Both the position numbers and the translations under genes were made by a program. From positions 4,024 to 68,023 of the forward strand of contig DATHSO010000080.1 in NCBI GenBank assembly GCA_035464095.1: a stretch of DNA of 64,000 nucleotides, in the 5' to 3' direction. Positions within the stretch are counted from its first letter, which is position 1, and the number at the start of each line of letters is the position of its first letter. The notes beneath the pieces are model-generated. The model saw only the letters and a list, made by a program, of their open reading frames with translations. It ran no database searches and was not told the DNA's origin. The DNA comes from Candidatus Methylomirabilota bacterium (GTDB lineage: Bacteria; Acidobacteriota; Thermoanaerobaculia; Thermoanaerobaculales; Sulfomarinibacteraceae). This document shows positions 1-64,000 of this stretch, piece by piece.

Positions 1-182
1 CGACGGCCGGGTCGTCGCCCCGCGGTGGCTCCGTCTCGGCGGGCGGCCCCTCGTACAGGGTTGGTACCTCAGAAGAGTCCAGGGTAGCTTCCGATCAGCA
101 CCGGCGACCTGCAGCCGTAATCCCTCCCCGCCCTGCCCATGATCGAAGCAGCCAGTGCTCCTCGAGTATACTTTTTTCGGGC

Positions 183-1094
183 ATGAAATCTCGCGATACG
201 ACCAGGAAGACGGACGAGCTCGATCCCAGCGCCGACCGTCGGGCCGCGGCGAGACAGGCAGAAGCCTGCCTGGTGTTCATCCACGGCCCCCAGCTCGGAG
301 AGCTGATCCCGCTGCGCGGCGAAGACCTCGTGCTCGGAAGGTCCGATGACTGCGAGGTGCGGGTGACCGGCGACGGCGTTTCCAGGCGGCACTGCCGGGT
401 CGCCCGTAATCCCGGCTCCGGATACTTCGTGGAGGACCTGGGCTCCACCAACGGCACCCGGATCAACGACGAGCCGGTCGAGCATGCCCCGCTCCGGGAT
501 GGGGACCTGATCTCCGTCGGCAGCTCGGTGCTGAAGTTCGTTGGCGACCGCAATATCGAAGCCTCATACCACTCCCGGGTTCACTACCAGGTGAACCGGG
601 ATGTGCTGACCGGGCTTTTCAACCGGCGCAGCTTCGACTCGACTCTCGAGGTCGAGGTGTTGCGCGCCATCCGCTACCGGCGCCCGCTCTCCGTGGTCCT
701 GTTCGACGTCGACCGCTTCAAGTCGATCAACGACGGTTACGGGCACGCCGCTGGGGACGCCGTTCTCCGGAGCATTGCGCAGATCCTCTCGGAGCGCACC
801 CGCCGCAGTGACGGTCTGTTCCGGATCGGCGGCGACGAGCTGGCGCTGATTCTCCCGGAGACCTCTCTTGACCGGGCGGCGGCCGTCGCAGAACTCTACC
901 GCGAGCTTGTCGCGAGCGCGAGGTTCGGTCCTCCTGATGCCCCGGTCGGGGTCACCGTGAGCTTCGGCGCCGCCGAACTGGCCCAGGGCATGGAGCGTCC
1001 GGATGATCTGCTCCGGGTGGCCGACCGGCGCCTGTACGCTGCCAAGGCCGCCGGTGGCGACAGGGTGGTTTCCGCCGACCTTCGGACGGAGTGA
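183..1094 (+). CDS. FHA-domain / GGDEF-domain diguanylate cyclase
   Basis: 303-aa ORF. N-terminal FHA signature (LVLGRSDDCEVRV..DGVSRRHCRV..GSTNGTRIND) is followed by a GGDEF domain (YGHAAGD, RIGGDELALIL). Confidence 0.85.
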   Translation: MKSRDTTRKTDELDPSADRRAAARQAEACLVFIHGPQLGELIPLRGEDLVLGRSDDCEVRVTGDGVSRRHCRVARNPGSGYFVEDLGSTNGTRINDEPVEHAPLRDGDLISVGSSVLKFVGDRNIEASYHSRVHYQVNRDVLTGLFNRRSFDSTLEVEVLRAIRYRRPLSVVLFDVDRFKSINDGYGHAAGDAVLRSIAQILSERTRRSDGLFRIGGDELALILPETSLDRAAAVAELYRELVASARFGPPDAPVGVTVSFGAAELAQGMERPDDLLRVADRRLYAAKAAGGDRVVSADLRTE

Positions 1095-1257
1095 CCCTCC
1101 AACATCGGCGACCGCCGACCTCAGGTGGGCCGGGCTCGCCGAACGGCGCCCGCCATCGTTGCCCGGTGAGGGGTTACGAAGCTGAGAGTCGTGACTGCAT
1201 CACTCCGGAACCGGCACTTGAAGTGTCGCGCGACGGGTCAGCACGGCACGCAGACCG

Positions 1258-4863
<3,606 letters not shown>

Positions 4864-5079
4864 AGCCACCTTGTACGCAAGTGGGAGCGCGAAATCAACT
4901 TGGAGCCTGCAGATGGTCTCTGCCCGGAGGTCGATTGACGTCCGCGCGATTCCGGTTATGATGTTGAGACTAGATATATTGAACATGGATGCAAGTAGTT
5001 CCTATTTTCGTTGGTTCTTGTACACTCATGAGGCGATGCCGGTCGCGACGGACCGGCCCCGGAGGAAGGAGATCGGGTC

Positions 5080-7656
5080 ATGATGTTCACGTCTCTCGTC
5101 GGGAGATCCCGCTGGTCGATCGTCGCCGGCGCCGCACTGGTGCTGCTCGTGGCCGGGACGGCCGCGGCCCAGCACCCGCCGATCTACCTGCTCGACGCCA
5201 ACGGTGACACCATCGATCCCATCACCGATGAGAACGCCAGTGCGCCGTTCTCGATCAAGCAGACCTGCGGCATGTGCCACGACTACGACGTCATCACCCA
5301 GGGCTACCACTTCCAGATGGGGTGGGACGTGGTGTCGGATGACTACGGCGTCGAGGCGGGTCGGCCGTGGAGTCTGTCCAACGGACTGATGGGCCGCTGG
5401 TACCCCTTCGCCTTCCGGCAGCTGGCCAAGAAGTCGAACGAGCATCCCGACGAGATCGACCTGACGGTCTACGACTTCGTCGGCTTCTCGTCGCCGGGCC
5501 GGGGCGAGCCGCCGTGCGGCGCCTGCCACCCGGGCGGCGGCGGCCTCGAGTTCGACCGTGACGGCGAGCGCTACGACGAGCGCCTCGCCGGCGAGCCGGA
5601 GCTCGCCGAGACCCTCGACGGCGACTACCACCGGAGCAAGTGGGACCGCAGCGGTGTCGTCGAGGCCGACTGCCTGATCTGCCACCTCGAGGGCTACGAC
5701 TTCGAGAGCCGGGTCGACCAGCTGAAGAACGGCAACTACAAGTGGGCCGTGGTCGCGGGCTCGCGCATCGGCATCGTCGAGGGAGCGGTGCGGCGGGACC
5801 AGGAGCCGGAGGTGCTGTACGAGAAGCGCCTGTTCAACGCCGACGGCACCATCACCCTCGAAATGTCGTGGCCGCCGCCGGACGAGAACTGCGAGTACTG
5901 CCACGGCCGGTCGGACGTCAAGAAGCGCGGCTTCTCCTGGAACGACATCTTCAACCCGGACATCCACAACCAGCAGGGCATCAGCTGCACGGCCTGCCAC
6001 CCGGCCGGCCTCGACCACCAGATCGCCAAGGGCACCGAGCCGGCGTTCACCCTCGCCCCCGAGCTCGACGGCAGCAACAAGTCGTGCGAGGAGTGCCACA
6101 TGCAGGGCTACCTCGGCGCCCCGGTGCCCGAGCACGTCTCGATCCGGCCCAGCCACCTCGCCCGGATCACCTGCGAGAGCTGCCACATCCCGCAGCTCAA
6201 CCGCGCCGCCGCCAACGGCCTCGAGGTGGTCAGGGGCAGCCTCGAGTTCTACCCCCGTCCGCCCGAGGCCGAGGAGGCCGGCGAGGTCGGTCTCTGGAAT
6301 CCCGACTACGTCCGCCGGGAGGACGGGAACGTCTACCCGATCAACCGCTTCCTCGCGGTCTACTGGGCCAACCGGGACGCCGACGGGCTCGTCCACCCGC
6401 TCTTCCTGCGCGAGCACGAGGCCGGCTGGAAGGGCTTCGCCGAGGCGGTCACCGACGACAACGAGGACGGCCGGCTGGAGGTCAACCGCCCCGAGGAGAT
6501 CGTGGCGGGGCTGAAGGCCTTCGCCGCGTCGCTCCAGGGAAACCGGCGCTTCGAGCGGATCCAGCCGGTCTTCATCAAGTCCGAGACCGCCTACGAGCTG
6601 GACGAGAACGGCGAGCTGGTGACCAGCCCCCTGGCCGGCACGCCGCTGGAGGGCGGCTCCGAGGTCGAGTTCTCCATCAACCACAACACCGCCCCGACCC
6701 GGATGACCCTCGGCGTCAATGGCTGTGAGGACTGCCACGTCGCCGAGGCCCACATGTTCAGGGGTCAGCAGATGGTGGACCTGCACGGCCCCGACGGCAG
6801 CCCGGTCACCATCTCCAACGGCCGTTTCTTCGGCTGCAACCTGTTCGCCTTCCGCGTCAACTCCATCCACCAGCAGATCGTCAGCCCGTACATCGGGCCG
6901 ATGATCATGCTGGTGGTGTTCCTGATCGTCGTCCACTACCACAGCTACGGGCCCAAGCGCATCACCTTCGACCCCTACTCCGAGGAGGTCGAGCGCTTCA
7001 CCCTGTTCGAGCGCGGCGTCCACCTGTTCCGGCTCATCTCCTTCGTGTTCCTCGCGGTGACGGGCCTGATCCTGGCGTTCAACCTCCACCTCTGGCAGCA
7101 GCTGCTCTTCGGCTCCGCCGCCACCCTCCACAACTTCCACGTCTGGATGGGCATCGTCTTCATCGCCACGACCGTGCTCGGCGCGGTGCTGTGGTTCCGG
7201 GACGCCACCTTCGAGTCGTACGACAAGGACTGGGTGCGCAAGATGGGCGGCTACCTGGGCCACAAGGGCGAGGTCCCCGCGGGCCGCTTCAACGCCGGTC
7301 AGAAGATGTTCTACTGGCTGTCGAGCATCCTCGGCGTGCTCATGGGCGTCACCGGGCTCGTGCTGGTCTTCAAGGGCGCGTTCTCGCTGCCGACGATCTG
7401 CGTCACCTCCACGATCCACAACCTCCTGGGCTTCTTCCTGATCGCCGGTGTCGTCGCCCACGCCTACCTCGGCACCGTCGCCAACCCCGGCACCTGGCGG
7501 GTGCTGGTGGACGGCTCGGTGACCCGGGAGTGGGCCAAGCACCACCACCCCAACTGGTTCCGCAAGCTGGTCGAGCAGGAGCGGATCGAGGAGGCGGAGG
7601 CCAAGCTCGAGGAGCGCTCCGGAACGAAGCCCGGGGACGGCGGACGCGAGGCCTGA
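5080..7656 (+). CDS. multihaem cytochrome c (8 CxxCH) fused to FdnI/HydC-type cytochrome b membrane domain (CbcL-like)
   Basis: Signal peptide. Eight CxxCH motifs (CGMCH, CGACH, CLICH, CEYCH, CTACH, CEECH, CESCH, CEDCH). The C-terminal ~230 aa has 4-5 hydrophobic helices with conserved His, resembling a b-type cytochrome. AAGGAG lies upstream of the ATG. Confidence 0.75.
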   Translation: MMFTSLVGRSRWSIVAGAALVLLVAGTAAAQHPPIYLLDANGDTIDPITDENASAPFSIKQTCGMCHDYDVITQGYHFQMGWDVVSDDYGVEAGRPWSLSNGLMGRWYPFAFRQLAKKSNEHPDEIDLTVYDFVGFSSPGRGEPPCGACHPGGGGLEFDRDGERYDERLAGEPELAETLDGDYHRSKWDRSGVVEADCLICHLEGYDFESRVDQLKNGNYKWAVVAGSRIGIVEGAVRRDQEPEVLYEKRLFNADGTITLEMSWPPPDENCEYCHGRSDVKKRGFSWNDIFNPDIHNQQGISCTACHPAGLDHQIAKGTEPAFTLAPELDGSNKSCEECHMQGYLGAPVPEHVSIRPSHLARITCESCHIPQLNRAAANGLEVVRGSLEFYPRPPEAEEAGEVGLWNPDYVRREDGNVYPINRFLAVYWANRDADGLVHPLFLREHEAGWKGFAEAVTDDNEDGRLEVNRPEEIVAGLKAFAASLQGNRRFERIQPVFIKSETAYELDENGELVTSPLAGTPLEGGSEVEFSINHNTAPTRMTLGVNGCEDCHVAEAHMFRGQQMVDLHGPDGSPVTISNGRFFGCNLFAFRVNSIHQQIVSPYIGPMIMLVVFLIVVHYHSYGPKRITFDPYSEEVERFTLFERGVHLFRLISFVFLAVTGLILAFNLHLWQQLLFGSAATLHNFHVWMGIVFIATTVLGAVLWFRDATFESYDKDWVRKMGGYLGHKGEVPAGRFNAGQKMFYWLSSILGVLMGVTGLVLVFKGAFSLPTICVTSTIHNLLGFFLIAGVVAHAYLGTVANPGTWRVLVDGSVTREWAKHHHPNWFRKLVEQERIEEAEAKLEERSGTKPGDGGREA

Positions 7657-7807
7657 GCCGGACGGCCCGAAGAATCGTGGACCGCACCCGGGCGCGGCGC
7701 CCCGAACTGAGGTCTCGGAGGGCGAGGCCTCTGTTCGGGGTCTCCCCGGTTTACGGCTCGGGCACGGTCACGGTAGGGTCGGCATCGCCATGTCTCGAGG
7801 AGAGCCG

Positions 7808-9133
7808 ATGACCCGCGAAGCGATCGACACCTTCCGCCGACGGTTCCGAGACGCCTGGCAGCGATCGGACCGCATCTTCGACCTGGTGCCGAGGGAGCAC
7901 TGGCTGGACCAGCCCATCGAGCTGCGCCACCCGATCCTGTTCTACGTCGGCCACCTGCCGGCCTTCGCCTGGAACCAGGTCGGCCGCGGCCTGCTCGGGT
8001 GGGGCGCCCTCCACCCCGAGTTCGACGAGCTCTTCGAGCGGGGCATCGACCCCGTGGATGCCGACCGCCACGACGCCTCGGTCGAGTGGCCTTTGATCGA
8101 CGAGGTCCTGGCCTACCGCGACCGAGCCAGGGAGCGGCTCCTGGAGGCGGTCGAGGCGGTAGCGGCACGGGCGGGCGAGAATCCCCTCGCCGCCCGGGGG
8201 CGGATCCTCAACGTTGCCCTCGAGCACGAGCTCATGCACCAGGAGACCCTGCAGTACATGTTACTCCAGCTCGAGCCCGGGGTCCTGAGGCGGCCCGACG
8301 ACCTCGCGCCCTACCGATTCGGCGGCGAGGTCCAGGCCGAGACGGTGGCGGTCGACGGCGGCGAGGTCGTGCTCGGCGCCGACTTCGACGCCGTGGACTT
8401 CGGCTGGGACAACGAGTTCCCCGAGCACCGCGTCGCCGTGGACGGCTTCCGCATCGACCGCACCCCGGTCACCGTCGGCGCGTGGCTCGATTTCATCGAG
8501 GCCGGCGGCTACCGCCGGGCCGAGCTGTGGCTCGACGGCGACTGGCGCTGGCGGCAGCGGGTCGGTCTCGAGCACCCGCCGCGGTGGCGTCGGGACGACG
8601 GCGCCTGGCGCACCCGGACCCTCTTCGACACCCTGGAGCTCGAGCGGGTGCGCGCGTGGCCGGTGGCGGTGAGCCTGGCCGAGGCCCGGGCCTTCTGCCA
8701 CTGGCGCGGCGTCCGGCTGCCCACCGAGGCCGAGCTCCACCGCGCCATGTACGGGTCTCCCGAAGGGCCGCGGCGCCACCCCTGGGGCGACGACGGGCCC
8801 CGCCCGGGCATCCACGGCAACTTCGACTTCGCCAACTGGGCGCCGACGCCGGTGGCCGATCACCCCGCGGGCGAGTCGGCGTGGGGGCTCCTGGACACCG
8901 TGGGCAACCTCTGGGAGTGGACCTCGAGCCCCTTCGCGGGCTTTCCCGGCTTCGAGGTGACCGTGCCGAGCTACCCCGGCTACTCGGCGGACTTCTTCGA
9001 CGACCGGCACTTCGTCATGCTCGGCGCGTCGTGGGCGACGCCGGCGCCGCTCGTTCGGCGCAGCTTCCGCAACTGGTTCCAGGACCGCTACCCCTACGCC
9101 TTCGCCGGCTTCCGCACGGTCCACCCCCGCTGA
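7808..9133 (+). CDS. EgtB/OvoA-like sulfoxide synthase family protein (DinB-like N-domain + FGE-sulfatase C-domain)
   Basis: HPILFYVGHLPAF and HxxxHxE (EHELMHQE) in the N-terminal half; GNLWEWTSS-type FGE-sulfatase motif in the C-terminal half. Start placed at the ATG at 7808 behind GAGGAG; the ORF maximum starts at 7790. Confidence 0.65.
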   Translation: MTREAIDTFRRRFRDAWQRSDRIFDLVPREHWLDQPIELRHPILFYVGHLPAFAWNQVGRGLLGWGALHPEFDELFERGIDPVDADRHDASVEWPLIDEVLAYRDRARERLLEAVEAVAARAGENPLAARGRILNVALEHELMHQETLQYMLLQLEPGVLRRPDDLAPYRFGGEVQAETVAVDGGEVVLGADFDAVDFGWDNEFPEHRVAVDGFRIDRTPVTVGAWLDFIEAGGYRRAELWLDGDWRWRQRVGLEHPPRWRRDDGAWRTRTLFDTLELERVRAWPVAVSLAEARAFCHWRGVRLPTEAELHRAMYGSPEGPRRHPWGDDGPRPGIHGNFDFANWAPTPVADHPAGESAWGLLDTVGNLWEWTSSPFAGFPGFEVTVPSYPGYSADFFDDRHFVMLGASWATPAPLVRRSFRNWFQDRYPYAFAGFRTVHPR

Positions 9134-9157
9134 CGGTCGCCGCCCTGCGGCCTCGGG

Positions 9158-10132
9158 TCAGCCCCGGATCGCCTCCAGCTGGTCGGTGACCAGGCCCTTG
9201 AAGAGGTCGACCTTGTAGCCGTTCTTGGCCAGCGGCTCGGCGCCCTCGACCGAGGCTGCGGCCGCCGCGGCGATGGTGTCGTCGTTGAGAGCTGTGCCGG
9301 TGACGGCGTCCTCCACCCCGGCGGAGCGCCACGGCACCGGGGCGGCACCCGACAGGAAAACACGGGCCGACTTCACCGTGTCGCCGTCGAAGACCAGAGC
9401 CAGGGCGATCCCCGCCAGGGCGAAGTCCCAGCTGGCGCGCGCGCGCACCTTGCGGTACGACGAGCGCAGGCCGGCCGCCGGGGCCGGCAGCACGATCTCG
9501 GTGATGACCTCGTCCGATTCGAGCACGGTCTCCCGTTGGGGGTCCTCCGAGGGCGGCATGTGGAGCTTGTCCACCGCCACCGAGCGGCTCGCCGACGGCC
9601 CGGAGACCCGGCACACCGCCCCCAGGGCGGCCAGGGCCGGGGCCGGGTCGGACGGGTGGACGATGTAGCATATGTCGCCGCCGAGGATGCAGTGGAACTG
9701 GTTTTCGCCCTCGTAGGCGAAGCACTTCTCGCCGCCCTTGCGCAGGCAGTCGAACTCGCCCCGGTAGTACCAGCAGCGCGGCTTCTGGCACAGGTTGCCG
9801 CCGAGGGTTCCCTGGTTGCGGAGCTGAGGGCTTGCCACCACCGAGGCGGCGTCGGCGAGGGCGGCGAAGCGCTCGCGGATGATCGGGTGTGCGGCGACCT
9901 CGGCGATGGTGGTCATGGCGCCGATCGTCAGGCCGCCGTCGGAGGTCGGTGCGATCCCCCGCAGGTCGGCGAGCCCTCCGAGGGACACCACCTCGTCGGC
10001 GGCGAACACGCCGTCGTGGAGGCAGCCGACGAGGTCGGTCCCGCCGCCGTGGATAACGGCGTCTCTGTCCTCGAGGACGGACAGGACCTGGCGCAGGCTG
10101 TCGGGTCGAGAGTAGCTGAACTTGGGGAGCAT
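9158..10132 (-). CDS. molybdenum hydroxylase (xanthine dehydrogenase/CO dehydrogenase family), FAD-binding medium subunit
   Basis: N-terminus FSYSRPDSL..AVIHGGGTDLV is typical of the CoxM/XdhB FAD-binding domain. One nucleotide separates it from the upstream large-subunit gene. Confidence 0.8.
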   Translation of the reverse strand: MLPKFSYSRPDSLRQVLSVLEDRDAVIHGGGTDLVGCLHDGVFAADEVVSLGGLADLRGIAPTSDGGLTIGAMTTIAEVAAHPIIRERFAALADAASVVASPQLRNQGTLGGNLCQKPRCWYYRGEFDCLRKGGEKCFAYEGENQFHCILGGDICYIVHPSDPAPALAALGAVCRVSGPSASRSVAVDKLHMPPSEDPQRETVLESDEVITEIVLPAPAAGLRSSYRKVRARASWDFALAGIALALVFDGDTVKSARVFLSGAAPVPWRSAGVEDAVTGTALNDDTIAAAAAASVEGAEPLAKNGYKVDLFKGLVTDQLEAIRG

Positions 10133-10133
10133 C

Positions 10134-12437
10134 TCAGGCCTCCCGCTTCGCGGCGAAGAGCGCCGCCGTCTGGACCGGGTTGAGGGGGGTGCGGGTCACC
10201 CGCACACCGGTGGCGTCGTAGACCGCGTTGGCGATGGCGGGTGCGGTGGGAATGGTGACCGGCTCGCCGAGGCCTTTGGCCGAGGTGGCGTTGGCCTCGG
10301 TGTCCTCGAGGTCGATGGCGACCGAGGTCATGTCGGCCGGCACGTCCATGGCGGTGGGCATCTTGTAGTCGTGCAGGCTGATGTTGACCATCTTACCGGT
10401 CTGACCGGCATCGAGGATCCGTTCCTCCGTCATGGCGAAGCCGATGCCCATGGCGATGCCGCCGAAAACCTGGTTGTCGTAGGTGAGCCGGTTGAGCACC
10501 CGCCCGGAGTCGTGGGCGCCGAGGAAGCGAACCACACGGACCTCGCCGGTGCGGGTGTTGACCTCGACCTCGCAGAACTGAGCGGCGAAGGGGTTGACCA
10601 CTTTGCCCTCGGGGTTGGCGCCGCGGTAGCCGATGCCGACCACGACCCCGCGACGGCGCAGGCCCTCGATCTCGTCGAAGGCGAGCCCGTTGTCGGGTTC
10701 GTCCTCCTTGAACACCCGGCCGTCGCCGATGGTCAAGGTCTCGGGCTCGACGCCGAGCTGGTCGGCCGCGAGCCCCACCAACTGCTGCCGGACGCGGTAG
10801 GCCGCCTCCCGGACCGCCGGGCTCTCGGTGGGCACTGTCTTGGAGCCCCCCGACGGGGTCGCGTACTGGGTCGTCGAGGTGTCGGCATTCTCGATCTGGA
10901 TCTCGTCCGGCGGGACGTCGAGCTCCTCGGCGACGATCATCGCGGCCCAGGTCTTGGTGCCGGTGCCGATGTCGGATGCCCCCATGTTGAGGTTGACGGA
11001 GCCGTCCGAGAACATCTTCACGATGACGGTGGACGGCGGCCCGCCGCCGCCGGCGATCCAGGAGCAGGCGGCGACCCCGACACCCCGTTTGAGGTGGCCC
11101 GAGTCGGGTGTCTTCTTCTTCGCCTCGTCCCAGCCGAAAGCGTTTGCCCCCTCGACGAGGCACTCGCGCAGGCCGGTCGAGGTGTAGGGCTGGTTGCCGC
11201 GGGCCTGGCTGACGGTGGTGATGTTGGCGAGCCGGAGCTCGACCGGGTCCATGTCGATGGCCCGGGCGAGTGCGTCCATCATCTGCTCGAGGGCCCACGA
11301 GCCCTGGGGGTGGCCGGGGGCTCGGAACGGGCGCGACGGGCCGGCGTTGATGAACGCCCACTCGTTGCTGCAGCGGACGTTGTCGCAGGCGTAGAGGTCG
11401 CGGATCTGCCAGTCGTTGAGCCCGGCGCCGCCGCCGGGGTAGGCGCCGCCCGAGGTCACGCCGTGGAACTCCAGCGCGGTCAGCCTGCCGTCCTTGGTGA
11501 CGCCCGCTTTGAGCCTTATCGTGACGCCGGGGCGGTTGCCGGTGGCCAGCTGCTCCTCCTCGCGGCTGAGGAAGAGCTTGACTGGGCGAGCCGTCCGTTT
11601 GGCCAGTAGTGCCGCGACCACGGTGTGCTTGGAGGTGTTGAGCTTGGACCCGAAGCCTCCGCCCATGTAGGGGTTGCTGACCGTGACGTTGGCCAGGGGC
11701 AGACCGAGCACCGAGGCCAGCCGGGCCTGGGACGAGAAGACACCCTGCAGCGACTCCCACACCGTGAGCCGGTTGCCGTCCCAGCGGGCCACGGCCCCGT
11801 GCAGCTCCATGGGGTTGTGGACCTCGTAGGGGGTGGCATACTCCTCCTCCAGGACGACGTCCGCGGCCTCGAAGCCGGCCTCGACGTCGCCGCGGCTGTA
11901 GGTCTCGACCTCTCCTTGGCGATTGCCCCCCTCACGGGCCTTCGGTGCGCCCTCGGCCAGGGCGGCCTGGTGATCGGAGACGTGGGGCAGGACCTCATAC
12001 TCGACTTGGATCGCCTTGAGGGCGTCGCTTGCCTGGTGGGGAGTCTCGGCCGCAACCGCGGCCACCACCTCGCCCTCGAAGAGGCACTCCCGGACGAAGA
12101 TCGGCGAGCTCTCACCCTGGCCCCAGGGCCAGCTGAGCTGCGCTTCCGGGTCGGTGTCGGTGAGCACCGCCGCGACGCCGGGCATCTTCCGGGCGGCCTC
12201 CACGTCGAGCGAGGTGACGCGGGCGTGGGCGTGCGGACAGCGCAGGATCGCGCCGTAGAGCATGTCGGGCAGCACGATGTCAGACGGGTAGCGGGCGGCG
12301 CCGCTCACACGCTCGTAGGCGTCGACCCGCGGCCGGCGGGTGCCGACGATCTCGGTCGTCTTCCAGGAGCTCGGATACTCGCCGGGCTCGGGAGTCTCCG
12401 GCACCGGACCCTCGATGTAATAGGTCTCGTCGCTCAT
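10134..12437 (-). CDS. molybdenum hydroxylase, molybdopterin-binding large subunit
   Basis: ORF 10134..12794 trimmed to the ATG at 12437 (MSDETYYIEG), which overlaps the stop of the small-subunit gene (ATGA). Aldehyde oxidase/xanthine dehydrogenase a/b-hammerhead and Moco-binding sequence runs throughout. Confidence 0.85.
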   Translation of the reverse strand: MSDETYYIEGPVPETPEPGEYPSSWKTTEIVGTRRPRVDAYERVSGAARYPSDIVLPDMLYGAILRCPHAHARVTSLDVEAARKMPGVAAVLTDTDPEAQLSWPWGQGESSPIFVRECLFEGEVVAAVAAETPHQASDALKAIQVEYEVLPHVSDHQAALAEGAPKAREGGNRQGEVETYSRGDVEAGFEAADVVLEEEYATPYEVHNPMELHGAVARWDGNRLTVWESLQGVFSSQARLASVLGLPLANVTVSNPYMGGGFGSKLNTSKHTVVAALLAKRTARPVKLFLSREEEQLATGNRPGVTIRLKAGVTKDGRLTALEFHGVTSGGAYPGGGAGLNDWQIRDLYACDNVRCSNEWAFINAGPSRPFRAPGHPQGSWALEQMMDALARAIDMDPVELRLANITTVSQARGNQPYTSTGLRECLVEGANAFGWDEAKKKTPDSGHLKRGVGVAACSWIAGGGGPPSTVIVKMFSDGSVNLNMGASDIGTGTKTWAAMIVAEELDVPPDEIQIENADTSTTQYATPSGGSKTVPTESPAVREAAYRVRQQLVGLAADQLGVEPETLTIGDGRVFKEDEPDNGLAFDEIEGLRRRGVVVGIGYRGANPEGKVVNPFAAQFCEVEVNTRTGEVRVVRFLGAHDSGRVLNRLTYDNQVFGGIAMGIGFAMTEERILDAGQTGKMVNISLHDYKMPTAMDVPADMTSVAIDLEDTEANATSAKGLGEPVTIPTAPAIANAVYDATGVRVTRTPLNPVQTAALFAAKREA

Positions 12438-13060
12438 CTCGAGCCCCCCTTCTTGGCCGCGGCGGCGCGGTCGACGGCCTTGAAGATGTGGACATAGGCG
12501 GCGCATCGGCAGAGGTTGCCCGCCATGCCGGTGCGGATCTGATCGAGGGACGGCGACGGGTTGCTCCGCAGCAGGCCCTCCGCCGAGACGATCTGGCCCG
12601 GCGTGCAGTAGCCGCACTGGAAGGCGTCCTCGTCGACGAATGCCTGTTGGGTCGGCCCCAGCTTCTCGCCGTCCATCAGGCCCTCCAGAGTGGTGATCTC
12701 GGCCCCCTCGGCCTCCACGGCGAGGGTCATGCACGCGTACCGCGGCCGGCCGTCGATGAGTACCGTGCAGGCACCGCACTCGCCGCGCTCGCACCCGACC
12801 TTGGTGCCGGTGAGCCCGAGCCGCTCCCGGAGCACGAAGAGCAGGTTCCAGCGCGGCTCCACCAGGAGACGGTGGGTCCGGCCGTTGATCTTGAGCGTGA
12901 CCCGGACCATAGCATCGGGATCGGTGATCTCGGGCGCTGTCTCACCGGGCCGGGCGGCGCCGGTGGCGGCCGCGACCGCACCGGCTCCGACGGAGCCGAT
13001 GAAACCGCGGCGAGTGACGCCGCCTTCGGGCTTCGGGGTCTGGGGATTCTTCTTCGCCAT
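12434..13060 (-). CDS. molybdenum hydroxylase, [2Fe-2S] small subunit with Tat signal peptide
   Basis: Twin-arginine leader (TRRGFIGSVGAGAVAAATGA), then two 2Fe-2S motifs (CERGECGACTV; CGYCTPG...CRC). AGGAGG RBS. Confidence 0.85.
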   Translation of the reverse strand: MAKKNPQTPKPEGGVTRRGFIGSVGAGAVAAATGAARPGETAPEITDPDAMVRVTLKINGRTHRLLVEPRWNLLFVLRERLGLTGTKVGCERGECGACTVLIDGRPRYACMTLAVEAEGAEITTLEGLMDGEKLGPTQQAFVDEDAFQCGYCTPGQIVSAEGLLRSNPSPSLDQIRTGMAGNLCRCAAYVHIFKAVDRAAAAKKGGSR

Positions 13061-13407
13061 GGAAGCCTCCTTCGGCGAGACTGAGACTAGTTCCTAAATA
13101 CTTTCGGATCAGGCACATGTGATTGTACACCGCAGAGCTCAGCTTGCCGCCCTTGGCGGAGCGGCGGGATTCGGGGCTGCCCCCAGGCGCGGGGCGGGAT
13201 CGCCCCCTGAGCCGGTTGCACCCAGCTCCCTCATGGGCGCTCGTGGCGGTGGGTGTCACAGTCGCCCGCGCCCTCGCGACTCTGACCTTCTTGGGGGGTT
13301 CGATCCACTCGCCGTCACGGTGGCACTCGAGCTCGAGCCGGTTTCACCGTGCTGTGGCCCGTACTCTCGGAGGGGCGGGTCTTCCACCCGCCGTCACGGT
13401 CGGACCC

Positions 13408-14160
13408 TCATCCCGCGCCTTCCCGGAGGCTGTCGACGATCCCGACCAGCTCGGCCGGGTGCTCGATCCGGTGGTTCGGCACGACCTTCCAGCCCGCGCC
13501 GTCGCTTCCATCCCCGAAGTGGGCCGCCACCGACAGCACCCGGAGCTCGCGTCCGAGGGCGACCAGGTCTCGGTTGGCGTTGGCCGCGCACAGGATGTCG
13601 GCCTCGTGGTCGCCGACGAAGAGCACGGTGGCGGGCTCGGTGACCCCGATATCGTCGATCGCGCGCAGCAGACCGTCCGGGGCCGGCTTCTGGCGGTGCA
13701 TGGGCACCTCGGCGTAGCCGATGATGACCGCGAAGTAGCGGTCGACCCGGGCCGCCCTGAGAGCCTGGGCGATGATCGCCCGGTCGTTCTGGGACACCAC
13801 CGCCTGGGCGAGGTCCTTGAAGTGCTCGAGGGTCGGCGCGACGCCGTCGAAAAGCGGCACCGGGGTCGGGTCGTTGAGCTGGTACGGGGCCCAGCGCGAG
13901 GCCGCCTGGGCGCACTGCTCGCGGGTCAGGCCGAGGGCCGAGACGTAGAGCTCCTGCCAGTTGCTGACCCGGTTCCAGGCGGCGTGGTACGCCTCCACCG
14001 AGCTCAGGGCCGAGACCTCCTGCCACGTACGGCCGGTCATCTCCTCGACGATCCTGCGGTTGACGCTGAGGTTGCGCAGGCTCGTGTCGGCCATCGTGCC
14101 GTCGAAGTCCCAGAGAATCGCCCGCAGCGGGTAGCTCGTCTGCACCGCGACATTATGCAC
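13408..14160 (-). CDS. HAD-superfamily hydrolase (phosphoglycolate phosphatase-like)
   Basis: DxDGT motif (LWDFDGTMADT) and VGDHEAD motif. The ORF maximum (to 14277) runs into a palindromic repeat, so the start is placed at the GTG at 14160. Start is uncertain. Confidence 0.6.
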   Translation of the reverse strand: MHNVAVQTSYPLRAILWDFDGTMADTSLRNLSVNRRIVEEMTGRTWQEVSALSSVEAYHAAWNRVSNWQELYVSALGLTREQCAQAASRWAPYQLNDPTPVPLFDGVAPTLEHFKDLAQAVVSQNDRAIIAQALRAARVDRYFAVIIGYAEVPMHRQKPAPDGLLRAIDDIGVTEPATVLFVGDHEADILCAANANRDLVALGRELRVLSVAAHFGDGSDGAGWKVVPNHRIEHPAELVGIVDSLREGAG

Positions 14161-14244
14161 GGCCCGGATGCGTCCCGGTGTGATGCCGGACCTTCTCGTA
14201 GCACGCGGCGCCACCGTCCCCAACTTGACGAACTCACCCGGAGC

Positions 14245-14332
14245 GTGCCAGGTACGGCGACTTGACAAACTCGCCACGAACCCTGTGAGTGCAGCATCAC
14301 TGCCGAGTTTGTCAAGTCGCGGTACCTGGCAC
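14245..14332. repeat. 88-bp palindromic element (GTGCCAGGTACGGCGACTTGACAAACT arms)
   Basis: 28-nt arms (27/28 complementary) around a 32-nt loop. The left arm is identical to that of the copy at 35276. A partial extra arm (caacttgacgaactc) lies at 14221-14235. Confidence 0.8.
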
Positions 14333-14341
14333 CGTGTGCTC

Positions 14342-16267
14342 TCACTCCACCCGGATCTCGAGGTCCGCGAGCTCGTCGACGGCTGACTCGAGCGCTGCGT
14401 CGAAGGCCTCCTCGGTGCCGATCCGCACCGGGGAGAACCGGTCGTCGAGGATCTCCCGAGCCTCGCGGCGCGAGACGTTCACCTCGAGCAGGTCGTCGTG
14501 AAGGCGGATCGAGGCCTCCTCGAGCAACCGGGCGGCGGCCTCGGCGAAAGGAGCGTCGGGGCCGGTCACCGATCCGAGGTGGGACCGCAGCACGGCTGCG
14601 ACGTCGCCCTTCAGAGCCTCCTGCAGCCGATCGCCGAGGCGCTCCATCTTCCGGTGAAGTGGCTCGAGCTCGGCTTGGAGTCGCTCCATGCGCTCGTGCT
14701 GCCGGGCCATGACCTCGTGGCTGCGCTCCATCCGCTCGTGGATGCGGGCGGTCTGCTCCTCGGTCAGCCGGGCAATCCGCTCGTGCAGCGGCCCGAGCTG
14801 CTCGTGGATCCTCTCGAGCTGCTCCCGGTAGGGGCTCATGTCGACGTGGACGGACTCGAGCTCGAGATGGAGGTTCTCCGTCTGCTCGTGGATCTGCCGC
14901 TTGATCTCCTCGAGCGTGCCGTCGTCGATGTGGAAGGTCATGGACTCGAGCCGCTCCTGCATCGCCTCCATGCGCTCCCGAAACGGCGCCATGTCCACTT
15001 CGATCCGTTCGATCTGCTCGAGGAAGGGCTTCATCTGGGCCTGGAGGCGTACGATGGCCTCGTGGTCGATCTCGGCCTCCATGGCCTCGATCTCCTCGAC
15101 GATCGGGGCCATCTCGATGTCGATCTCCCCGATCTTCTCGAGCTGAGGTTCGAGCCGCGCCTCGGCCTCCCGCATGTCGGCGACGGCTGATCGCAGCTCC
15201 GGGCTGGCGGTGCGCTCGGCGGCGGTCGGCTGCACGGCCGCGATGGCCGGGACGAGAGCGGCGGTGACGATGACGGCGGGGAGGATCAGCCGGAGGCCGA
15301 CCCGACGGTGGTGGTCGCGATTCAGGATGGTCATGATGCGTTCCTCCAGGTGCGAGCGCCGGGCCATGGAGAGGCCGGCGGAAGCGACGGCCGGGCGCGG
15401 CACGGCGGCGCGCGCTATGCCCAGCAGGTGGCAGGCGTAGGTCGAGGCCCGGGACCCCATGGACAGGACCTCCTCGTCGCAGGCGAGCTCCTGCTCCAGG
15501 TCGAGCCGGCGAACCGCCCACCAGGCGAGGGGGTTGAACCAGTAGACGGCGGCGGCGAGCCGGGCGGCGAGTCGCACGGGCCAGTCGTACCGGACGACGT
15601 GGACGAGCTCGTGCCGGAGCACCGCGGTGCGGCGGTCCTCGAGCCAGGTGTCGGCGTGGCTGGGCAGGATCACCACCGGCCGCAGCAGACCGAAGACGGC
15701 GGGCACGTCGACCTCCGGGCTGACGACCAGGCGGACCCGCCGGCGGCACCCGACCTCACGGCGGGCGGCGGCGAGCAGGTCGCGCCAACCCCGGTCGAGC
15801 ACCGGTCGGGCCCGCCCGACGACCCGGGTCATCCGCGACAGACCGACCCCGTGGTAAGCGGCGAGAATCAGCACTGCCCCGAGCCAGAAGAGGATACCCA
15901 CGAGCTCGAGGTCGACGGCGGACCACCAGGGAGCGGCGACGGGGATTCGGACCTCGAGGACCGGGGCCGGGGATGCCGCCGGCGAATGGGCAGGATCGGT
16001 GAGTTTCCGCGCGGGCGGCGAGGCCGACGACGAGCCACCGGTCTGAGTAGCGAGCTCGGCGAGAGCGGCCGGCAACGGAATCGAAACCGCCGGCACGACG
16101 GCCGCGACGAAGGGGACGAGCACGGCGCCGATCAGGGCGGTCGCCAACACCGCGGCTCGCAGCCGTGCGGGCCGCCGACGCATGGCGAGCGTGACGCCGA
16201 AGGCGGCCGCGAGGAGGAGACAGGCCTTCAGGCAGCCGAGGACGACACCGGCCACGGTGCTCATCAC
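14342..16267 (-). CDS. BlaR1/MecR1-like M56 peptidase signal transducer with atypical coiled-coil repeat sensor domain
   Basis: Multi-pass N-terminal domain with HELVH zinc motif. 4-nt overlap with the upstream BlaI-like gene. The C-terminal ~300 aa is E/R/M-rich with repeated (V/I)D(M)(A/S)P(F/Y/I)xE motifs instead of a penicillin-binding fold. Confidence 0.75.
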   Translation of the reverse strand: MMSTVAGVVLGCLKACLLLAAAFGVTLAMRRRPARLRAAVLATALIGAVLVPFVAAVVPAVSIPLPAALAELATQTGGSSSASPPARKLTDPAHSPAASPAPVLEVRIPVAAPWWSAVDLELVGILFWLGAVLILAAYHGVGLSRMTRVVGRARPVLDRGWRDLLAAARREVGCRRRVRLVVSPEVDVPAVFGLLRPVVILPSHADTWLEDRRTAVLRHELVHVVRYDWPVRLAARLAAAVYWFNPLAWWAVRRLDLEQELACDEEVLSMGSRASTYACHLLGIARAAVPRPAVASAGLSMARRSHLEERIMTILNRDHHRRVGLRLILPAVIVTAALVPAIAAVQPTAAERTASPELRSAVADMREAEARLEPQLEKIGEIDIEMAPIVEEIEAMEAEIDHEAIVRLQAQMKPFLEQIERIEVDMAPFRERMEAMQERLESMTFHIDDGTLEEIKRQIHEQTENLHLELESVHVDMSPYREQLERIHEQLGPLHERIARLTEEQTARIHERMERSHEVMARQHERMERLQAELEPLHRKMERLGDRLQEALKGDVAAVLRSHLGSVTGPDAPFAEAAARLLEEASIRLHDDLLEVNVSRREAREILDDRFSPVRIGTEEAFDAALESAVDELADLEIRVE

Positions 16268-16650
16268 CGACCGTCCTTCCTCGCCTCGGCGATCCGCCGG
16301 GCGATCCGGGCGAGGGCGTCCTCGTCGAGGCGATCGTCGTCGAGCTCGAGCAGAGCGGCGACCGCGTTCTCGGGGGAGCCGCCGAAGAAGGTGTTCACGA
16401 CCCGCCGCAGCGCCGACTCGCGGGCCTCCTCGCGGGGTACGGTCGGTCGGTAGACGTACCGCGGCCCGTCGCTGGAGTGGCTCAGGTGGCCCTTCTCCTC
16501 GAGGATCCGCAGCATGGCGCGCACCGCCGAGTACGACGGCGGGTCGGGGAGGCTTTCACGGACCTCGGCCGCGGTGGCGCGGCCACGGGGGTAGATCACC
16601 TCCATGATCTGTCGCTCTCGGCGGCTGAGCTGGGGTGTGTCGCCGGCCAT
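16264..16650 (-). CDS. BlaI/MecI/CopY-family transcriptional repressor
   Basis: 128 aa. LSRRERQIMEVIY..ATAAEVRESL winged-helix N-terminus. AAGGAG RBS. Overlaps the BlaR1-like gene. Confidence 0.85.
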   Translation of the reverse strand: MAGDTPQLSRRERQIMEVIYPRGRATAAEVRESLPDPPSYSAVRAMLRILEEKGHLSHSSDGPRYVYRPTVPREEARESALRRVVNTFFGGSPENAVAALLELDDDRLDEDALARIARRIAEARKDGR

Positions 16651-16679
16651 CGTGGGACTCCTTGGTCGCGATCCGGTGA

Positions 16680-16733
16680 TGCTAAAAATTTAGCATCATG
16701 CTAATAATTTAGCACTAGATTTCGGTTTGTCAA
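16680..16733 (-). promoter_or_regulatory. candidate promoter (TTGACA-16 nt-TAAATT) overlapped by two TGCTAA-N4-TTAGCA operator palindromes
   Basis: tgctaaaaatttagca (16680-16695) and tgctaataatttagca (16699-16714) lie 30-65 nt upstream of the repressor start. TTGACA on the minus strand at 16733-16728. Confidence 0.5.
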
Positions 16734-16977
16734 GGCCCGGCTCCTCGGTTGATACGGACGGCAGCGCAGGTTGTTCCACTGGACACGGGCAACCAAGCTG
16801 CACCTGTCGGGCGTTGGCTGGTCGTGAGGATGCGCCGGCCTTCAGATCGGCATCATGCCGCCGCTCGATGATCCCGTCCCCGACCTGGAGGTCGCTGCTT
16901 AAAGTCGGCCCCGGATTCGCGCCTGCAGCCACGGCCGGACCCGGACCCGGACCCCGATCCGTCCGGGATCTGGATCG

Positions 16978-17066
16978 ACTCATGTGCGCCCCCGGGCCGG
17001 TCGGCGCGGCCGACTCGCCGCCGCAATTCGTCCGACGAGTTGCTGCCGCTGTCCCCACGTCGCCGG
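16978..17066. repeat. dispersed ~85-bp repeat, copy 1 (contains caattcgtccgacgagttg hairpin)
   Basis: About 85% identical by eye to 20545-20624. Both give the same artefactual peptide MRPRAGRR.R.AAAIRPT in the ORF track. Confidence 0.6.
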
Positions 17067-17113
17067 AACACCCCCGGCGCGCACTCGGTTGTCCACCATC
17101 GAGGAGGCCCGCC

Positions 17114-17512
17114 ATGTCCGAAAGCACCTATGCCATGATTCGCGAGCTGCCCGACCTGGACTACGACGCGGCGGTGGCGCGGGTGACCGAGCTGCTCGCC
17201 GACGAGGGCTTCGGGGTCCTCACCGAGATCGATGTCAAGGCGACCCTCAAGAAGAAGCTCGACGTCGACTTCAGGCGCTACCTGATCCTCGGAGCCTGCA
17301 ACCCGCCCCTGGCCCACCGGGCGCTGTCGGCCGAGACCGACATCGGGGTGCTCCTGCCCTGCAACGTCTGCGTCAGCGAGCGCGAGGGCGGCGGCAGCCG
17401 GGTCGCCGCCATGAACCCCACCGCTGCCTTCGAGCTCGTCGACAACCCCGAGGTCTCACCCATTGCCCGCGACGTCCGCGAACGGATCCAGCGCGTGCTC
17501 GACGCGATCTGA
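17114..17512 (+). CDS. DUF302-domain protein
   Basis: ORF trimmed to the ATG at 17114 behind GAGGAGG. FGVLTEIDVKATLKKKL..YLILGACNP is typical of DUF302. Confidence 0.75.
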   Translation: MSESTYAMIRELPDLDYDAAVARVTELLADEGFGVLTEIDVKATLKKKLDVDFRRYLILGACNPPLAHRALSAETDIGVLLPCNVCVSEREGGGSRVAAMNPTAAFELVDNPEVSPIARDVRERIQRVLDAI

Positions 17513-17544
17513 CCGCGCGGTGTGACCGCGGCCGACGGCCGTGG

Positions 17545-17751
17545 TCACGCGCGCCGGAGCGCCTCCTCGGCGATCCACGAGTTGAGTCCCGACGGCGCGT
17601 CGTGGCTGCGGCACCAGGCGTCGAGCTGACGCAGCACGTCCCGACAGGCGGCGCGATCGGCGGCGGACCGGCAACGGCGCTCTCGGGTCAAGCTCTCGGG
17701 GGCGACGGGGGGCGGTGCCGGCTGGCGGTCGAGCACGGTGAGCTGGGCCAT
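17545..17751 (-). CDS. small hypothetical protein (68 aa)
   Basis: ATG at 17751 preceded by AAGGAG. Third codon positions are almost all G/C. No recognisable family. Confidence 0.4.
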   Translation of the reverse strand: MAQLTVLDRQPAPPPVAPESLTRERRCRSAADRAACRDVLRQLDAWCRSHDAPSGLNSWIAEEALRRA

Positions 17752-17847
17752 GGCGGTCTCCTTTTCCTGTCGGAGACCAGCGTGGCATAAATGAGGTGTA
17801 AATGTCAAGCGGACCGCCGAAGCGCCTGCCCGTTCAAGGCGGAGCGG

Positions 17848-19068
<1,221 letters not shown>

Positions 19069-19594
19069 TGTTCTTCACTCCTTTGTCGGTTCTCGCGTTT
19101 CGTCCTCGAACGCGCGTCGGTTCCGTGTTCGGGCCGTCTCACCGAGCGAGCTCGACGCTCGCGGGCGCCGCGCCGGTCAGTGGCGGCGGCCCAAGCCACT
19201 ATCTCGTCAAGAAAGCTCGCTGCCGAGCTGGGTTCTCCTGACCCGACCGTACTGCGGGGAGTCCACAGTCGTACACCGGGGGCGCCCCGAGGCGGCTCGC
19301 GTTTCTGAAACGCGGTGTGTTCTCATCATCACGGCCCACATATACCGGATCCGTGAGGGGCGAGGATGTGACCCGCTACCGATTTCAGCTGCGTCGTCGA
19401 GAGGCTCGACGCTTCCGTGCCCCCGCTGTCCCCGGGAATGGACGCTGCTGCCCCTCGTGGGGGTCGTTTCGGTCCCACTTTCGGGCGCGGCACGGGCGGC
19501 CGGTTCGGCATCGAACTTGCAACATGAGAGAGCACTGCGCGGCCGCGAGTGACATCCGACGGTGCCCGCGAGCCCGAAAAAGGAGCGACGAGCC

Positions 19595-20176
19595 ATGCGA
19601 CGACCGATTCGATTCCTGGTCATGGGAGCTCTGCTGGTGGTCCTGGGGTCGTGCGCCACCGGTCGCTACGTGGTCGACTGGGACACCCGGCACGACTTCA
19701 GCGGAGCCGGCACCTACGCCTGGTTCGAGCTCGCGCCCTCGCCCCACAAGGGCGAGCCGCCGAGCCGGGCCAACGCCATCGTCGCCGGCCGGATCCACCG
19801 CGCCGTCGACCAGGCCTTGGCCGCCAAGGGCTTCGGCAAGGCCGAGGTGGGCGAGGCCGACCTCATGGTGACCTACGCGCTGGTCCTGCGGCCACGGGTG
19901 GTGATGGTCCACACCGGCTGGGCCTACCCCTTCGGCGGCTGGGGCTGGGGCTGGGGTGGTTGGGGCGGTTGGGGCGGCTGGGGTGGCTGGGGCGGCGGCT
20001 GGACCAGCTCCCGCACCTACACCGAGGGCACCCTGGTGGTCGACGTCCTCGACGGCACGAATCGCCAGCTCGTCTGGCGGGGTGTCGCCGACGGCGCCTT
20101 CACCCGGCCCAACCCCTCCGACGAGCGGGTCGCCCGGGTCGTGGCACGGGTGCTGCGCGACTTCCCACCGGCCTGA
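19595..20176 (+). CDS. DUF4136-like lipoprotein with (GW)n insert
   Basis: Lipobox LGSC. Pattern DWDTRHDFSGAGTYAW ... GTLVVDVLDGTNRQLVWRG. AAAGGAG RBS before the ATG at 19595. Confidence 0.7.
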   Translation: MRRPIRFLVMGALLVVLGSCATGRYVVDWDTRHDFSGAGTYAWFELAPSPHKGEPPSRANAIVAGRIHRAVDQALAAKGFGKAEVGEADLMVTYALVLRPRVVMVHTGWAYPFGGWGWGWGGWGGWGGWGGWGGGWTSSRTYTEGTLVVDVLDGTNRQLVWRGVADGAFTRPNPSDERVARVVARVLRDFPPA

Positions 20177-20182
20177 AGGCCG

Positions 20183-20259
20183 CTTTTCCCGGCCGGATCC
20201 GGCTTCGCCGCTCTCGCCCGGGAAAAGGACGGCAGGGGCTTCCCGCCCCTTGCCGAATC
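20183..20259. repeat. two-hairpin dispersed element, copy B1
   Basis: cttttcccgg...ccgggaaaag stem, then ggcaggggc..gccccttgcc stem, then CCGAATC. Starts 7 nt after the DUF4136 stop codon. Confidence 0.65.
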
Positions 20260-20341
20260 AGCCTCTCGGCTGGGAGGCGCCCTTCGAGTCAGCGGCTTCT
20301 GAGAAAGACGTCGGCTTCACCGTCGGCGACGATGTGGGTTT

Positions 20342-20376
20342 CAGTGACAGTGACAGTGACAGTCGCAGTGAACAGT
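20342..20376. repeat. hexamer microsatellite (CAGTGA)n
   Basis: cagtga cagtga cagtga cagtcg cagtga acagt, in an intergenic region. Confidence 0.7.
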
Positions 20377-20544
20377 TTCCGGATCCGGGTCTGGCGCTGT
20401 CGATGCCGCAGGGCTCGTGACGACGGGTATCAACCCCGCCCCATGAGGCCAATTCGGCAACCACAGGGCGAGTCCGGTAACCAGCCGTAGGGGAGGGTTT
20501 TACACCCTCCCACCGGTCGAGGACGCCGTCGCGTCCGAGCCGGA

Positions 20545-20624
20545 ACTCGTGTGCGCCCGCGGGCTGGTCGGCGCGTCCGGCGCGCCGCCGCAATTCGTCC
20601 GACGAATTGTGGCCACGTCCGCGG
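20545..20624. repeat. dispersed ~85-bp repeat, copy 2 (perfect caattcgtc-c-gacgaattg hairpin)
   Basis: See 16978-17066. Lies 33 nt beyond the stop of the MinD-like gene. Confidence 0.6.
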
Positions 20625-20656
20625 CTGGTGCGCTCGGCGCACCGCGACCCGAGCGG

Positions 20657-21571
20657 CTACGGTGGCGCGCTGGCGCCGCGGGTCTGGGGCAGCTGCCGGC
20701 GGCCGGCGTCGAGCATGGGCCGCAGGCGCTCGAAGATCCGGACCATCGCCTCGGCCCCGGCGCCCCCCATCTCGACGGCGGTGCGGCCGGCGAGCTGGGC
20801 GGTGGTCACGGCCAGGTCGTAGGGGATGCGCCCGAGCACAGCAGCGCCCCGGCGCTCGGCGAGCTCCTCGATGGCCCTGGTCAGGTCCGGGTACAGGTCC
20901 CACTTGTTGACCACCACCACCGCCGGGACCTCGAAGTGGGCGGCGAGCTCGAGGAGGCGTTCGAGGTCGTGGACCCCGGACGTCGTCGGCTCGGCTACCG
21001 CGAGCAGCCGGCTCGCGCCGCCCATGGTGGCGATCACCGGGCAGCCCACGCCGGGCGGGCCGTCGACCAGCACCATGCCGAGGCCGCGCTCGGCGGCCAG
21101 CCGGCGGGCCTCGCTGCGCACCAGGGTCACGAGCTTGCCCGAGCTCTCGCCCCCCGGCTCGAGGCGGGCGTGGACCATGGGCCCGACCCGGGTGTCGGAG
21201 ACGTACCACTCGCCGTTGAGCCGTGGCTCGAAGGCGACGGCCTTCTCCTCGCACAGGTGCACGCACAGCCCGCAGCCCTCGCACAGCAAGGGGTCGACGA
21301 CCGCCCGGCCGTCGGCGAGGGTGATCGCGCCCGCCCGGCACGGCTCGACGCAGACCGCGCAGCCGGTGCAGGCGCCCGGGATCACCACCGCCTCGTGGCC
21401 GGCGTAGAACGGCGTCCGCCGTCCGACCACCGGCTCCAGGAGCAGGTGGAGGTCGGCCGCGTCCACGTCGCAGTCGGCCACAACCGCGCGCTCGGCGAGG
21501 ACGGCCAGCGACGCGAGCACGCTGGTCTTGCCGGTGCCGCCCTTGCCGCTCGCGACCACCAGCTCGATCAC
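20657..21571 (-). CDS. MinD/ParA-type P-loop ATPase with embedded 2x[4Fe-4S] ferredoxin motifs
   Basis: GTG start at 21571 overlaps the upstream stop (GTGA). VASGKGGTGKTS Walker A. CTGCAVCVEPC and CEGCGLCVHLC cluster motifs. Confidence 0.8.
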   Translation of the reverse strand: MIELVVASGKGGTGKTSVLASLAVLAERAVVADCDVDAADLHLLLEPVVGRRTPFYAGHEAVVIPGACTGCAVCVEPCRAGAITLADGRAVVDPLLCEGCGLCVHLCEEKAVAFEPRLNGEWYVSDTRVGPMVHARLEPGGESSGKLVTLVRSEARRLAAERGLGMVLVDGPPGVGCPVIATMGGASRLLAVAEPTTSGVHDLERLLELAAHFEVPAVVVVNKWDLYPDLTRAIEELAERRGAAVLGRIPYDLAVTTAQLAGRTAVEMGGAGAEAMVRIFERLRPMLDAGRRQLPQTRGASAPP

Positions 21572-22452
21572 GGGGCGCCTCCCACGCGGACGTTTCCCGC
21601 CGGTGCTTGGTCGCCGTTCCGGGCGAGCCGCGCCAGCGCTTCGAGCAGCCCGGCGAAGGGTCCGCGCCACTCGGGGAAGGCCTCGACCAGCGGCCGGCCG
21701 CGGGCGTAGGCCTCGGCGATTCGCCGGTCCTGGGGGATCTCGAGCAGGATCGGGATGCCCTCGTCCCGGCAGTAGTCCTGGACCCGGTCGTCGCCGCAGC
21801 CGGCGCGGTTCACGACCACGCCGAAGGGGATGCCGAGCCGCCGCACCACCTCGACCGCCAGCGTCAGGTCGTGGAGCCCGAAGGGTGTCGGCTCGGTCAC
21901 CAGGAGGACGACGTCGGCGCCGCGCAGGGAGGCCATGACCGGGCAGCTCGTGCCGGGCGGGGCATCGACGATCACCAGCCCTGCTCCGTCGCCGCGCCGG
22001 CGGACCTCGCGCACCACCGGCGGCGCCAGCGCCTCGCCCACCGTCAGCCGGCCGGTCAGCAGCTCCACCGACCCGACCCGGGCGGTCGAGACCTCGCCGA
22101 GGGGTCGGGTCTCCTCCCGGATCGCCCCCTCCGGGCACAGCCACGTGCAGGCGCCGCAGCCGTGGCACAGGGTCGGGAAGACCATCGCGCCCTCGGGCAG
22201 GACCGCGATCGCGTTGAACTGGCAGACGTCCCCGCAGATGCCGCAGGCGTTGCAGAGCTCGGGGTCGACCACCGGGACCGGCAGGCCGACGGTTTCAACC
22301 GTTGCGGGCCCGGTCTCGAGGAAGAGGTGGCAGTTCGGCTCCTCCACGTCGCAGTCCAGCAGCCGGACCTCGCGGCCGGCGGCCAGCGCGAGGGAGGTGG
22401 CAACGGTGGTCTTGCCGGTGCCGCCCTTGCCCGAGGCGACGGCGACGATCAT
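21568..22452 (-). CDS. MinD/ParA-type P-loop ATPase with embedded 2x[4Fe-4S] ferredoxin motifs (paralogue)
   Basis: ATG at 22452 overlaps the upstream stop (ATGA). VASGKGGTGKTT. CNACGICGDVC and CHGCGACTWLC. Confidence 0.8.
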   Translation of the reverse strand: MIVAVASGKGGTGKTTVATSLALAAGREVRLLDCDVEEPNCHLFLETGPATVETVGLPVPVVDPELCNACGICGDVCQFNAIAVLPEGAMVFPTLCHGCGACTWLCPEGAIREETRPLGEVSTARVGSVELLTGRLTVGEALAPPVVREVRRRGDGAGLVIVDAPPGTSCPVMASLRGADVVLLVTEPTPFGLHDLTLAVEVVRRLGIPFGVVVNRAGCGDDRVQDYCRDEGIPILLEIPQDRRIAEAYARGRPLVEAFPEWRGPFAGLLEALARLARNGDQAPAGNVRVGGAP

Positions 22453-22811
22453 GCCCAGTGGCCGGCGACGTCGCTCGCTGCGGCGGCTGCGAGCTCGCCC
22501 CGCTCGAGGCGGTCGACGGCCTCGGCGACGGTTCCGGTGACCCCGGTGTAGACGGTCACCCCGCCGGCCGCCAGGGCGGAGAAGGCCTTCGGCCCGCAGT
22601 GGCCGGTGAGGAGTGCCTTCGCGCCGGCCCGGCAGATCGCCGTCGCCGCCTGGATGCCGGCGCCCTGGACGGCGTCGCGGCCGGCGGCGTTGTCGATCAT
22701 CTCCAGCGTCCGGCTCTCGGTGTCGACGATGACGAAGGCCATGGCGCGCCCGAAGCGCGGGTCGACCGGGGCGTCCCAGTCCGCTCGCTCTGCCGTCACT
22801 GCAACCTTCAT
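22449..22811 (-). CDS. NifB/NifX-type (dinitrogenase FeMo-cofactor-binding domain) protein
   Basis: 120 aa. MKVAV......RFGRA..F.IVD...........GAGIQAA......GA.ALLTGHCGPKA pattern. Confidence 0.75.
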   Translation of the reverse strand: MKVAVTAERADWDAPVDPRFGRAMAFVIVDTESRTLEMIDNAAGRDAVQGAGIQAATAICRAGAKALLTGHCGPKAFSALAAGGVTVYTGVTGTVAEAVDRLERGELAAAAASDVAGHWA

Positions 22812-23278
22812 GCTCTCTCCTTCGGGGGCTTCGGCGAGGCCGAGCCCTTGTGGTTTGGTTCTGCTTCGTCCGCCGGGGCGTGGTTCGACCCCCGCTGCGT
22901 CTCCGACCCCTCATCCTCGTTGCACGAGCAGCCGAGGCCGCGCCGCCGGCCGCCGTCGTGCACCGGGCACGGGAAGGGCTCGCCGGAGCCCGGGGTCACC
23001 GGCGCCTCGCCGATGACCAGCACCTTGCCGCCGACCAGGGCGTCCGCAACCGCCCTGCGCCCGCTGGTCAGGATGCGGCCGAAGGTCGCCCTGGAGACGC
23101 CCATGCGCTCGGCGGCGGTCTCCTGGTACAGGCCCTCCAGGTCGGCGAGGCGCAGGGCCTCGAGCTCGTCCCGACCCAGGGTGACGATCTCGAGCTCGCG
23201 TGCGGGCCGGCCGAGGGGCTTGAAGGCCTCGAAGGGGGGGGCGCCGCCGACCCGGCGGGGGCTTCTGGTCCTGGGCAC
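22808..23278 (-). CDS. DUF134 (UPF0251) putative DNA-binding protein
   Basis: N-terminus (M)PRTRSPRRV..P....FKP.G and sigma70-region-4-like LEALRLADLEGLYQETAAERMGVSRATFGRIL. GTG start. 4-nt overlap with the next gene. Confidence 0.75.
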   Translation of the reverse strand: MPRTRSPRRVGGAPPFEAFKPLGRPARELEIVTLGRDELEALRLADLEGLYQETAAERMGVSRATFGRILTSGRRAVADALVGGKVLVIGEAPVTPGSGEPFPCPVHDGGRRRGLGCSCNEDEGSETQRGSNHAPADEAEPNHKGSASPKPPKERA

Positions 23279-23284
23279 GAAACG

Positions 23285-23325
23285 AGCCTATTCTCAAAAT
23301 CGACCGGTGTCAACCGGTCGGTTTT
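23285..23325 (-). promoter_or_regulatory. candidate promoter (TTGACA-17 nt-TAGGCT) whose -35 box is the loop of a 13-bp-arm palindrome
   Basis: aaaatcgaccggt-gtca-accggtcggtttt (23296-23325). The -10-like box ends 6 nt before the DUF134 GTG start, implying a near-leaderless transcript. Confidence 0.35.
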
Positions 23326-23330
23326 CGCAG

Positions 23331-23403
23331 CTTTTCCCTGCCGGCTCTCTCTGCGCGATGTCCGGCCGGGAAAAGGACGGAGGAGCGGTCGCTCCTCCGA
23401 ATC
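23331..23403. repeat. two-hairpin dispersed element, copy B2
   Basis: cttttccctgccgg...ccggccgggaaaag stem, then perfect ggaggagcg-gt-cgctcctcc stem, then CCGAATC. Confidence 0.65.
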
Positions 23404-23734
23404 TCGCTGCTCCCATCTCACTGTGGGCGGGCGCCGACCCTCGTGTTCACACTGAGCGCGGCGGCCCGCCCTCACGGAGTCCTGAGGATCGTCACGCCCC
23501 GGGCTGCGTCTGCCCACGGAATGACAAGGGGCGACCGTTGTACTGTCATCCCGAGCGATGCGGCCGCAGCGGCCGCGAAGTCGAGGGATCCCCCGAAGCC
23601 AGGTGGACGTCTCGGATCCAACGGCCACCTCACCGGAAGGGGACCCCTCGACTCGCCCGTCGGACGGGCTCGCTCGGGGTGACACGGCGCGGTGTCATGC
23701 CGTCGGAAGCCGGAGACCCCCTGCGGCTGCCCTC

Positions 23735-23763
23735 TTGACAGGGTCGGAGCCGTCAAACATAAT
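23735..23763 (+). promoter_or_regulatory. near-consensus sigma70-type promoter TTGACA-17 nt-CATAAT
   Basis: TTGACA at 23735-23740 and CATAAT at 23758-23763. The imperfect inverted repeat TTGACAGG..CCGTCAA spans the spacer. Lies ~190 nt upstream of the ATG at 23951. Confidence 0.45.
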
Positions 23764-23950
23764 TGAGTCTCAATCCCGCAAACAGGCAGCGGCGGGGCCC
23801 GCAGAGTGGTGTCGCTCGAGGAGACAGTCAGCCGGTGACGAGCCGGCGGAGTGGTCGGCCGGTCGACCCGGGTGCTCGGCCCGGCGACGGCGAGGTGAGT
23901 CCGAAACACACGAAGCGCGGCCCCGAGGGGCCGATGACGGGGAGGATTCC

Positions 23951-24865
23951 ATGCGCGGTCTTCGTTTCACGGGTTCGATGGCAGCGGTGCTCGTTCTGGC
24001 CGCGGCGGCCGTCCGCGCCGCCGAGCCCCCGGTTCAGGCGACCGGGCGCTGGCAGGGCGACGGCGTCGAGTTCGCCATCGCGGGCGCCTACGCCTACCCG
24101 GCGCGGGTCGGCTCGGACGACCGTCCGGGGGTCCGGGTCGCGATCTCCAACGCCGAGTTCGTCACCGAGGGCATGAACCGCCTGTGGGACCGCCAGGGCT
24201 GGATCGTCCGCTCGTTCTCGGACGACCAGACGGCGGTGGTCTTCCTCCACTTCGACGACGCTGGCGGCTATGTCGGCATGAGCTACTCCTTCGGTCCCGG
24301 CACCGGCTGCGGCTTCTGCTTCTCCAGCGACACGAAGTCGTCGGTCAAGCGGGTCGGCGACCGGATCGCCGGCTCGCTGTCCCACAAGGACGACGAGCTC
24401 GTTTTCGAGGTCAGCTTCGACGTGCCCGTCGCACCCACTGTCTGGGGCGAGCCCCTGCCGGCCGACGGCGGCGAGCCGGGCAAGGCCTACCTCGCCTACC
24501 TGCGGGCCCTCGACGACTGGGATCCGGAGGCGCTGCGTCCGCACCTGATGCCCGAGGACCAGGAGCGCGCCGACCAGGCGGCCGCAGAGGACCTCAACGT
24601 CGCCCAGATCTACGCCGAGTCCTTCTACCCCCAGAAGGCGCGTTTCGTTGGCGGCTCCCACGACGGCGACTGGGCGCGGGTGCTCGTGGTCGGCGAGTCG
24701 TCGTGGGGCGGTGCGGCCCACGGCGAAGCGATCATGCATCGCGTCGACGGCAGCTGGCGGATGTGGCTCGACCAGGCCGAGGTCGGCGAGTGGCCGGAGC
24801 ACCTGGCGCCGCCGGCGGCCGGCGCCGGAGCCGCGGCGGCGCCCGACCAGGGCCCGGTTGAATGA
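23951..24865 (+). CDS. secreted hypothetical protein
   Basis: ORF trimmed to the ATG at 23951 behind GGAGGA. Signal peptide MRGLRFTGSMAAVLVLAAAAVRAAEP. No recognisable family. Confidence 0.6.
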   Translation: MRGLRFTGSMAAVLVLAAAAVRAAEPPVQATGRWQGDGVEFAIAGAYAYPARVGSDDRPGVRVAISNAEFVTEGMNRLWDRQGWIVRSFSDDQTAVVFLHFDDAGGYVGMSYSFGPGTGCGFCFSSDTKSSVKRVGDRIAGSLSHKDDELVFEVSFDVPVAPTVWGEPLPADGGEPGKAYLAYLRALDDWDPEALRPHLMPEDQERADQAAAEDLNVAQIYAESFYPQKARFVGGSHDGDWARVLVVGESSWGGAAHGEAIMHRVDGSWRMWLDQAEVGEWPEHLAPPAAGAGAAAAPDQGPVE

Positions 24866-24894
24866 CCGGCTCGACGGGCACGAGGAGGACGACT

Positions 24895-26880
24895 ATGGGC
24901 ATGTTCAACATGTTCGACCTGGATCGCTGGACGCGGTCGGTGACGGGCGTCGGGCTCGCCGCCCTGCTCGCGGCCGCGGTTGCGGCCCCGGCCGTGGCGC
25001 AGAGCGACCGCGCCGAGCGGACGCTGTCCAAGATGCGAGCCAACGCCCTCGCCTCGGCGATCGACGACATCACGAGCCGCAACGTCGACAAGCGCCGGGA
25101 GGCGGCGTCCGAGCTCGGCCGATTCGACGAGGTGCCGGACCGGGTCGTGCCGCCGCTCGCGGCCGCCCTCGCGGACGGCGACGCCACCGTGCGCCGGAAC
25201 GCCGCGAGCTCGCTGTGGGAGCTCGGCGAGGCGGCCGCCCCGGCGTCGGAGGCGCTCCGCTCGGCCCTCGCCGACCCGTCCCCCGCGGTCCGGGTCCGCG
25301 CCGCCGGGGCCCTCGAGGCGGTCGGAGTCGACCCTGCCGAGCTGGTGCCGGCGCGCCGGTCGGTGGTGACGGAGGGCGACTGGTTCGACCGCGCCCTCGC
25401 CGTCCGGGACCTCATCGGCAGCGTCGATGCCGCCGAGCTCGCGGCGCCGCTGGTGGCGGCGATCCACGCGACCCCGGACGAGGTCCGCCACGCCGACCCC
25501 GGCGACCGCTTCAGCGGCGTCGCCGTCCTCGCGCCCCTGGCGGCGACCGGCAGCCCCGGGGTCGTGCCGCCCCTCATGGCGGCCCTCGCCGAGCCGGGGA
25601 TGCCGCGCGCCGCACTGGTGGCCGCGCTGGCGCCCTTCGAGCCCGAGCCGGAGGGCTGGGTCGAGGCCCTCGTGCGCCTGTCCCGCGACCCGGACTCCGA
25701 GCTCCGTGAGGCCGTGGCGTCCGCCCTCGAGCTGCGGGCGAAGCGGCCCGAGGGCGGCGCCGGCTGGCCGGCGCAGGTGCTCGGCCTCCTCGGCGATGCC
25801 GAGCGCGACGTCCGCTGGCGCGCGCTGATGGCCTTCGGCGCCGCCGGCGGCCATGCCGGCGCCGGGGTCCCCGCCATCGCTCGGATCGCCTCGAGCTCCG
25901 GCGACGAGGACCTTCGCGCCTCCGCGGTCCGCGCCCTCGGCGCCATCGGCGACGCGAGCGAGCCCTTCGACCGCGCCGTCAAGGCCGAGGTCGCGGGAGC
26001 CGCGGGCCCGGCCCTGCTGGCGGTGGTCGACGACGCGGGCGCCGACGACGACCTCCGTCGCGACGCCATGGACGCCTACACCAGGCTCGCCCTCGAGCCC
26101 GAGGTTGCGGTCCGCGAGCTGTCCCGGATCGCCGGCGGCGACTACCCGGAGTGGGTGCGGATCGTCGCCACCCGGGGCTTCTGGCCCCTCGGCCGCGCCG
26201 CCGAGCCCGCCCTGCCCCTGCTCGAGCGCCTGTCGGAGGACCCCGACGAGCTGGTGGCCGCGGCCGCCAGGTCGGCCATCGACGACATCCGGCGCGGGGT
26301 GGCGGTGACCCCGCCGGCCGCGGCGGCGCCGTCCGGCGCCGGCGACGCCGCCGCCCAGGCCTGGCTCCGCCAGCAGGGGCGCAGCTACGACCAGGACGGC
26401 TTCTACCGGGCCATGGTCGAGGGCGACGCCGACGCCGTCGAGCGCTACCTCGCGGCCGGCATGTCGGCCGCCGACGCCGGCACCACCGGCATGCCGCCGC
26501 TCCACTCGGTGGTCATGTTCGGATGCCCGTGGGGCCAGCCGACCCCCGAGTCGACGCTCCGGATCGTCGCCGCCCTGCTCGCGGCCGGCGCCGACCCCAA
26601 CGCCGTCGACGAGCTCGGCAACCAGGTCCTGCACCGCGCCGTCTCCTCCTGCGACGGCGGCCTCATCGGCCGGCTGCTCGAGGCCGGCGCCGACCCGCGG
26701 GCGGCCAACACCACCGGCATGCGCCCCTTCGGCCTCGCCGTGGCCACCAACGCCGCCGCCGCCGAGGCCTTCCTCGCCGCCGGCTACACGGTGGCGCCCG
26801 AGGAGGCCGTGCAGTACGCCGAGTGGTTCACCGACGACCCGGCCAAGCGCGCGCTGCTGGAGCGGGCGGGGGTCAAGTAG
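24895..26880 (+). CDS. exported HEAT-repeat + ankyrin-repeat protein
   Basis: Signal-like N-terminus. Repeated D..VR..AA.ALG HEAT-like units. C-terminal ANK units (TGMPPLHSVV..LLAAGADPNA; LGNQVLHRAV..LLEAGADPRA). ATG at 24895 behind GAGGAGGA; alternative ATG at 24862. Confidence 0.7.
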   Translation: MGMFNMFDLDRWTRSVTGVGLAALLAAAVAAPAVAQSDRAERTLSKMRANALASAIDDITSRNVDKRREAASELGRFDEVPDRVVPPLAAALADGDATVRRNAASSLWELGEAAAPASEALRSALADPSPAVRVRAAGALEAVGVDPAELVPARRSVVTEGDWFDRALAVRDLIGSVDAAELAAPLVAAIHATPDEVRHADPGDRFSGVAVLAPLAATGSPGVVPPLMAALAEPGMPRAALVAALAPFEPEPEGWVEALVRLSRDPDSELREAVASALELRAKRPEGGAGWPAQVLGLLGDAERDVRWRALMAFGAAGGHAGAGVPAIARIASSSGDEDLRASAVRALGAIGDASEPFDRAVKAEVAGAAGPALLAVVDDAGADDDLRRDAMDAYTRLALEPEVAVRELSRIAGGDYPEWVRIVATRGFWPLGRAAEPALPLLERLSEDPDELVAAAARSAIDDIRRGVAVTPPAAAAPSGAGDAAAQAWLRQQGRSYDQDGFYRAMVEGDADAVERYLAAGMSAADAGTTGMPPLHSVVMFGCPWGQPTPESTLRIVAALLAAGADPNAVDELGNQVLHRAVSSCDGGLIGRLLEAGADPRAANTTGMRPFGLAVATNAAAAEAFLAAGYTVAPEEAVQYAEWFTDDPAKRALLERAGVK

Positions 26881-26913
26881 GGGGCGCGAGAGGGGCGGCT
26901 GCGGTTCTCGTTG

Positions 26914-26984
26914 CTTTTTTCGGACGGTTCTCGCTTCGCGATTCCCGTCCGAAAAAAGAACGGAGGAGCGGCCGCTCCTTCGGA
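26914..26984. repeat. two-hairpin dispersed element, copy B3
   Basis: Perfect 14-bp stem cttttttcggacgg/ccgtccgaaaaaag, then ggaggagcg-gc-cgctccttc. On the minus strand hairpin 2 is followed by TTCTTTTTT, which looks like a terminator. Confidence 0.65.
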
Positions 26985-27011
26985 GGACGTGGGGTCGCGG
27001 CGGGCGCTCGG

Positions 27012-27165
27012 CTACGGTGTCGAGCCCGACCAGCCGGAGAGATTCCCCGACTCGAAGCCGTCGGTGAAGACGGTGTCGGCGGTGGGCGGGCAGGGGAGCC
27101 CGACGGAGCGGACGACGTCGAAGCTGTCGCCCTCGAGGCTGGCGCCGCCCGAGGCGAGGTCGAAG
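27012..27165 (-). pseudogene. coding-like frame without start codon (possible gene remnant, ...DTVFTDGFESGNLSGWSGSTP*)
   Basis: About 50 codons with almost every third position G/C, ending at TAG 27014-27012. No ATG, GTG or TTG in frame. Confidence 0.3.
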
Positions 27166-27195
27166 GCGAGCCCTACAAGGAGCGAGCCCTGCGGG

Positions 27196-27918
27196 CTACT
27201 TCTTCGCGGCGAGGCCGGCGACGAGCAGCATGCTCTGCGGGTCGAGGACGATGTTGAGGTCCTTGGCGACCATCTCCTGGCGGTCCTTGAGGACGTGGAG
27301 CCGGATCTTGGCGTCGCTGGGGACGAGGCCGAAGGCCAGGTCGACCTCGTCCTCGAAGGTGTCGGCCGGCGGCGGCAGGTGGCCGGGCGCCGGGGGCTCG
27401 TGGCGGTGGGTGCGGCAGGCCATCCAGAGCTCGGCGCCGATCTCGCCGGCCAGGGCCTTGAGCTCGGTGATGGCCGGCACGTCGAGCTCGGTGTACTCCA
27501 TCCGGTCGAGGATGATGACCCCGGGCACGAACTCCATGGCGTCGTGCAGCAGGGCGACGGTCTGCCGGACGCGCTCCACCGAGAAGCTCTGGCCGACGAA
27601 GGTGTGGATGTGGCGGTTGCGCTCCATGAGCAGCTGGAGGGCGCTCAGGTGCTCGAGCTTCTTGTGGATCCTCAGCATCTCCACCAGGCTCTCGTCGTAC
27701 CACTCGCGGACCTTGTCGATGGAGCGCTCGATGGAGACGTGGAGGACCCTCTGGCCCGCGAGCAGGGCATCGACACCGATGGCGGTCAGAAACGCGGTCT
27801 TGCCGACGCCGGCGCGCGCCATCACCAGGGCGAGGCGGCCGGGCCCCGGGCCGGGGTGGCCGTCGCGGGCCAGCAGGGTGCGCGGGGAACGACGCAGGGA
27901 GATCATCAGCTCGGTCAT
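27196..27918 (-). CDS. stand-alone RecA-fold P-loop ATPase resembling the DnaB C-terminal / KaiC domain
   Basis: Walker [13 protein letters not shown] followed by VLHVSIERS; Walker B VIILDRM. ATG overlaps the EF-G stop (ATGA). Confidence 0.65.
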
Positions 27919-30005
27919 GACTCCTCCTCGACGACGGCCTTGCTCTTGTACTTCTTGAGCAGCTCCTCGGCGACGTCCTTGGGCGCCGGGGCGTACTTGG
28001 AGAACTCCATGGTGAACTCGGCCTTGCCCTGGGTCGCCGAGCGCAGGTCGGTGGAGTAGCCGAACATCTCGGCCAGGGGCACGTCGGCGTCGACCCGGGC
28101 GAAGCCGGCGTCCTCGGTGGAGCCGAGGACGGTCCCCCGACGCTGCATGAGGGACTTGAAGATGGCGCCCTGGAACTCGCCCGGGCCCTCCACCGAGACC
28201 CGCATCACGGGCTCGAGGATCTGGGGGCCCGCCTTGCGGTAGGCCTCCCGGAAGGCTGACCGGGACGCGATCATGAAGGCCATGTCCGAGGAGTCGACCG
28301 AGTGGGAGTTGCCGTCGGTGAGCACCGCCTTGATGCCGACGATGGGGAAGCCGATCAGGCTGCCCTTGTCGAGGGCGGTGCGGAAGCCGCGGTTGCAGGC
28401 GGGGATGTACTCGGTGGGGATGCGGCCGCCGCGGATCTCGTCGACGAACTGGTAGTCGCCGGTCTCCGACGGCTCGATGTAGCCCACCACCTTGGCATAC
28501 TGGCCGGAGCCGCCGGTCTGCTTCTTGTGCAGGTAGTCGAAGTCGGCGCGGCGGGTGATGGCCTCGCGGTAGGCGACCTGGGGGGCGCCGGTCTCCACCT
28601 GGGCCGAGTACTCGCGGCGCATCCGCTCGACGTAGACGTCCAGGTGGAGCTCGCCCATGCCCGAGATGATGGTCTCGTTGCTCTCCGGGTCGAGGCTGAC
28701 CCGGAAGGTCGGGTCCTCCTTGGCGAAGCGGGACAGGGCCTTGGACATGTTGTCCTGAGCCTTGGAGTCGACCGGGGTCACCGACAGCGAGATCACCGGG
28801 TCGGGGACGTACATGGTGGTCATGGTGAGGCGCGGGCCGCGACCGACGAAGGTGTCGCCGGTGTTGCAGTCGATCCCGAACAGGCCGACGATGTCGCCGG
28901 CGGCGGCGGACTCGATGTCCTCCATCTTGTCGGCGTGCATCCGCACCACCCGGCCGATCTTGATCTTGCGTTCGGTGCGGGTCTGGACAACCGAGTCGCC
29001 CTTGGCCAGGGTGCCCTGGTACAGGCGCAGGAAGGTGAGCTGGCCGTAGCGCCCCTCGTCGAGCTTGAAGGCGTAGGCCACGGTCTGGGCCTCCGGGTCG
29101 GCCGCGAGCTCGACAGTGGCGCCGTCACGGTCGAGGTCGAGGGCGGTGATGGGCACGTCGGCCGGGCTCGGCAGGTAGCGGGTGACTGCGTCCAGCAAGG
29201 GCTGCACGCCCTTGTTCTTGTAGGCCGAGCCGATGAGCACCGGGGTCAGCTCGAGGGCGAGCACGCCTTTGCGCACCGCGTCGTGGATCAGCTCGGGCGT
29301 TGCCCGGTCCTCGAGGGCGGCCTCCATGAGCTCGTCGGAGAACATGCTCGCCGCGTCAAGGAGCTCGGCCCGGCGCTCCTCGGCCTCGGCCCGGAGCTCG
29401 TCAGGAATCTCGGCGACCTCGACCCTCTCACCGTTGTCGCCGCGGAAGGTCAGGGCCTTCATCTCCACCAGGTCGATCACGCCCCGGAAGTCGGCTTCCA
29501 GCCCGATGGGCATCTGCAGCAGCACGGCGTTGTGGCCGAGCTTGTCGCGCAGGGCGTGGGTGACCCGGACCGGGTTGGCGCCGGAGCGGTCGCACTTGTT
29601 CACGAAGGCGACGCGCGGCACCTTGTAGCGCTTCATCTGGCGGTCGACGGTGATCGACTGTGACTGGACCCCGGCCACCGCGCACAGCACCAGCACCGCG
29701 CCGTCGAGCACCTGCAGGGAGCGCTCGACCTCGATCGTGAAGTCGACGTGGCCGGGGGTGTCGATGATGTTGACGTGGTGGTTTTTCCACATCACGTAGG
29801 TGGCGGCCGAGGTGATGGTGATGCCGCGCTCCCGCTCGAGCTCCATGTGGTCCATGGTCGCCCCGACGCCGTCCTTGCCCTTGACGTCGTGGATGGCGTG
29901 AATCCTCTGGGTGTAGAACAGGATCCGCTCGGTGAGCGTGGTCTTGCCCGAGTCGATGTGGGCCGAGATCCCGATGTTGCGGATCTTCGAGATGTCGCTG
30001 ATCAT
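27915..30005 (-). CDS. fusA: elongation factor G paralogue (not in an rpsL-rpsG-fusA-tuf context)
   Basis: 696 aa. G1 [10 protein letters not shown]3 DTPGHVDF, G4 NKCD. Full five-domain length. Confidence 0.9.
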
Positions 30006-30136
30006 GGTCGTGCTTTCCCGAGCTTCACGCCCGCCCGGAGCCGCGGTGTGCTTCGGCCTCGAGTCGTGCGGTGCGTGCTGTTGATGGATCGCCCCGGACC
30101 GCGATCCGACACACTCGGATCTCGAGGCGGCGCGAG

Positions 30137-30163
30137 GTTATAACTCAGTCTGAGCGTTGTCAA
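30137..30163 (-). promoter_or_regulatory. candidate promoter TTGACA-15 nt-TATAAC upstream of the EF-G paralogue
   Basis: Minus-strand TTGACA at 30163-30158 and TATAAC at 30142-30137. The spacer is short (15 nt), hence low confidence. Confidence 0.3.
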
Positions 30164-30238
30164 TTCCGCCCTGGAGAGTCGTTTCCGGACATCTCGTGGG
30201 GGAGCCGAATCAGACCGGCTCGGTGTGGTGGGCGCGGA

Positions 30239-30406
30239 TCATCCCTCAGAAGCCGGGCTGGGGAGATCCTGGAGCTCGGTGGGGGAGGGCTCGTCGTCGC
30301 CGTTCTCCTTGCTTTGGCGCCGCTCCATCTTTTCGACGCGCTTCTTCTGCTTCTTGAGTTCCTTCTGGCGCTTCTCGAACTTGTACGAGCCGGTTTTTCG
30401 TCCCAC
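30239..30406 (-). CDS. small lysine-rich protein (55 aa, GTG start), absent from the ORF track
   Basis: GGAGG lies 5 nt before the GTG at 30406. Translation (M)GRKTGSYKFEKRQKELKKQKKRVEKMERRQSKENGDDEPSPTELQDLPSPASEG. High third-position G/C. The competing 89-aa track ORF is Arg-rich and shadow-like. Confidence 0.4.
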   Translation of the reverse strand: MGRKTGSYKFEKRQKELKKQKKRVEKMERRQSKENGDDEPSPTELQDLPSPASEG

Positions 30407-30486
30407 TGCGACCTCCAGCCTCTACCCTAGCAGAGCAGGAGCGTGGACGCAGGAGACGACCAGGCCCCGGTTCGGACGCGCTCGGG

Positions 30487-30705
30487 TCAGCGTCTCGACT
30501 CCTTGAAGGCGGCAATGGCGGCCTGGGTGCGGCCGACCATGGCGTGGGGGGCGGGCCGGCCGCAGTCGCCCCGGCCGTCGATCGGAGTGCAGAGCATGCG
30601 GCACCAGGTGTTGCGGTGGCCGTAGAGCGGTCAGCCGAGGGTCCGGTACGGGGGCAGCGGGCGCCCGGAAGAGTTGCGCTCGGTCTCGGGTCGGAGCAGC
30701 GGCAT
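30487..30705 (-). CDS. small Cys-rich ORF interrupted by an in-frame TGA (selenoprotein candidate or pseudogene)
   Basis: GAGGAGGA lies 8 nt before the ATG at 30705. 24 codons, then TGA (30633-30631), then 47 more codons in the same frame to TGA at 30489-30487. Both halves have high third-position G/C. A hairpin follows the internal TGA. Confidence 0.3.
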
Positions 30706-30792
30706 GTCGGTGGTCCTCCTCGCAGGAACAGGAATCAGTCCTGCTGCGGTGGCCATCCTACCCGATCTCGGGGGCGGCTGTCGATTCCGGGA

Positions 30793-31002
30793 TCAGCCGG
30801 TCTTCGAGAACCGCGGGTGGTCGGGGCGGTACCAGCAGCTCTCGCACGAGCCGCCGAGCTCGCACAGGCCGAGGGGGCGCAGGCAGGTGTCGGAGTCGCC
30901 GGCGGCGCGCAGCTCGCCCACCGAGACCAGGGTCGTCTCGGCGCTGACATCGGGGCATCGCGGCGCATCGTTGGGGGGTACGGAGGCGGCGGCCGTCTTC
31001 AT
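30793..31002 (-). CDS. small Cys-rich hypothetical protein (69 aa)
   Basis: MKTAAASVPP...CLRPLGLCELGGSCESCWYRPDHPRFSKTG. 65 of 69 third positions are G/C. No clear RBS. Alternative ATG at 31020. Confidence 0.45.
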   Translation of the reverse strand: MKTAAASVPPNDAPRCPDVSAETTLVSVGELRAAGDSDTCLRPLGLCELGGSCESCWYRPDHPRFSKTG

Positions 31003-31120
31003 CGGGGAAGATCGTAGCATTGTCCGCGGAGGCCGCAGGGCCGATGATAAACTCGACGGGTCCGACCGGGCGCGAGCGGGCGCGCCGCTTTTCCGTGGGC
31101 TTCACAACCGACGCACCGAG

Positions 31121-33246
<2,126 letters not shown>

Positions 33247-33250
<4 letters not shown>

Positions 33251-33804
33251 CCCTCGTCGAGATGATCGCCGTGGCGGTCGGGCTGGCCATGGACGCCTTC
33301 GCCGTGTCCCTGGCTGGCGGCGCCGGGGGTATGCTCCGGCGGCCCCGGCCGGCGATCCGGTTGGCCTTCCACCTAGGCCTGTTCCAGTTCATGATGCCGG
33401 TGATCGGCTGGTACGGCGGTTCTCGGACCGCCCACCTGGTGGGCAGCTTCGACCACTGGGTCGCCTTTTTCCTGCTCGCCTTCGTCGGCGGCCGGATGAT
33501 CCGGTCGGGACTGCGCAGTCAGACCGAGGAGTCCTTGCCGTCGGACCCGTCGCGGGGCTGGACGCTGGTGGCGGTCAGCGTCGCCACCAGCATCGACGCC
33601 CTCGCGGTCGGGGTCAGCCTCGCCATGGTGGGGATCGACATATGGCAGCCGAGCGTGGTCATCGGCGTCGTGACCGCGACCCTGTCCCTCGTCGGTATCG
33701 CCATCGGCGGCCGAGCCGGCACGGCCCTCGGCCCCAAGGTCGAGGTTGTCGGCGGCCTCCTCCTCCTCGCGATCGGCCTCCGGATCGTCGCCGACCACCT
33801 GTGA
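33247..33804 (+). CDS. mntP: manganese efflux pump MntP-family protein
   Basis: AMDAFAVSLAGG and SIDALAVGVSLA duplicated motifs; 6 predicted helices. TTG at 33247 overlaps the kinase stop; alternative ATG at 33262. Confidence 0.75.
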
Positions 33805-33822
33805 CCGGGTCTCCTCTCGCGG

Positions 33823-34515
33823 TCAGCGACGAGGCGGTCCGCCTCGTGTCGCCGTCCGGGCCACGAAGATCGTGTGCCGGGGCCCCTTGGCGGCCCGGCG
33901 CGCGTGGACCGAGCGGACCTGCACCGAGAAGCCGGCCCGGCGCAGGGCGCGCTCGAAGGGGGCGTCGGGCTCGGCCGACCAGACCCCGAGGATGCCCGCC
34001 GGCTTGAGGCTTCGTCGGACGGCGGCCAGCCCCCGAGCCGTGTAGAGGCCGGCATTGCGCCGGTCGGTCAGCGCCGACGGGCCGTTGTCCACGTCGAGGA
34101 GGATGGCGTCGAAGGTCCGCGTCCGCGCCGCCATGATCTCGGCGACGTCGGTTTCGACCAGTAGGACCCTGGGGTCGTCCAGGGGGTGGCCGGCGAGGTG
34201 GCCGAGGTGGTCGCGATTCCAGCGCACGACATCGGGCAGCAGCTCGGCCACCATGACCCGTCCGTCCATGGGCATCGCGTCGAGCACCGCCCGCAGGGTG
34301 AAGCCCATGCCGAGGCCGCCCACCAGCACCGTCGGCCGGCGGCTCCGGACCTCGGCCAGCACCGAGGTGGCCAGAACCTCCTCCGAGCCGTGGGCGCGGC
34401 TCGACATGAGCTCGAGGCCGCCGACCCGGATCGTGAACACCCCGTCGCGCTGGTACAGCACGAGCTCCTGGCCGTCCGGCGTCGCCACCCGGTCGATCAG
34501 CCGCTGCGGGATCAC
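33823..34515 (-). CDS. spermidine-synthase-like class I methyltransferase-fold protein
   Basis: VLVGGLGMGFTLRAVLD ... DAILLDVDNGP pattern of polyamine aminopropyltransferase-like proteins. Confidence 0.6.
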   Translation of the reverse strand: MIPQRLIDRVATPDGQELVLYQRDGVFTIRVGGLELMSSRAHGSEEVLATSVLAEVRSRRPTVLVGGLGMGFTLRAVLDAMPMDGRVMVAELLPDVVRWNRDHLGHLAGHPLDDPRVLLVETDVAEIMAARTRTFDAILLDVDNGPSALTDRRNAGLYTARGLAAVRRSLKPAGILGVWSAEPDAPFERALRRAGFSVQVRSVHARRAAKGPRHTIFVARTATRGGPPRR

Positions 34516-34653
34516 CGTGACGTCCTCGACCGCGGCAAGAACCTGCGGCCCTGGCAGGGCCTCCGAGCCGATCGTGATCTTCCTGCGATGGTCCTGCTCT
34601 CCTCGAGAGAAATTCTGAGCGGCGGGCGGTCCGACCGCCCGCCGCTCAGAATT

Positions 34654-35223
34654 TCAGTGGATCTCGTCCACGCCCTGCTTGGCGCGCTCGATCTGGGCCC
34701 GGATCGTGGGCCCGGCCCAGCTCACCGGCCCGCGGGCCTGCCAGGCCAGGAAGCCCTCCGGGTCGAAGACCAGGGTCTCGGGGATCCGACGCACCCCGCA
34801 CAGGTCGCCGGTCCTGGCGTTCTCGTCGAGGTAGAGGAACGCCTCTGGGAGCTCGGCCGCGCGGGCCGCCTCCCTGACGACCTCCCACGACGGCGCCTGG
34901 GCGATGAGCAGGACCTCGACGTCCTCGTCGTCCGCCGTCCGGACGGCGAAGTCGGCCGCCGCCCGCTGCTCGCCGAGGTCCGGCCGCTGCGGGTCGAACC
35001 AGTGCAGCACCAGGACCTTGCCCGGCCGGCCCACGAGGTTGCGGCGGTCGCCGTCGGCGGCCTCGAGCCACAGGAAGCCGCCGGCGTTGAGCTTGGCGAT
35101 GGCGTGGTCGTGGTCCGCGTGGCGGGGCGGGGTCAGGGCGAAGAACATGTTGTAACCGACGACGGCCGCAGCGACGACGAGGGCCGCGCCGAGAATCAGG
35201 CGGTTGCGGGTGGTCGCGTTCAT
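34654..35223 (-). CDS. membrane-anchored TlpA/redoxin-like thioredoxin-fold protein lacking the CxxC motif
   Basis: ORF trimmed to the ATG at 35223 (MNATTRNRLILGAALVVAAAVV). GKVLVLHWFDPQRPDLGEQ sits where TlpA-type proteins have WATWCxPC. Confidence 0.55.
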   Translation of the reverse strand: MNATTRNRLILGAALVVAAAVVGYNMFFALTPPRHADHDHAIAKLNAGGFLWLEAADGDRRNLVGRPGKVLVLHWFDPQRPDLGEQRAAADFAVRTADDEDVEVLLIAQAPSWEVVREAARAAELPEAFLYLDENARTGDLCGVRRIPETLVFDPEGFLAWQARGPVSWAGPTIRAQIERAKQGVDEIH

Positions 35224-35251
35224 GGACGCGAGAATACCAGATGACCCCCCT

Positions 35252-35396
35252 CCACTTGACAAACTCTTCCACAGCGTGCCAGGTACGGCGACTTGACAAA
35301 CTGAGCATGGACGCAGCGGCAACAGGCGGCGCGGGGAGTTTGTCAAGTTGCCGTACCTGGCACCGTCAGGGGGGAGTTCGTCAAGTCGCGGTGGTG
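35252..35396. repeat. 88-bp palindromic element (35276-35363) nested between partial arms of a second copy
   Basis: Inner arms gtgccaggtacggcgacttgacaaact / agtttgtcaagttgccgtacctggcac (26/27) around a 34-nt loop. Outer half-arms ccacttgacaaactc (35252-66) and gagttcgtcaagtcgcggtgg (35374-94). Confidence 0.8.
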
Positions 35397-35415
35397 TGCC
35401 GCGGGGTCCGGGGTG

Positions 35416-35763
35416 TCAGCTCGGGATGACGGCGTTGCGGTGGTCGACGAGGACGATGGTGGGCCGGTGGCCGGCGCCCTCGGTCTCGTCGACGATCCCG
35501 TAGCAGGCGATGATGACGACGTCGCCGGGCTGGACGAGCCGGGCGGCGGCGCCGTTGACGCAGATCTCGCCCTCACCGCCGAGGATGACGTAGGTGGCGA
35601 AGCGGGCGCCGGTGGTGCAGCTGTAGACCTCGACCCGCTCGAACTCGTGGATGCCGGCGGCGCGGCACAGCTCGCGGTCGACGGTGATGGAGCCCTCGTA
35701 GGCGAGGTTGGCGTCGGTCACCGTGGCGCGGTGGATCTTGGACTTGAGGACGGTGATCTGCAT
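35416..35763 (-). CDS. panD: aspartate 1-decarboxylase
   Basis: [29 protein letters not shown] with the GS self-processing site. Confidence 0.92.
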
Positions 35764-36525
35764 TCAGTTGCCTCCCAGGGGCAGGTTGTCGATGAGGCGG
35801 ATGCCCTCGAGGTGGACGGCACCGAAGCGGCGGCCGCCGTGGTCCTCGACGTAGTCGACCTCGAAGCCGACGGCCTCGAGACGCCGGCGTGCGGACTCGG
35901 CGTCGTTCGACGAGGCGAGCAGGCGCGGGAAGTCGGCGGCGAGGCTCCGGGCAGACCGCGACAGCCGGGCGTTGCGCGAGCTCAGGGCTAGGCCGTCCGG
36001 CGCGCGGACGGTGGGGCAGGGGACCACGTCCACAGGCAGCAGGAAGGCCTCGACCATCCCTCTCACCAGCTCGAGCTGCTGGTAGTCCTTCTCGCCGAAG
36101 TAGGCGCGGTCGGGCCGGACCAGGTTGAGCAGCTTGAGGACCACCGTCAGCATGCCGTCGAAGTGGTTGGGCCGGTGCGCTCCCTCCATGATCCCGCTGA
36201 GCTTTGCCTCGGTGACCCGGTAGCGGTAGTCGTCGGGGTACATGGCCTCGTGCGACGGCGCCAGCACCAGGTCCGCGCCGGCCCGCCCGGCGGCCTCGCA
36301 GTCCCGCTCGAGGTCGCGCGGGTAGGCCTCGAGGTCGCCCCGGTCGTCGAACTGTGGTGCGTTGACGAAGATGGTGACCACGGTACGGTCGGTTTCCCGC
36401 CGGCTGCGGTCGATGAGCGACAGGTGGCCGTCGTGGAGGGCACCCATGGTAGGCACGATGCCGACGCTGCCGACCAGGCCGGTCCGCACCCGGCGCCACT
36501 CCCCGAGATCGGTGACCAGCCTCAT
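35764..36525 (-). CDS. panC: pantoate--beta-alanine ligase
   Basis: VPTMGALHDGHLSLI HIGH-type motif. Immediately adjacent to panD. Confidence 0.9.
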   Translation of the reverse strand: MRLVTDLGEWRRVRTGLVGSVGIVPTMGALHDGHLSLIDRSRRETDRTVVTIFVNAPQFDDRGDLEAYPRDLERDCEAAGRAGADLVLAPSHEAMYPDDYRYRVTEAKLSGIMEGAHRPNHFDGMLTVVLKLLNLVRPDRAYFGEKDYQQLELVRGMVEAFLLPVDVVPCPTVRAPDGLALSSRNARLSRSARSLAADFPRLLASSNDAESARRRLEAVGFEVDYVEDHGGRRFGAVHLEGIRLIDNLPLGGN

Positions 36526-37313
36526 GAGAAGCTCTCCTCGTCGCTCGGGAAGGCGCCGGCCTTGACGTCCCGGTCGTAGGCCTCGAGGGCCTCCCTGATC
36601 AGGGAGTGGCCGTCGAGGTAGGTGCGCACGAATCGTGGGCGGAAGCTCGGGTCCACGCCGAGCAGGTCCTGGAGCACGAGCACCTGGCCCGAGGTGTGGG
36701 GCCCGGCGCCGATGCCGATGGTCGGGATGTGGAGGGCCTCGGTGACCTCACGGGCCAGGGTGGACGGCACGCACTCCAGCACCAGGGCGAAGCAGCCCGC
36801 CTCCTGGAGGGCGAGGGCGTCCTCGAGGAGCTTGGCCGCGGCGGCGTGGTCGCGGGCCTGGACCCGGAAGCCTCCGAGCTTGTGGATCGACTGGGGCGTC
36901 AGCCCGAGGTGGCCCATGACCCCGACCCCCGACTCGACCACGTGGCGGATGGTCTCGATGTTGCCGTCGGCGCCCTCGAGCTTCACCGCCTGGGCGCCGG
37001 CCCGGACCAGCCGTTCGACGGCGGTCACGGTCTCGGCCAGGCCCTTGCGGTGGGCGAGGAAGGGCATGTCGGCGATGATCCGCCCCTCCGGAGCGCCCCG
37101 GCGGACGGCGGCGGTGTGCAGGCACATCATGTCGAGGTCGGCGGGGATGGTCGTGGTGTGGCCGTGCACGACCATGGCGACGCTGTCGCCGACCAGGATC
37201 AGGTCGATGTCGGTGGCGGCGATGATGCGCGCGCTCCAGCTGTCGTAGCAGGTCACCATGGTGATGCGGCGGCCGGCGGCGGCGGCGGCGAGGATGTCGG
37301 CCGGGGTGTTCAT
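36522..37313 (-). CDS. panB: 3-methyl-2-oxobutanoate hydroxymethyltransferase
   Basis: ORF trimmed to the ATG at 37313. ITMVTCYDSWSARI...ILVGDSVAMVVHGH...KLEGG-like motifs. Overlaps panC by 4 nt. Confidence 0.9.
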   Translation of the reverse strand: MNTPADILAAAAAGRRITMVTCYDSWSARIIAATDIDLILVGDSVAMVVHGHTTTIPADLDMMCLHTAAVRRGAPEGRIIADMPFLAHRKGLAETVTAVERLVRAGAQAVKLEGADGNIETIRHVVESGVGVMGHLGLTPQSIHKLGGFRVQARDHAAAAKLLEDALALQEAGCFALVLECVPSTLAREVTEALHIPTIGIGAGPHTSGQVLVLQDLLGVDPSFRPRFVRTYLDGHSLIREALEAYDRDVKAGAFPSDEESFS

Positions 37314-38020
37314 GGCGTCTCCAGGTGGGCGTCGGCGAGGGCCCGGTAGACCGCCCGGTAGGGGTCGCCGCAGAGGGCGTCCAGGTTGCGCTCGATGGTC
37401 CGCCGGTCGCCGCGGGCGAGGGGCCCCGTGAGCGGGTCGTCGGAGGCGGCGAGGTTCGCGGCCACCCTCTCGAGGTACGGCAGCAGGGCCTCGCGCGGCA
37501 GGCCGAGGCGCTCGAAGCCGGCGAAGGCCCTGCGCCACAGGAGGGTCGTGCCGTTGCCGGCGAGCACGCACAGCGCGTGGTAGAGGGCCCTGTCGGCGGG
37601 GTCGACGGCGAAGCTCGGGTTGCCGAGGCCAGGGAACAGCTCGCCGAATGGCCGCCGTCCGCGCTCGCACACGAAGGGCACCCGCCGGTAGGTGTGGAGG
37701 TCGTAGGGCTCGGGGCCGAAGGCCATCAGGGGGTGCGCGCCCTCGGCCGACGACGTCGACAGGCTCCCCGAGCAGTGGATCCAGAGCCGGCGGTCGCCGT
37801 CGCGGTGGCGCTCGAGGAAGCCCTCGATGGCGTCGTCGGAGATCAGCAGCGCGACCCGCTCAGCGCGGTCGCGGACCTCCTCGAAGGGGACGACGGTGCC
37901 GCGGCGCCACGTCGAAAACGGCACGCCCTCGAGGCCGAGGTAGCGGCCGAGGTGACGGGCCAGCCGGCCGTTGCCGACCAGCAGCAGGGGGGAGTGCTCG
38001 GTTTCTGGTACCTGTCCCAT
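37310..38020 (-). CDS. Rossmann + DUF2520-like protein, candidate PanG-type ketopantoate reductase
   Basis: First gene of the pan operon, overlapping panB by 4 nt. N-terminal LLLVGNGRLARHLG dinucleotide-binding-like motif. Family assignment is from memory only. Confidence 0.45.
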   Translation of the reverse strand: MGQVPETEHSPLLLVGNGRLARHLGRYLGLEGVPFSTWRRGTVVPFEEVRDRAERVALLISDDAIEGFLERHRDGDRRLWIHCSGSLSTSSAEGAHPLMAFGPEPYDLHTYRRVPFVCERGRRPFGELFPGLGNPSFAVDPADRALYHALCVLAGNGTTLLWRRAFAGFERLGLPREALLPYLERVAANLAASDDPLTGPLARGDRRTIERNLDALCGDPYRAVYRALADAHLETP

Positions 38021-38176
38021 GGATCAAGTCCGTCGCTCGTCGGTCGTTTCTCGCGCTCACGGTCGCCGTTGCCGGCAATCGGCGCCGCAGGCCCGACTCT
38101 ACGGCAGTCCCCGCCGAAGCGCAAGCGAGGCGAGGCCCCGGGGGGTGGCCGTGCCGGCGGTCGGGGGGCGGTCAGG

Positions 38177-38206
38177 GACAGTGGCAGTGGCAGTGACAGT
38201 GACGAG
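38177..38206. repeat. hexamer microsatellite (GRCAGT)n
   Basis: gacagt ggcagt ggcagt gacagt gacgag. An inverted partial partner cactgtcacggtcactg lies at 38357-38373. Confidence 0.65.
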
Positions 38207-38405
38207 ATGACTCAGCGCCAGCAAGCAGCGGCAGACGTCCGGCCGACAGCCCGGCCCTCTCCGTTCCCCTTTCCCGACGAATCCGGTATCGCAAGGGAGT
38301 GGGAGAAGGAGAGGGAGAGGGAAAGGTCGACGACCGCAGCGGGGTGGGCGACAGCCCACTGTCACGGTCACTGCTATTGTGGACGCCCGTGCAAGGAGGG
38401 CCGCC

Positions 38406-41400
38406 ATGCGCCGATCCCTGGTGACGCTCGCACTCGTCGCGTTGCTCGTTCCTGTGATCCCGGTCGCTGCCGCCGAGGTGCCGGAGGAGCTCCTGGACTC
38501 CATGTCGTTCCGGCTGGTGGGGCCGTTCCGGGGGGGGCGCGTGACGGCGGTGACCGGTGTGATCGGAGACCCCATGGCCTACTACATGGGCTCCACCGGG
38601 GGCGGCGTCTGGAAGACCACCGATGCCGGCCTGAGCTGGCGCAACGTCTCGGACGTGGTCCGCGAGCTCGAGCCCGAAGACCGGCCCCGGGTGATGGGCC
38701 AGGTCGACCCGGAGCTCGCCGAGGCGGGGGTGGTGCGGCCCCCCGTGGGCGGGCTGCCGCCGGCCCCGAAAGTGGAGCGGCGGGCCGGTGACGTCTTCGG
38801 CAGCGCCTCCGTCGGTGCGGTCGCGGTGGCGCCTTCGGATTCCAACGTGGTCTGGGTCGGCATGGGCTCTGCCTGCCCGCGCGGCAACATCTCCCCCGGT
38901 GACGGGGTCTACCGGTCGACCGACGCCGGCGACAGCTGGCGCCACGCGGGCCTCGCCGAGGCCGGCCAGATCGGCGACATCGCCATCCACCCGAGCGACC
39001 CGGACATCGTCTACGTCGCGGTTCTCGGCAACATCTTCGCGCCCAGCCCCGAGAGGGGGGTCTTCCGGACCATCGACGGCGGCCTGAGCTGGGCGAAGGT
39101 CCTGTTCGTTTCCGAGGACGCCGGCGCCGTCGACCTCGCCATGGACCCGAGCAACCCGCGGGTGCTCTACGCCGCCACCTGGCAGGCGCGGCGCTCGCCC
39201 TGGGACATGGAGTCGGGCGGGCCCGGAAGCGGCCTGTTCAAGACCACGGACGGCGGCAACACCTGGCGGCGCCTCCACCAGGGGCTGCCCGAGGGCGACC
39301 TGGGCAGGATCGCGGTCGCGGTCTCCGGCGCCTTCCCGAAGCGGGTGTGGGCCCTGGTCGAGCACGAGGAAGGCGGGCTCTTCCGCTCCGACAACGGCGG
39401 CGCGAGCTTCCGCCTGGTCAACGCCAACCGGGAGCTTCGCCAGCGCGCCTGGTACTACACCCACATCGAGGCCGACCCGGCCGATGCCAACACCGTGTAC
39501 GCGCTCAACGTCGCCATGTGGCGCTCCGACGACGGCGGCGCGAACTTCCGACCCATTCGCACTCCCCACGGCGACAGCCACGCGCTGTGGATCAACCCCG
39601 ACGACCCGGCGAACATGATCGAGGGCAACGACGGCGGCGCCAACGTCAGCTTCGACGGCGGCCGCTCGTGGTCGCCCCAGTCCAACCAGCCGACCGCCGA
39701 GCTCTACCGGGTGACGGTGGACGATCAGCAACCCTACTGGCTGTACAGCGGCCAGCAGGACAACACGGCCGTGGCCATTCCGAGCCGAACCGCCGGCGGC
39801 GGCATCGAGCGGGAGCACTGGTACGCCCCGGCGGGCTGCGAGTCCGCCACCGTGGCGGTGGACCCGCGGGACCCCGACATCACCTACGGCGGCTGCTACG
39901 GCGGCTCCCTGAGCCGCTACGACCGCGAGCTCGGCCACGCCCAGGAGATCATGCCGTGGCCCGAGCTGGCGGTGGGCCAGCAGCCCGCCGACCTGCGCTA
40001 CCGCTTCCAGTGGAACGCGCCGGTGCGGATCTCGCCCCACGACCCGGGCGTGCTCTACCACTGCTCGAACGTGGTCCACCGCAGCCGCGACCAGGGCCTC
40101 ACCTGGGAGGTCGCGAGCCCCGACCTGACCCGCGACGACGAGTCGAAGCAGGGCTTCGCGGGCGGACCGATCACCCGGGACAACACCGGCGTCGAGGTCT
40201 TCGGCACCATCTTCGCCTTCGAGGAGTCGCCGCACCGTGCCGGCCTGCTGTGGGCGGGCAGCGACGACGGCCTCGTCCACCTGTCCCGGGACAACGGCGC
40301 CACCTGGGAGAACATCACCCCTTCCGGGATGCCGGAGTGGGGCACCGTCAACGCCATCGAGCTGTCGGCCCACGACGAGGGCCGGGCCTTCCTCGCCGTC
40401 CACCGCTACCGGACGGGGGACCCCCGCCCGTACGTCTTCCGCACCGACGACCTCGGCGCCACCTGGGTGTCGCTGGCCGACGGCGGCAACGGCATCCCCG
40501 CCGACCACTGGGTGCGGGTGGTGCGCGAGGACCCGGAGCGGCGAGGGCTGCTCTACGCGGGCACCGAGTTCGGGCTCTACGTCTCCCTCGACGACGGGGC
40601 GAGCTGGCAGCCCCTGCAGCTCGACCTGCCGGTCACGCCGATCACCGACCTCGCCGTCAAGCGCGGCGATCTGGTGGTCGCGACCCAGGGGCGGTCGTTC
40701 TGGATCCTCGACGACCTCAGCCCCCTGCGCCAGATGACCCCCGAGGTCGAAGCCGTGGGCCGCCACCTCTTCGAGCCGCGCGCCGCGGTGCGCTGGGCTG
40801 ACGGCGGCGGCGGGTGGGGCTCGTCGGGCGGCGACAACCCGCCCTACGGCGCCATCATCCACTACCTGCTTCCCGAGGGCGTCGACGACGAGGACGCCGA
40901 GGAGGTCGTGCTCGAGATTCTGGACGCCTCCGGTGAGGTGCTGCGCACCATGTCCAGCTCGACCCCCGAGAAGCGCGCCCCGAGCATCTGGCGCAAGCTC
41001 TTCCCCGAGCTCGCCGAGCCCGCCCTCCTCGACGCCGAGCCGGGGGCGAACCGCTGGGTCTGGAACCTCCGCCTCGCGGACGCCGAGCTGGTTGACGAGG
41101 CGGTGGTCTGGGGGTCGGCTGCGGGCCCCCGGGTGCCGCCCGGCCGCTACCGGGCGCGCCTGACGGTGGGGGAGTGGAGCGAGACGGTGGGCTTCGAGGT
41201 GGCGCCCGACCCGCGCATCCCCTTCGACCCGGAGGCCGCTGAGACCCGCTCCGAGCTCGCCCGCGGAATCTGGAGCGAGCTCACGCGCTCGCACCGGCTG
41301 GTCGCCCGCGCGCAGGGCCTGCGCGAGCGGGTCTCGGCCTGGGCGGAGCGCACCGACGACGAGACCGCGGCGACCCTCGCCGAGCAGATCACCGAAGCCC

Positions 41401-41678
41401 TCGACGCCGTCGAGGGCCGCCTCCGCCAGACCCGCCTCATCTCGAGCCAGGACGTTCTGAACTTCCCGCCCCAGCTCGACAACGAGCTCGTCCACCTGCT
41501 CGGGGTGGTCGACTCCGCGGTGGGGCTGCCGACCGAAGGCACGGTGGCCCGCTTCGCCGAGGTCTCCACCGAGGTCGACGACCTCGAAGCCCGGCTCGAC
41601 GAGCTCGTCAGCACCGACGTCGCAGCGCTCGAAGCCAGACTGGACAGGCTCGGCGTCGCGCGAATCGACGCGAAGTAA
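38406..41678 (+). CDS. secreted BNR/Asp-box repeat protein (sortilin/Vps10-like beta-propeller glycoside-hydrolase-like)
   Basis: AAGGAGG lies 6 nt before the ATG at 38406. Signal peptide. More than 10 Asp-box motifs (WKTTDAGLSW, YRSTDAGDSW, FRTIDGGLSW, FKTTDGGNTW, RSDDGGANF, SRDQGLTW, SRDNGATW, SLDDGASW). Confidence 0.8.
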   Translation: MRRSLVTLALVALLVPVIPVAAAEVPEELLDSMSFRLVGPFRGGRVTAVTGVIGDPMAYYMGSTGGGVWKTTDAGLSWRNVSDVVRELEPEDRPRVMGQVDPELAEAGVVRPPVGGLPPAPKVERRAGDVFGSASVGAVAVAPSDSNVVWVGMGSACPRGNISPGDGVYRSTDAGDSWRHAGLAEAGQIGDIAIHPSDPDIVYVAVLGNIFAPSPERGVFRTIDGGLSWAKVLFVSEDAGAVDLAMDPSNPRVLYAATWQARRSPWDMESGGPGSGLFKTTDGGNTWRRLHQGLPEGDLGRIAVAVSGAFPKRVWALVEHEEGGLFRSDNGGASFRLVNANRELRQRAWYYTHIEADPADANTVYALNVAMWRSDDGGANFRPIRTPHGDSHALWINPDDPANMIEGNDGGANVSFDGGRSWSPQSNQPTAELYRVTVDDQQPYWLYSGQQDNTAVAIPSRTAGGGIEREHWYAPAGCESATVAVDPRDPDITYGGCYGGSLSRYDRELGHAQEIMPWPELAVGQQPADLRYRFQWNAPVRISPHDPGVLYHCSNVVHRSRDQGLTWEVASPDLTRDDESKQGFAGGPITRDNTGVEVFGTIFAFEESPHRAGLLWAGSDDGLVHLSRDNGATWENITPSGMPEWGTVNAIELSAHDEGRAFLAVHRYRTGDPRPYVFRTDDLGATWVSLADGGNGIPADHWVRVVREDPERRGLLYAGTEFGLYVSLDDGASWQPLQLDLPVTPITDLAVKRGDLVVATQGRSFWILDDLSPLRQMTPEVEAVGRHLFEPRAAVRWADGGGGWGSSGGDNPPYGAIIHYLLPEGVDDEDAEEVVLEILDASGEVLRTMSSSTPEKRAPSIWRKLFPELAEPALLDAEPGANRWVWNLRLADAELVDEAVVWGSAAGPRVPPGRYRARLTVGEWSETVGFEVAPDPRIPFDPEAAETRSELARGIWSELTRSHRLVARAQGLRERVSAWAERTDDETAATLAEQITEALDAVEGRLRQTRLISSQDVLNFPPQLDNELVHLLGVVDSAVGLPTEGTVARFAEVSTEVDDLEARLDELVSTDVAALEARLDRLGVARIDAK

Positions 41679-41835
41679 TTCTCAATTTTGAATTCTTAAT
41701 TTTTAATTGTCATCTCAATACAATCGTAGATTGTCCGATAATTAAGAATTAAGAATTGAGAATTGAGAATTGAGAATTGAGAATTGAGAATTGAGAATTG
41801 AGAATTAAGAATTAAGAATTAAGAATTGAGAATTC
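41677..41835. repeat. AT-rich island with 13 tandem heptamers (AATTAAG/AATTGAG) and an inverted left arm
   Basis: The heptamer array at 41740-41830 runs 2x AATTAAG, 7x AATTGAG, 3x AATTAAG, 1x AATTGAG. Reverse-complement units (ctcaatt, cttaatt) lie at 41681-41708. It fills the gap between two convergent stop codons. Confidence 0.85.
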
Positions 41836-41836
41836 T

Positions 41837-43192
41837 TCAGTCGAGCGCGACGCGTTCGATAGGGCCGCGCAGGCGGGCGCTGACCCGGCCGAGGAGGATG
41901 AAGCCCACCGCGCCGAGGCCGACCACGAGCCCCCACCACAGGCCCTGGGGGCCGAGGCCGAAGGTGAAGCCGAGCAGCAGGCTGGCCGGCAGGCCGATCA
42001 GCCAGAAGCCGACCAGGTTGATCAGCAACGGCGCGCGGGTGTCCCCGGCGCCGCGGAGCACGCCCGCCGACACCACCTGCAGCCCGTCGAAGACCTGGAA
42101 GAAGCCGGCGATCGGGATGAGTGTTGCCGCCAGAAAGCGAACCTCGTCGACCGAGGTGTAGGCCCGGGCGAGGCCGCCCGGCAGGCCGATGAAGAGCACG
42201 GCGGTCAGGGCCATGAAGCCCGCCCCCAGCAGCAGGCCGGAGGACGCTGCGCGGCGCGCTCCGTCGCTGTTGCCGGAGCCGATGGCGTTGCCGACCCGCA
42301 CCGCGGTCGCCTGGGCGACCCCGAGGGGCACCATGAAGGTCAGCGAAGCCAGGTTGATGGCGACCTGGTGGGCGGCCATGACCGTGGTTCCCATGCCGCC
42401 CATGAGCAGGGCGATCACCGTGAAGGCGACGATCTCGAGCTGCAGCTGGAAGCCGATGGGGACGCCGAGTCTCAGGGTGCGCAGCAGAGGCTGCAACCGA
42501 AAGGCCTCGCGGTCGAAGCGCAGCAGCGGCCACAGGTCCCAGCGGTCGACCACCAGCAGGATGACGAACAGCAGGGTGCGGGCGATGGTCGTTGCCCAGG
42601 CCGAGCCCAGGGGGCCGAGCTGGGGGATCGGACCGGCGCCGAACACGAGCACCCAGTCGGCCACGAGGTTGAAGACGTTGACGGCGATGACGGTTGCGAC
42701 GATCGGGCGCAGCCGGCCCATGGCCTGGAGGGTGAGGCGCAGCACGACCCAGCAGTAGAAGGGCAGCAGGCCGGGGATCGAGATGTGGGCATAGGCCGCC
42801 GCCAGGGGCACGATCTCGGGCGGCTGGCCGAGCAGGGACAGGATCGGCCCGATCGGCACCAGAATCACCGCGCTGGGGATCATGAGCGCGGCGGAGATCG
42901 CGAAGCCGCGCTGCACCGAACGGCGGAAGGAGGTTTGGTCGCGCGCCCCAAGCGCCTGGTTGAGGAGCGGGTCGAGGCCGAGCAGGACGCCGACCCCGAA
43001 CGACGACACCGTGATGACCGCGATGTGGCCCAGGGCCACCGCCGCCAGGGCCTGGGACGACAGCCGGCCCACCACCATGGTGTCGACGACCCCGAAGAGC
43101 ATCATCCCGACCTGCACGATCACCACCGGCACCGCGAGCCGGATCATGGCCTCCAGGTCGGTTCGTTGCGGTTTCTCGAAGGGTCGGGTCAC
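41837..43192 (-). CDS. MATE-family efflux transporter
   Basis: 12-helix hydrophobic profile. N-terminal MIRLAVPVVIVQVGMMLFGVVDTMVVGRL, typical of NorM/DinF. Start GTG at 43192 (GGAG upstream) or ATG at 43147. Confidence 0.8.
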   Translation of the reverse strand: MTRPFEKPQRTDLEAMIRLAVPVVIVQVGMMLFGVVDTMVVGRLSSQALAAVALGHIAVITVSSFGVGVLLGLDPLLNQALGARDQTSFRRSVQRGFAISAALMIPSAVILVPIGPILSLLGQPPEIVPLAAAYAHISIPGLLPFYCWVVLRLTLQAMGRLRPIVATVIAVNVFNLVADWVLVFGAGPIPQLGPLGSAWATTIARTLLFVILLVVDRWDLWPLLRFDREAFRLQPLLRTLRLGVPIGFQLQLEIVAFTVIALLMGGMGTTVMAAHQVAINLASLTFMVPLGVAQATAVRVGNAIGSGNSDGARRAASSGLLLGAGFMALTAVLFIGLPGGLARAYTSVDEVRFLAATLIPIAGFFQVFDGLQVVSAGVLRGAGDTRAPLLINLVGFWLIGLPASLLLGFTFGLGPQGLWWGLVVGLGAVGFILLGRVSARLRGPIERVALD

Positions 43193-43232
43193 GGTCGCTC
43201 CGGCCGGGGAGTCTAGCAGGTGCTGGGGGCGA

Positions 43233-43885
43233 GGCCGTGCGTCCCGGGGCACCGGCCTTCTGGGCCGCCTTTGGCGTCCCAGCGTCGATGAGCCGGCGCG
43301 GTCGCGCGGAGGAGACGGGGAAAGCTGCGACCGCGCCGTCTCATCGAGCGGCGGCCTGCCTCGTTGCCGGAAAGGGAGCTTCCCGAGACGCGATGGGAGC
43401 GGTGCCAGGCACCCTTTCGTCGGACGAAAGGAGAGCCAGGCACCGGGCCCGCGCTGTCTCGAGGCGAAGGATGCCGGCACAATGGCGTACCCGGCACGTC
43501 CCGGTGGAGGCGCCCCACCCGCGCCTCCCGGAGGCGCGCTGATCGCTGCCGCTGACCCTGCCGCTGCCGCTGCCGCTGGGCGCGTGGCCGTGCGTCCCGG
43601 AGCACCGGCCTTCTGGGCCGCCTTTGGCGTCCCAGCGTCGATGAGCCGGCGCGGTCGCGCGAAGGTGGCGGGGAGGGCTGCGACCGCGCCGTCGTGGCGA
43701 GCGGCGGCCTCCCCCGTTGCGGGAGCGGATGCTCCGGAGCGCGCTTCCCGTGGATTGCCAGGTGCGGCATTGTGCGGAGCGCGCTCTGCTCGGGAGGGTG
43801 GAGCCGGCACAATGCCGAACCTGGCACGTCCCGGGGGAGGCGCACTGCCCGCGCGTTCCGGAGGCGCGGTTCGCTGCCGCTGACA
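43233..43885. repeat. two tandem ~350-bp composite repeat units rich in hairpins
   Basis: Units start at 43233 and 43586. The first ~77 nt have one mismatch. Each contains ggcgcggtcgc...gcgaccgcgcc (11-bp stem), a GCCAGGT...ACCTGGCAC-type palindrome (43756-43827 in unit 2), and ends with (GCTGCC)n hexamers. Confidence 0.75.
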
Positions 43886-43931
43886 TCGGACACGGACGCG
43901 GAAGTGGGCGAAGACGAGGTAGAATCACGGG

Positions 43932-44738
43932 ATGTTCCTCTACCGGGAAGACGACGCCGGCAGGACCCTGGCGATCTCGCAGGTGTCGCACGCTTGGTTC
44001 GCCTGGCAGCTCGCCGAGCACTGGGGCAACCGCCGCTTCAACCGCCCGCTGCCGCGGGCCGAGGTGCTCGCCGCGGTGATGCTCCACGACTCGGGCTGGA
44101 CCGAGTACGACGCAGCCCCCGGGATCGACGACCGCGGCCGGCCCCGCACCTTCGACCGGATGCCGGTGGAGGACCATCTCGAGATCTGGCGGAGGAGCGT
44201 CGACCGGGCGGCGATGCACAGCCGCTACGCGGCGTTCCTGGTCGCCGGGCACTTCGCCGAGATGGCCGAGGTCAAGAGCGCCGACCTGCTCGAGCGTGGG
44301 CAGACCGCGTCGGCCCGCCTCGTCGAGAGCTTCCGTGCCGAGATGGAACGCCGCACCTCGGCCTGGCGGGAGTCACTGGCCGCCGACGCCCGCTACCAGG
44401 GCTGTCTGGAGGGAACGCGCCTGCGGTCCAACGCCGATCTGCTGTCCCTGGCCGACAAGATCTCGGTCTACCTGTGCGCCTGCCTGGGCTCGGACTTCGA
44501 GGTCGTGGCGCCCACCAGCGACGGCGGCATCGAGGCGGTCCGGGTCACCGCCCTCGACCCGACGCACTGGCGCCTCGACCCCTGGCCCATGGAGGGCGAC
44601 CGGGTACGTCTGCAGTGCGAGGGACGGATGCTCCCCTCGACCTCCTTCGGGTCCGCCGACGAGCTCCGGGCGGTGCTGCGTCGCGCCCCGGTGGAGCGCC
44701 TCGGCTTCACGCTCCTTAGGGCCTCGGCGGTCGGTTGA
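43932..44738 (+). CDS. hypothetical protein, DUF3891-like (possible HD-related)
   Basis: 268 aa. N-terminal ISQVSHAWFAWQLAEHWGN....AVMLHDSGW pattern. Family name is from memory and uncertain. Confidence 0.45.
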   Translation: MFLYREDDAGRTLAISQVSHAWFAWQLAEHWGNRRFNRPLPRAEVLAAVMLHDSGWTEYDAAPGIDDRGRPRTFDRMPVEDHLEIWRRSVDRAAMHSRYAAFLVAGHFAEMAEVKSADLLERGQTASARLVESFRAEMERRTSAWRESLAADARYQGCLEGTRLRSNADLLSLADKISVYLCACLGSDFEVVAPTSDGGIEAVRVTALDPTHWRLDPWPMEGDRVRLQCEGRMLPSTSFGSADELRAVLRRAPVERLGFTLLRASAVG

Positions 44739-44780
44739 CAATCACCCGCCGAGGGCTACAATACGCTCTTGCCACCGTGC

Positions 44781-44855
44781 TCCGCAGTAGCTCAATGGTA
44801 GAGCGGGTGGCTGTTAACCACTAGGTTGGGGGTTCAAATCCCTCCTGCGGAGCCA
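44781..44855 (+). tRNA. tRNA-Asn (anticodon GUU), CCA encoded
   Basis: Cloverleaf folded by hand. Acceptor UCCGCAG/CUGCGGA, D stem GCUC/GAGC, anticodon stem GGUGG/CCACU with loop CUGUUAA, T arm GGGGG-UUCAAAU-CCCUC, discriminator G, then CCA. Confidence 0.9.
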
Positions 44856-44860
44856 AGCTG

Positions 44861-44908
44861 ATTCCCACGACGAGGCCCGCGCGACCGCGCGGGCCTCGTC
44901 GTGGGAAT
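44861..44908 (+). terminator. perfect 23-bp-stem hairpin immediately after tRNA-Asn
   Basis: attcccacgacgaggcccgcgcg-ac-cgcgcgggcctcgtcgtgggaat. No clear U-tract (followed by tgtgc). Confidence 0.45.
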
Positions 44909-44937
44909 TGTGCTACCGTCGCCCCCCGGAGGACCGC

Positions 44938-45879
44938 ATGCCTGACAGACAGCGAGCGTTGGTGACCGGTGGGGCGGGGTTTCTGGGCTCGCACCTGTGC
45001 GATCGGCTGCTCGCCGAGGGCTTCGAGGTGGTCTGCATGGACAACCTCATCACCGGCAGCCTCGCCAACATCGAGCACCTGTTCGGGCGGGACGGATTCA
45101 TCTTCGTCGACCACGACGTCACGAACTTCATCCACGTGCCGGGGCGGCTCGACGTCGTGCTGCACTTCGCGTCGCCGGCGTCGCCCATCGACTACCTCAA
45201 GCTCCCGATCCAGACCCTCAAGGTCGGCTCCCTGGGCACCCACAAGGCCCTCGGGCTGGCCAAGTCGAAGAACGCGCGCTTCCTCCTCGCCTCGACCTCG
45301 GAGTGCTACGGCGACCCCCTGGTCCACCCCCAGCCGGAGAGCTACTGGGGCAACGTCAACCCGGTGGGACCGCGGGGGGTCTACGACGAGGCCAAGCGCT
45401 TCGCCGAGGCCATCACCATGGCCTACCACCGCCACCACGGTCTCGACACCCGGATCGTCAGGATCTTCAACACCTACGGGCCCCGGATGCGGGCCGGCGA
45501 CGGCCGGGTGGTGCCGGCCTTCATCTGCCAGGCCCTGGCCGGCGAGCCGTTGACGGTCTTCGGCGACGGCTCCCAGACCCGCTCCTTCTGCTACGTGGAC
45601 GACCTCATCGAGGGCATCTGGCGGCTCCTCAACTCGGACCACGTGGAGCCGGTCAACATCGGCAACCCGTCGGAGATGACGGTCCTCCAGTTCGCCCACG
45701 AGATCATCCGGCTCACCGGCTCGGCCTCGGAGCTGGTCTTCCGCGACCTGCCGGTCAACGACCCCAAGGTCCGCCAGCCCGACATCTCGCTGGCCCGCAC
45801 CATCCTCGATTGGGAGCCCACGGTCGCCCTCGAGGACGGGCTCGCGACGACCATCGAGTTCTTCGCCGACCGGCAGTAG
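44938..45879 (+). CDS. UDP-glucuronate decarboxylase (UDP-xylose synthase), extended SDR
   Basis: [33 protein letters not shown] catalytic motif. ATG at 44938 behind GGAGGA. Confidence 0.85.
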
Positions 45880-45891
45880 CCGAAGGCCCGC

Positions 45892-48279
45892 CTACCGCTC
45901 CCTCAACGCCAGCTCCAGCACCTCGTCGGCGCGGGCGACGGCGTGGACCCTGAGTCGACGCCGGGATTTTGGCGGCAGCTCGTCGAGGTCACGCTCGTTG
46001 GCCGCCGGCAGGACGACGCGCTGGATCCCCGCGCGCAGCGCCGCGAGCACCTTCTCCTTGACGCCCCCCACCGGGAGCACGTCGCCGCGCAGGGTGAGCT
46101 CGCCGGTCATGGCCAGGTCGTAGCGGACCGGGCGCCCGGTGGCGACCGAGACGATGGCGGTGAGCAGGGTGATCCCGGCCGAGGGGCCGTCCTTCGGGAT
46201 CCCGCCCGCGGGGACGTGGAGGTGGAGCTCGTGGCCGTCGAACCAGCCGCCGGGGATGCCGAAGCGGTCGCCGTTGGCGCGCGCGAAGGTGACGGCGGCG
46301 CTGGCCGACTCTTTCATCACCTCGCCCAGGGACCCGGTGAGCCGGAGCTCGCCCCGGGTCGAGGCCGAGGCGGCGGCCTCGACCAGCAGGACGTCGCCGC
46401 CGGCGGCGGTGGTGGCGAGCCCGGTCGCGACCCCGACCCGGTCCTCGGCGAGGCGGTCGTCGGCGAGGTGGGGCCTCGGGCCCAGGAGCCGGGCCACCAC
46501 CGCCGGGGAGACGCGCCGCGGGTGCCGCCGGCCCTCGGCGACGAGCACCGCGACCTTGCGGCAGACGGCGCCGATCCTGCGCTCCAGGTTGCGAACCCCG
46601 GCCTCCCGGGTGTAGCCCGCAACCAGCTCGTGCAGGGCCTCCGGAGTGAAGCGCAGCCCGGTCCCGGCGACGCCGTTGTTTTCGAGCTGCCGCGGCACCA
46701 GGTGGCGGCGGCCGATCTCGACCTTCTCGTGCTCGCTGTAGCCCGGAAGCCGGATCACCTCCATGCGGTCGAGGAAAGCCGGCTGGATGGTGTCGGTGAC
46801 GTTGGCGGTGGTGATGAACAGCACCCGGGACAGGTCGAGGTCGACCCCCAGGTAGTGGTCGCGGAAGGCGTGGTTCTGCTCCGGGTCGAGGACCTCGAGC
46901 AGGGCCGACGACGGGTCGCCCCGGAAGTCGGCGCCGACCTTGTCGACCTCGTCGAGCATGAACACCGGGTTGAGGCTCCCGGCCTGCTGCAGGCTCTGGA
47001 CGACCCGGCCCGGCATGGCGCCGACGTAGGTCCGTCGGTGGCCGCGGATCTCGGCCTCGTCCCGGACCCCGCCCAGCGAGGTGCGGACGAAGCTCCGGCC
47101 GAGGGCGCGGGCGATGGAGCGGCCGAGCGAGGTCTTGCCGACCCCCGGCGGGCCGACGAAACACAGGATCGGCCCCCGGCTTTCCGGCTGCAGCTTGCGC
47201 ACCGCCAGGAACTCGACGATCCGCTCCTTGACCCGTTCGAGGTCGTAGTGGTCCTCGTCTAGGATCCGCCGCGCCGCCGTGATGTCGAGGCTGTCCTCGG
47301 TGAGGGTGCGCCACGGCAGCGAGGTCATCCAGTCGAGCCAGGTCCGGACCACCGAGCTCTCGGCCGAGTCCGGGTGCATGGTGGCGAGCCGGCGAAGCTG
47401 GGTGTCGAGCTCGGCGCGGGCGGCCTCGGGAAGGCCGGCCCGGTCGGCGCGCTCGCGGTACTCCGCGACCTCGCGCTCCACGTCGTCGATCTCCCCTAGC
47501 TCGCTCTGGATGGTCTTGAGCTGCTGGCGAAGGATGTACTCGCGCTGGCCCCGGTCCATCTCGCCCCGCACCCTGGCCGAGATCCGCTCCTGGACCTCGA
47601 GCAGGGCGACCTCGCGCTCGAGCAGCTCGTGGACCCGCTCGAGCCGGGACTCCAGGGCGTCGAGCTCGAGCAGCTGCTGGGCGTCGTCCACCGCCAGGCC
47701 GAGGTTCGCCGCCACCAGGTCGGCGAGCCGGACCGGGTCGTCGAGGTCGGCGGCGATCACCATGATCTCCGGCGAGATGCCCTTGCCCATGGCCTGGACC
47801 TGGTCGAGCTTCTGGCGAATGGTCCGCATCGAGGCCTCGAGCTCGAGGGCTGGCAGGGCGGCTCGAGGCTCCGGAAGGAGCCGGATGCGGGCCGCGAAGC
47901 CGGGCTCGCTGGCGGTGAAGTAGTCGACCCGGGCCCTCGCCAGGCCCTGGACCAGGACCCGCTGGCTACCGTCGGGCAGCTTGACGACGCGCATCAGGGT
48001 GCCCACGCAGCCGGTGGTGTGGAGATCGTCGGGGCCGGGGCTGTCGATGCGACCGTCGCGCTGGGCGAGCAGCAGCACCATCCGGTCGGCGGCGAGGGCC
48101 TCCTCGAGGGCGGCCGCGGAGAGGTCCCGCGCCACCGACAGGGGCAGGATCGAGTACGGGAAGAGGACGGCGTCGCGCAGGGGCAGCACCGGGAGCTCGT
48201 CGGCGATGTGCACGACGTCGCCGACCTCGATCCCGCCCTCGCCCGACCACCCGTGGCCGCCGTCGCGATCGGCGGTCAT
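45892..48279 (-). CDS. lon: ATP-dependent Lon protease
   Basis: ORF trimmed to the ATG at 48279. [17 protein letters not shown]-domain. GPPGVGKTS Walker A. Catalytic DGPSAG. Overlaps the nrdR stop (ATGA). Confidence 0.9.
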
Positions 48280-48737
48280 GAGTCCCGGGTCAGGAGGAGG
48301 CTCTTGAGCTCCTCCATGAACTGGTTGACGTCCTCGAAACGGCGGTAGACGCTGGCGAAGCGCACGTAGGCGACCTGGTCGAGGTCGCGCAGCCGGTCGA
48401 TGACCATGTTGCCGATCTCCTGGCTCGACATCTCCCGAACCTCGCAGGAGGCGATGGCGGATTCGACCGCGTCCACCAGGACGACCAGGTCGCGGCGGGG
48501 CACCGGTCGCTTCTCGCAGGCCCGGAGCAGGCCGTTGAGGAGCTTCTCGCGGTCGAAGCTCTCGCGGCGGCCGTCGCGCTTGACCACCGTCGCCGGGAGC
48601 TCGTCCACCCGCTCGTAGGTGGTGAAGCGGCGGCCGCAGGAGCTGCACTCCCGGCGACGCCGGGTCTCGGCGCCGTCCCGGGCCTCGCGGGAGTCGACGA
48701 CCCGGCTCGACGGGTGGCCGCAGAAGGGACAGATCAT
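48276..48737 (-). CDS. nrdR: transcriptional repressor NrdR
   Basis: MICPFCGHPSSRVVDSR...RRRECSSCGRRFTTYE zinc ribbon plus ATP-cone. It is the C-terminal part of a spurious 1428-aa track ORF. Confidence 0.9.
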   Translation of the reverse strand: MICPFCGHPSSRVVDSREARDGAETRRRRECSSCGRRFTTYERVDELPATVVKRDGRRESFDREKLLNGLLRACEKRPVPRRDLVVLVDAVESAIASCEVREMSSQEIGNMVIDRLRDLDQVAYVRFASVYRRFEDVNQFMEELKSLLLTRDS

Positions 48738-49768
48738 GAGGCCGCCTCCTCGGAGGCCATGTCGCGGACCTCGGTGACGCGCATCCCGAGCAGGGGCAGG
48801 CAGAGCAGGCCGATGATCGCGATCGGGACGAAGCAGATGGCGTGGTAGACGATGGCGACGGCGGTGGCCAGGTTGAGCTCGACGCCGAAGAAGGTGGTCA
48901 GGCCGACCTGGGTCGCCTTGTGGAAGCCGCCGACCCCCCCGGGGGTGGGGATGGCGAGCCCGATGACCGCCAGGGTCACGATCAGGAAGGCGGCCCGCAG
49001 CGGCAGGTCGAGGTCGAAGGCGAGCAGGGTCACCCTGACCTGCCAGAAGATGACGTACCACAGGACGAAGGAAGAGGTCATGGTGACGAGCAGGTCGCGG
49101 GGCCGCTGGAGCACCCGAAGCCCGTCCAGAAAGTGCCCGAGGAAGTTGGCCACGGGCCCGCGCCAGCTCGGCTTGAGGCGGGCCAGGGGCCGGGTGACCA
49201 GGTCCACGAAGCGGTCCTGGAAGCGGAACAGGCCGAGCAGCACCACGGTGCCGGCCACGAGGCCGACCCCGACCGCAAAGCCGGACACCCGCAGCAGCCG
49301 GAGGTTGCCGGCGGCCGACGCGTCGAGCTCGGCCATGGACGGAGGCCAGATCAGGAAGACCAGAAAGAAGAGCACCACCGTCCACAGGTCGAAGACCCGC
49401 TCCGTGAGGATCGAGGCGAGACCGGCGGAGACCGGAAACCGGTCGCGCTTGGCCAGGATGACCGGGCGGATGATGTCGCCCATGCGGGCCGGCAGCAGGG
49501 CCATGGCGGCGTAGCCCACCGCGGTCGCGAGCAGCGCGCTCGAGTGGCGCACCCGGGCCACCGGCCGCAGGATCAGGATCCAGCGCAGCGCCCGCGCCCA
49601 GTACGAAGCCAGGGCCAGGACGGCGGCGAGGGCGACCAGCCACGGGTCGGCCCCGCGCAGGCCGTCGAGGGTCCGCTCGAGGTCGACGTTCCACAGGAAC
49701 ACGGCGAGCAGGGCCACCATGAGGACCAGCGACACGACGATGCGGAGGGTCTGACGGCTCCCGGGCAC
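48734..49768 (-). CDS. UPF0104 / lysylphosphatidylglycerol-synthase-TM-region family membrane protein
   Basis: 344 aa, ~8 helices. N-terminal LVLMVALLAVFLWNVDL...YWARALRW pattern. Confidence 0.65.
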   Translation of the reverse strand: MPGSRQTLRIVVSLVLMVALLAVFLWNVDLERTLDGLRGADPWLVALAAVLALASYWARALRWILILRPVARVRHSSALLATAVGYAAMALLPARMGDIIRPVILAKRDRFPVSAGLASILTERVFDLWTVVLFFLVFLIWPPSMAELDASAAGNLRLLRVSGFAVGVGLVAGTVVLLGLFRFQDRFVDLVTRPLARLKPSWRGPVANFLGHFLDGLRVLQRPRDLLVTMTSSFVLWYVIFWQVRVTLLAFDLDLPLRAAFLIVTLAVIGLAIPTPGGVGGFHKATQVGLTTFFGVELNLATAVAIVYHAICFVPIAIIGLLCLPLLGMRVTEVRDMASEEAAS

Positions 49769-49850
49769 GGTCCCCAGGGTAGTATGGTGGTGCGGCGTTC
49801 ACAACAGCCGGCGACGGCGGTGAGGGGCGCCGGGAGGGTGGTGGTCGACA

Positions 49851-50825
49851 GTGTCCGGCGCGGTTCACGTCCGTTCCCATCCCAGGTGTCTCGAGCACGA
49901 CCCGGGGCTGGGCCACCCGGAGTCCCGGCGCCGGCTCGAGGTCATCCTCGACGCCCTGTCCTCGGACGCCGCCGGCTGGGTGGTGGACCGGGCGGCACCG
50001 CTGCCGCCGGACAGCGACACCCTCGGCATGTTGCGGTGGATCCACGACGGCGACTACATCGAGCGGGTGCGGGCGGCATCGGCGCGGGGACACGGCTTCG
50101 TCGACAACCAGGACTGCCGGGTCTCGGCGGGCACCTTCGATGCCGCGGTCGCCGCCGCCGGCCTCGCCCTCCAGGGCGCTCTCGACCTGGTGAACCGGCG
50201 GCTCGAGCGGGCCTTTCTGGTGCTGCGGCCGCCGTCGCACCACGCCGAGCGGTCGCGGGCCCGGGGCTACTGTTTCTTCAACTCGGTGGCCCTGGCCGCC
50301 GAGGTGGTGGTGTCGGCTTGGGGGGAGCCGGTTGTCATTGCCGACTTCGACGCCCATCACGGCAACGGCACCCAGGACCACTTCCTGGACCGGCCCGAGG
50401 TCGGCTACGTCTCGGTCCATGCCTACCCGGGCTTCCCCGGGACGGGGGGCGCCGACGAGGTCGGCGACGGGCTCGCCGCCGGCACGACCCGCAACGTGCC
50501 GCTGGCGGCGAAGGCGGACGACAGCACCTTCTGCACCGCCTTCGAGCTCGCCCTCGACGAGGTGGCCTCCCGCCTGCGCCCGGCCGCCATCGTGGTGTCG
50601 GCGGGCTTCAGCGGTCACGCCGCCGACCCGGTGGGCGGCATGCTCCTGTCGGAGGCGGGCTTCGGCCGGTTGACGGCGGCGGTGAGGTCCGCCGCCGAGC
50701 GTTGGTCGGGGGGGCGGGTGCTGTCGATTCTCGAGGGCGGATACGACCTCCAAGCCCTCGCGAATTGCGCGCGCATTCACGTGCGGGAATTGGCGAGCGG
50801 GGAGCCCTCGAAACCCGATGCCTAA
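49851..50825 (+). CDS. histone deacetylase / acetoin-utilisation (AcuC)-family deacetylase
   Basis: HPESRRRL, RPPSHHA, DFDAHHGNGTQ motifs. GTG start. Confidence 0.8.
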   Translation: MSGAVHVRSHPRCLEHDPGLGHPESRRRLEVILDALSSDAAGWVVDRAAPLPPDSDTLGMLRWIHDGDYIERVRAASARGHGFVDNQDCRVSAGTFDAAVAAAGLALQGALDLVNRRLERAFLVLRPPSHHAERSRARGYCFFNSVALAAEVVVSAWGEPVVIADFDAHHGNGTQDHFLDRPEVGYVSVHAYPGFPGTGGADEVGDGLAAGTTRNVPLAAKADDSTFCTAFELALDEVASRLRPAAIVVSAGFSGHAADPVGGMLLSEAGFGRLTAAVRSAAERWSGGRVLSILEGGYDLQALANCARIHVRELASGEPSKPDA

Positions 50826-50920
50826 TTGGCGGCGTTTCTCGGCATCGCTTTGGCGGGAAAAATCGCGGCGCGAAATGCTCAGAAAACCGACAGTGGACGT
50901 GCCGTCCATCACAAAATTCG

Positions 50921-50948
50921 TTGACCGTGTTTGTGCATGTGGTATATC
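50921..50948 (+). promoter_or_regulatory. candidate promoter TTGACC-16 nt-(TGg)TATATC
   Basis: Lies in an AT-richer spacer, ~55 nt upstream of the ATG at 51006. Confidence 0.4.
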
Positions 50949-51005
50949 ATCAAACAGGTTAGATTTGCGTTCGTGTCTGGATCCGCGACTCGAGGAGGAC
51001 AGCCG

Positions 51006-52679
51006 ATGCGTCACAAAAACATCGTTGTGGCTCTGTTCCTGGTGACGGTGTTGCTCGCGGCGAGCGCCGAAGCGGCGCCGATTTTCCGTCTCGATACCCC
51101 CGAGGATGGCGCCACCGTTTTCGGGCTCGTGGCGGTCACCGGCTACGTCCTCGATGACGGTCAGAGCTGCGGGCCCTACTGGAACTGGCAGGGCTGCGAC
51201 TGGAGCGATGCCCAGGTGACGCGGATCGAGCTCTACGTGGACGACGGCTACGTCGCCACCGCGGATCTCAACCGGCCGCGCTACGACGTGCTCCAGGCCT
51301 ACCCGTGGTACGCCAGCACGCCGTTCTCGAGGCCCGGTTTCGAGACCTCCTTCGACTCGTCCTCCCTGTCGGACGGCGTCCACACCCTGTTCCTGCGGGT
51401 GTCCTTCGCCGACGGCACCGTCGAGGACCTCGGCCAGCGAAGCGTCACCGTCGACAACGACCTCAACCAGGCGCCTTTCGGGGCCCTCGAGCTGCCGGGT
51501 GAGAAGCAGCCCATGAACGGGGTCTTCCCGGTCACCGGCTGGGCCCTGGACGACTCGGGGATCCGCTTCATCGAAATCCTGGTGGACGGGGTGTCGGTCG
51601 GCAACGCTGTCACCGGCATCCACCGTCCCGACATCCTCCACCGCTTCCCGTCCCACCCGGACGCCGAGCGCTCCGGCTTCGTCAAGATGCTCAACACCAC
51701 CCAGTGGGCCAACGGCATCCACGTCCTCGCGGTGCGGCTGGTGGACGACGAGAACGTATCCCGGATCATCGGCACCCGCTATGTCCAGACCCTCAACGTG
51801 AGCTACAACCTGCCGCCCTTCGGAGGCATCGACTACCCGATCGCCAACCACATCATGTACGCCAAAGGCTGCTCCGACCCGGGCGGCTGGTCGAGCCCGC
51901 CATTCGAGGACCCGCAGGTCACCGAGCTCATCACCGGCTGGGCCCTCGACGTCGGCTCGCGAACCGACAACGGCGGAGTCGGCTATATCCAGCTGCTGCT
52001 CGACGGCGTCATCCTCGCCGACACCAGCTTCCCGAGCTTCTGGCACATCTGGTTCCAGACCGACGTCAACTACTACGGCCACGAGCGGATGGACCTGCTG
52101 CAGCTCTTCACCGACGTGCCCAACGCCAAGGACTGCGGTTTCGCGTTCGTGATGGACGTCTCGGACCTGGTGATCCGCAAAGGCTTCAGCCAGGGCCTGC
52201 ACTACCTCAAGATCCGCGCCGGCGATCTCGAGAACAACGTCGCCGACATCGCCCAGATCCCCGTGATCTTCGACTGCGACGACGACCCGGACCGGCCCTC
52301 CTTCGGCGACATCTACACGCCCGAGGAGATGGAGCGGGTGACCGGAGTCGTCGAGATCACCGGCTGGTCCATCGACATGGACCTGGTGGACGAGGTCGAG
52401 GTCTGGGTGGACGGCGTTTTCATCGACGTGGTCGACGAGCGCTTCATCCCGACCCCCGAGGTGAGGGCGCGCTACCCCTGGCTGCCCTCGTACCTGACCT
52501 CGGAGGCCGGCTTCCGCTACGCGTTCGACACCGACGCGGCAAACCTCGCCGATGGCGAGCACGTCCTGGTGATCTGGACCGAGGACCGGTGGGGCGGCCG
52601 CACCTTCATCGGCGAGCGCCGCTTCGTGGTCGACAACCCGCTGCCGACCTCCGGGCCGGCCGTGGCCACGACCCGCTGA
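51006..52679 (+). CDS. secreted protein with four tandem ~130-aa beta-sandwich-like repeats
   Basis: GAGGAGGA RBS. Signal peptide. The repeated pattern V(T/I)GW(A/S)(L/I)D...(I/V)E(I/V).VDG......(R)P(D/E).. occurs four times. Confidence 0.65.
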   Translation: MRHKNIVVALFLVTVLLAASAEAAPIFRLDTPEDGATVFGLVAVTGYVLDDGQSCGPYWNWQGCDWSDAQVTRIELYVDDGYVATADLNRPRYDVLQAYPWYASTPFSRPGFETSFDSSSLSDGVHTLFLRVSFADGTVEDLGQRSVTVDNDLNQAPFGALELPGEKQPMNGVFPVTGWALDDSGIRFIEILVDGVSVGNAVTGIHRPDILHRFPSHPDAERSGFVKMLNTTQWANGIHVLAVRLVDDENVSRIIGTRYVQTLNVSYNLPPFGGIDYPIANHIMYAKGCSDPGGWSSPPFEDPQVTELITGWALDVGSRTDNGGVGYIQLLLDGVILADTSFPSFWHIWFQTDVNYYGHERMDLLQLFTDVPNAKDCGFAFVMDVSDLVIRKGFSQGLHYLKIRAGDLENNVADIAQIPVIFDCDDDPDRPSFGDIYTPEEMERVTGVVEITGWSIDMDLVDEVEVWVDGVFIDVVDERFIPTPEVRARYPWLPSYLTSEAGFRYAFDTDAANLADGEHVLVIWTEDRWGGRTFIGERRFVVDNPLPTSGPAVATTR

Positions 52680-52707
52680 CCGACGCGCACCACTCGAGTC
52701 GTTCGCG

Positions 52708-52743
52708 ACGCCGGCCGGGGATTCCCGGCCGGCGTGGTTTGCT
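52708..52743 (+). terminator. rho-independent terminator
   Basis: acgccggccggg-gatt-cccggccggcgt (12-bp stem) followed by ggtttgct, 29 nt after the stop codon. Confidence 0.6.
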
Positions 52744-52877
52744 AGGATCGGGCCGACGACGGCGCGGCCGCCGCCGGCGGAAGACCGTGATACCCGAAGA
52801 GGGCACGGCCCTCCGGCGGCCGCCGGACCGCCGCGCCGATCACGAGGTCTTCATTTGCTGACACAGCTGACACAGGT

Positions 52878-57624
<4,747 letters not shown>

Positions 57625-57661
57625 CGCGGTAGGATAGGACGCGAGGACGAAAGGAGCGTTC

Positions 57662-57877
57662 ATGGAGATTCCGGGCAAGGTCTCGGTCTACTGTCCGCTG
57701 ATCGATGCCAAGGGCACCGCGGCCACCCTGCTGGCGGTCTCGCCGCAGGGCTACTACCACCTGGAGGTGGAGATCCGCGGCCAGCGCCACGTCATGTTCC
57801 TGCCCATCGCCCACACCGCCATGTACTTCAGCCAGGCCGAGCCGGCCGTGGAGGAGGGCCTCGAGATCGAGCGCTGA
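57662..57877 (+). CDS. small hypothetical protein (71 aa)
   Basis: AAAGGAG lies 7 nt before the ATG. Sits between the two activator-like genes. Confidence 0.5.
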   Translation: MEIPGKVSVYCPLIDAKGTAATLLAVSPQGYYHLEVEIRGQRHVMFLPIAHTAMYFSQAEPAVEEGLEIER

Positions 57878-57928
57878 CGCCGTGCCGGGCCGGCGAATAT
57901 CGTCCCCGCCACCGGTGTTACTCGTGGC

Positions 57929-59074
57929 GTGAATCGAAGACGAGACCTGGATCGGGTGCTGGGTGCCAGCTGGCCCGAGGTTCTGGCCCGCGTCGGCGAC
58001 GCGGTGCTGGTTCTCGACCACCGTCGGATCCTGCGCTTCGTCAACGACCGGGCGCGCCACCTGCTCGGCTACGACGAGAACCAGGTGGTGGGCAACCGCT
58101 GCAAGCTGACCACCCGTGGCGTCGACTGCGAGGACGCCTGCCCGCTGACCTTCGCCCTCGAGCACAACGCCGAACGGGTCGACGACTTCGCCACCGTGTA
58201 CCGTGCCCAGGACGGGCGCGAGGTCCCCCTCAAGGTGACCGTGATTCCCCTCAGGGACGAGGACGGCGAGTTCATCGGCGCGGTGGAGATCCTGCGCCCG
58301 ACCGAGCCCGACCTCGGCTTTTTCCTGCGCGGCTCGGCCGCGGCCGTCCAGGCGGTGAAGAGCCGCCTCGCCCGCCACGGTCGCGACCGCCGCCACCTGG
58401 TGCTGGTGGGCGAGCCGCCGATCTGCCTCGACGTGGCGCGGGTCGTCCACCGCTTCTCGGGGCTGCCCGAGGAGCTGTTCGAGATCTGGGGCGGCGGCTG
58501 GGACCACGCCCCGGTGTGGCCCCCCGGGACGATGTACGGCCACGGCGACGGCCTTGCGAGCCTGACCTCGGCATCGCCCCCGGATGGCTGGCAGGTGGTG
58601 GTCGGGGTCCCGCACCTCGACCCCGAGATCGCGCGCTGGCTCGCGGCCGAGGTCGTGGAGCTTCCCACCGCCCGGGACCTGTGCGACGACCTCGCCCTGA
58701 TGGCTGCGGCTTGGGCCCGGCAGCTGTCGCCGGGGGCCAGCCTGTCGTCGGGGGCGGTGCAGCGGCTGTGCCGCCTCGCCTGGGACGGGGGCTTCCAGGC
58801 CATGGAGCGGGCCCTGGTTGCCGCCGTCGCCGCCGCCGGCGAGCGGATCGAGGAGGAGCACGTGCCCGCCAACGGCTATGACTGCCAGCTGGTCGACGAG
58901 CTGCTGCGCACCGAGCGGCCCCTGGCGGCCCTCGAGGAGCGCCTCCTCACCGAGGTCCTTCAGCGCTGCAACTGGCGCATGCAGGAGGCCGCCGACCGCC
59001 TCGGGGTGTCCCGGGTGACCCTCTGGCGGAAGTGCAAGGACCACGGTATCGAGCGGCCGGACTGCGGCACCTGA
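57929..59074 (+). CDS. PAS domain + degenerate sigma-54-activator-like domain + Fis-type HTH regulator
   Basis: PAS (AVLVLDHRRILRFVNDRARHLLGY). The central region aligns by eye to an EBP AAA+ domain but has VLVGEPPICLDV instead of GESGTGKE and no GAFTGA. C-terminal NWRMQEAADRLGVSRVTLWRK. Confidence 0.6.
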   Translation: MNRRRDLDRVLGASWPEVLARVGDAVLVLDHRRILRFVNDRARHLLGYDENQVVGNRCKLTTRGVDCEDACPLTFALEHNAERVDDFATVYRAQDGREVPLKVTVIPLRDEDGEFIGAVEILRPTEPDLGFFLRGSAAAVQAVKSRLARHGRDRRHLVLVGEPPICLDVARVVHRFSGLPEELFEIWGGGWDHAPVWPPGTMYGHGDGLASLTSASPPDGWQVVVGVPHLDPEIARWLAAEVVELPTARDLCDDLALMAAAWARQLSPGASLSSGAVQRLCRLAWDGGFQAMERALVAAVAAAGERIEEEHVPANGYDCQLVDELLRTERPLAALEERLLTEVLQRCNWRMQEAADRLGVSRVTLWRKCKDHGIERPDCGT

Positions 59075-59129
59075 GCGGAGCCCCCGCTGGCAGCGGCGGC
59101 GTCGGGGACGTTACAATCGAAGCGTCATC

Positions 59130-59864
59130 ATGGAGCTGGCGGAGCCCGTTTCGAGCCCGGTGCGGCTGCTGGTCGTGGACGACGACCGGCACCTCGCGGA
59201 CGGCCTGTGCCGCAACCTGGAGCTCGAGGGCTTCGAGACCGCGAGCGTCGGGACCGGTGAGGAGGCCCTCGCGGCGCTGAACGGGAGCGGGCCGGCCCCC
59301 GACATGGTGGTCCTCGACATCATGCTTCCGGGGCTGGACGGGCTCGAGGTCTGCCGCCGCCTGCGAGCCGCCGGCCACACCATTCCGATCCTGTTCCTGA
59401 CCGCCCGGGGCAGCGACGCGGACCGCATCCTCGGCCTGAGGCTGGGCGCCGACGACGACCTGACCAAGCCGTTCCTGGTCGAGGAGCTGGTGCTGCGGGT
59501 ACGGGGGATCCTGCGCCGGGCGGCGTGGTCCAGGTCGCCCCTGCGCACCGGTCCGGAGGTGGCCGTCGGAGTCTGGCACGTCGACCTCGCGACCATGCGC
59601 GCCAGCACCCGCGGCGGCGAGGTCTCCCTGACCGAACGCGAGGTCATGCTGATCCGCTTCTTCGCAGAAAACGACGGCCGGGTGCTGACCCGCGGCGAGC
59701 TGCTGGAGACCGTCTGGGGCTACACCTTCGACACCGCGACCAGGACCCTCGACACCTTCGTCCACCGCCTGCGCAAGCACTTCGAGGACGATCCCCGGCA
59801 CCCCCGCCACTTCCACACCGTGCGCGGGGTCGGCTACCGCTTCACCGGCGATCCCGAGGAGTAG
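59130..59864 (+). CDS. OmpR/PhoB-family response regulator
   Basis: Receiver (LLVVDDD...DMVVLDIMLPGLDG...KPF) and winged-helix output (LTEREVMLIRFF...VRGVGYRF). Confidence 0.85.
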   Translation: MELAEPVSSPVRLLVVDDDRHLADGLCRNLELEGFETASVGTGEEALAALNGSGPAPDMVVLDIMLPGLDGLEVCRRLRAAGHTIPILFLTARGSDADRILGLRLGADDDLTKPFLVEELVLRVRGILRRAAWSRSPLRTGPEVAVGVWHVDLATMRASTRGGEVSLTEREVMLIRFFAENDGRVLTRGELLETVWGYTFDTATRTLDTFVHRLRKHFEDDPRHPRHFHTVRGVGYRFTGDPEE

Positions 59865-59895
59865 CCGAGCCGCCGCCACGGCGGCGCGGAGCCCC

Positions 59896-62808
59896 GTGAT
59901 AGACTCCGCCGGTTCGGGGAGGTTCCCATGGGACGTCGCGTACCCTCCACCACCGCCATCGTCCGCCGCGACGGCGAGCGCTTCCCCGTCGGCGCGACCG
60001 CGCGAGGCGGGTCGTAGCGGCCGCGTCGGGCGCACGTCGGTGTCCCGAACCCCGATCCCTCTGGTGGCGATGTTCTGGCTCGTGGCTGCGGCTGCTTCGG
60101 GAGCCGCGGAGCATGACCTCGAGGTCCGGTCGCGCGGCGTTCCCGGAGTCCTCGAGACCGCGGCCGAGGTGGTGGTGCCGGTGGAGATCCACAACCGCGG
60201 CCGGCAGGCCTGGGCGGCGGAGGCGGGCTATGCCCTGTCGTACCACTGGCTCGCGCCCGGCGGCGAGGTGGTGATCTTTGACGGGGTGCGTACCGAGCTC
60301 GCCGACCCCGTGGGCCCCGGTGACGGTCGGGTGGTCGACGCCCTCGTGCGGGCGCCGGACCGGGCCGGCGACTACCTGCTGCAGTGGGACGTGGTCCAGG
60401 AGGGGGTGCGGTGGCTGTCGGAGGCCGACCCGACGCCCCCGGCCCCGCTCCCGGTCCGGGTGCGGGCGAGCCACGGCTTCAGCTTCCTCGAGGTCGACAC
60501 GCCGCGGCTCCTCGTCGCCGGTGGCCAGCGACAGGCCCGGATGGTCCTCCGCAACGACGGCACCGCCACCTGGCCGGGTGACGGCTCGGTGTCGGTGGCG
60601 GCGCACTGGCTCGACGGCGACGGCGGGGTCGAGGTCTGGGAGGGCCGCCGGACCGCCATCGACCGGCCGGTTCCCCCCGGGGCCGCCATCGCCCTCGAGG
60701 CCGCGGTCGCCGCTCCCGAGGGTGCCGGTCGCTTCTGGCTCCAGTGGGACATGGTCGAGGAGGGGGTGTGCTGGTTCAGCGAGCGCGATGGCGACCCGGA
60801 GCCGCCGGTGGCGGTGCTGGTGCTGCCGGCGGCCCTCGCCCCGCCGTCGGTCGTCGTCGTGCTGACCCTCGGCGCCGCGGTTGCCGCGCTGGGGCTCCGG
60901 TGGCGCGGTCGACAACCGTCCCGGCCGAGCCTGTGGGCGGCCGCCGACGTGCTCTGGTTCGTCGCCGCCCTGACCTTCAAGCAGGCCTGGGTGCTCGGCG
61001 CCGCCGGTCCCGGGCTCGCCGTCCCCGGCTGGGCGCTGGCCGCGGCCGGCGCGGCCGTGGTCGGTCTCGTGCTGCTCGCGCTGCCGGTCCGGGTCCGGCC
61101 CTGGCTGGCCTGGACGGGAGCCCTGGCGGCGACCGCGGTGCTCTACGCCGATCTCCTCCACCTGCGCTTCTTCGGTGACCTCGGTTCGGCGGCGGCCCTG
61201 CGCTCCCTCGGGCAGGCCGGCCAGGTGGGCTCGAGCATCGCCTCGCTCCTCGAGCTCCGCGACCTCTGGTTCTGGGCCGACCTGCCGGCCGCGCTGCTGC
61301 TGGTGGCGGCGGTGGGCCGGCGGGGGCGGTCGGTGGGCTCGAGGCGTGTGCCGGCGGCGGGGCTGGCCGCGGTGGCGCTGGCGGGAGGGCTGGTCGGCGC
61401 GGTCGGGGTCGGGCGAGCCGAGGCATCCCTGCGCCAGGTCTTCCACGCCACCGAGCTGGCGCGCCGGGTCGGGGTCCTGAACCTCCACGCCCTCGACCTC
61501 GGGCGCACGGCCCTCCGGACCGTCGCCCGCGGCGAGCTCGACGGCGACAAGGTCCGGGGGGTGGTCCGCGCCTTCGCCGAGCGGGCTCCCCTGCGCGCCG
61601 GATCGGGCCCGGCCTTCGGCGCCGCGGCCGGCCGCAACCTGGTCATGATCCAGGTCGAGTCCCTGCAGGCCTTCGTGATCGGCTATCGCGTCGGCGGCGA
61701 GGAGGTCACGCCCTTCCTCAACGGCCTCGCCGGCGGCAGCCACTGGTTCGCCAACGTCACCGACCAGACCGAGGAGGGGCGGTCGTCCGACGCCGAGCTC
61801 GCCACCCAGGTGTCGCTGCTGCCGCCCGACCGGGGGGCGGCCGCCTTCCTGTACCCGGGCAACGACTTCACCGGCCTGGCCCAGGTTCTCGCCGAGCACG
61901 GCTACGAGACCCTTTCCGCGGTGCCTTTCGACGGCTCGTTCTGGAACCGCCGGCTGACCCACCCCGCCTACGGCTACCGGCACAGCCTCTTCGCCGACGC
62001 CTTCGGGCCGGGGGCGACCATCGGTTGGGGCCTCAACGACCGTGCCTTCCTGACCGAGATGGCCCGCCGCCTCGCCGAGCTGCCCGAGCCCTGGGCCGCC
62101 TACTTGCTGACCCTGTCCCTCCACCACCCCTTCGAGGGCTTCCCGGAGCACCTCGAGGAGCTCGACGTGGGCGACTGGCAGGGCACGCCCTTCGGCAACT
62201 TCCTCCACACCATGCGCTACCTCGACGGCGCCCTCGAGGCCCTGGTGGCCGCCCTCGACGGCGCCGGCCTGCTCGAGCGCACGGTGGTGGCGCTGTGGGG
62301 AGACCACGACGCCGGCTTCGAGTGGAGCCCCGAGATCGCCGCCGCCGTCGGCCGCAGCCCGGACGCCCGGGGCTGGTATCTCAGCCAGCGGGTGCCGCTG
62401 GTGATCCGGGTGCCGGATCTGCCAGGGCCCGGCGGGCCCCTCGAGGTCCCGGCCGGCCACGTCGACGTGGCGCCCACCCTGGCCGCCCTGCTCGGGATCG
62501 ACCCGGCGCCGTACCCGTGGCTGGGCCGCAACCTGCTCGGCGAGCCGGGACCCGGACCGGTGGTGGGCGAGTACCGGTGCTTCCGGGATGCGACCCACCT
62601 CTACCTCCATCGGGGGCCGTCCCTCTCGGACGGCGAGTGCATCGAGCTGGCGACCCTGCGGAGCGTCCCCGCCGCGGCCTGCGCGGCGAGCTTCGAAGCC
62701 GCGCGCCACCAGGTCCAGATCTCGGAGGTGGTCCTCGAGTACGACCTCCAGGAGGTGGTCCGTCGCTCCCTCGCAGGCGAGCTTGACGATCGCTCCGCCG
62801 CCCCCTAG
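59896..62808 (+). CDS. membrane LTA-synthase/phosphoglycerol-transferase-family sulfatase-fold protein with duplicated N-terminal Ig-like domains
   Basis: C-terminal sulfatase-type domain ([11 protein letters not shown]..., [14 protein letters not shown]). Central multi-TM block. N-terminal repeats [20 protein letters not shown] / [20 protein letters not shown]. Start GTG at 59896 or ATG at 60070. Confidence 0.65.
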
Positions 62809-62854
62809 GATGGGCCCGTCCCCCCACGCTGCATCCCTGCAGAAGGAGTCCCTC

Positions 62855-63880
62855 ATGAGTTCCAACAAAGCCGACAAGCTCAAGGCCCTGGAGACGGCGA
62901 TCGGCCAGATCGAGCGCCAGTTCGGCAAGGGCGCGGTCATGCGGCTCGGCGAGCGGCCGAAGATCCGGGTCAACGTCATCCCCACCGGCTCGATCGCCCT
63001 CGACGCGGCCCTCGGCGTCGGCGGCGTGCCCAAGGGCCGGGTGGTCGAGGTCTACGGACCCGAGTCGTCCGGCAAGACCACCCTCGCGCTGCACATCATC
63101 GCCAACGCCCAGAAGGCCGGCGGCCTGGCCGCGTTCATCGACGCCGAGCACGCCCTCGACCCGGAGTACGCGGGCGGCCTCGGGGTCAATCTCGACGAGC
63201 TGCTGATCTCCCAGCCGGACTTCGGCGAGCAGGCCCTGGAGATCGCCGAGACCCTGATCCGCTCGGGCTCGGTGGACGTCATCGTGGTCGACTCGGTGGC
63301 GGCCCTGGTGCCGCGGACCGAGCTCGAGGGCGACATGGGCGACGCCTCGGTCGGGCTCCAGGCCCGGCTCATGTCCCAGGCCCTGCGCAAGCTCGCGGGC
63401 ATCGTCTCCAAGTCCAACACCTGCCTGGTCTTCATCAACCAGATCCGGGAGAAGATCGGGGTCATGTTCGGCAGCCCCGAGACCACCAGCGGCGGCCGCG
63501 CGCTCAAGTTCTACGCGTCGGTGCGCGTCGACATCCGCCGGATCGCCTCCATCAAGCAGGGCGACCAGGTGATCGGCAACCGCACCAAGGCCAAGGTCGC
63601 CAAGAACAAGGTGGCGGCGCCGTTCAAGATCGCCGAGTTCGACATCCTGTACGGCGAGGGCATCTCGTGGACCGGCGAGCTCCTCGACCTGGGGGTCGAG
63701 CACCGGCTGGTGCAGAAGTCCGGCTCCTGGTACTCGGTGGGCGAGGAACGGATCGGTCAGGGTCGGGAGGCGGCGCGGCTCTATCTCAAGGAACACCCCG
63801 ACGCGGCCCAGGCCATCGAGGTGCAGCTGCGCGAGAAGCTGGCGCTGCTGCCCGGTGCCAGCAGCGAAGACGGGGACTGA
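62855..63880 (+). CDS. recA: recombinase RecA
   Basis: [61 protein letters not shown]. Confidence 0.95.
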
Positions 63881-63885
63881 TTCGA

Positions 63886-63938
63886 CCACCGCAGGCCACC
63901 GCGGGGCCGCGGCCGGAATCGGCTGCGGCCTGCGGTGG
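63886..63938 (+). terminator. 12-bp-stem hairpin after recA
   Basis: ccaccgcaggcc (63886-97) pairs with ggcctgcggtgg (63927-38). 29-nt GC-rich loop. Weak T-tract (ttggtt). Confidence 0.35.
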
Positions 63939-63964
63939 TTGGTTCGTGGAGAGATGGAGGCCGG

Positions 63965-64000
63965 ATGAAGGTCAGGGACACCGTTCTGGGACTGATGGCA
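63965..64000 (+). CDS. 5' end of next gene (recX only by synteny expectation)
   Basis: GGAGG lies 4 nt before the ATG at 63965. Only 12 codons are in the window. Confidence 0.2.
   Translation, partial: MKVRDTVLGLMA

Follow-up and report, generated by a model that had tools for sequence, protein, structure and literature searches.

Why does a long palindrome lie between the genes for a HAD-family hydrolase and a BlaR1-like peptidase M56, and is it a signal serving these genes or a mobile sequence in its own right? The question is raised by positions 14221-14332 of the window, by which we mean the whole 64,000-nt stretch of DNA analysed, part of contig C80 of the genome here called G000. The locus is composed of the following features.

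13408-14145, minus strand: HAD-family hydrolase gene, with a likely true start at GTG 14145 or 14160
14223-14235, plus strand: outer head-less box A, ACTTGACGAACTC, 37 nt upstream of the inner box A
14236-14244, unstranded: linker acccggagc, 9 nt, from the outer box to the left unit, semi-conserved in the family
14245-14272, plus strand: left 28-nt unit, composed of head GTGCCAGGTAC, GGCG and box A ACTTGACAAACTC; exact family master sequence
14273-14304, unstranded: loop of 32 nt, whose length is kept in the family and whose sequence is poorly conserved
14305-14332, minus strand: right 28-nt unit, inverted, differing from the master sequence at 1 position (CGCG in place of GGCG)
14342-16267, minus strand: BlaR1-like peptidase M56 gene, whose stop codon is 9 nt from the right unit

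The two inverted 28-nt arms share the layout GTGCCAGGTAC-GGCG-ACTTGACAAACTC and are complementary at 27 of 28 positions around the 32-nt loop, as the original prediction had it. Its further claims of an additional half-arm just outside and of a TTGACA hexamer on the own strand of each arm hold as well: the half-arm is the ACTTGACGAACTC box, and the hexamers are present in both arms, from which they point into the variable loop. A repeat finder delimits inverted arms at 14245-14276 and 14301-14332 (32 nt each, 94% complementary); the conserved unit was set at 28 nt per side by comparison with other copies of the family, whose heads are preceded by a conserved A at -3 and C at -6. Folded as single-stranded DNA, the element reaches -43.2 kcal/mol (z = -9.1 versus shuffles). 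The window contains 7 matches to GTGCCAGGTAC with at most 1 mismatch (0.54 expected) and 7 to ACTTGACAAACTC with at most 2 mismatches (0.23 expected). An Rfam search of the window identified tRNA only and no known RNA family at the palindrome.

The element lies 62-77 nt before the likely HAD start. The ORF annotated at 13408-14277 (minus strand) begins with VASLSSRRTWHA... inside the element. Its HAD domain starts only at residue 52-54 (HAD_2 from residue 54), and GTG 14160 or 14145 is a plausible genuine start, a reading that also draws on the HAD of a congener; the repeat has thus created a spurious N-terminal extension, in agreement with what had been proposed from the sequence. The suggestion that the TTGACA hexamers could act as promoters is not supported: a scan of 14050-14450 detected no sigma-70-type promoter and no -10 box at 16-18 nt from TTGACA. 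The same interval has no intrinsic terminator composed of a GC-rich hairpin and a T run. By analogy with REPs, a role as a hairpin at the 3' end of the M56 transcript is possible.

The element is one of many. The family has a second copy at 35254-35386 of the window, which carries an outer box A at either end (unstranded; fold of -46.8 kcal/mol, z = -6.1):

35254-35266: outer box A
35276-35303: left unit
35304-35335: loop, 32 nt
35336-35363: right unit
35374-35386: outer box A

The genome-wide census proposed in the original prediction covered the 4.42-Mb assembly of G000 (217 contigs, 70.9% GC, 90% complete), a metagenome-assembled genome that the names of its relatives assign to Acidobacteriota, class Thermoanaerobaculia. 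Searched with up to 3 mismatches, the 28-mer has 66 units, 35 forward and 31 reverse, and the reversed control has 0; 41 of the 66 are exact copies of the master sequence. The units are distributed over 37 loci, every one of them intergenic, which face 36 gene 5' ends versus 21 gene 3' ends in convergent, tandem and divergent settings. Their architecture is stereotyped, with boxes at offsets 0/22/37/82/99/120, and a central hairpin is present at 24 loci, 22 of which have a loop of 32 nt. At least 11 contigs end inside a copy of the family, which thus explains the recurrent sequence that breaks the G000 assembly as well as false ORF extensions like that of the HAD gene. Among 401 sampled genomes of the class the family is amplified in G000 only; four congeners have 1-2 copies.

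Pairwise identity across 19 complete doublets is 96% in the arms and 53% in the loops (shuffled null, 33%), with the loop length fixed. If the loops diverged neutrally by about 47%, near-identical arms would need selection, conversion or turnover. The loops display a slight excess of symmetry (5.95 versus 4.47 pairs) and a loop-only fold energy equal to that of shuffles; the reading of loops as conserved secondary hairpins was rejected on these grounds.

The outer box A copies form a recurrent feature of their own. Genome-wide, 35 outer units lie 6-11 nt beyond another unit, in direct orientation and with a period of 37-38 nt. Twelve of them have their own head, and 20 have none: in the latter, box A carries 0.55 mismatches per 13 nt and the upstream 15 nt are 37% head-like. 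Nesting of one copy in the loop of another was discarded as their origin, the linkers adding up to 17-20 nt instead of 32 and no remnant of a head being seen at the 20 outer boxes. One possibility is that mobile units frequently begin with box A; the other is that box A has a use of its own and is retained for it, which would fit the idea of its binding by the DnaA-like domain of the transposase described next.

The RAYT/IS200-like transposase with matching ends envisaged by the original prediction is found in relatives: a REP-associated tyrosine transposase is bracketed by the repeat in three congeners and in two metagenome contigs. In congeners G001, G009 and G010 the 28-mer occurs exactly twice, inverted and about 1.05 kb apart at a syntenic locus, with 0-3 mismatches in the flanking copies and a bracketed interior of 1048-1053 nt. 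The inverted pair encloses one ORF, coding for the 335-amino-acid protein P0001; bracketed transposases of congeners and metagenome contigs are 330-342 amino acids long. P0001 scores 93 bits on the NCBIfam family NF047646 'REP-associated tyrosine transposase' (cut-off 80) and matches Pfam Y1_Tnp. A sequence search of solved structures gives E. coli TnpA-REP (PDB 4ER8) as its sole relative, and the NHYH and YIHLNP motifs are invariant among the transposase relatives. The public metagenome contigs L116 and L117 encode homologues with 67-70% identity, bracketed by the same repeat, GTGCCAGGTACGGC.A..TGAT.AAA. In the gene-carrying unit as in the window element, heads point outward and tails, the part with box A, inward. 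The three congener loci have 58-60% GC versus 71% for the whole of G000, though the genus is the same.

Structure prediction led to assignments for both halves of the protein. The AlphaFold model of P0001, built from 62 relatives, has a mean pLDDT of 85. Its N-terminal domain best matches 4ER8, the structure of TnpA-REP on a REP hairpin (E = 7e-8), followed by the transposases of ISDra2 and IS608. The C-terminal domain superimposes on the DNA-binding domain of DnaA (3PVP, TM 0.91 and rmsd 1.4 A; 1J1V, TM 0.87), and the Pfam match for this DnaA_C-like domain is weak (E = 0.003, below cut-off). On the evidence of the model, the P0001-type protein is a predicted HUH/Y1 nuclease domain joined to a DnaA-domain-IV-like DNA-binding domain.

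G000 itself codes for two intact paralogous transposases, plus fragments, bracketed by the same kind of repeat with other tails; the flanking head is GTGCCAGG for one paralogue and GGTACCACG for the other. The paralogue on C191 lies between repeats of GGTACCACGTATCACATTGTGATGTT, a sequence present in 3 copies genome-wide. The second, flanked by GGTGCCAGGCACGCCATACCGCCTTA (about 8 copies), lies partly at the end of C53 and partly at the start of C168; a 141-nt overlap between the two contigs shows it to be a single gene. No transposase bracketed by the exact 28-mer was found in the 90%-complete assembly by tblastn, in the syntenic slot or at contig ends, and the slot corresponding to the congeners' gene (C117:4908 to C117:11475) holds other genes. 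Since the bin contains no contig below 1.7 kb and many related public genes lie on isolated contigs of about 1.1 kb, the cognate gene may have been left out of the bin; it may also have been lost. The G000 family may thus be orphaned, or it may be mobilised by a paralogue.

The 42-kb contig C140 contains transposase fragments at 8981-9067, 11651-12153 and 24093-24305, at most 83% identical to the C53/C168 gene, together with repeat loci at 27151-27222, 30167-30277 and 32985-33110. The contig gives the impression of a place where decayed units have gathered.

We privilege the hypothesis that the element is a non-autonomous RAYT/TIRYT derivative, a REPIN-like doublet or TIR dimer of the TIRYT / TnpA-REP subclass 2.1 kind, and consider this very probable. 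The same 28-mers bracket the transposase gene with heads out and tails in, so that the element amounts to a transposase unit whose gene of about 1.05 kb is replaced by 32 nt. Origin of the doublet by deletion is suggested by this topology alone, local alignments of the loop with the interior of the transposase unit being no better than shuffles. In the single-stranded DNA of a replication fork, the arms would pair into a hairpin of about 28-32 bp. By analogy with E. coli TnpA-REP and the TnpA of IS200/IS605, a transposase acting in trans would be expected to recognise and cut this hairpin, and the doublet would thereby be copied to new intergenic sites.

A different history would make the copies immobile leftovers of a family spread by a transposase since lost, possibly kept for host use. 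The assembly without a cognate gene, the occupation of the syntenic slot by other genes, the fragments on C140 and the strong divergence of the loops all speak for such an orphan relic. However, exact sequence in 41 of the 66 units and arms of 96% identity are hard to square with long decay, and the gene may be missing from an assembly that is just 90% complete with a smallest contig of 1.7 kb, given that binning would drop the isolated contigs of about 1.1 kb on which many related transposase genes lie and that at least 11 contigs end inside elements. We regard the relic as rather unlikely. Far less credible is a host regulatory element, in which the arms would be operator or promoter modules, with TTGACA as -35 box, controlling the HAD gene and other downstream genes. 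Its attraction lies in the hexamer of each arm, in the bias of the loci toward gene 5' ends (36 versus 21 3' ends) and in the conservation of box A even without a head. Yet 14050-14450 has no promoter and no -10 box at 16-18 nt, both hexamers point into the variable loop, some copies lie between convergent genes, the neighbouring genes are mutually unrelated, and in congeners this very sequence delimits a transposase gene.

We give least credence of all to an ordinary MITE of a cut-and-paste DDE transposon, which would account for terminal inverted repeats, small size, many copies and intergenic location, but not for the absence of a target-site duplication: the bases outside the heads are inverted complements (GACG...CGTC), and the sole gene found between such ends codes for a Y1/HUH transposase. 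A CRISPR-like reading was also considered. The sizes of a 28-nt repeat and a 32-nt spacer fit it, but scattered repeats in inverted orientation, linked to a transposase, do not, and it was rejected.

The derivative of a RAYT/TIRYT unit, our preferred reading, resembles several known systems. As in REPIN-RAYT systems, two inverted units form a hairpin, extragenic copies number in the dozens, units are highly conserved with a less conserved spacer of constant length, and the unit borders a HUH/Y1 transposase gene present once per genome, here in the congeners. In REPINs, likewise, it is the repeats that are conserved, and of the spacer mainly the length (Bertels & Rainey 2011, PMC3116915). The predicted N-terminal domain has the same fold as E. 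coli TnpA-REP (PDB 4ER8). Unlike in REPINs, the unit is a 28-mer that is not palindromic and has a GTGCCAGG head, where REPINs have a hairpin tagged with GTAG; the transposase has double the length and a DnaA-domain-IV-like domain; and the host is an acidobacterium, not a proteobacterium, in whose G000 assembly the cognate gene was not found. A classical GTAG/CGTC-tagged REP was discarded as an identity for the 28-mer, which is not self-complementary and has no GTAG or CGTC tag.

The TIRtron/TIRYT class comes closer, with a RAYT-like gene and non-palindromic terminal inverted repeats; an Acidobacteria-specific group and dimeric TIR repeats have already been noted in it (Di Nocera et al. 2013, PMC3733652). 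The class has been equated with TnpA-REP subclass 2.1, which has a Bac_DnaA_C-like domain (Quentin et al. 2018, PMC6006769). Shared with it are the RAYT-like gene, the non-palindromic terminal inverted repeats, the C-terminal helix-turn-helix related to Bac_DnaA_C, and the dispersal of repeats as singles, dimers and groups. The published consensus is GGGGWSAS, in contrast with GGTGCCAGG in the acidobacterial clade; G-rich heads are confined to the non-acidobacterial relatives L045, L047 and L050. TIRYTs were judged poorly productive, and subclass 2.1 to be without nearby REP-like repeats (PMC3733652, PMC6006769); G000, on the contrary, has 66 units in one family and at least 8 families with one head, an amplification well beyond that described for the class. 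REPIN-like amplification is thereby extended to Thermoanaerobaculia, for which we found no paper on such repeats, and to the long DnaA-domain-bearing transposases (TIRYT / subclass 2.1), for whose proteins such repeats were previously thought rare or unproductive.

IS200/IS605 elements such as IS608 and ISDra2 have a related catalytic fold and motifs and provide, with single-strand 'peel and paste', the model for movement. Unlike here, they have subterminal hairpins at unlike ends and spread as whole gene-carrying copies; in the present system the gene is single-copy and only the ends multiply. An IS200/IS605 copy was rejected as the identity of the window element.

The original prediction had also placed the element in one superfamily with two palindromes near metH on account of their equal termini. 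We find that these metH palindromes run GGTGCC(A/G)GGT...ACCTGGCACC end to end and that the relationship extends well beyond them. Three further elements of the window belong here:

2097-2162, unstranded: metH palindrome of a sister family, with head GGTGCC(A/G)GGT and a different tail, CAGACGATCTTGACGATTC
2967-3032, unstranded: another metH palindrome from the same sister family; its head is GGTGCCAGGT, its tail CAGACGATTCAGACGATTT
43402-43497, unstranded: third GTGCCAGG-headed family, with 23 genome copies and unlike left and right arms

Inverted repeats were sought around the transposase gene in about 27 acidobacterial relatives. Most have repeats of 21-33 nt starting with (G)GTGCCAGG or a one-base variant, and a few start with GTGCCACG. 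The tails behind the head are lineage-specific, AT-richer, mutually unrelated and often a 9-nt direct duplication; pairwise identity over 26 loci is 89% in the head and 35% in the tail. G000 itself has at least 8 repeat families with the GTGCCAGG head (59, 28, 23, 15, 7, 4, 7 and 3 units). The superfamily thus stands, carried by these families and by most related transposase genes, and its basis, as far as sequence comparison can tell, is that all the repeats are ends recognised by one transposase clade. One conserved head with at least 8 tails in one genome offers natural material on how enzymes choose DNA.

This division of the repeats suggests how recognition could be shared within the protein. 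The clade-wide GTGCCAGG head would be the likely nuclease recognition or cleavage part, and the lineage-specific, AT-richer tail (box A with TTGACA) the likely specificity part, box A possibly being bound as a duplex by the C-terminal DnaA-domain-IV-like domain. We put forward tentatively, as a possibility short of an even chance, that the repeat is a two-part address, with the HUH domain reading the GGTGCCAGG head and the DnaA-domain-IV-like domain reading the tail as duplex. If true, this would explain both the intact head-less box A beside 20 elements and the many sister tails that are 9-nt direct duplications, and would answer the question raised by Quentin et al. 2018 of what the DnaA-like domain binds in subclass 2.1. 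On its other strand, box A contains the 9-mer TTGTCAAGT in G000 and TTATCAAGT in the congeners; it agrees with the DnaA box TT(A/G)TCCACA at 6 of 9 positions, a match about as likely as not by chance and not significant alone. At face value, tail similarity and C-terminal-domain identity are weakly correlated (rho 0.23; partial 0.18).

The 23-copy family has further peculiarities. In the window interval 43300-43900 a degenerate second copy lies at about 43760-43827. A middle of about 42 nt is conserved in the family and so are the flanks, from which the real unit appears to be larger, about 250-350 nt, and in tandem in the window. Its inner hairpin occurs as two paired variants, CCCTTTCG..CGAAAGG and CCTTTTCG..CGAAAAG, a two-sided change that keeps the pairing.

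Short tandem repeats with a period of 11-16 nt, such as (GAAAGGTGCCAA)n and (TCGGACGGTGCC)n, take up the opening bases of the head. They are found at C53:14240-14280, C140:30110-30170 and C136:2375-2415 of G000 and at L002:1520-1550, the latter in the transposase locus of G001. Such repeats adjoin several elements, and two transposase units, on their outer side, which gives the impression of an end copied again and again.

Syntenic sites in congeners were compared at five loci for traces of insertion, and none gave a clean empty site: the flanking genes are non-adjacent at four (window 14146-14341 and 35224-35426; G000:C215:31916-32052; G000:C117:1868-2007), and an unrelated palindrome is present at the fifth. 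At the locus that opened this analysis, the interval from the HAD to the M56 gene is 1.3-3.5 kb longer in all 11 congeners; from sequence, their extra DNA is read as including a putative YcaQ-like gene. At the fifth locus, on C153, G006 and G002 have the two flanking genes side by side and flanks that can be aligned, and the array of the 28-mer family (family 1) is present in G000 only, as would be expected of a lineage-specific insertion. At this same site (G000:C153:3848-3993) the congeners carry the unrelated palindrome, which has TGAGGAG/TTAGGAG heptamers and their complement (CTCCTCA), in the loci G006:C15:82780-83060 (L123) and G002:C64:8090-8380 (L124). Palindromic elements of different kinds seem to have settled at the C153 site.

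Follow-up and report, generated by a model that had tools for sequence, protein, structure and literature searches.

The locus reported here has to be read against two kinds of described loci. The first are the genes forming a selenocysteine/cysteine (Sec/Cys) pair with their homologues, such as a Sec-peroxiredoxin (Sec-Prx) gene carried by the very genome under study. In the bacterial SECIS consensus, the element lies 16-37 nt after the UGA, folds with an MFE of -7.5 kcal/mol or lower and closes on a loop of 3-9 nt with a G in the first two loop positions, mostly as G[G|U] (PMC13188914, Fig. 2A); some bacterial SECIS elements depart from this consensus, according to the same review (PMC13188914). 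The second are the strain-specific nonsense alleles met in bacterial populations and MAGs, where a single-base stop interrupts an otherwise intact, conserved ORF. As to the type of protein involved, zinc-ribbon-like or rubredoxin-like Cys4 metal-binding mini-proteins may be the closest class.

Our window, i.e., the whole stretch of 64,000 nucleotides analysed here, has a G+C content of 71%. On its minus strand, a small Cys-rich ORF is interrupted by an in-frame TGA, and the original prediction, made from the letters alone, was that of a candidate selenoprotein or, alternatively, of a recent pseudogene. Direct reading confirmed the ribosome-binding site, its spacer, the ATG, the TGA and the continuing frame as they had been described. 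The features of the gene are the following:

30721-30714, minus strand: ribosome-binding site GAGGAGGA, read from the sequence, with an 8-nt spacer before the ATG
30705-30703, minus strand: start codon ATG, read from the sequence
30634..30705, minus strand: codons 1-24, MPLLRPETERNSSGRPLPPYRTLG, with a GC3 of 0.92, aligning with the N-termini of the homologues
30631..30633, minus strand: in-frame TGA, codon 25, at the site of an invariant Cys; TGC in a conspecific contig, the differing base being 30631
30625..30627, minus strand: codon 27, CTC (Leu); CGC (Arg) in the conspecific contig, the differing base being 30626
30490..30630, minus strand: codons 26-72, retaining C35, C39, G46, C48, G49, R50, A52 and H54, i.e., all the other invariant residues of the family
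30487..30489, minus strand: normal gene stop TGA, the same end codon as in the conspecific gene

Forty-seven sense codons in the same frame separate the TGA at 30633-30631 from that at 30489-30487. The ribosome-binding site is kept in the same position, as GAGGAGGA or GGGAGGA, in the two nearest metagenome relatives (L124 and L125). The G+C contents at the three codon positions are 0.71/0.62/0.92 in the first half of the candidate gene and 0.64/0.64/0.94 in the second, to be compared with 0.65/0.42/0.97 in the adjoining EF-G gene; the computed GC3 values (0.92 and 0.94) agree with the preference for G or C at third positions noticed beforehand, and both halves of the candidate are truly coding. 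Since TGA is the usual stop codon of the genome, accounting for about 76% of the stops of its long ORFs, there is no global recoding, which is also what had been concluded from the window.

The gene stands in a small group of ORFs:

30793..31002, minus strand: small Cys-rich ORF upstream of the candidate (69 aa as called on the conspecific contig), syntenic within the genus
30239..30406, minus strand: downstream basic, lysine-rich 55-aa ORF, syntenic within the genus, with the EF-G paralogue next
27915-30005: EF-G paralogue, after the 55-aa ORF

This order (69-aa Cys-rich ORF, 72-aa Cys4 gene, 55-aa ORF, EF-G paralogue) is kept in every genus-level locus examined. When loci from other lineages are compared, the gene order around the 72-aa gene is not conserved outside the genus, and the neighbours found there differ by lineage (a TypA-like GTPase, a SUI1-like gene or a rubredoxin-like gene); gene context thus allows no functional inference. 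Pfam and NCBIfam scans of the two small neighbours of the read-through product returned nothing significant. The region preceding the 72-aa gene contains two elements conserved among the nearest relatives, a TAGGAT-like box and a GATTCCTGT motif. The Cys-rich ORF lying upstream is in the same frame as the two halves of the candidate (window 30487-31020, minus strand), and only the TGAs at 30795-30793 and 30633-30631 split the three. GC3 drops to 0.6-0.7 at 30706-30792, so that the TGA at 30795-30793 does end a gene, rather than marking another site of recoding.

The 72-aa read-through product belongs to a gene family. Full-length matches over both halves were obtained in 23 of 40 relatives, with E-values down to 1e-33, and 10 of the 11 same-genus genomes match it over its full length. 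Conservation of the downstream half had been named as a test of the original prediction, and these full-length homologues include it. At a larger scale, the family is found in 65 of the 119 genomes of the order Thermoanaerobaculales, and all 54 matching relatives of a class-level search belong to the two families of this order (Acidobacteriota, Thermoanaerobaculia, Thermoanaerobaculales). Being absent from nearly half of the order, the family is dispensable. Beyond this order-restricted set, a few more distant relatives carry C...GLTKWCFALC...CGRPAPHA.

Members of the family (the window locus and loci L063-L126) are 69-76 aa long, with the consensus MxLLRPKxxR...CPxNGHQVxWCRGLCxPxxGxGxCGRLAPHAMxGRTQAAIAAY, which includes four invariant Cys and one invariant His. 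The invariant residues are M1, C25, C35, C39, G46, C48, G49, R50, A52 and H54; the product encoded in the window keeps every one of them except C25, replaced by the TGA. The resulting spacing, C-x9-C-x3-C-x8-C-x5-H, suggests a small metal-binding protein, as far as a residue pattern can indicate. The read-through product has no significant match in Pfam or NCBIfam, and a PDB profile search with the family found no relative; the sole PDB match, to a 33-residue toxin, was rejected (E = 0.39). The AlphaFold model obtained from a 51-sequence alignment has a mean pLDDT of 66.6 and a pTM of 0.40, too low for a meaningful fold search.

Which residue faces the TGA in these homologues was another question raised by the original prediction, an unrelated residue being expected to speak against Sec. 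It is Cys: in two alignments, of 20 and 51 sequences, the homologues show nothing but Cys in the very column of the TGA, and the codon is TGC or TGT in every aligned homologue. No TGA was found at the codon-25 site in the order (68 matches, 119 genomes searched), in any of the 61 loci from species-representative genomes, or in any of the three metagenome loci (68-85% identity). Four weak family matches with an in-frame TGA (G078:C184, G038:C194, G036:C28 and G009:C19) were discarded after their sequences had been fetched, as spurious non-coding frames without the motif; there is thus no Sec-bearing paralogue. It should also be kept in mind that the gene is Cys-rich and uses TGC codons, so that a mutation creating a TGA at random will strike a Cys in more than half of the cases. 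Of the single-base changes possible in the intact allele, 18 make a stop, 4 of them in Cys codons, and 7 make a TGA, of which 4 again are in Cys codons; with four in seven TGA-creating changes striking Cys codons, the alignment of the TGA with a Cys is weak evidence.

The intact allele is that of a conspecific contig (ENA ERZ27272644:k141_1159767), to which the exact sequence of the 55-aa ORF led us. This contig aligns with the window over 17,281 nt at an identity of 99.873% (22 mismatches). An exact look-up of EF-G returned the same contig only, that of the 75-aa upstream ORF gave no match, and those of the TGA-allele products (41 aa and 36 aa) retrieved no other contig carrying the TGA allele. 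In the conspecific contig, the gene is an uninterrupted 72-codon ORF and differs from the window at 2 of its 219 bases, namely, TGC vs. TGA at codon 25 (30631) and CGC vs. CTC at codon 27 (30626). Seven distinct sequences, whose sources are ENA, NCBI, JGI and Logan, make up the cluster of the conspecific protein at 90% identity or more; each of them reads G-C-P-R-Y-G-H, and codon 27 encodes Arg in the conspecific contig as well as in all seven. As these near-identical sequences all have Cys and Arg, the TGA and CTC states of the window are derived and arose within the species.

The 22 differences between the window and the conspecific contig are made of transitions and transversions in a ratio of 11:11. 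Five of them lie within 26 nt in a histidine kinase gene (32236-32261), an adjacent Ala/Ser swap among them; four more are packed into 55 nt at 23178-23232, near the end of the conspecific contig. Such clusters suggest micro-diversity, a recombination tract or a mixed-strain assembly.

The reading that we favour, with a probability of roughly 0.6, is that the TGA is a strain-level nonsense allele, i.e., a very recent loss of function. A C-to-A transversion would have turned the invariant Cys25 codon, TGC, into TGA, and a linked second transversion five bases downstream would have changed CGC (Arg27) into CTC (Leu); with the TGA read as a stop, the strain or sub-population would make a 24-residue fragment only. 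The downstream half would still look like a gene because too little time has passed for decay. What defines a nonsense allele is found here: a very close relative is intact, and a single substitution suffices to turn its gene into the interrupted one. The TGA presumably terminates translation, and the allele probably exists in the population and is no consensus error. Indeed, two changes 5 nt apart argue mildly for one haplotype over independent base-call errors. The recent pseudogene, which the original prediction had given in second place, is therefore the half of it that we retain, in view of the intact conspecific TGC allele.

A consensus or assembly artefact is a serious, though less likely, alternative: the organism would have TGC (perhaps also CGC) and an intact, ordinary gene, the A at 30631 and the T at 30626 being due to low coverage, damaged reads or an assembly path through a minor variant. 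The source genome is a 217-contig MAG, the two differences, C>A and G>T, are transversions separated by 5 nt, and all eight other near-identical sequences read Cys-Pro-Arg; the 11:11 ratio and the clustering described above, typical of a mixed-strain assembly, point mildly in the same direction. However, an artefact needs two errors together, both surviving k-mer filtering, and C>A and G>T on one strand would mean damage on opposite strands of one molecule, which seems unlikely for a single artefact.

Whether the TGA could instead encode Sec depends in the first place on the machinery. The genome encodes all four components that the original prediction had proposed to look for (selA, selB, selC and selD), so that Sec is not refuted on that count: tRNA-Sec is found at C81:61398-61492 (RF01852 match, 75 bits), selA scores 487 bits, selD 380 bits, and selB 316 bits (345 with its C-terminal piece). 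As a yardstick, selenoprotein genes were sought by a whole-genome scan for in-frame TGAs flanked by coding sequence. A first scan, with a strict codon-usage filter, did not recover even the candidate, while a looser one gave much noise (244 rows, mostly non-coding frames); only matches with clear protein motifs were used. Five genes were kept for comparison, all genuine or probable selenoprotein genes:

C128:1915, minus strand: Sec-peroxiredoxin, AhpC/TSA, FTFV-U-ATE; a Pfam AhpC-TSA/Redoxin domain spans U
C38:3430, plus strand: TlpA-like redoxin, WFPT-U-SGC; a Pfam AhpC-TSA/Redoxin domain spans U
C177:11248, minus strand: Prx-like redoxin, GHF-U-DHC; a Pfam AhpC-TSA/Redoxin domain spans U
C109:4487, plus strand: secreted U-x-x-C (U-S-T-C) protein, without Pfam match
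C25:10629, plus strand: Tat-signal protein, GG-U-GNGG, with a C_GCAxxG_C_C-family match and two CxxCH haem motifs

The last two may represent poorly described selenoprotein families. The SECIS elements of all five genes have a perfect stem of 6-7 bp and a loop of 3-5 nt, GGUC or AGUUG, the latter being common to the two Prx-like genes. Loops stand at +20 to +25 in four of the five, and the loop G-U at +21 to +24, again in four of the five, that of the C25 gene lying slightly further downstream. For the Sec-Prx gene, the TGA is kept in 23 of the 25 relatives with a match, and, of the 24 sequences with a TGA that were extracted, 23 have exactly the same GGUC loop, with compensatory changes in the stem. 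This yardstick covers five genes of one genome and their orthologues (24 Prx and 2 Prx-like), among which stem and loop are conserved.

The candidate's own hairpin, which the original prediction had described as loosely compatible with a SECIS, does exist:

30599..30622, minus strand: hairpin CGGC-C-ACCG / UGGU-GCCG with loop CAACACC, +12 to +35 from the U of the UGA

Its resemblance to a SECIS, on the other hand, holds only in the loosest form and at chance level. The stem is made of 4+4 bp with a bulged C, and the 7-nt MFE loop, CAACACC, has neither G nor U. Once the closing G.U pair is opened, the loosest bSECIS form is obtained (loop GCAACACCU, spacing of 16 nt, -9.6 kcal/mol); this loose descriptor, an approximate one that recovered four of the five genuine elements of the genome, also fits in-frame coding positions drawn at random in 28% of cases and ordinary TGC codons of the genome in 29%. 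Folding of the 67-nt stretch gives -17.8 kcal/mol, and its shuffles average -20.0 (z = +0.86), i.e., it is no more stable than its shuffles. When checked against the published consensus (PMC13188914), the hairpin lacks the G[G|U] loop pattern; when compared with the five Sec genes, it is unlike the targets of the organism's own SelB in its stem, its loop size and its loop sequence. An Rfam scan of the whole window at the gathering threshold found one tRNA only and no SECIS-type family. The candidate hairpin is not a canonical SECIS.

The same hairpin, often stronger, is present in Cys-bearing homologues of the genus, because it is encoded by the conserved Y-G-H-R-x-T-W-C-R stretch, and the conspecific TGC allele has it unchanged. 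Already there in Cys alleles, it did not arise with the TGA. In four genus relatives (L022, L027, L028 and L030), Arg-Val codons CGG GUC put GGGUC atop this hairpin, which brings these Cys homologues closer to the SECIS loops of the lineage than the hairpin of the window; this is probably a coincidence of codon choice.

A very young selenoprotein would imply a Cys-to-Sec switch within the species, at an invariant and probably metal-binding Cys, with SelB using the pre-existing YGHRNTWCR-encoded hairpin as a non-canonical SECIS. The genome does have tRNA-Sec, selA, selB and selD, at least four other selenoprotein genes show that it uses them, the codon replaced by the TGA is precisely that of an invariant Cys, the hairpin loop starts 16-17 nt after the UGA as in genuine elements, the loose bSECIS model fits, the rest of the ORF is undamaged, and non-consensus bacterial SECIS elements are known (PMC13188914). 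We nevertheless hold this to be the least probable of all the readings. The TGA is unique among about 130-140 homologues, a 99.87%-identical strain included; the G[G|U] motif of every genuine SECIS here is missing from an MFE loop that has neither G nor U, so SelB would have to accept a loop unlike its known targets in the genome; the hairpin is common to Cys alleles and is matched in stability by its shuffles; the loose model fits 28-29% of control positions; and C-x9-C-x3-C-x8-C looks like a metal site, not like the UxxC/TxxU redox motifs of the real selenoproteins of this genome. The selenoprotein put forward in the original prediction is given up on these grounds: a TGA seen in no other homologue, no lineage-type SECIS loop and a hairpin that predates the TGA.

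In a last reading, which is very unlikely as well, the allele is real and a near-cognate tRNA (Trp or Cys) decodes a part of the UGAs, SelB playing no role; a little full-length protein would then still be produced, and the gene would be attenuated but not dead. The UGA is followed by a C, UGA-C being a weak termination context in E. coli, and the downstream ORF is intact. However, TGAC ends 298 of the 847 long ORFs of this genome that stop at TGA; being among the commonest true stops, it is evidently an efficient enough terminator here, and for the same reason the TGA-C context was rejected as evidence. No stimulating structure stands out, and an intact downstream ORF is equally expected after a very recent nonsense change.

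Taken as a nonsense allele or as an error, the locus is a warning to those who predict selenoproteins in genomes that are rich in GC and use Sec: three standard Sec criteria (machinery, TGA on a Cys, loose bSECIS hairpin) would all suggest a selenoprotein, yet the call is almost certainly wrong, because TGA-creating mutations in a Cys-rich gene mostly strike TGC codons, the loose SECIS model fits about 28% of positions in GC-rich coding sequence and the hairpin is older than the TGA. The discriminating tests were the comparison with a conspecific and the use of the organism's own SECIS consensus. Two side products are a short list of genuine selenoprotein genes in a Thermoanaerobaculales genome and an unannotated, order-restricted Cys4/His mini-protein family.

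Compared with zinc-ribbon-like and rubredoxin-like mini-proteins, the family is alike in its length of about 70 residues, its four invariant Cys and its invariant His; it differs from them in having no Pfam, NCBIfam or PDB match and in a model of low confidence (pLDDT 66.6). Compared with Sec/Cys-pair genes, for which the Sec-Prx gene of the same genome is the natural reference, the candidate shares the in-frame TGA aligned with the Cys of the homologues, the selA/selB/selC/selD set in the genome and a hairpin loop starting about 17 nt after the UGA. In the case of the Sec-Prx gene, 23 of 25 relatives keep the TGA, the 7-bp stem is perfectly paired and shows compensatory changes, and the loop is GGUC, whereas the candidate has its TGA in one assembly only, a bulged stem, a CAACACC loop and a hairpin present in Cys alleles; the locus thus resembles a Sec/Cys pair but has neither the UGA conservation nor the lineage-typical SECIS of one. 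With strain-specific nonsense alleles, it shares a single-base stop in an otherwise intact conserved ORF, an intact conspecific allele and membership in a family often lost in related lineages. The sole difference from ordinary nonsense alleles is that the stop replaces a Cys in a Sec-using organism, and it is this coincidence that made the candidate look like a selenoprotein; a premature stop or a base-call error in the small gene of one strain is an ordinary phenomenon, and one already known.

Follow-up and report, generated by a model that had tools for sequence, protein, structure and literature searches.

A REPIN-like family of hairpin-forming terminal repeats in an uncultured Acidobacteriota genome and its copy between panD and tlpA

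The 145-base structure located between panD and the tlpA-like gene represents a single copy of a small mobile repeat that forms hairpins. It belongs to a family of REPIN-like doublets of terminal inverted repeats (TIRs) of the RAYT/TIRYT system and is thus of a kind already known. The locus very probably represents a head-to-tail cluster of four repeat units, two of which point to the right, followed by the spacer and two units pointing to the left. The analysis was based on the window, i.e. the complete stretch of 64,000 nucleotides under study, which lies on contig C80, and on the genome to which it belongs, a 4.42-Mb Acidobacteriota MAG with 217 contigs and 71% G+C.

The intergenic region comprises 192 nt (35224-35415, minus strand). 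Upstream of the element lies panD, encoding aspartate 1-decarboxylase (35416-35763, minus strand), and downstream the gene for a TlpA-like protein of 189 aa (34654-35223, minus strand), with a TGGTATTCT motif 7 nt before its ATG. The central part is formed by an inner inverted repeat with arms of 27 nt (35276-35302 and 35337-35363), which are 96% complementary and separated by 34 nt, resulting in an 88-bp doublet. The inner left arm (GTGCCAGGTACGGCGACTTGACAAACT, plus strand) matches the family consensus perfectly and, as stated in an earlier note on this DNA, has the same sequence as the arm at 14245-14271; the inner right arm (minus strand) shows one mismatch to the consensus. The loop between them (35303-35336, unstranded) is a diverged family spacer in the orientation opposite to that of the 14245 copy. 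An outer inverted repeat of 21 nt with 81% complementarity (35246-35266 and 35374-35394) surrounds the doublet and includes partial arms, the ACTTGACRAACTC boxes, at 35254-35266 and 35374-35386. The left outer box ACTTGACAAACTC (35254-35266, plus strand) is a truncated extra repeat unit offset by 37 nt from the inner box, and the 15 nt to its left show no similarity to the arm part GTGCCAGGTACGGCG (12 mismatches in 15 positions). It is connected to the inner arm by the linker ttccacagc (35267-35275, plus strand), the final 6 nt of which represent the conserved 5′ extension C-R-S-A-S-S of that arm. On the other side, the linker cgtcaggggg (35364-35373, unstranded) is followed by the right outer truncated unit GAGTTCGTCAAGTCGCGGT (35374-35392, minus strand), consisting of the box with a G variant and 6 nt of the arm (CGCGGT, 35387-35392). 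The flanks had been interpreted as the inner arm parts of another copy; both outer boxes are indeed present, but only the right one retains arm sequence beyond the box.

Within the window, the 12-nt core ACTTGACAAACT was detected seven times with at most one mismatch compared to 0.02 expected occurrences, and four matches to the arm were obtained with none expected. The second copy (14223-14332, plus strand) is flanked by genes for an M56 peptidase and a HAD hydrolase and comprises arms at 14245-14271 and 14306-14332, a spacer at 14272-14305 and an outer box at 14223-14235, which is present on the left side only and again at an offset of 37 nt. Since this copy also carries an outer box, outer arms are not special to the locus upstream of tlpA. 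At both loci, translation of the arm generates the peptide LSSRRTWHA in spurious 5′ extensions of the adjacent open reading frames, confirming that this peptide is an artefact as previously assumed; the true genes beside the two copies encode 189 and 247-250 aa, matching their homologues. An Rfam scan of the window revealed tRNA only and no other match.

Searching the genome with the 27-nt arm yielded 66 matches at up to three mismatches, 42 of them perfect, compared to none for the reversed-pattern control. These matches are distributed over 37 loci, many of them at contig ends. Twenty-one plus/minus arm pairs were identified, 19 of which enclose a spacer of exactly 34 nt. The copies adjoin unrelated genes and avoid ORFs of high GC3 except for the stop-to-stop 5′ extensions of downstream genes; some are located inside a repeated gene. 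Scanning JGI metagenomes for the arm gave no match. An integron attC site was rejected as a candidate, as the copies are scattered singly across at least 30 contigs and the arm does not contain the core (GTTRRRY). Similarly, the box does not represent an independent target or operator site, since only 8 of the 103 boxes genome-wide are located away from arms, most of them in decayed elements.

At least six repeat clusters are found at the same point in one subfamily of a gene encoding a four-helix-bundle protein of ~135 aa (PF05635), with clusters at C12:9195-9535, C140:32767-33166, C136:2413-2750, C150:101686-101991, C2:1-300, C189:1-340 and C168:26940-27039. The clusters separate the N-terminal part of the protein (...AAGIAVGLALKAPVG) from SEIVGSTEPGHGRAGKDRAYHFRV...HPSP*. 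These clusters have ~270 nt of flank in common as well as nearly identical spacers; either gene and doublet were duplicated together, or the element preferentially targets this point. A segment of the intact gene, GTCGGGGACCAGGTGATCCGGTCGGCC, appears to resemble the outer half of the arm. Genome-wide, at least 40 matches to the 23S_rRNA_IVP/four-helix-bundle family were obtained (e.g. C134:22075-22374, C205:2861-3163 and C28:132-434), mostly open frames of 135 aa and many at contig ends, and this family constitutes a second, separate multi-copy element in the genome. At the outer ends of several copies of the arm family, the outermost arm part and adjacent bases are tandemly duplicated over ~12-21 nt (C140:30110-30166, C136:2360-2412, C29:100-135, C100:38-70 and C53:14245-14275), for example as three successive cggacggtgcc. 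At C105:43380-43570, a copy occupies the centre of a larger palindrome with 45-nt flanks that are near-perfect inverted repeats, its right arm consisting of the box only. A near-identical version of the C29 copy terminates a 1.6-kb contig (DATHSN010000266.1, positions 1525-1611) of a MAG labelled Acidimicrobiales; this contig is probably mis-binned and derived from a close relative of the acidobacterial host.

The 6 nt outside every arm follow the pattern C-R-S-A-S-S, with A at position -3 in 62 of 64 arms, regardless of whether a box precedes. Due to this conserved extension, the real unit is ~37 nt long and consists of the loosely conserved C-R-S-A-S-S, then GTGCCAGGTACGGCG and finally ACTTGACAAACT(C), so that an outer box followed by C and ~3 nt directly abuts the next unit. 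The arm starts with GTGCC. In classical REPs, each unit of 20-40 nt is an imperfect palindrome with an unpaired GTAG/CGTC tag at one end; the single arm described here is not self-complementary (-1.6 kcal/mol, z +0.2) and has neither a GTAG nor a CGTC tag, and the family is therefore not a classical REP.

The loop upstream of tlpA had been considered unrelated to that of the 14245 copy. This was not confirmed, as the two loops are homologous but lie in opposite orientation: after reverse complementation, 19 of 34 positions are identical (p≈0.0005 against shuffles). With the loop at C118:16854, 22 of 34 positions are shared. Oriented accordingly, the spacers align to one diverged consensus, CGCCAnGAACC...GC.GC.TCGAnGACG, in which most columns are below 70% identity, and a young subfamily of ~7 copies has almost identical spacers. 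Compensatory changes keeping the spacer paired were not detected, the covariation measures being no better than those of shuffles, and only 2-3 spacer positions pair regularly. The idea that the spacer is a decayed inner pair of units was rejected, as no similarity was found.

The origin of the arm became evident from related genomes. In three genomes of the same genus (G001, G009 and G010), the sole two arm matches are in inverted orientation ~1.07 kb apart and surround an ORF of 335 aa, one arm being located ~60 nt upstream of the start and the other overlapping the stop. The deduced protein contains an HUH motif (SNHYHLL) and the tyrosine motif YIHLNP, and matches both PF01797 (Y1_Tnp) and the NCBIfam model NF047646 for the REP-associated tyrosine transposase, the latter with 93 bits at a cut-off of 80. 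Three further contigs encode homologues with 70-80% identity, and there the same 27-mer encloses the gene in the same arrangement. The arm is thus found inverted around a RAYT/TIRYT gene in at least six related genomes and contigs, and the doublet is consequently REPIN-like and made of the terminal repeats of the transposase. The earlier view of a multi-copy palindromic mobile element of the REP/MITE-like type, with conserved arms and a less conserved spacer, is supported. The tandem duplications at arm ends mentioned above are also present beside transposase genes of relatives (L032:2597-2625 and L065:1415-1436).

In the genome harbouring the doublets, a tblastn search of the assembly did not find the cognate transposase gene; the best matches were two other RAYT-like genes, 40% and 51% identical to it and flanked by different, non-amplified repeats. 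At the position of the cognate gene in the relatives, upstream of the leader of a DEAD-box helicase, no transposase is present in this genome. The gene may have been lost, may have moved, or may be unassembled, since a gene of 1.1 kb enclosed by repeated ends can easily go missing from a bin. Conversely, G001, G009 and G010, which hold the cognate gene, carry no doublets. One RAYT-like gene is distributed over two contigs that overlap by ~135 nt (C53:14328-14885 and C168:1-555), which represents an assembly break rather than a broken gene. The repeats flanking this gene (C53:14276 and C168:582), the 66-bp palindromes in metH (window positions 2967-3032 and also 2097-2162) and the arm family are three transposase-end repeat families that begin with GGTGCCAGG(T/C). 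Genome-wide, the 9-mer GGTGCCAGG is not over-represented (158 occurrences versus 158 of the reversed word) and is not claimed as a tag.

Mobility of the element was evaluated by comparing orthologous intergenic regions for empty sites, as had been suggested. Relatives are designated here by protein identity, and for the panD-tlpA site the syntenic contigs were found via TlpA homologues. In an 81% relative, represented by three contigs from three samples, the gap between panD and tlpA is 39 nt instead of 192 nt and contains neither doublet nor box. The corresponding gap between the M56 and HAD genes is 83 nt in a 75% relative compared to 190 nt in the window, again without doublet or box. As both orthologous sites are empty in relatives, the two copies in the window arrived by insertion, together with their outer boxes. 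The sequence CTGGTATYCT immediately before the tlpA ATG is retained in the 81% relative lacking the element, and likewise CATAAT before the start codon in the 75% relative. A 94% relative (L059), by contrast, has a gap of 192 nt with the same four-unit composite. Compared to this relative, none of 26 positions in the outer boxes and 1 of 54 in the arms are changed, versus 4 of 34 in the spacer; in the flanking genes, 8-13% of third codon positions differ. The few changes in arms and boxes in comparison to the spacer argue that arms and boxes, but not the spacer, are constrained or homogenised. Same-genus GTDB genomes do not contain an orthologous spacer, PanD being only ~60% identical and the gene order different, and the genes of more distant TlpA homologues (73-75%) do not have panD as a neighbour.

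The geometry of the composite was examined using 20 doublets with good arms and 24 outer boxes. Of the 20 doublets, 19 carry one or more additional boxes beyond the arms, and in 20 of 24 cases the box-to-box offset amounts to 37-38 nt. Boxes were found on the left of 15 doublets and on the right of 9, with 5 having both and 1 having neither; 14 of the 19 loci are thus one-sided. The presence of a left and a right box is not positively associated and, if anything, negatively (Fisher OR 0.125, p 0.13), and the side is not tied to spacer orientation (9 versus 5). Five of the 24 outer units are full arms.

These data argue against the earlier proposal of a palindrome inserted into the loop of a second one, which then lost its GTGCCAGGT ends. 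In that case, a younger doublet would have entered the single-stranded loop of an older panD-tlpA doublet, whose arms subsequently decayed at their outward ends. In favour of this model, outer boxes in inverted orientation enclose the inner doublet; a G at position 8 of the box is enriched in outer boxes (8 of 24 versus 3 of 40 inner boxes, p 0.017), fitting an older generation, and mismatches in the 15-nt outer part grade from 0 to 13 across the outer units, as expected from decay. However, the 34 nt of an old loop are not present: the outer and inner arms are separated by 9 and 10 nt at this locus and by ~20 nt in total at two-sided loci, with the final 6 nt of either linker being part of the inner unit. 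Moreover, the outer arms are not always two, the linkers of two-sided loci do not mirror each other, and the boxes remain within two mismatches whereas the neighbouring 15 nt have disappeared, a pattern that neutral decay does not produce. No intermediate state was observed either, as the 94% relative has the full composite and the 81% relative nothing. Insertion into a 34-nt loop is therefore not supported, and we consider nesting in this strict sense improbable. A modified form, in which a new doublet lands at a fixed point beside or inside an older unit and replaces most of its spacer, is possible, although its probability is low.

A cluster of four units, the reading that we prefer, explains the structure as follows. 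The inner units are complete and together with the 34-nt spacer form the 88-bp hairpin-forming doublet of REPIN type, and the outer units are 5′-truncated copies placed head-to-tail against them. Each unit corresponds to the terminal inverted repeat of a gene for an HUH tyrosine (Y1) transposase of the RAYT/TIRYT class, the doublet in effect representing the two ends of this gene with the gene itself replaced by 34 nt. During replication, the doublet would presumably fold as single-stranded DNA into a hairpin, and a Y1 transposase acting in trans would excise and re-insert it without target duplication, a chemistry that we infer for this family. The truncated outer units could derive from an asymmetric intermediate or from a tandem duplication in which the outer 15 nt decayed subsequently. 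For REPINs, asymmetric excision products have been reported (PMC3116915), which by analogy would suggest another origin for one-sided partial units. An origin of two-sided outer units as mirror copies by hairpin-templated repair was rejected, because the linkers are not complementary.

The nearly universal truncated extra unit might even be a direct footprint of insertion by a TIR-type Y1 transposase, although we regard this as rather unlikely. The argument derives from the box being positioned 37-38 nt from the inner box, being conserved while the outer half decays, and occurring on a random side with respect to the spacer. Such a footprint could arise from an asymmetric hairpin-with-tail intermediate or from pairing of the box with a complementary arm serving as guide or target. 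If true, it would provide a handle on the unsolved transposition mechanism of REPINs and TIRYTs.

A conserved, immobile regulatory array, with operator or promoter boxes for a host DNA-binding protein, is very improbable. The box does contain TTGACA, is repeated at regular spacing and is conserved between the host genome and the 94% relative. Nevertheless, the 75-81% relatives have no array at either orthologous site but retain the promoter-proximal motifs, the copies adjoin unrelated genes or lie within a repeated gene, scanning yielded no sigma-70-type promoter, and in relatives a transposase gene is situated between the arms. A classical MITE moved by a DDE transposase, with terminal inverted repeats and target-site duplications, would agree with the 27-nt terminal repeats, the small size and the many copies, but simple copies are not flanked by a direct repeat and the sole gene found between the arms encodes a Y1/HUH transposase instead of a DDE enzyme, leaving this explanation hardly tenable.

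Among the closest described systems are the REPINs with their RAYT in Pseudomonas fluorescens SBW25 (Bertels & Rainey 2011, PMC3116915) and the TIRtrons or TIRYTs (Di Nocera, De Gregorio & Rocco 2013, PMC3733652). Like the SBW25 REPINs, the elements consist of two inverted, highly conserved short repeats and a spacer that is fixed in length and less conserved, with a long predicted hairpin; tens of extragenic copies exist, clusters and partial units occur, and the repeat flanks a single-copy Y1 transposase gene. They differ from them in the single arm, which is not palindromic and has no GTAG tag, in the lack of detectable compensatory spacer changes, in the nearly universal truncated extra unit at a fixed 37-38-nt offset, and in the transposase gene, which was found in relatives and not in the genome holding the doublets. 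TIR-flanked RAYT-like genes (TIRYTs) have been described with TIR dimers and clusters, including a distinct acidobacterial group (PMC3733652). This corresponds to the situation found here, with a RAYT-like Y1 transposase of ~330 aa within long, non-palindromic terminal inverted repeats that are not REPs, one repeat overlapping the 3′ end of the gene, dimers and clusters of the repeat, and a host of the phylum Acidobacteriota; the likeness of the transposase is based on its length (~335 aa) and on the matches to the Y1_Tnp and RAYT models. In contrast to the known TIRYTs, which fall into four groups and whose acidobacterial group includes the ORF1552 TIR family of Koribacter versatilis, the repeat sequence differs, and the expansion (37 loci) and the gene were seen in different genomes. 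Enterobacterial BIMEs, which are clusters of REPs, resemble the locus in having regularly spaced units and composite extragenic structures between co-directional genes; their units, however, alternate in orientation, whereas outer and inner units on each side are arranged head-to-tail here. The IS200/IS605 elements (IS608, ISDra2) share the HUH/Y1 transposase family, the dependence on hairpins in single-stranded DNA and the lack of target duplication, but carry their own gene and differing left and right subterminal hairpins, in contrast to the gene-less symmetric doublet.

Insertion of the element adds a very stable predicted stem-loop to the panD-tlpA spacer, leaving the tlpA-proximal 30 nt untouched. 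Folded as RNA, the whole 192-nt spacer is predicted to form one long interrupted hairpin (-94.8 kcal/mol, z -6.4), its DNA strand folds likewise, and the 88-nt doublet cores fold at -52 to -72 kcal/mol. Scanning positions 35000-35600 for promoters and terminators revealed neither a U-tract terminator nor a sigma-70-type promoter. Classical REPs can attenuate read-through or stabilise a message, and by analogy the hairpin might do the former or stabilise the panD message. In both downstream genes, a -10-like motif precedes the start codon by 6-8 nt, namely TGGTATTCT in the case of ATG and CATAAT in the case of GTG (window positions 35224-35245 and 14152-14175), and is kept in relatives with and without the element. 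These motifs suggest leaderless or near-leaderless transcripts.

The family described here adds a well-populated REPIN-like family from an uncultured lineage of Acidobacteriota to the few described repeat families of the TIRYT type, and explains a source of assembly breaks and spurious ORF extensions in the MAG. The paired filled and empty sites, together with the orthologous filled site, can be used for measuring constraint. Two features bear on how populations of such repeats persist and move, namely the truncated extra unit at a fixed offset and the distribution of doublets and gene, the doublets being numerous in the genome in which no cognate transposase gene was found and lacking in those that carry it. 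So far, both features stay within known concepts.

Follow-up and report, generated by a model that had tools for sequence, protein, structure and literature searches.

A hairpin-rich pair of repeat units separates a MATE gene from a DUF3891 gene in a Thermoanaerobaculales (Acidobacteriota) MAG, and the question that it raises is whether this pair is a locus in its own right, such as a structured RNA gene, or one site of a more widely dispersed repeat. The genome comprises 4.42 Mb in 217 contigs with 70.9% GC. The pair occupies positions 43222-43905 of the window, by which we mean the whole stretch of 64,000 nucleotides from contig C80 that was analysed. Its modules and its neighbours are listed here in window coordinates.

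41837-43201, minus strand: MATE efflux transporter gene (PF01554, E = 2.8e-59), its start codon lying about 20 bp to the left of the repeat.
43222-43371, plus strand: unit 1 module A (150 nt), with a 21-bp-stem hairpin (43285-43305/43327-43347); 60-62 copies in the genome.
43372-43469, plus strand: unit 1 module B (98 nt), with the hairpin 43401-43444, GGTGCCAGGCACC...GAGCCAGGCACC; 54 copies.
43470-43540, plus strand: unit 1 module C (71 nt), with an arm at 43476-43497 that corresponds to a putative transposase terminal inverted repeat, followed by GGAGGCGC/GCGCCTCC hairpins; 65 copies.
43537-43578, plus strand: (GCTGCC/GCTGAC)n hexamer array joining the units (TRF period 6, 5.8 copies).
43575-43724, plus strand: unit 2 module A, with an inner stem of 12 perfect pairs (43647-43658/43680-43691).
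43725-43802, plus strand: unit 2 module B2 (78 nt), 5' arm of a long palindrome and putative left-type transposase end; 43 copies, two co-varying variants.
43803-43868, plus strand: unit 2 module C, consisting of the palindrome 3' arm 43807-43835 (putative right-type transposase end) and the C tail.
43869-43905, plus strand: hexamer tail and cap GCTGCCGCTGACATCGGACACGGACGCGG, read from the sequences; the same junction closes other copies.
43932-44738, plus strand: DUF3891 gene (PF13030, E = 4e-40), divergent from the MATE gene and beginning about 27 bp past the repeat.
44781-44855, plus strand: tRNA-Asn (GTT), Rfam match.

Within the divergent MATE/DUF3891 intergenic region (43202-43931) the repeat pair leaves only these two margins of about 20 bp and 27 bp free. 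Since it fills nearly the whole gap, the promoters of both genes must fall within or at the edge of the repeat. Directly after the tRNA-Asn gene there is another GC-rich hairpin (44858-44911) with a near-perfect 24-bp stem, whose structural resemblance to Rfam microRNA precursor models is only a matter of chance.

The two units were delimited with a repeat finder, which returned a direct repeat of 159 nt (43222-43380 and 43575-43733, 88% identity, spacing 353) and a second one of 66 nt (43473-43538 and 43803-43868, 86% identity, spacing 330). Unit 1 is built as A-B-C and unit 2 as A-B2-C; they are alike in A (90%) and C (86%) only, and their central parts, B and B2, are non-homologous. Module A of both units contains a 21-nt loop closed by the perfect 12-bp stem CGGCGCGGTCGC/GCGACCGCGCCG, and in unit 1 this stem lengthens to 21 bp with 95% complementarity. 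The A hairpin of unit 2 is a hybrid of two arm variants, in which an ATGAG arm pairs with GTGGC. In the module B hairpin two GGTGCCAGGCACC-type motifs, putative transposase ends, surround a short self-complementary CTTTCGTC/GACGAAAG. The arms of the long palindrome of unit 2 (43747-43775 and 43807-43835) were also identified by the repeat finder, and for the second hexamer tract (43869-43884) it returned a direct-repeat copy at 43872-43888. An earlier sequence-only reading of this DNA had noted two units with a period of about 353 bp, a perfect stem with a divergent loop in each, hexamers at the end of each and a MATE gene and tRNA-Asn as neighbours, all of which agrees with our analysis; the gene between repeat and tRNA, described there as HD-like, is the DUF3891 gene. 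A palindrome bounded by GCCAGGT and ACCTGGCAC, which had been assigned to both units, is present in unit 2, but unit 1 has the module B hairpin instead.

Neither unit is peculiar to this locus. Each is a member of a dispersed modular family in which A is followed by B or B2, then by C and then by a (GCTGCC)n tail. The family counts about 50 copies in this genome (82 matches with unit 1 as query), full-length copies being 76-93% identical and spread over about 20 contigs. The module matches group into 83 clusters, all of them intergenic, and the order A, B and/or B2, C, hexamers is kept in every cluster of the genome and also in relatives. The clusters are of the types A-B2-C (about 35), A-B-C (about 8) and B-C (about 12), besides solo B modules, with hexamers linking the units of tandem arrays. 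Roughly one cluster in two lies at a contig end, which indicates that the family breaks the assembly of the MAG into its 217 contigs. Unit 1 has its closest relative on C114 (93% identity) and unit 2 on C20, C22 and C167 (91% identity). With the nearest kin of each unit on other contigs, the two are distinct family members that stand side by side, and local duplication as the origin of the pair is ruled out. The earlier proposal of a hotspot where palindromic elements had accumulated and duplicated is therefore correct as regards palindromic repeat elements, but not as regards duplication.

Long Arg/Pro/Gly-rich open reading frames cross the stretch on both strands, and one of them might in principle encode a protein. 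However, stop-free frames are expected by chance at 71% GC, and a Pfam search with five ORF translations spanning the region gave no match. An alignment of 23 full-length copies contains 100 single-base gaps and, except for one 33-nt block, no gap that is a multiple of 3; these indels break every frame. Variability by column modulo 3 is 0.078, 0.105 and 0.103, i.e. there is no 3-base periodicity. On the indels, the absent codon periodicity and the missing Pfam match we reject a coding role, whose probability we regard as negligible, in agreement with the sequence-only reading, in which no frame had looked coding.

A structured RNA deserves closer consideration, since the sequence-only reading had offered a non-coding RNA locus as its second proposal and since a family of small RNAs or UTR elements, kept for a function at the RNA level, would fit several properties of the repeat. 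Folded as single strands, both units beat 100 of 100 shuffles (z = -4.0 and -4.5). Across 81 distinct copies from six genomes, pairing in the A hairpin is kept by two-sided changes at 5-6 pairs (one pair is C-G in 40 copies, A-U in 31 and G-C in 2), one A pair is U-G on the plus strand in 65 of the 81, and the stem formed by B2 and C likewise exists in two co-varying variants. The core of module B is 87-98% identical between species, more than the neighbouring DUF3891 protein, whose orthologues share 66-74% amino-acid identity within the genus. However, the Rfam search that the sequence-only reading had proposed, carried out for window positions 42000-46500 at E <= 1, passed only tRNA-Asn, with a best score within the repeat of 21 bits against a threshold of 100. 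We found no sigma-70 promoter and no convincing terminator in the repeat, and its orientation relative to flanking genes, which were called by a purpose-made GC3-based caller, is random across the four classes (10, 10, 7 and 6). A cis-regulatory or terminator role was rejected on the same grounds. The long A stem has more A-C mismatches (about 36) than G-U mismatches (about 13), so that neither strand is favoured, and a strand-specific excess of G-U as a sign of RNA was discarded because it is inconsistent between helices. The B and B2-C stems correspond to both ends of transposase gene units, as described below, which accounts for the co-variation of the B2-C stem, whose variants descend from different inverted-repeat subtypes. 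Mismatches without strand preference, together with hybrid copies such as unit 2, fit palindromes at the DNA level better than selected RNA. Finally, the element is present or absent by species, also at an orthologous site, and an RNA family thus appears very unlikely to us; the proposed RNA locus is not borne out. An idea involving TnpB and omega-RNA was likewise rejected, as the genome has no PF07282 match.

What, then, are the palindromes? The sequence shows those of B and B2-C to be terminal inverted repeats of roughly 30 bp (tip GGTGCCNGG), joined head to head as dimers, from genes for RAYT-like Y1/HUH transposases of about 330 aa, of the kind known as 'TIRYT'; they are in effect miniature transposase gene units minus the gene. 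This genome has two clear matches to Y1_Tnp (PF01797), and its RAYT-like copies are located on C168/C53, C191 and C140. The Y1_Tnp search and the NF047646 search each give 3-15 such genes per genome in the five best-assembled relatives; a further relative, G007, has 16. The Y1 proteins are 327-342 aa long, match PF01797 with E = 1e-8 to 1e-10 and show a weak match to PF08299 (DnaA-type C-terminal HTH); against the profile NF047646 ('REP-associated tyrosine transposase'), for which the cut-off is 80 bits, they score 76-86 bits across the full profile. In relatives, the Y1 genes have GTGCCAGGCAC upstream and GTGCCTGGCAC downstream, in inverted orientation and within inverted repeats of about 30 bp. 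Flank alignment revealed terminal inverted repeats of 29-36 bp at 13 of the 17 loci examined, and also at the own gene of this genome, which is split across two contig ends (C168:1-555 and C53:14316-14885) and has GA(T/A)AGGTGCCAGGCACGCCATACCGCCTTA on both sides. The inverted repeats open with (A/T)AGGTGCCAGG(C/T)AC, followed by 15-20 subtype-specific nucleotides.

Several observations connect the composite with these ends. The core of module B is identical to the start of the Y1-gene inverted repeats, and the core motif occurs 160 times in the genome compared to 21 expected. The C arm of unit 1 at 43476-43497 (GTGCCGGGTACGCCATTGTGCC, minus strand) shares 20 of its 22 bases with the inverted repeat flanking a transposase gene in G006, an agreement reached by 0 of 100 shuffles. 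Unit 2 matches GGTGCCAGGTACGGC, the inverted-repeat tip of another Y1 subtype, at 43814-43828 with 2 mismatches. Each inverted-repeat subtype is represented 8-62 times in the genome. Genomes of the genus that are rich in Y1 genes also have the top motif counts (84-191, with 5-10 for a control pattern), a relation that is confounded by assembly quality and in which kin are not independent. A Y1 gene with the exact B2/C arm subtypes was not found in this fragmented genome, and it is in another species that the unit 1 C arm has its best match. Modules A, B and B2, the C tail and the hexamers were found at none of the 20 Y1 loci examined; an autonomous version (A, transposase gene, C) was sought at the same loci without success. 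Because A, the C tail and the hexamers have no counterpart at Y1 loci, the link to the transposase covers only part of the composite.

Simpler elements of this kind also occur in the window. Positions 14244-14333 and 35275-35364 are clean hairpin elements of about 90 bp that belong to a third subtype, with 28-nt inverted arms GTGCCAGGTACGGCGACTTGACAAACTC. These arms are nearly identical to the Y1-gene inverted repeat of a related species (G009; L117). The genome contains 62 copies of the arm and at least 21 dimers in which it is arranged head to head. A second RAYT-like gene, a full-length one at C191:47950-49040, has a lower GC content and a different 24-bp inverted repeat, GGTACCACGTATCACATTGTGATG, of which there are 3 in the genome. 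The C168/C53 transposase and that of L125 (G010) share 88-94% protein identity, while DUF3891 orthologues of the same two species share only about 70%; this similarity suggests either a recent horizontal transfer or an unusually strong constraint.

Among described systems, those termed 'TIRYT' or 'TIRtron', RAYT-like genes with long flanking inverted repeats, come closest (Di Nocera et al., 2013; PMC3733652). A clearly delimited acidobacterial group (Koribacter, Terriglobus, Acidobacterium) belongs to them, and in some species their inverted repeats form dispersed families of singles, dimers and clusters (PMC3733652). Most such genes fall into subclass 2.1, with DnaA-type or other HTH C-terminal domains, and the closest to those studied here is 2.1.2 (Quentin et al., 2018; PMC6006769). 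Shared features are a RAYT-like Y1 gene of about 330 aa, longer than RAYTs and with a C-terminal DnaA-type HTH, terminal inverted repeats of about 30 bp that flank the gene, and the dispersal of the same inverted repeats as singles, dimers and clusters. A difference is the tip GGTGCCNGG without GGGGWSAS, a motif that is present in most published TIRYT inverted repeats and is thus a majority feature, not a defining one (PMC3733652). Furthermore, there are many inverted-repeat subtypes here and, in the best-assembled relatives, 8-16 genes per genome, and the dimers are embedded in a fixed-order composite together with an unrelated hairpin module and hexamer arrays. Cutting and rejoining of the repeats by the transposase has been shown for no TIRYT (PMC3733652). 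Our literature search found no report of TIRYTs or TIRtrons for the host class Thermoanaerobaculia.

The REP/REPIN-RAYT systems of Escherichia coli and Pseudomonas share with the family the high-copy intergenic inverted doublets that form hairpins, and palindromes akin to the sequences on either side of a Y1/HUH transposase gene. However, the GTAG (or CGTC) tag at the hairpin foot is missing here, the family has longer arms (21-30 nt) and units of 300-350 bp instead of 40-150 bp, and the transposase is longer, multi-copy and not clearly vertically inherited, the own transposase being 94% identical at the protein level to a copy in another species. BIMEs likewise combine palindromic units with other conserved motifs in fixed order and form tandem clusters. 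Hairpin MITEs (Correia/NEMIS, ERIC, RUP, Nezha, Chunjie) are also non-autonomous, intergenic and multi-copy, with long hairpins, whereas the composite has direct terminal repeats and no demonstrable target duplication, and its presumed enzyme is a Y1 transposase and not a DDE enzyme.

The family is present across its genus. Pieces resembling A (about 78% identical) and B (87-98%) were found in 11 of 11 genomes of the genus and in 16 of 18 genomes searched in the family, and in 1 of 12 genomes of the sister family. In an exact-pattern scan of named genomes the B core occurred almost only in MAGs labelled Thermoanaerobaculales, Thermoanaerobaculia or Acidobacteriota; the exceptions are four records, namely two bins of Terriglobia (a class of the Acidobacteriota), one Bifidobacteriaceae bin and one 'uncultured bacterium' bin. 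Long-read MAGs of relatives have the same module order, A-B-B2-C included. In long-read MAGs of related species (L057, L064, L068 and L098) solo B modules follow one another at intervals of 1-2 kb with the same orientation, several of them directly after a 132-aa gene that is preceded by an 80-aa gene; gene lengths like these are typical of toxin-antitoxin pairs, and the arrangement resembles a cassette array.

The sequence-only reading had suggested comparing the same intergenic region in related genomes for differences in copy number. At the locus of the window itself this leads nowhere, as the MATE gene never neighbours DUF3891 in any relative and there is no syntenic counterpart, but copy number does vary at other sites. 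For five other loci the corresponding sites were compared in five relatives, whose DNA identity to this genome is no higher than about 75-80%.

C200 (about 32250-32790): in five relatives the two flanking genes are separated by 53-80 bp, and the block of about 530 bp (hexamers, A-B-C, hexamers) is absent.
C176: the orthologous gap holds no copy (G008) or one or two copies by species, in differing arrangements.
C60: the flanks are on separate contigs in all relatives.
C217: the flanks are on separate contigs in all relatives.
C48: the gap size differs in relatives.

The family is thus multi-copy, intergenic, non-coding and variable between species at orthologous sites, and this presence and absence indicates that copies come, go and change their arrangement over the time in which species separate.

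The hexamers raise the possibility that this turnover does without a transposase. The genome contains 398 (GCTGNN)n arrays of at least 4 units, 81 of which (about 20%) touch a module, and 80 of these 81 share the polarity of the module that they adjoin. Hexamers are located on both sides of nearly every copy and join the tandem units. Ectopic recombination or gene conversion between the roughly 400 arrays could copy whatever lies between them and unequal crossing-over could generate tandem pairs, in which case the dimers would be old passengers. The composite is bordered by direct repeats, GCGTCCCGG and GGCGCK, and lacks terminal inverted repeats of its own; the C203 copy is fused exactly at the common GCGTCCCGG, and at two of the five loci compared the flanks are on different contigs in all relatives, all of which would agree with such a process. 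However, the inserted block on C200 carried its own hexamer arrays, and the clean empty site of the relatives has none to recombine with, so that the arrays themselves must arrive somehow. Recombination also leaves unaccounted for why alternative dimers, or both, occupy the same slot between A and C. As the whole explanation, transposase-free spread therefore seems unlikely to us.

The hexamers also lead to a second gene family. The (GCTGNN)n arrays are capped by (GGGTCC)n on one side and by ACATCGG(GCACGG)n on the other. Inside hexamer-repeat foldbacks we found 37 genes for PF05635 proteins ('23S rRNA IVS protein', an Avd-like four-helix bundle). They fall into about three subfamilies, each gene lying between (GCTGNN)n and (NNCAGC)n arrays (C205:2161-3863, C116, C182, C128:10334-12043 and others). 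On C128 two divergent PF05635 copies form a large palindrome with C-B modules as its outer arms. The hexamer junctions of the composite are identical to arms of these cassettes: GCTGACATCGG(GCACGG)n equals an IVS cassette arm, and the cap junction GCTGCCGCTGACATCGGACACGGACGCGG, as read from the sequences, is in reverse complement the right arm of the IVS-protein gene cassettes. In one subfamily, 4 of 6 genes have the composite 40-60 bp downstream, always in convergent orientation, and the same arrangement exists in the relative L069. One could hence imagine that the element travels with the Avd-like cassettes, either as their functional partner or as a passenger. However, two genes of this very subfamily lack the composite, adjacency overall amounts to 5 of the 37 genes and about 5 of the 83 element clusters, and the copy in the window has no such gene nearby. 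The IVS-protein gene as an obligatory partner is rejected on these counts, and joint movement with the cassettes seems most improbable. A wider idea, that the composite, the (GCTGNN)n, (GGGTCC)n and (GGGCAC)n arrays and the 37 Avd-like genes are parts of one undescribed mobile system, in which arrays would be laid down at insertion and Y1 transposases would cooperate with four-helix-bundle proteins, is a long shot.

We consider it probable that the region consists of adjacent A-B-C and A-B2-C members of a dispersed non-coding mosaic family, similar to BIMEs and REPINs and built on dimers of transposase ends, which is predicted to be moved in trans by Y1 transposases. Folded single-stranded DNA would be the form in which these enzymes recognise the ends, and the dimers would be copied or moved by them in trans. 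The whole composite of A, dimer, C tail and hexamers may then spread and form tandem arrays, probably with the help of recombination, both among (GCTGNN)n arrays and among the GCGTCCCGG direct repeats that border it. The pair would merely occupy the divergent MATE/DUF3891 gap, and any influence on the two genes would be a side effect. The stretch looks like ordinary selfish repeat DNA and not like a locus-specific RNA gene.

For annotation, this removes a candidate RNA locus and explains the fragmentation of the MAG into 217 contigs. It also extends the little-studied TIRYT/TIRtron idea to the Thermoanaerobaculia. The hexamer arrays with their shared polarity and the repeated association with Avd-like genes deserve further work. 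With many transposase subtypes, each with matching dimer families, these bacteria are a good natural system for asking if TIRYTs mobilise inverted repeats.
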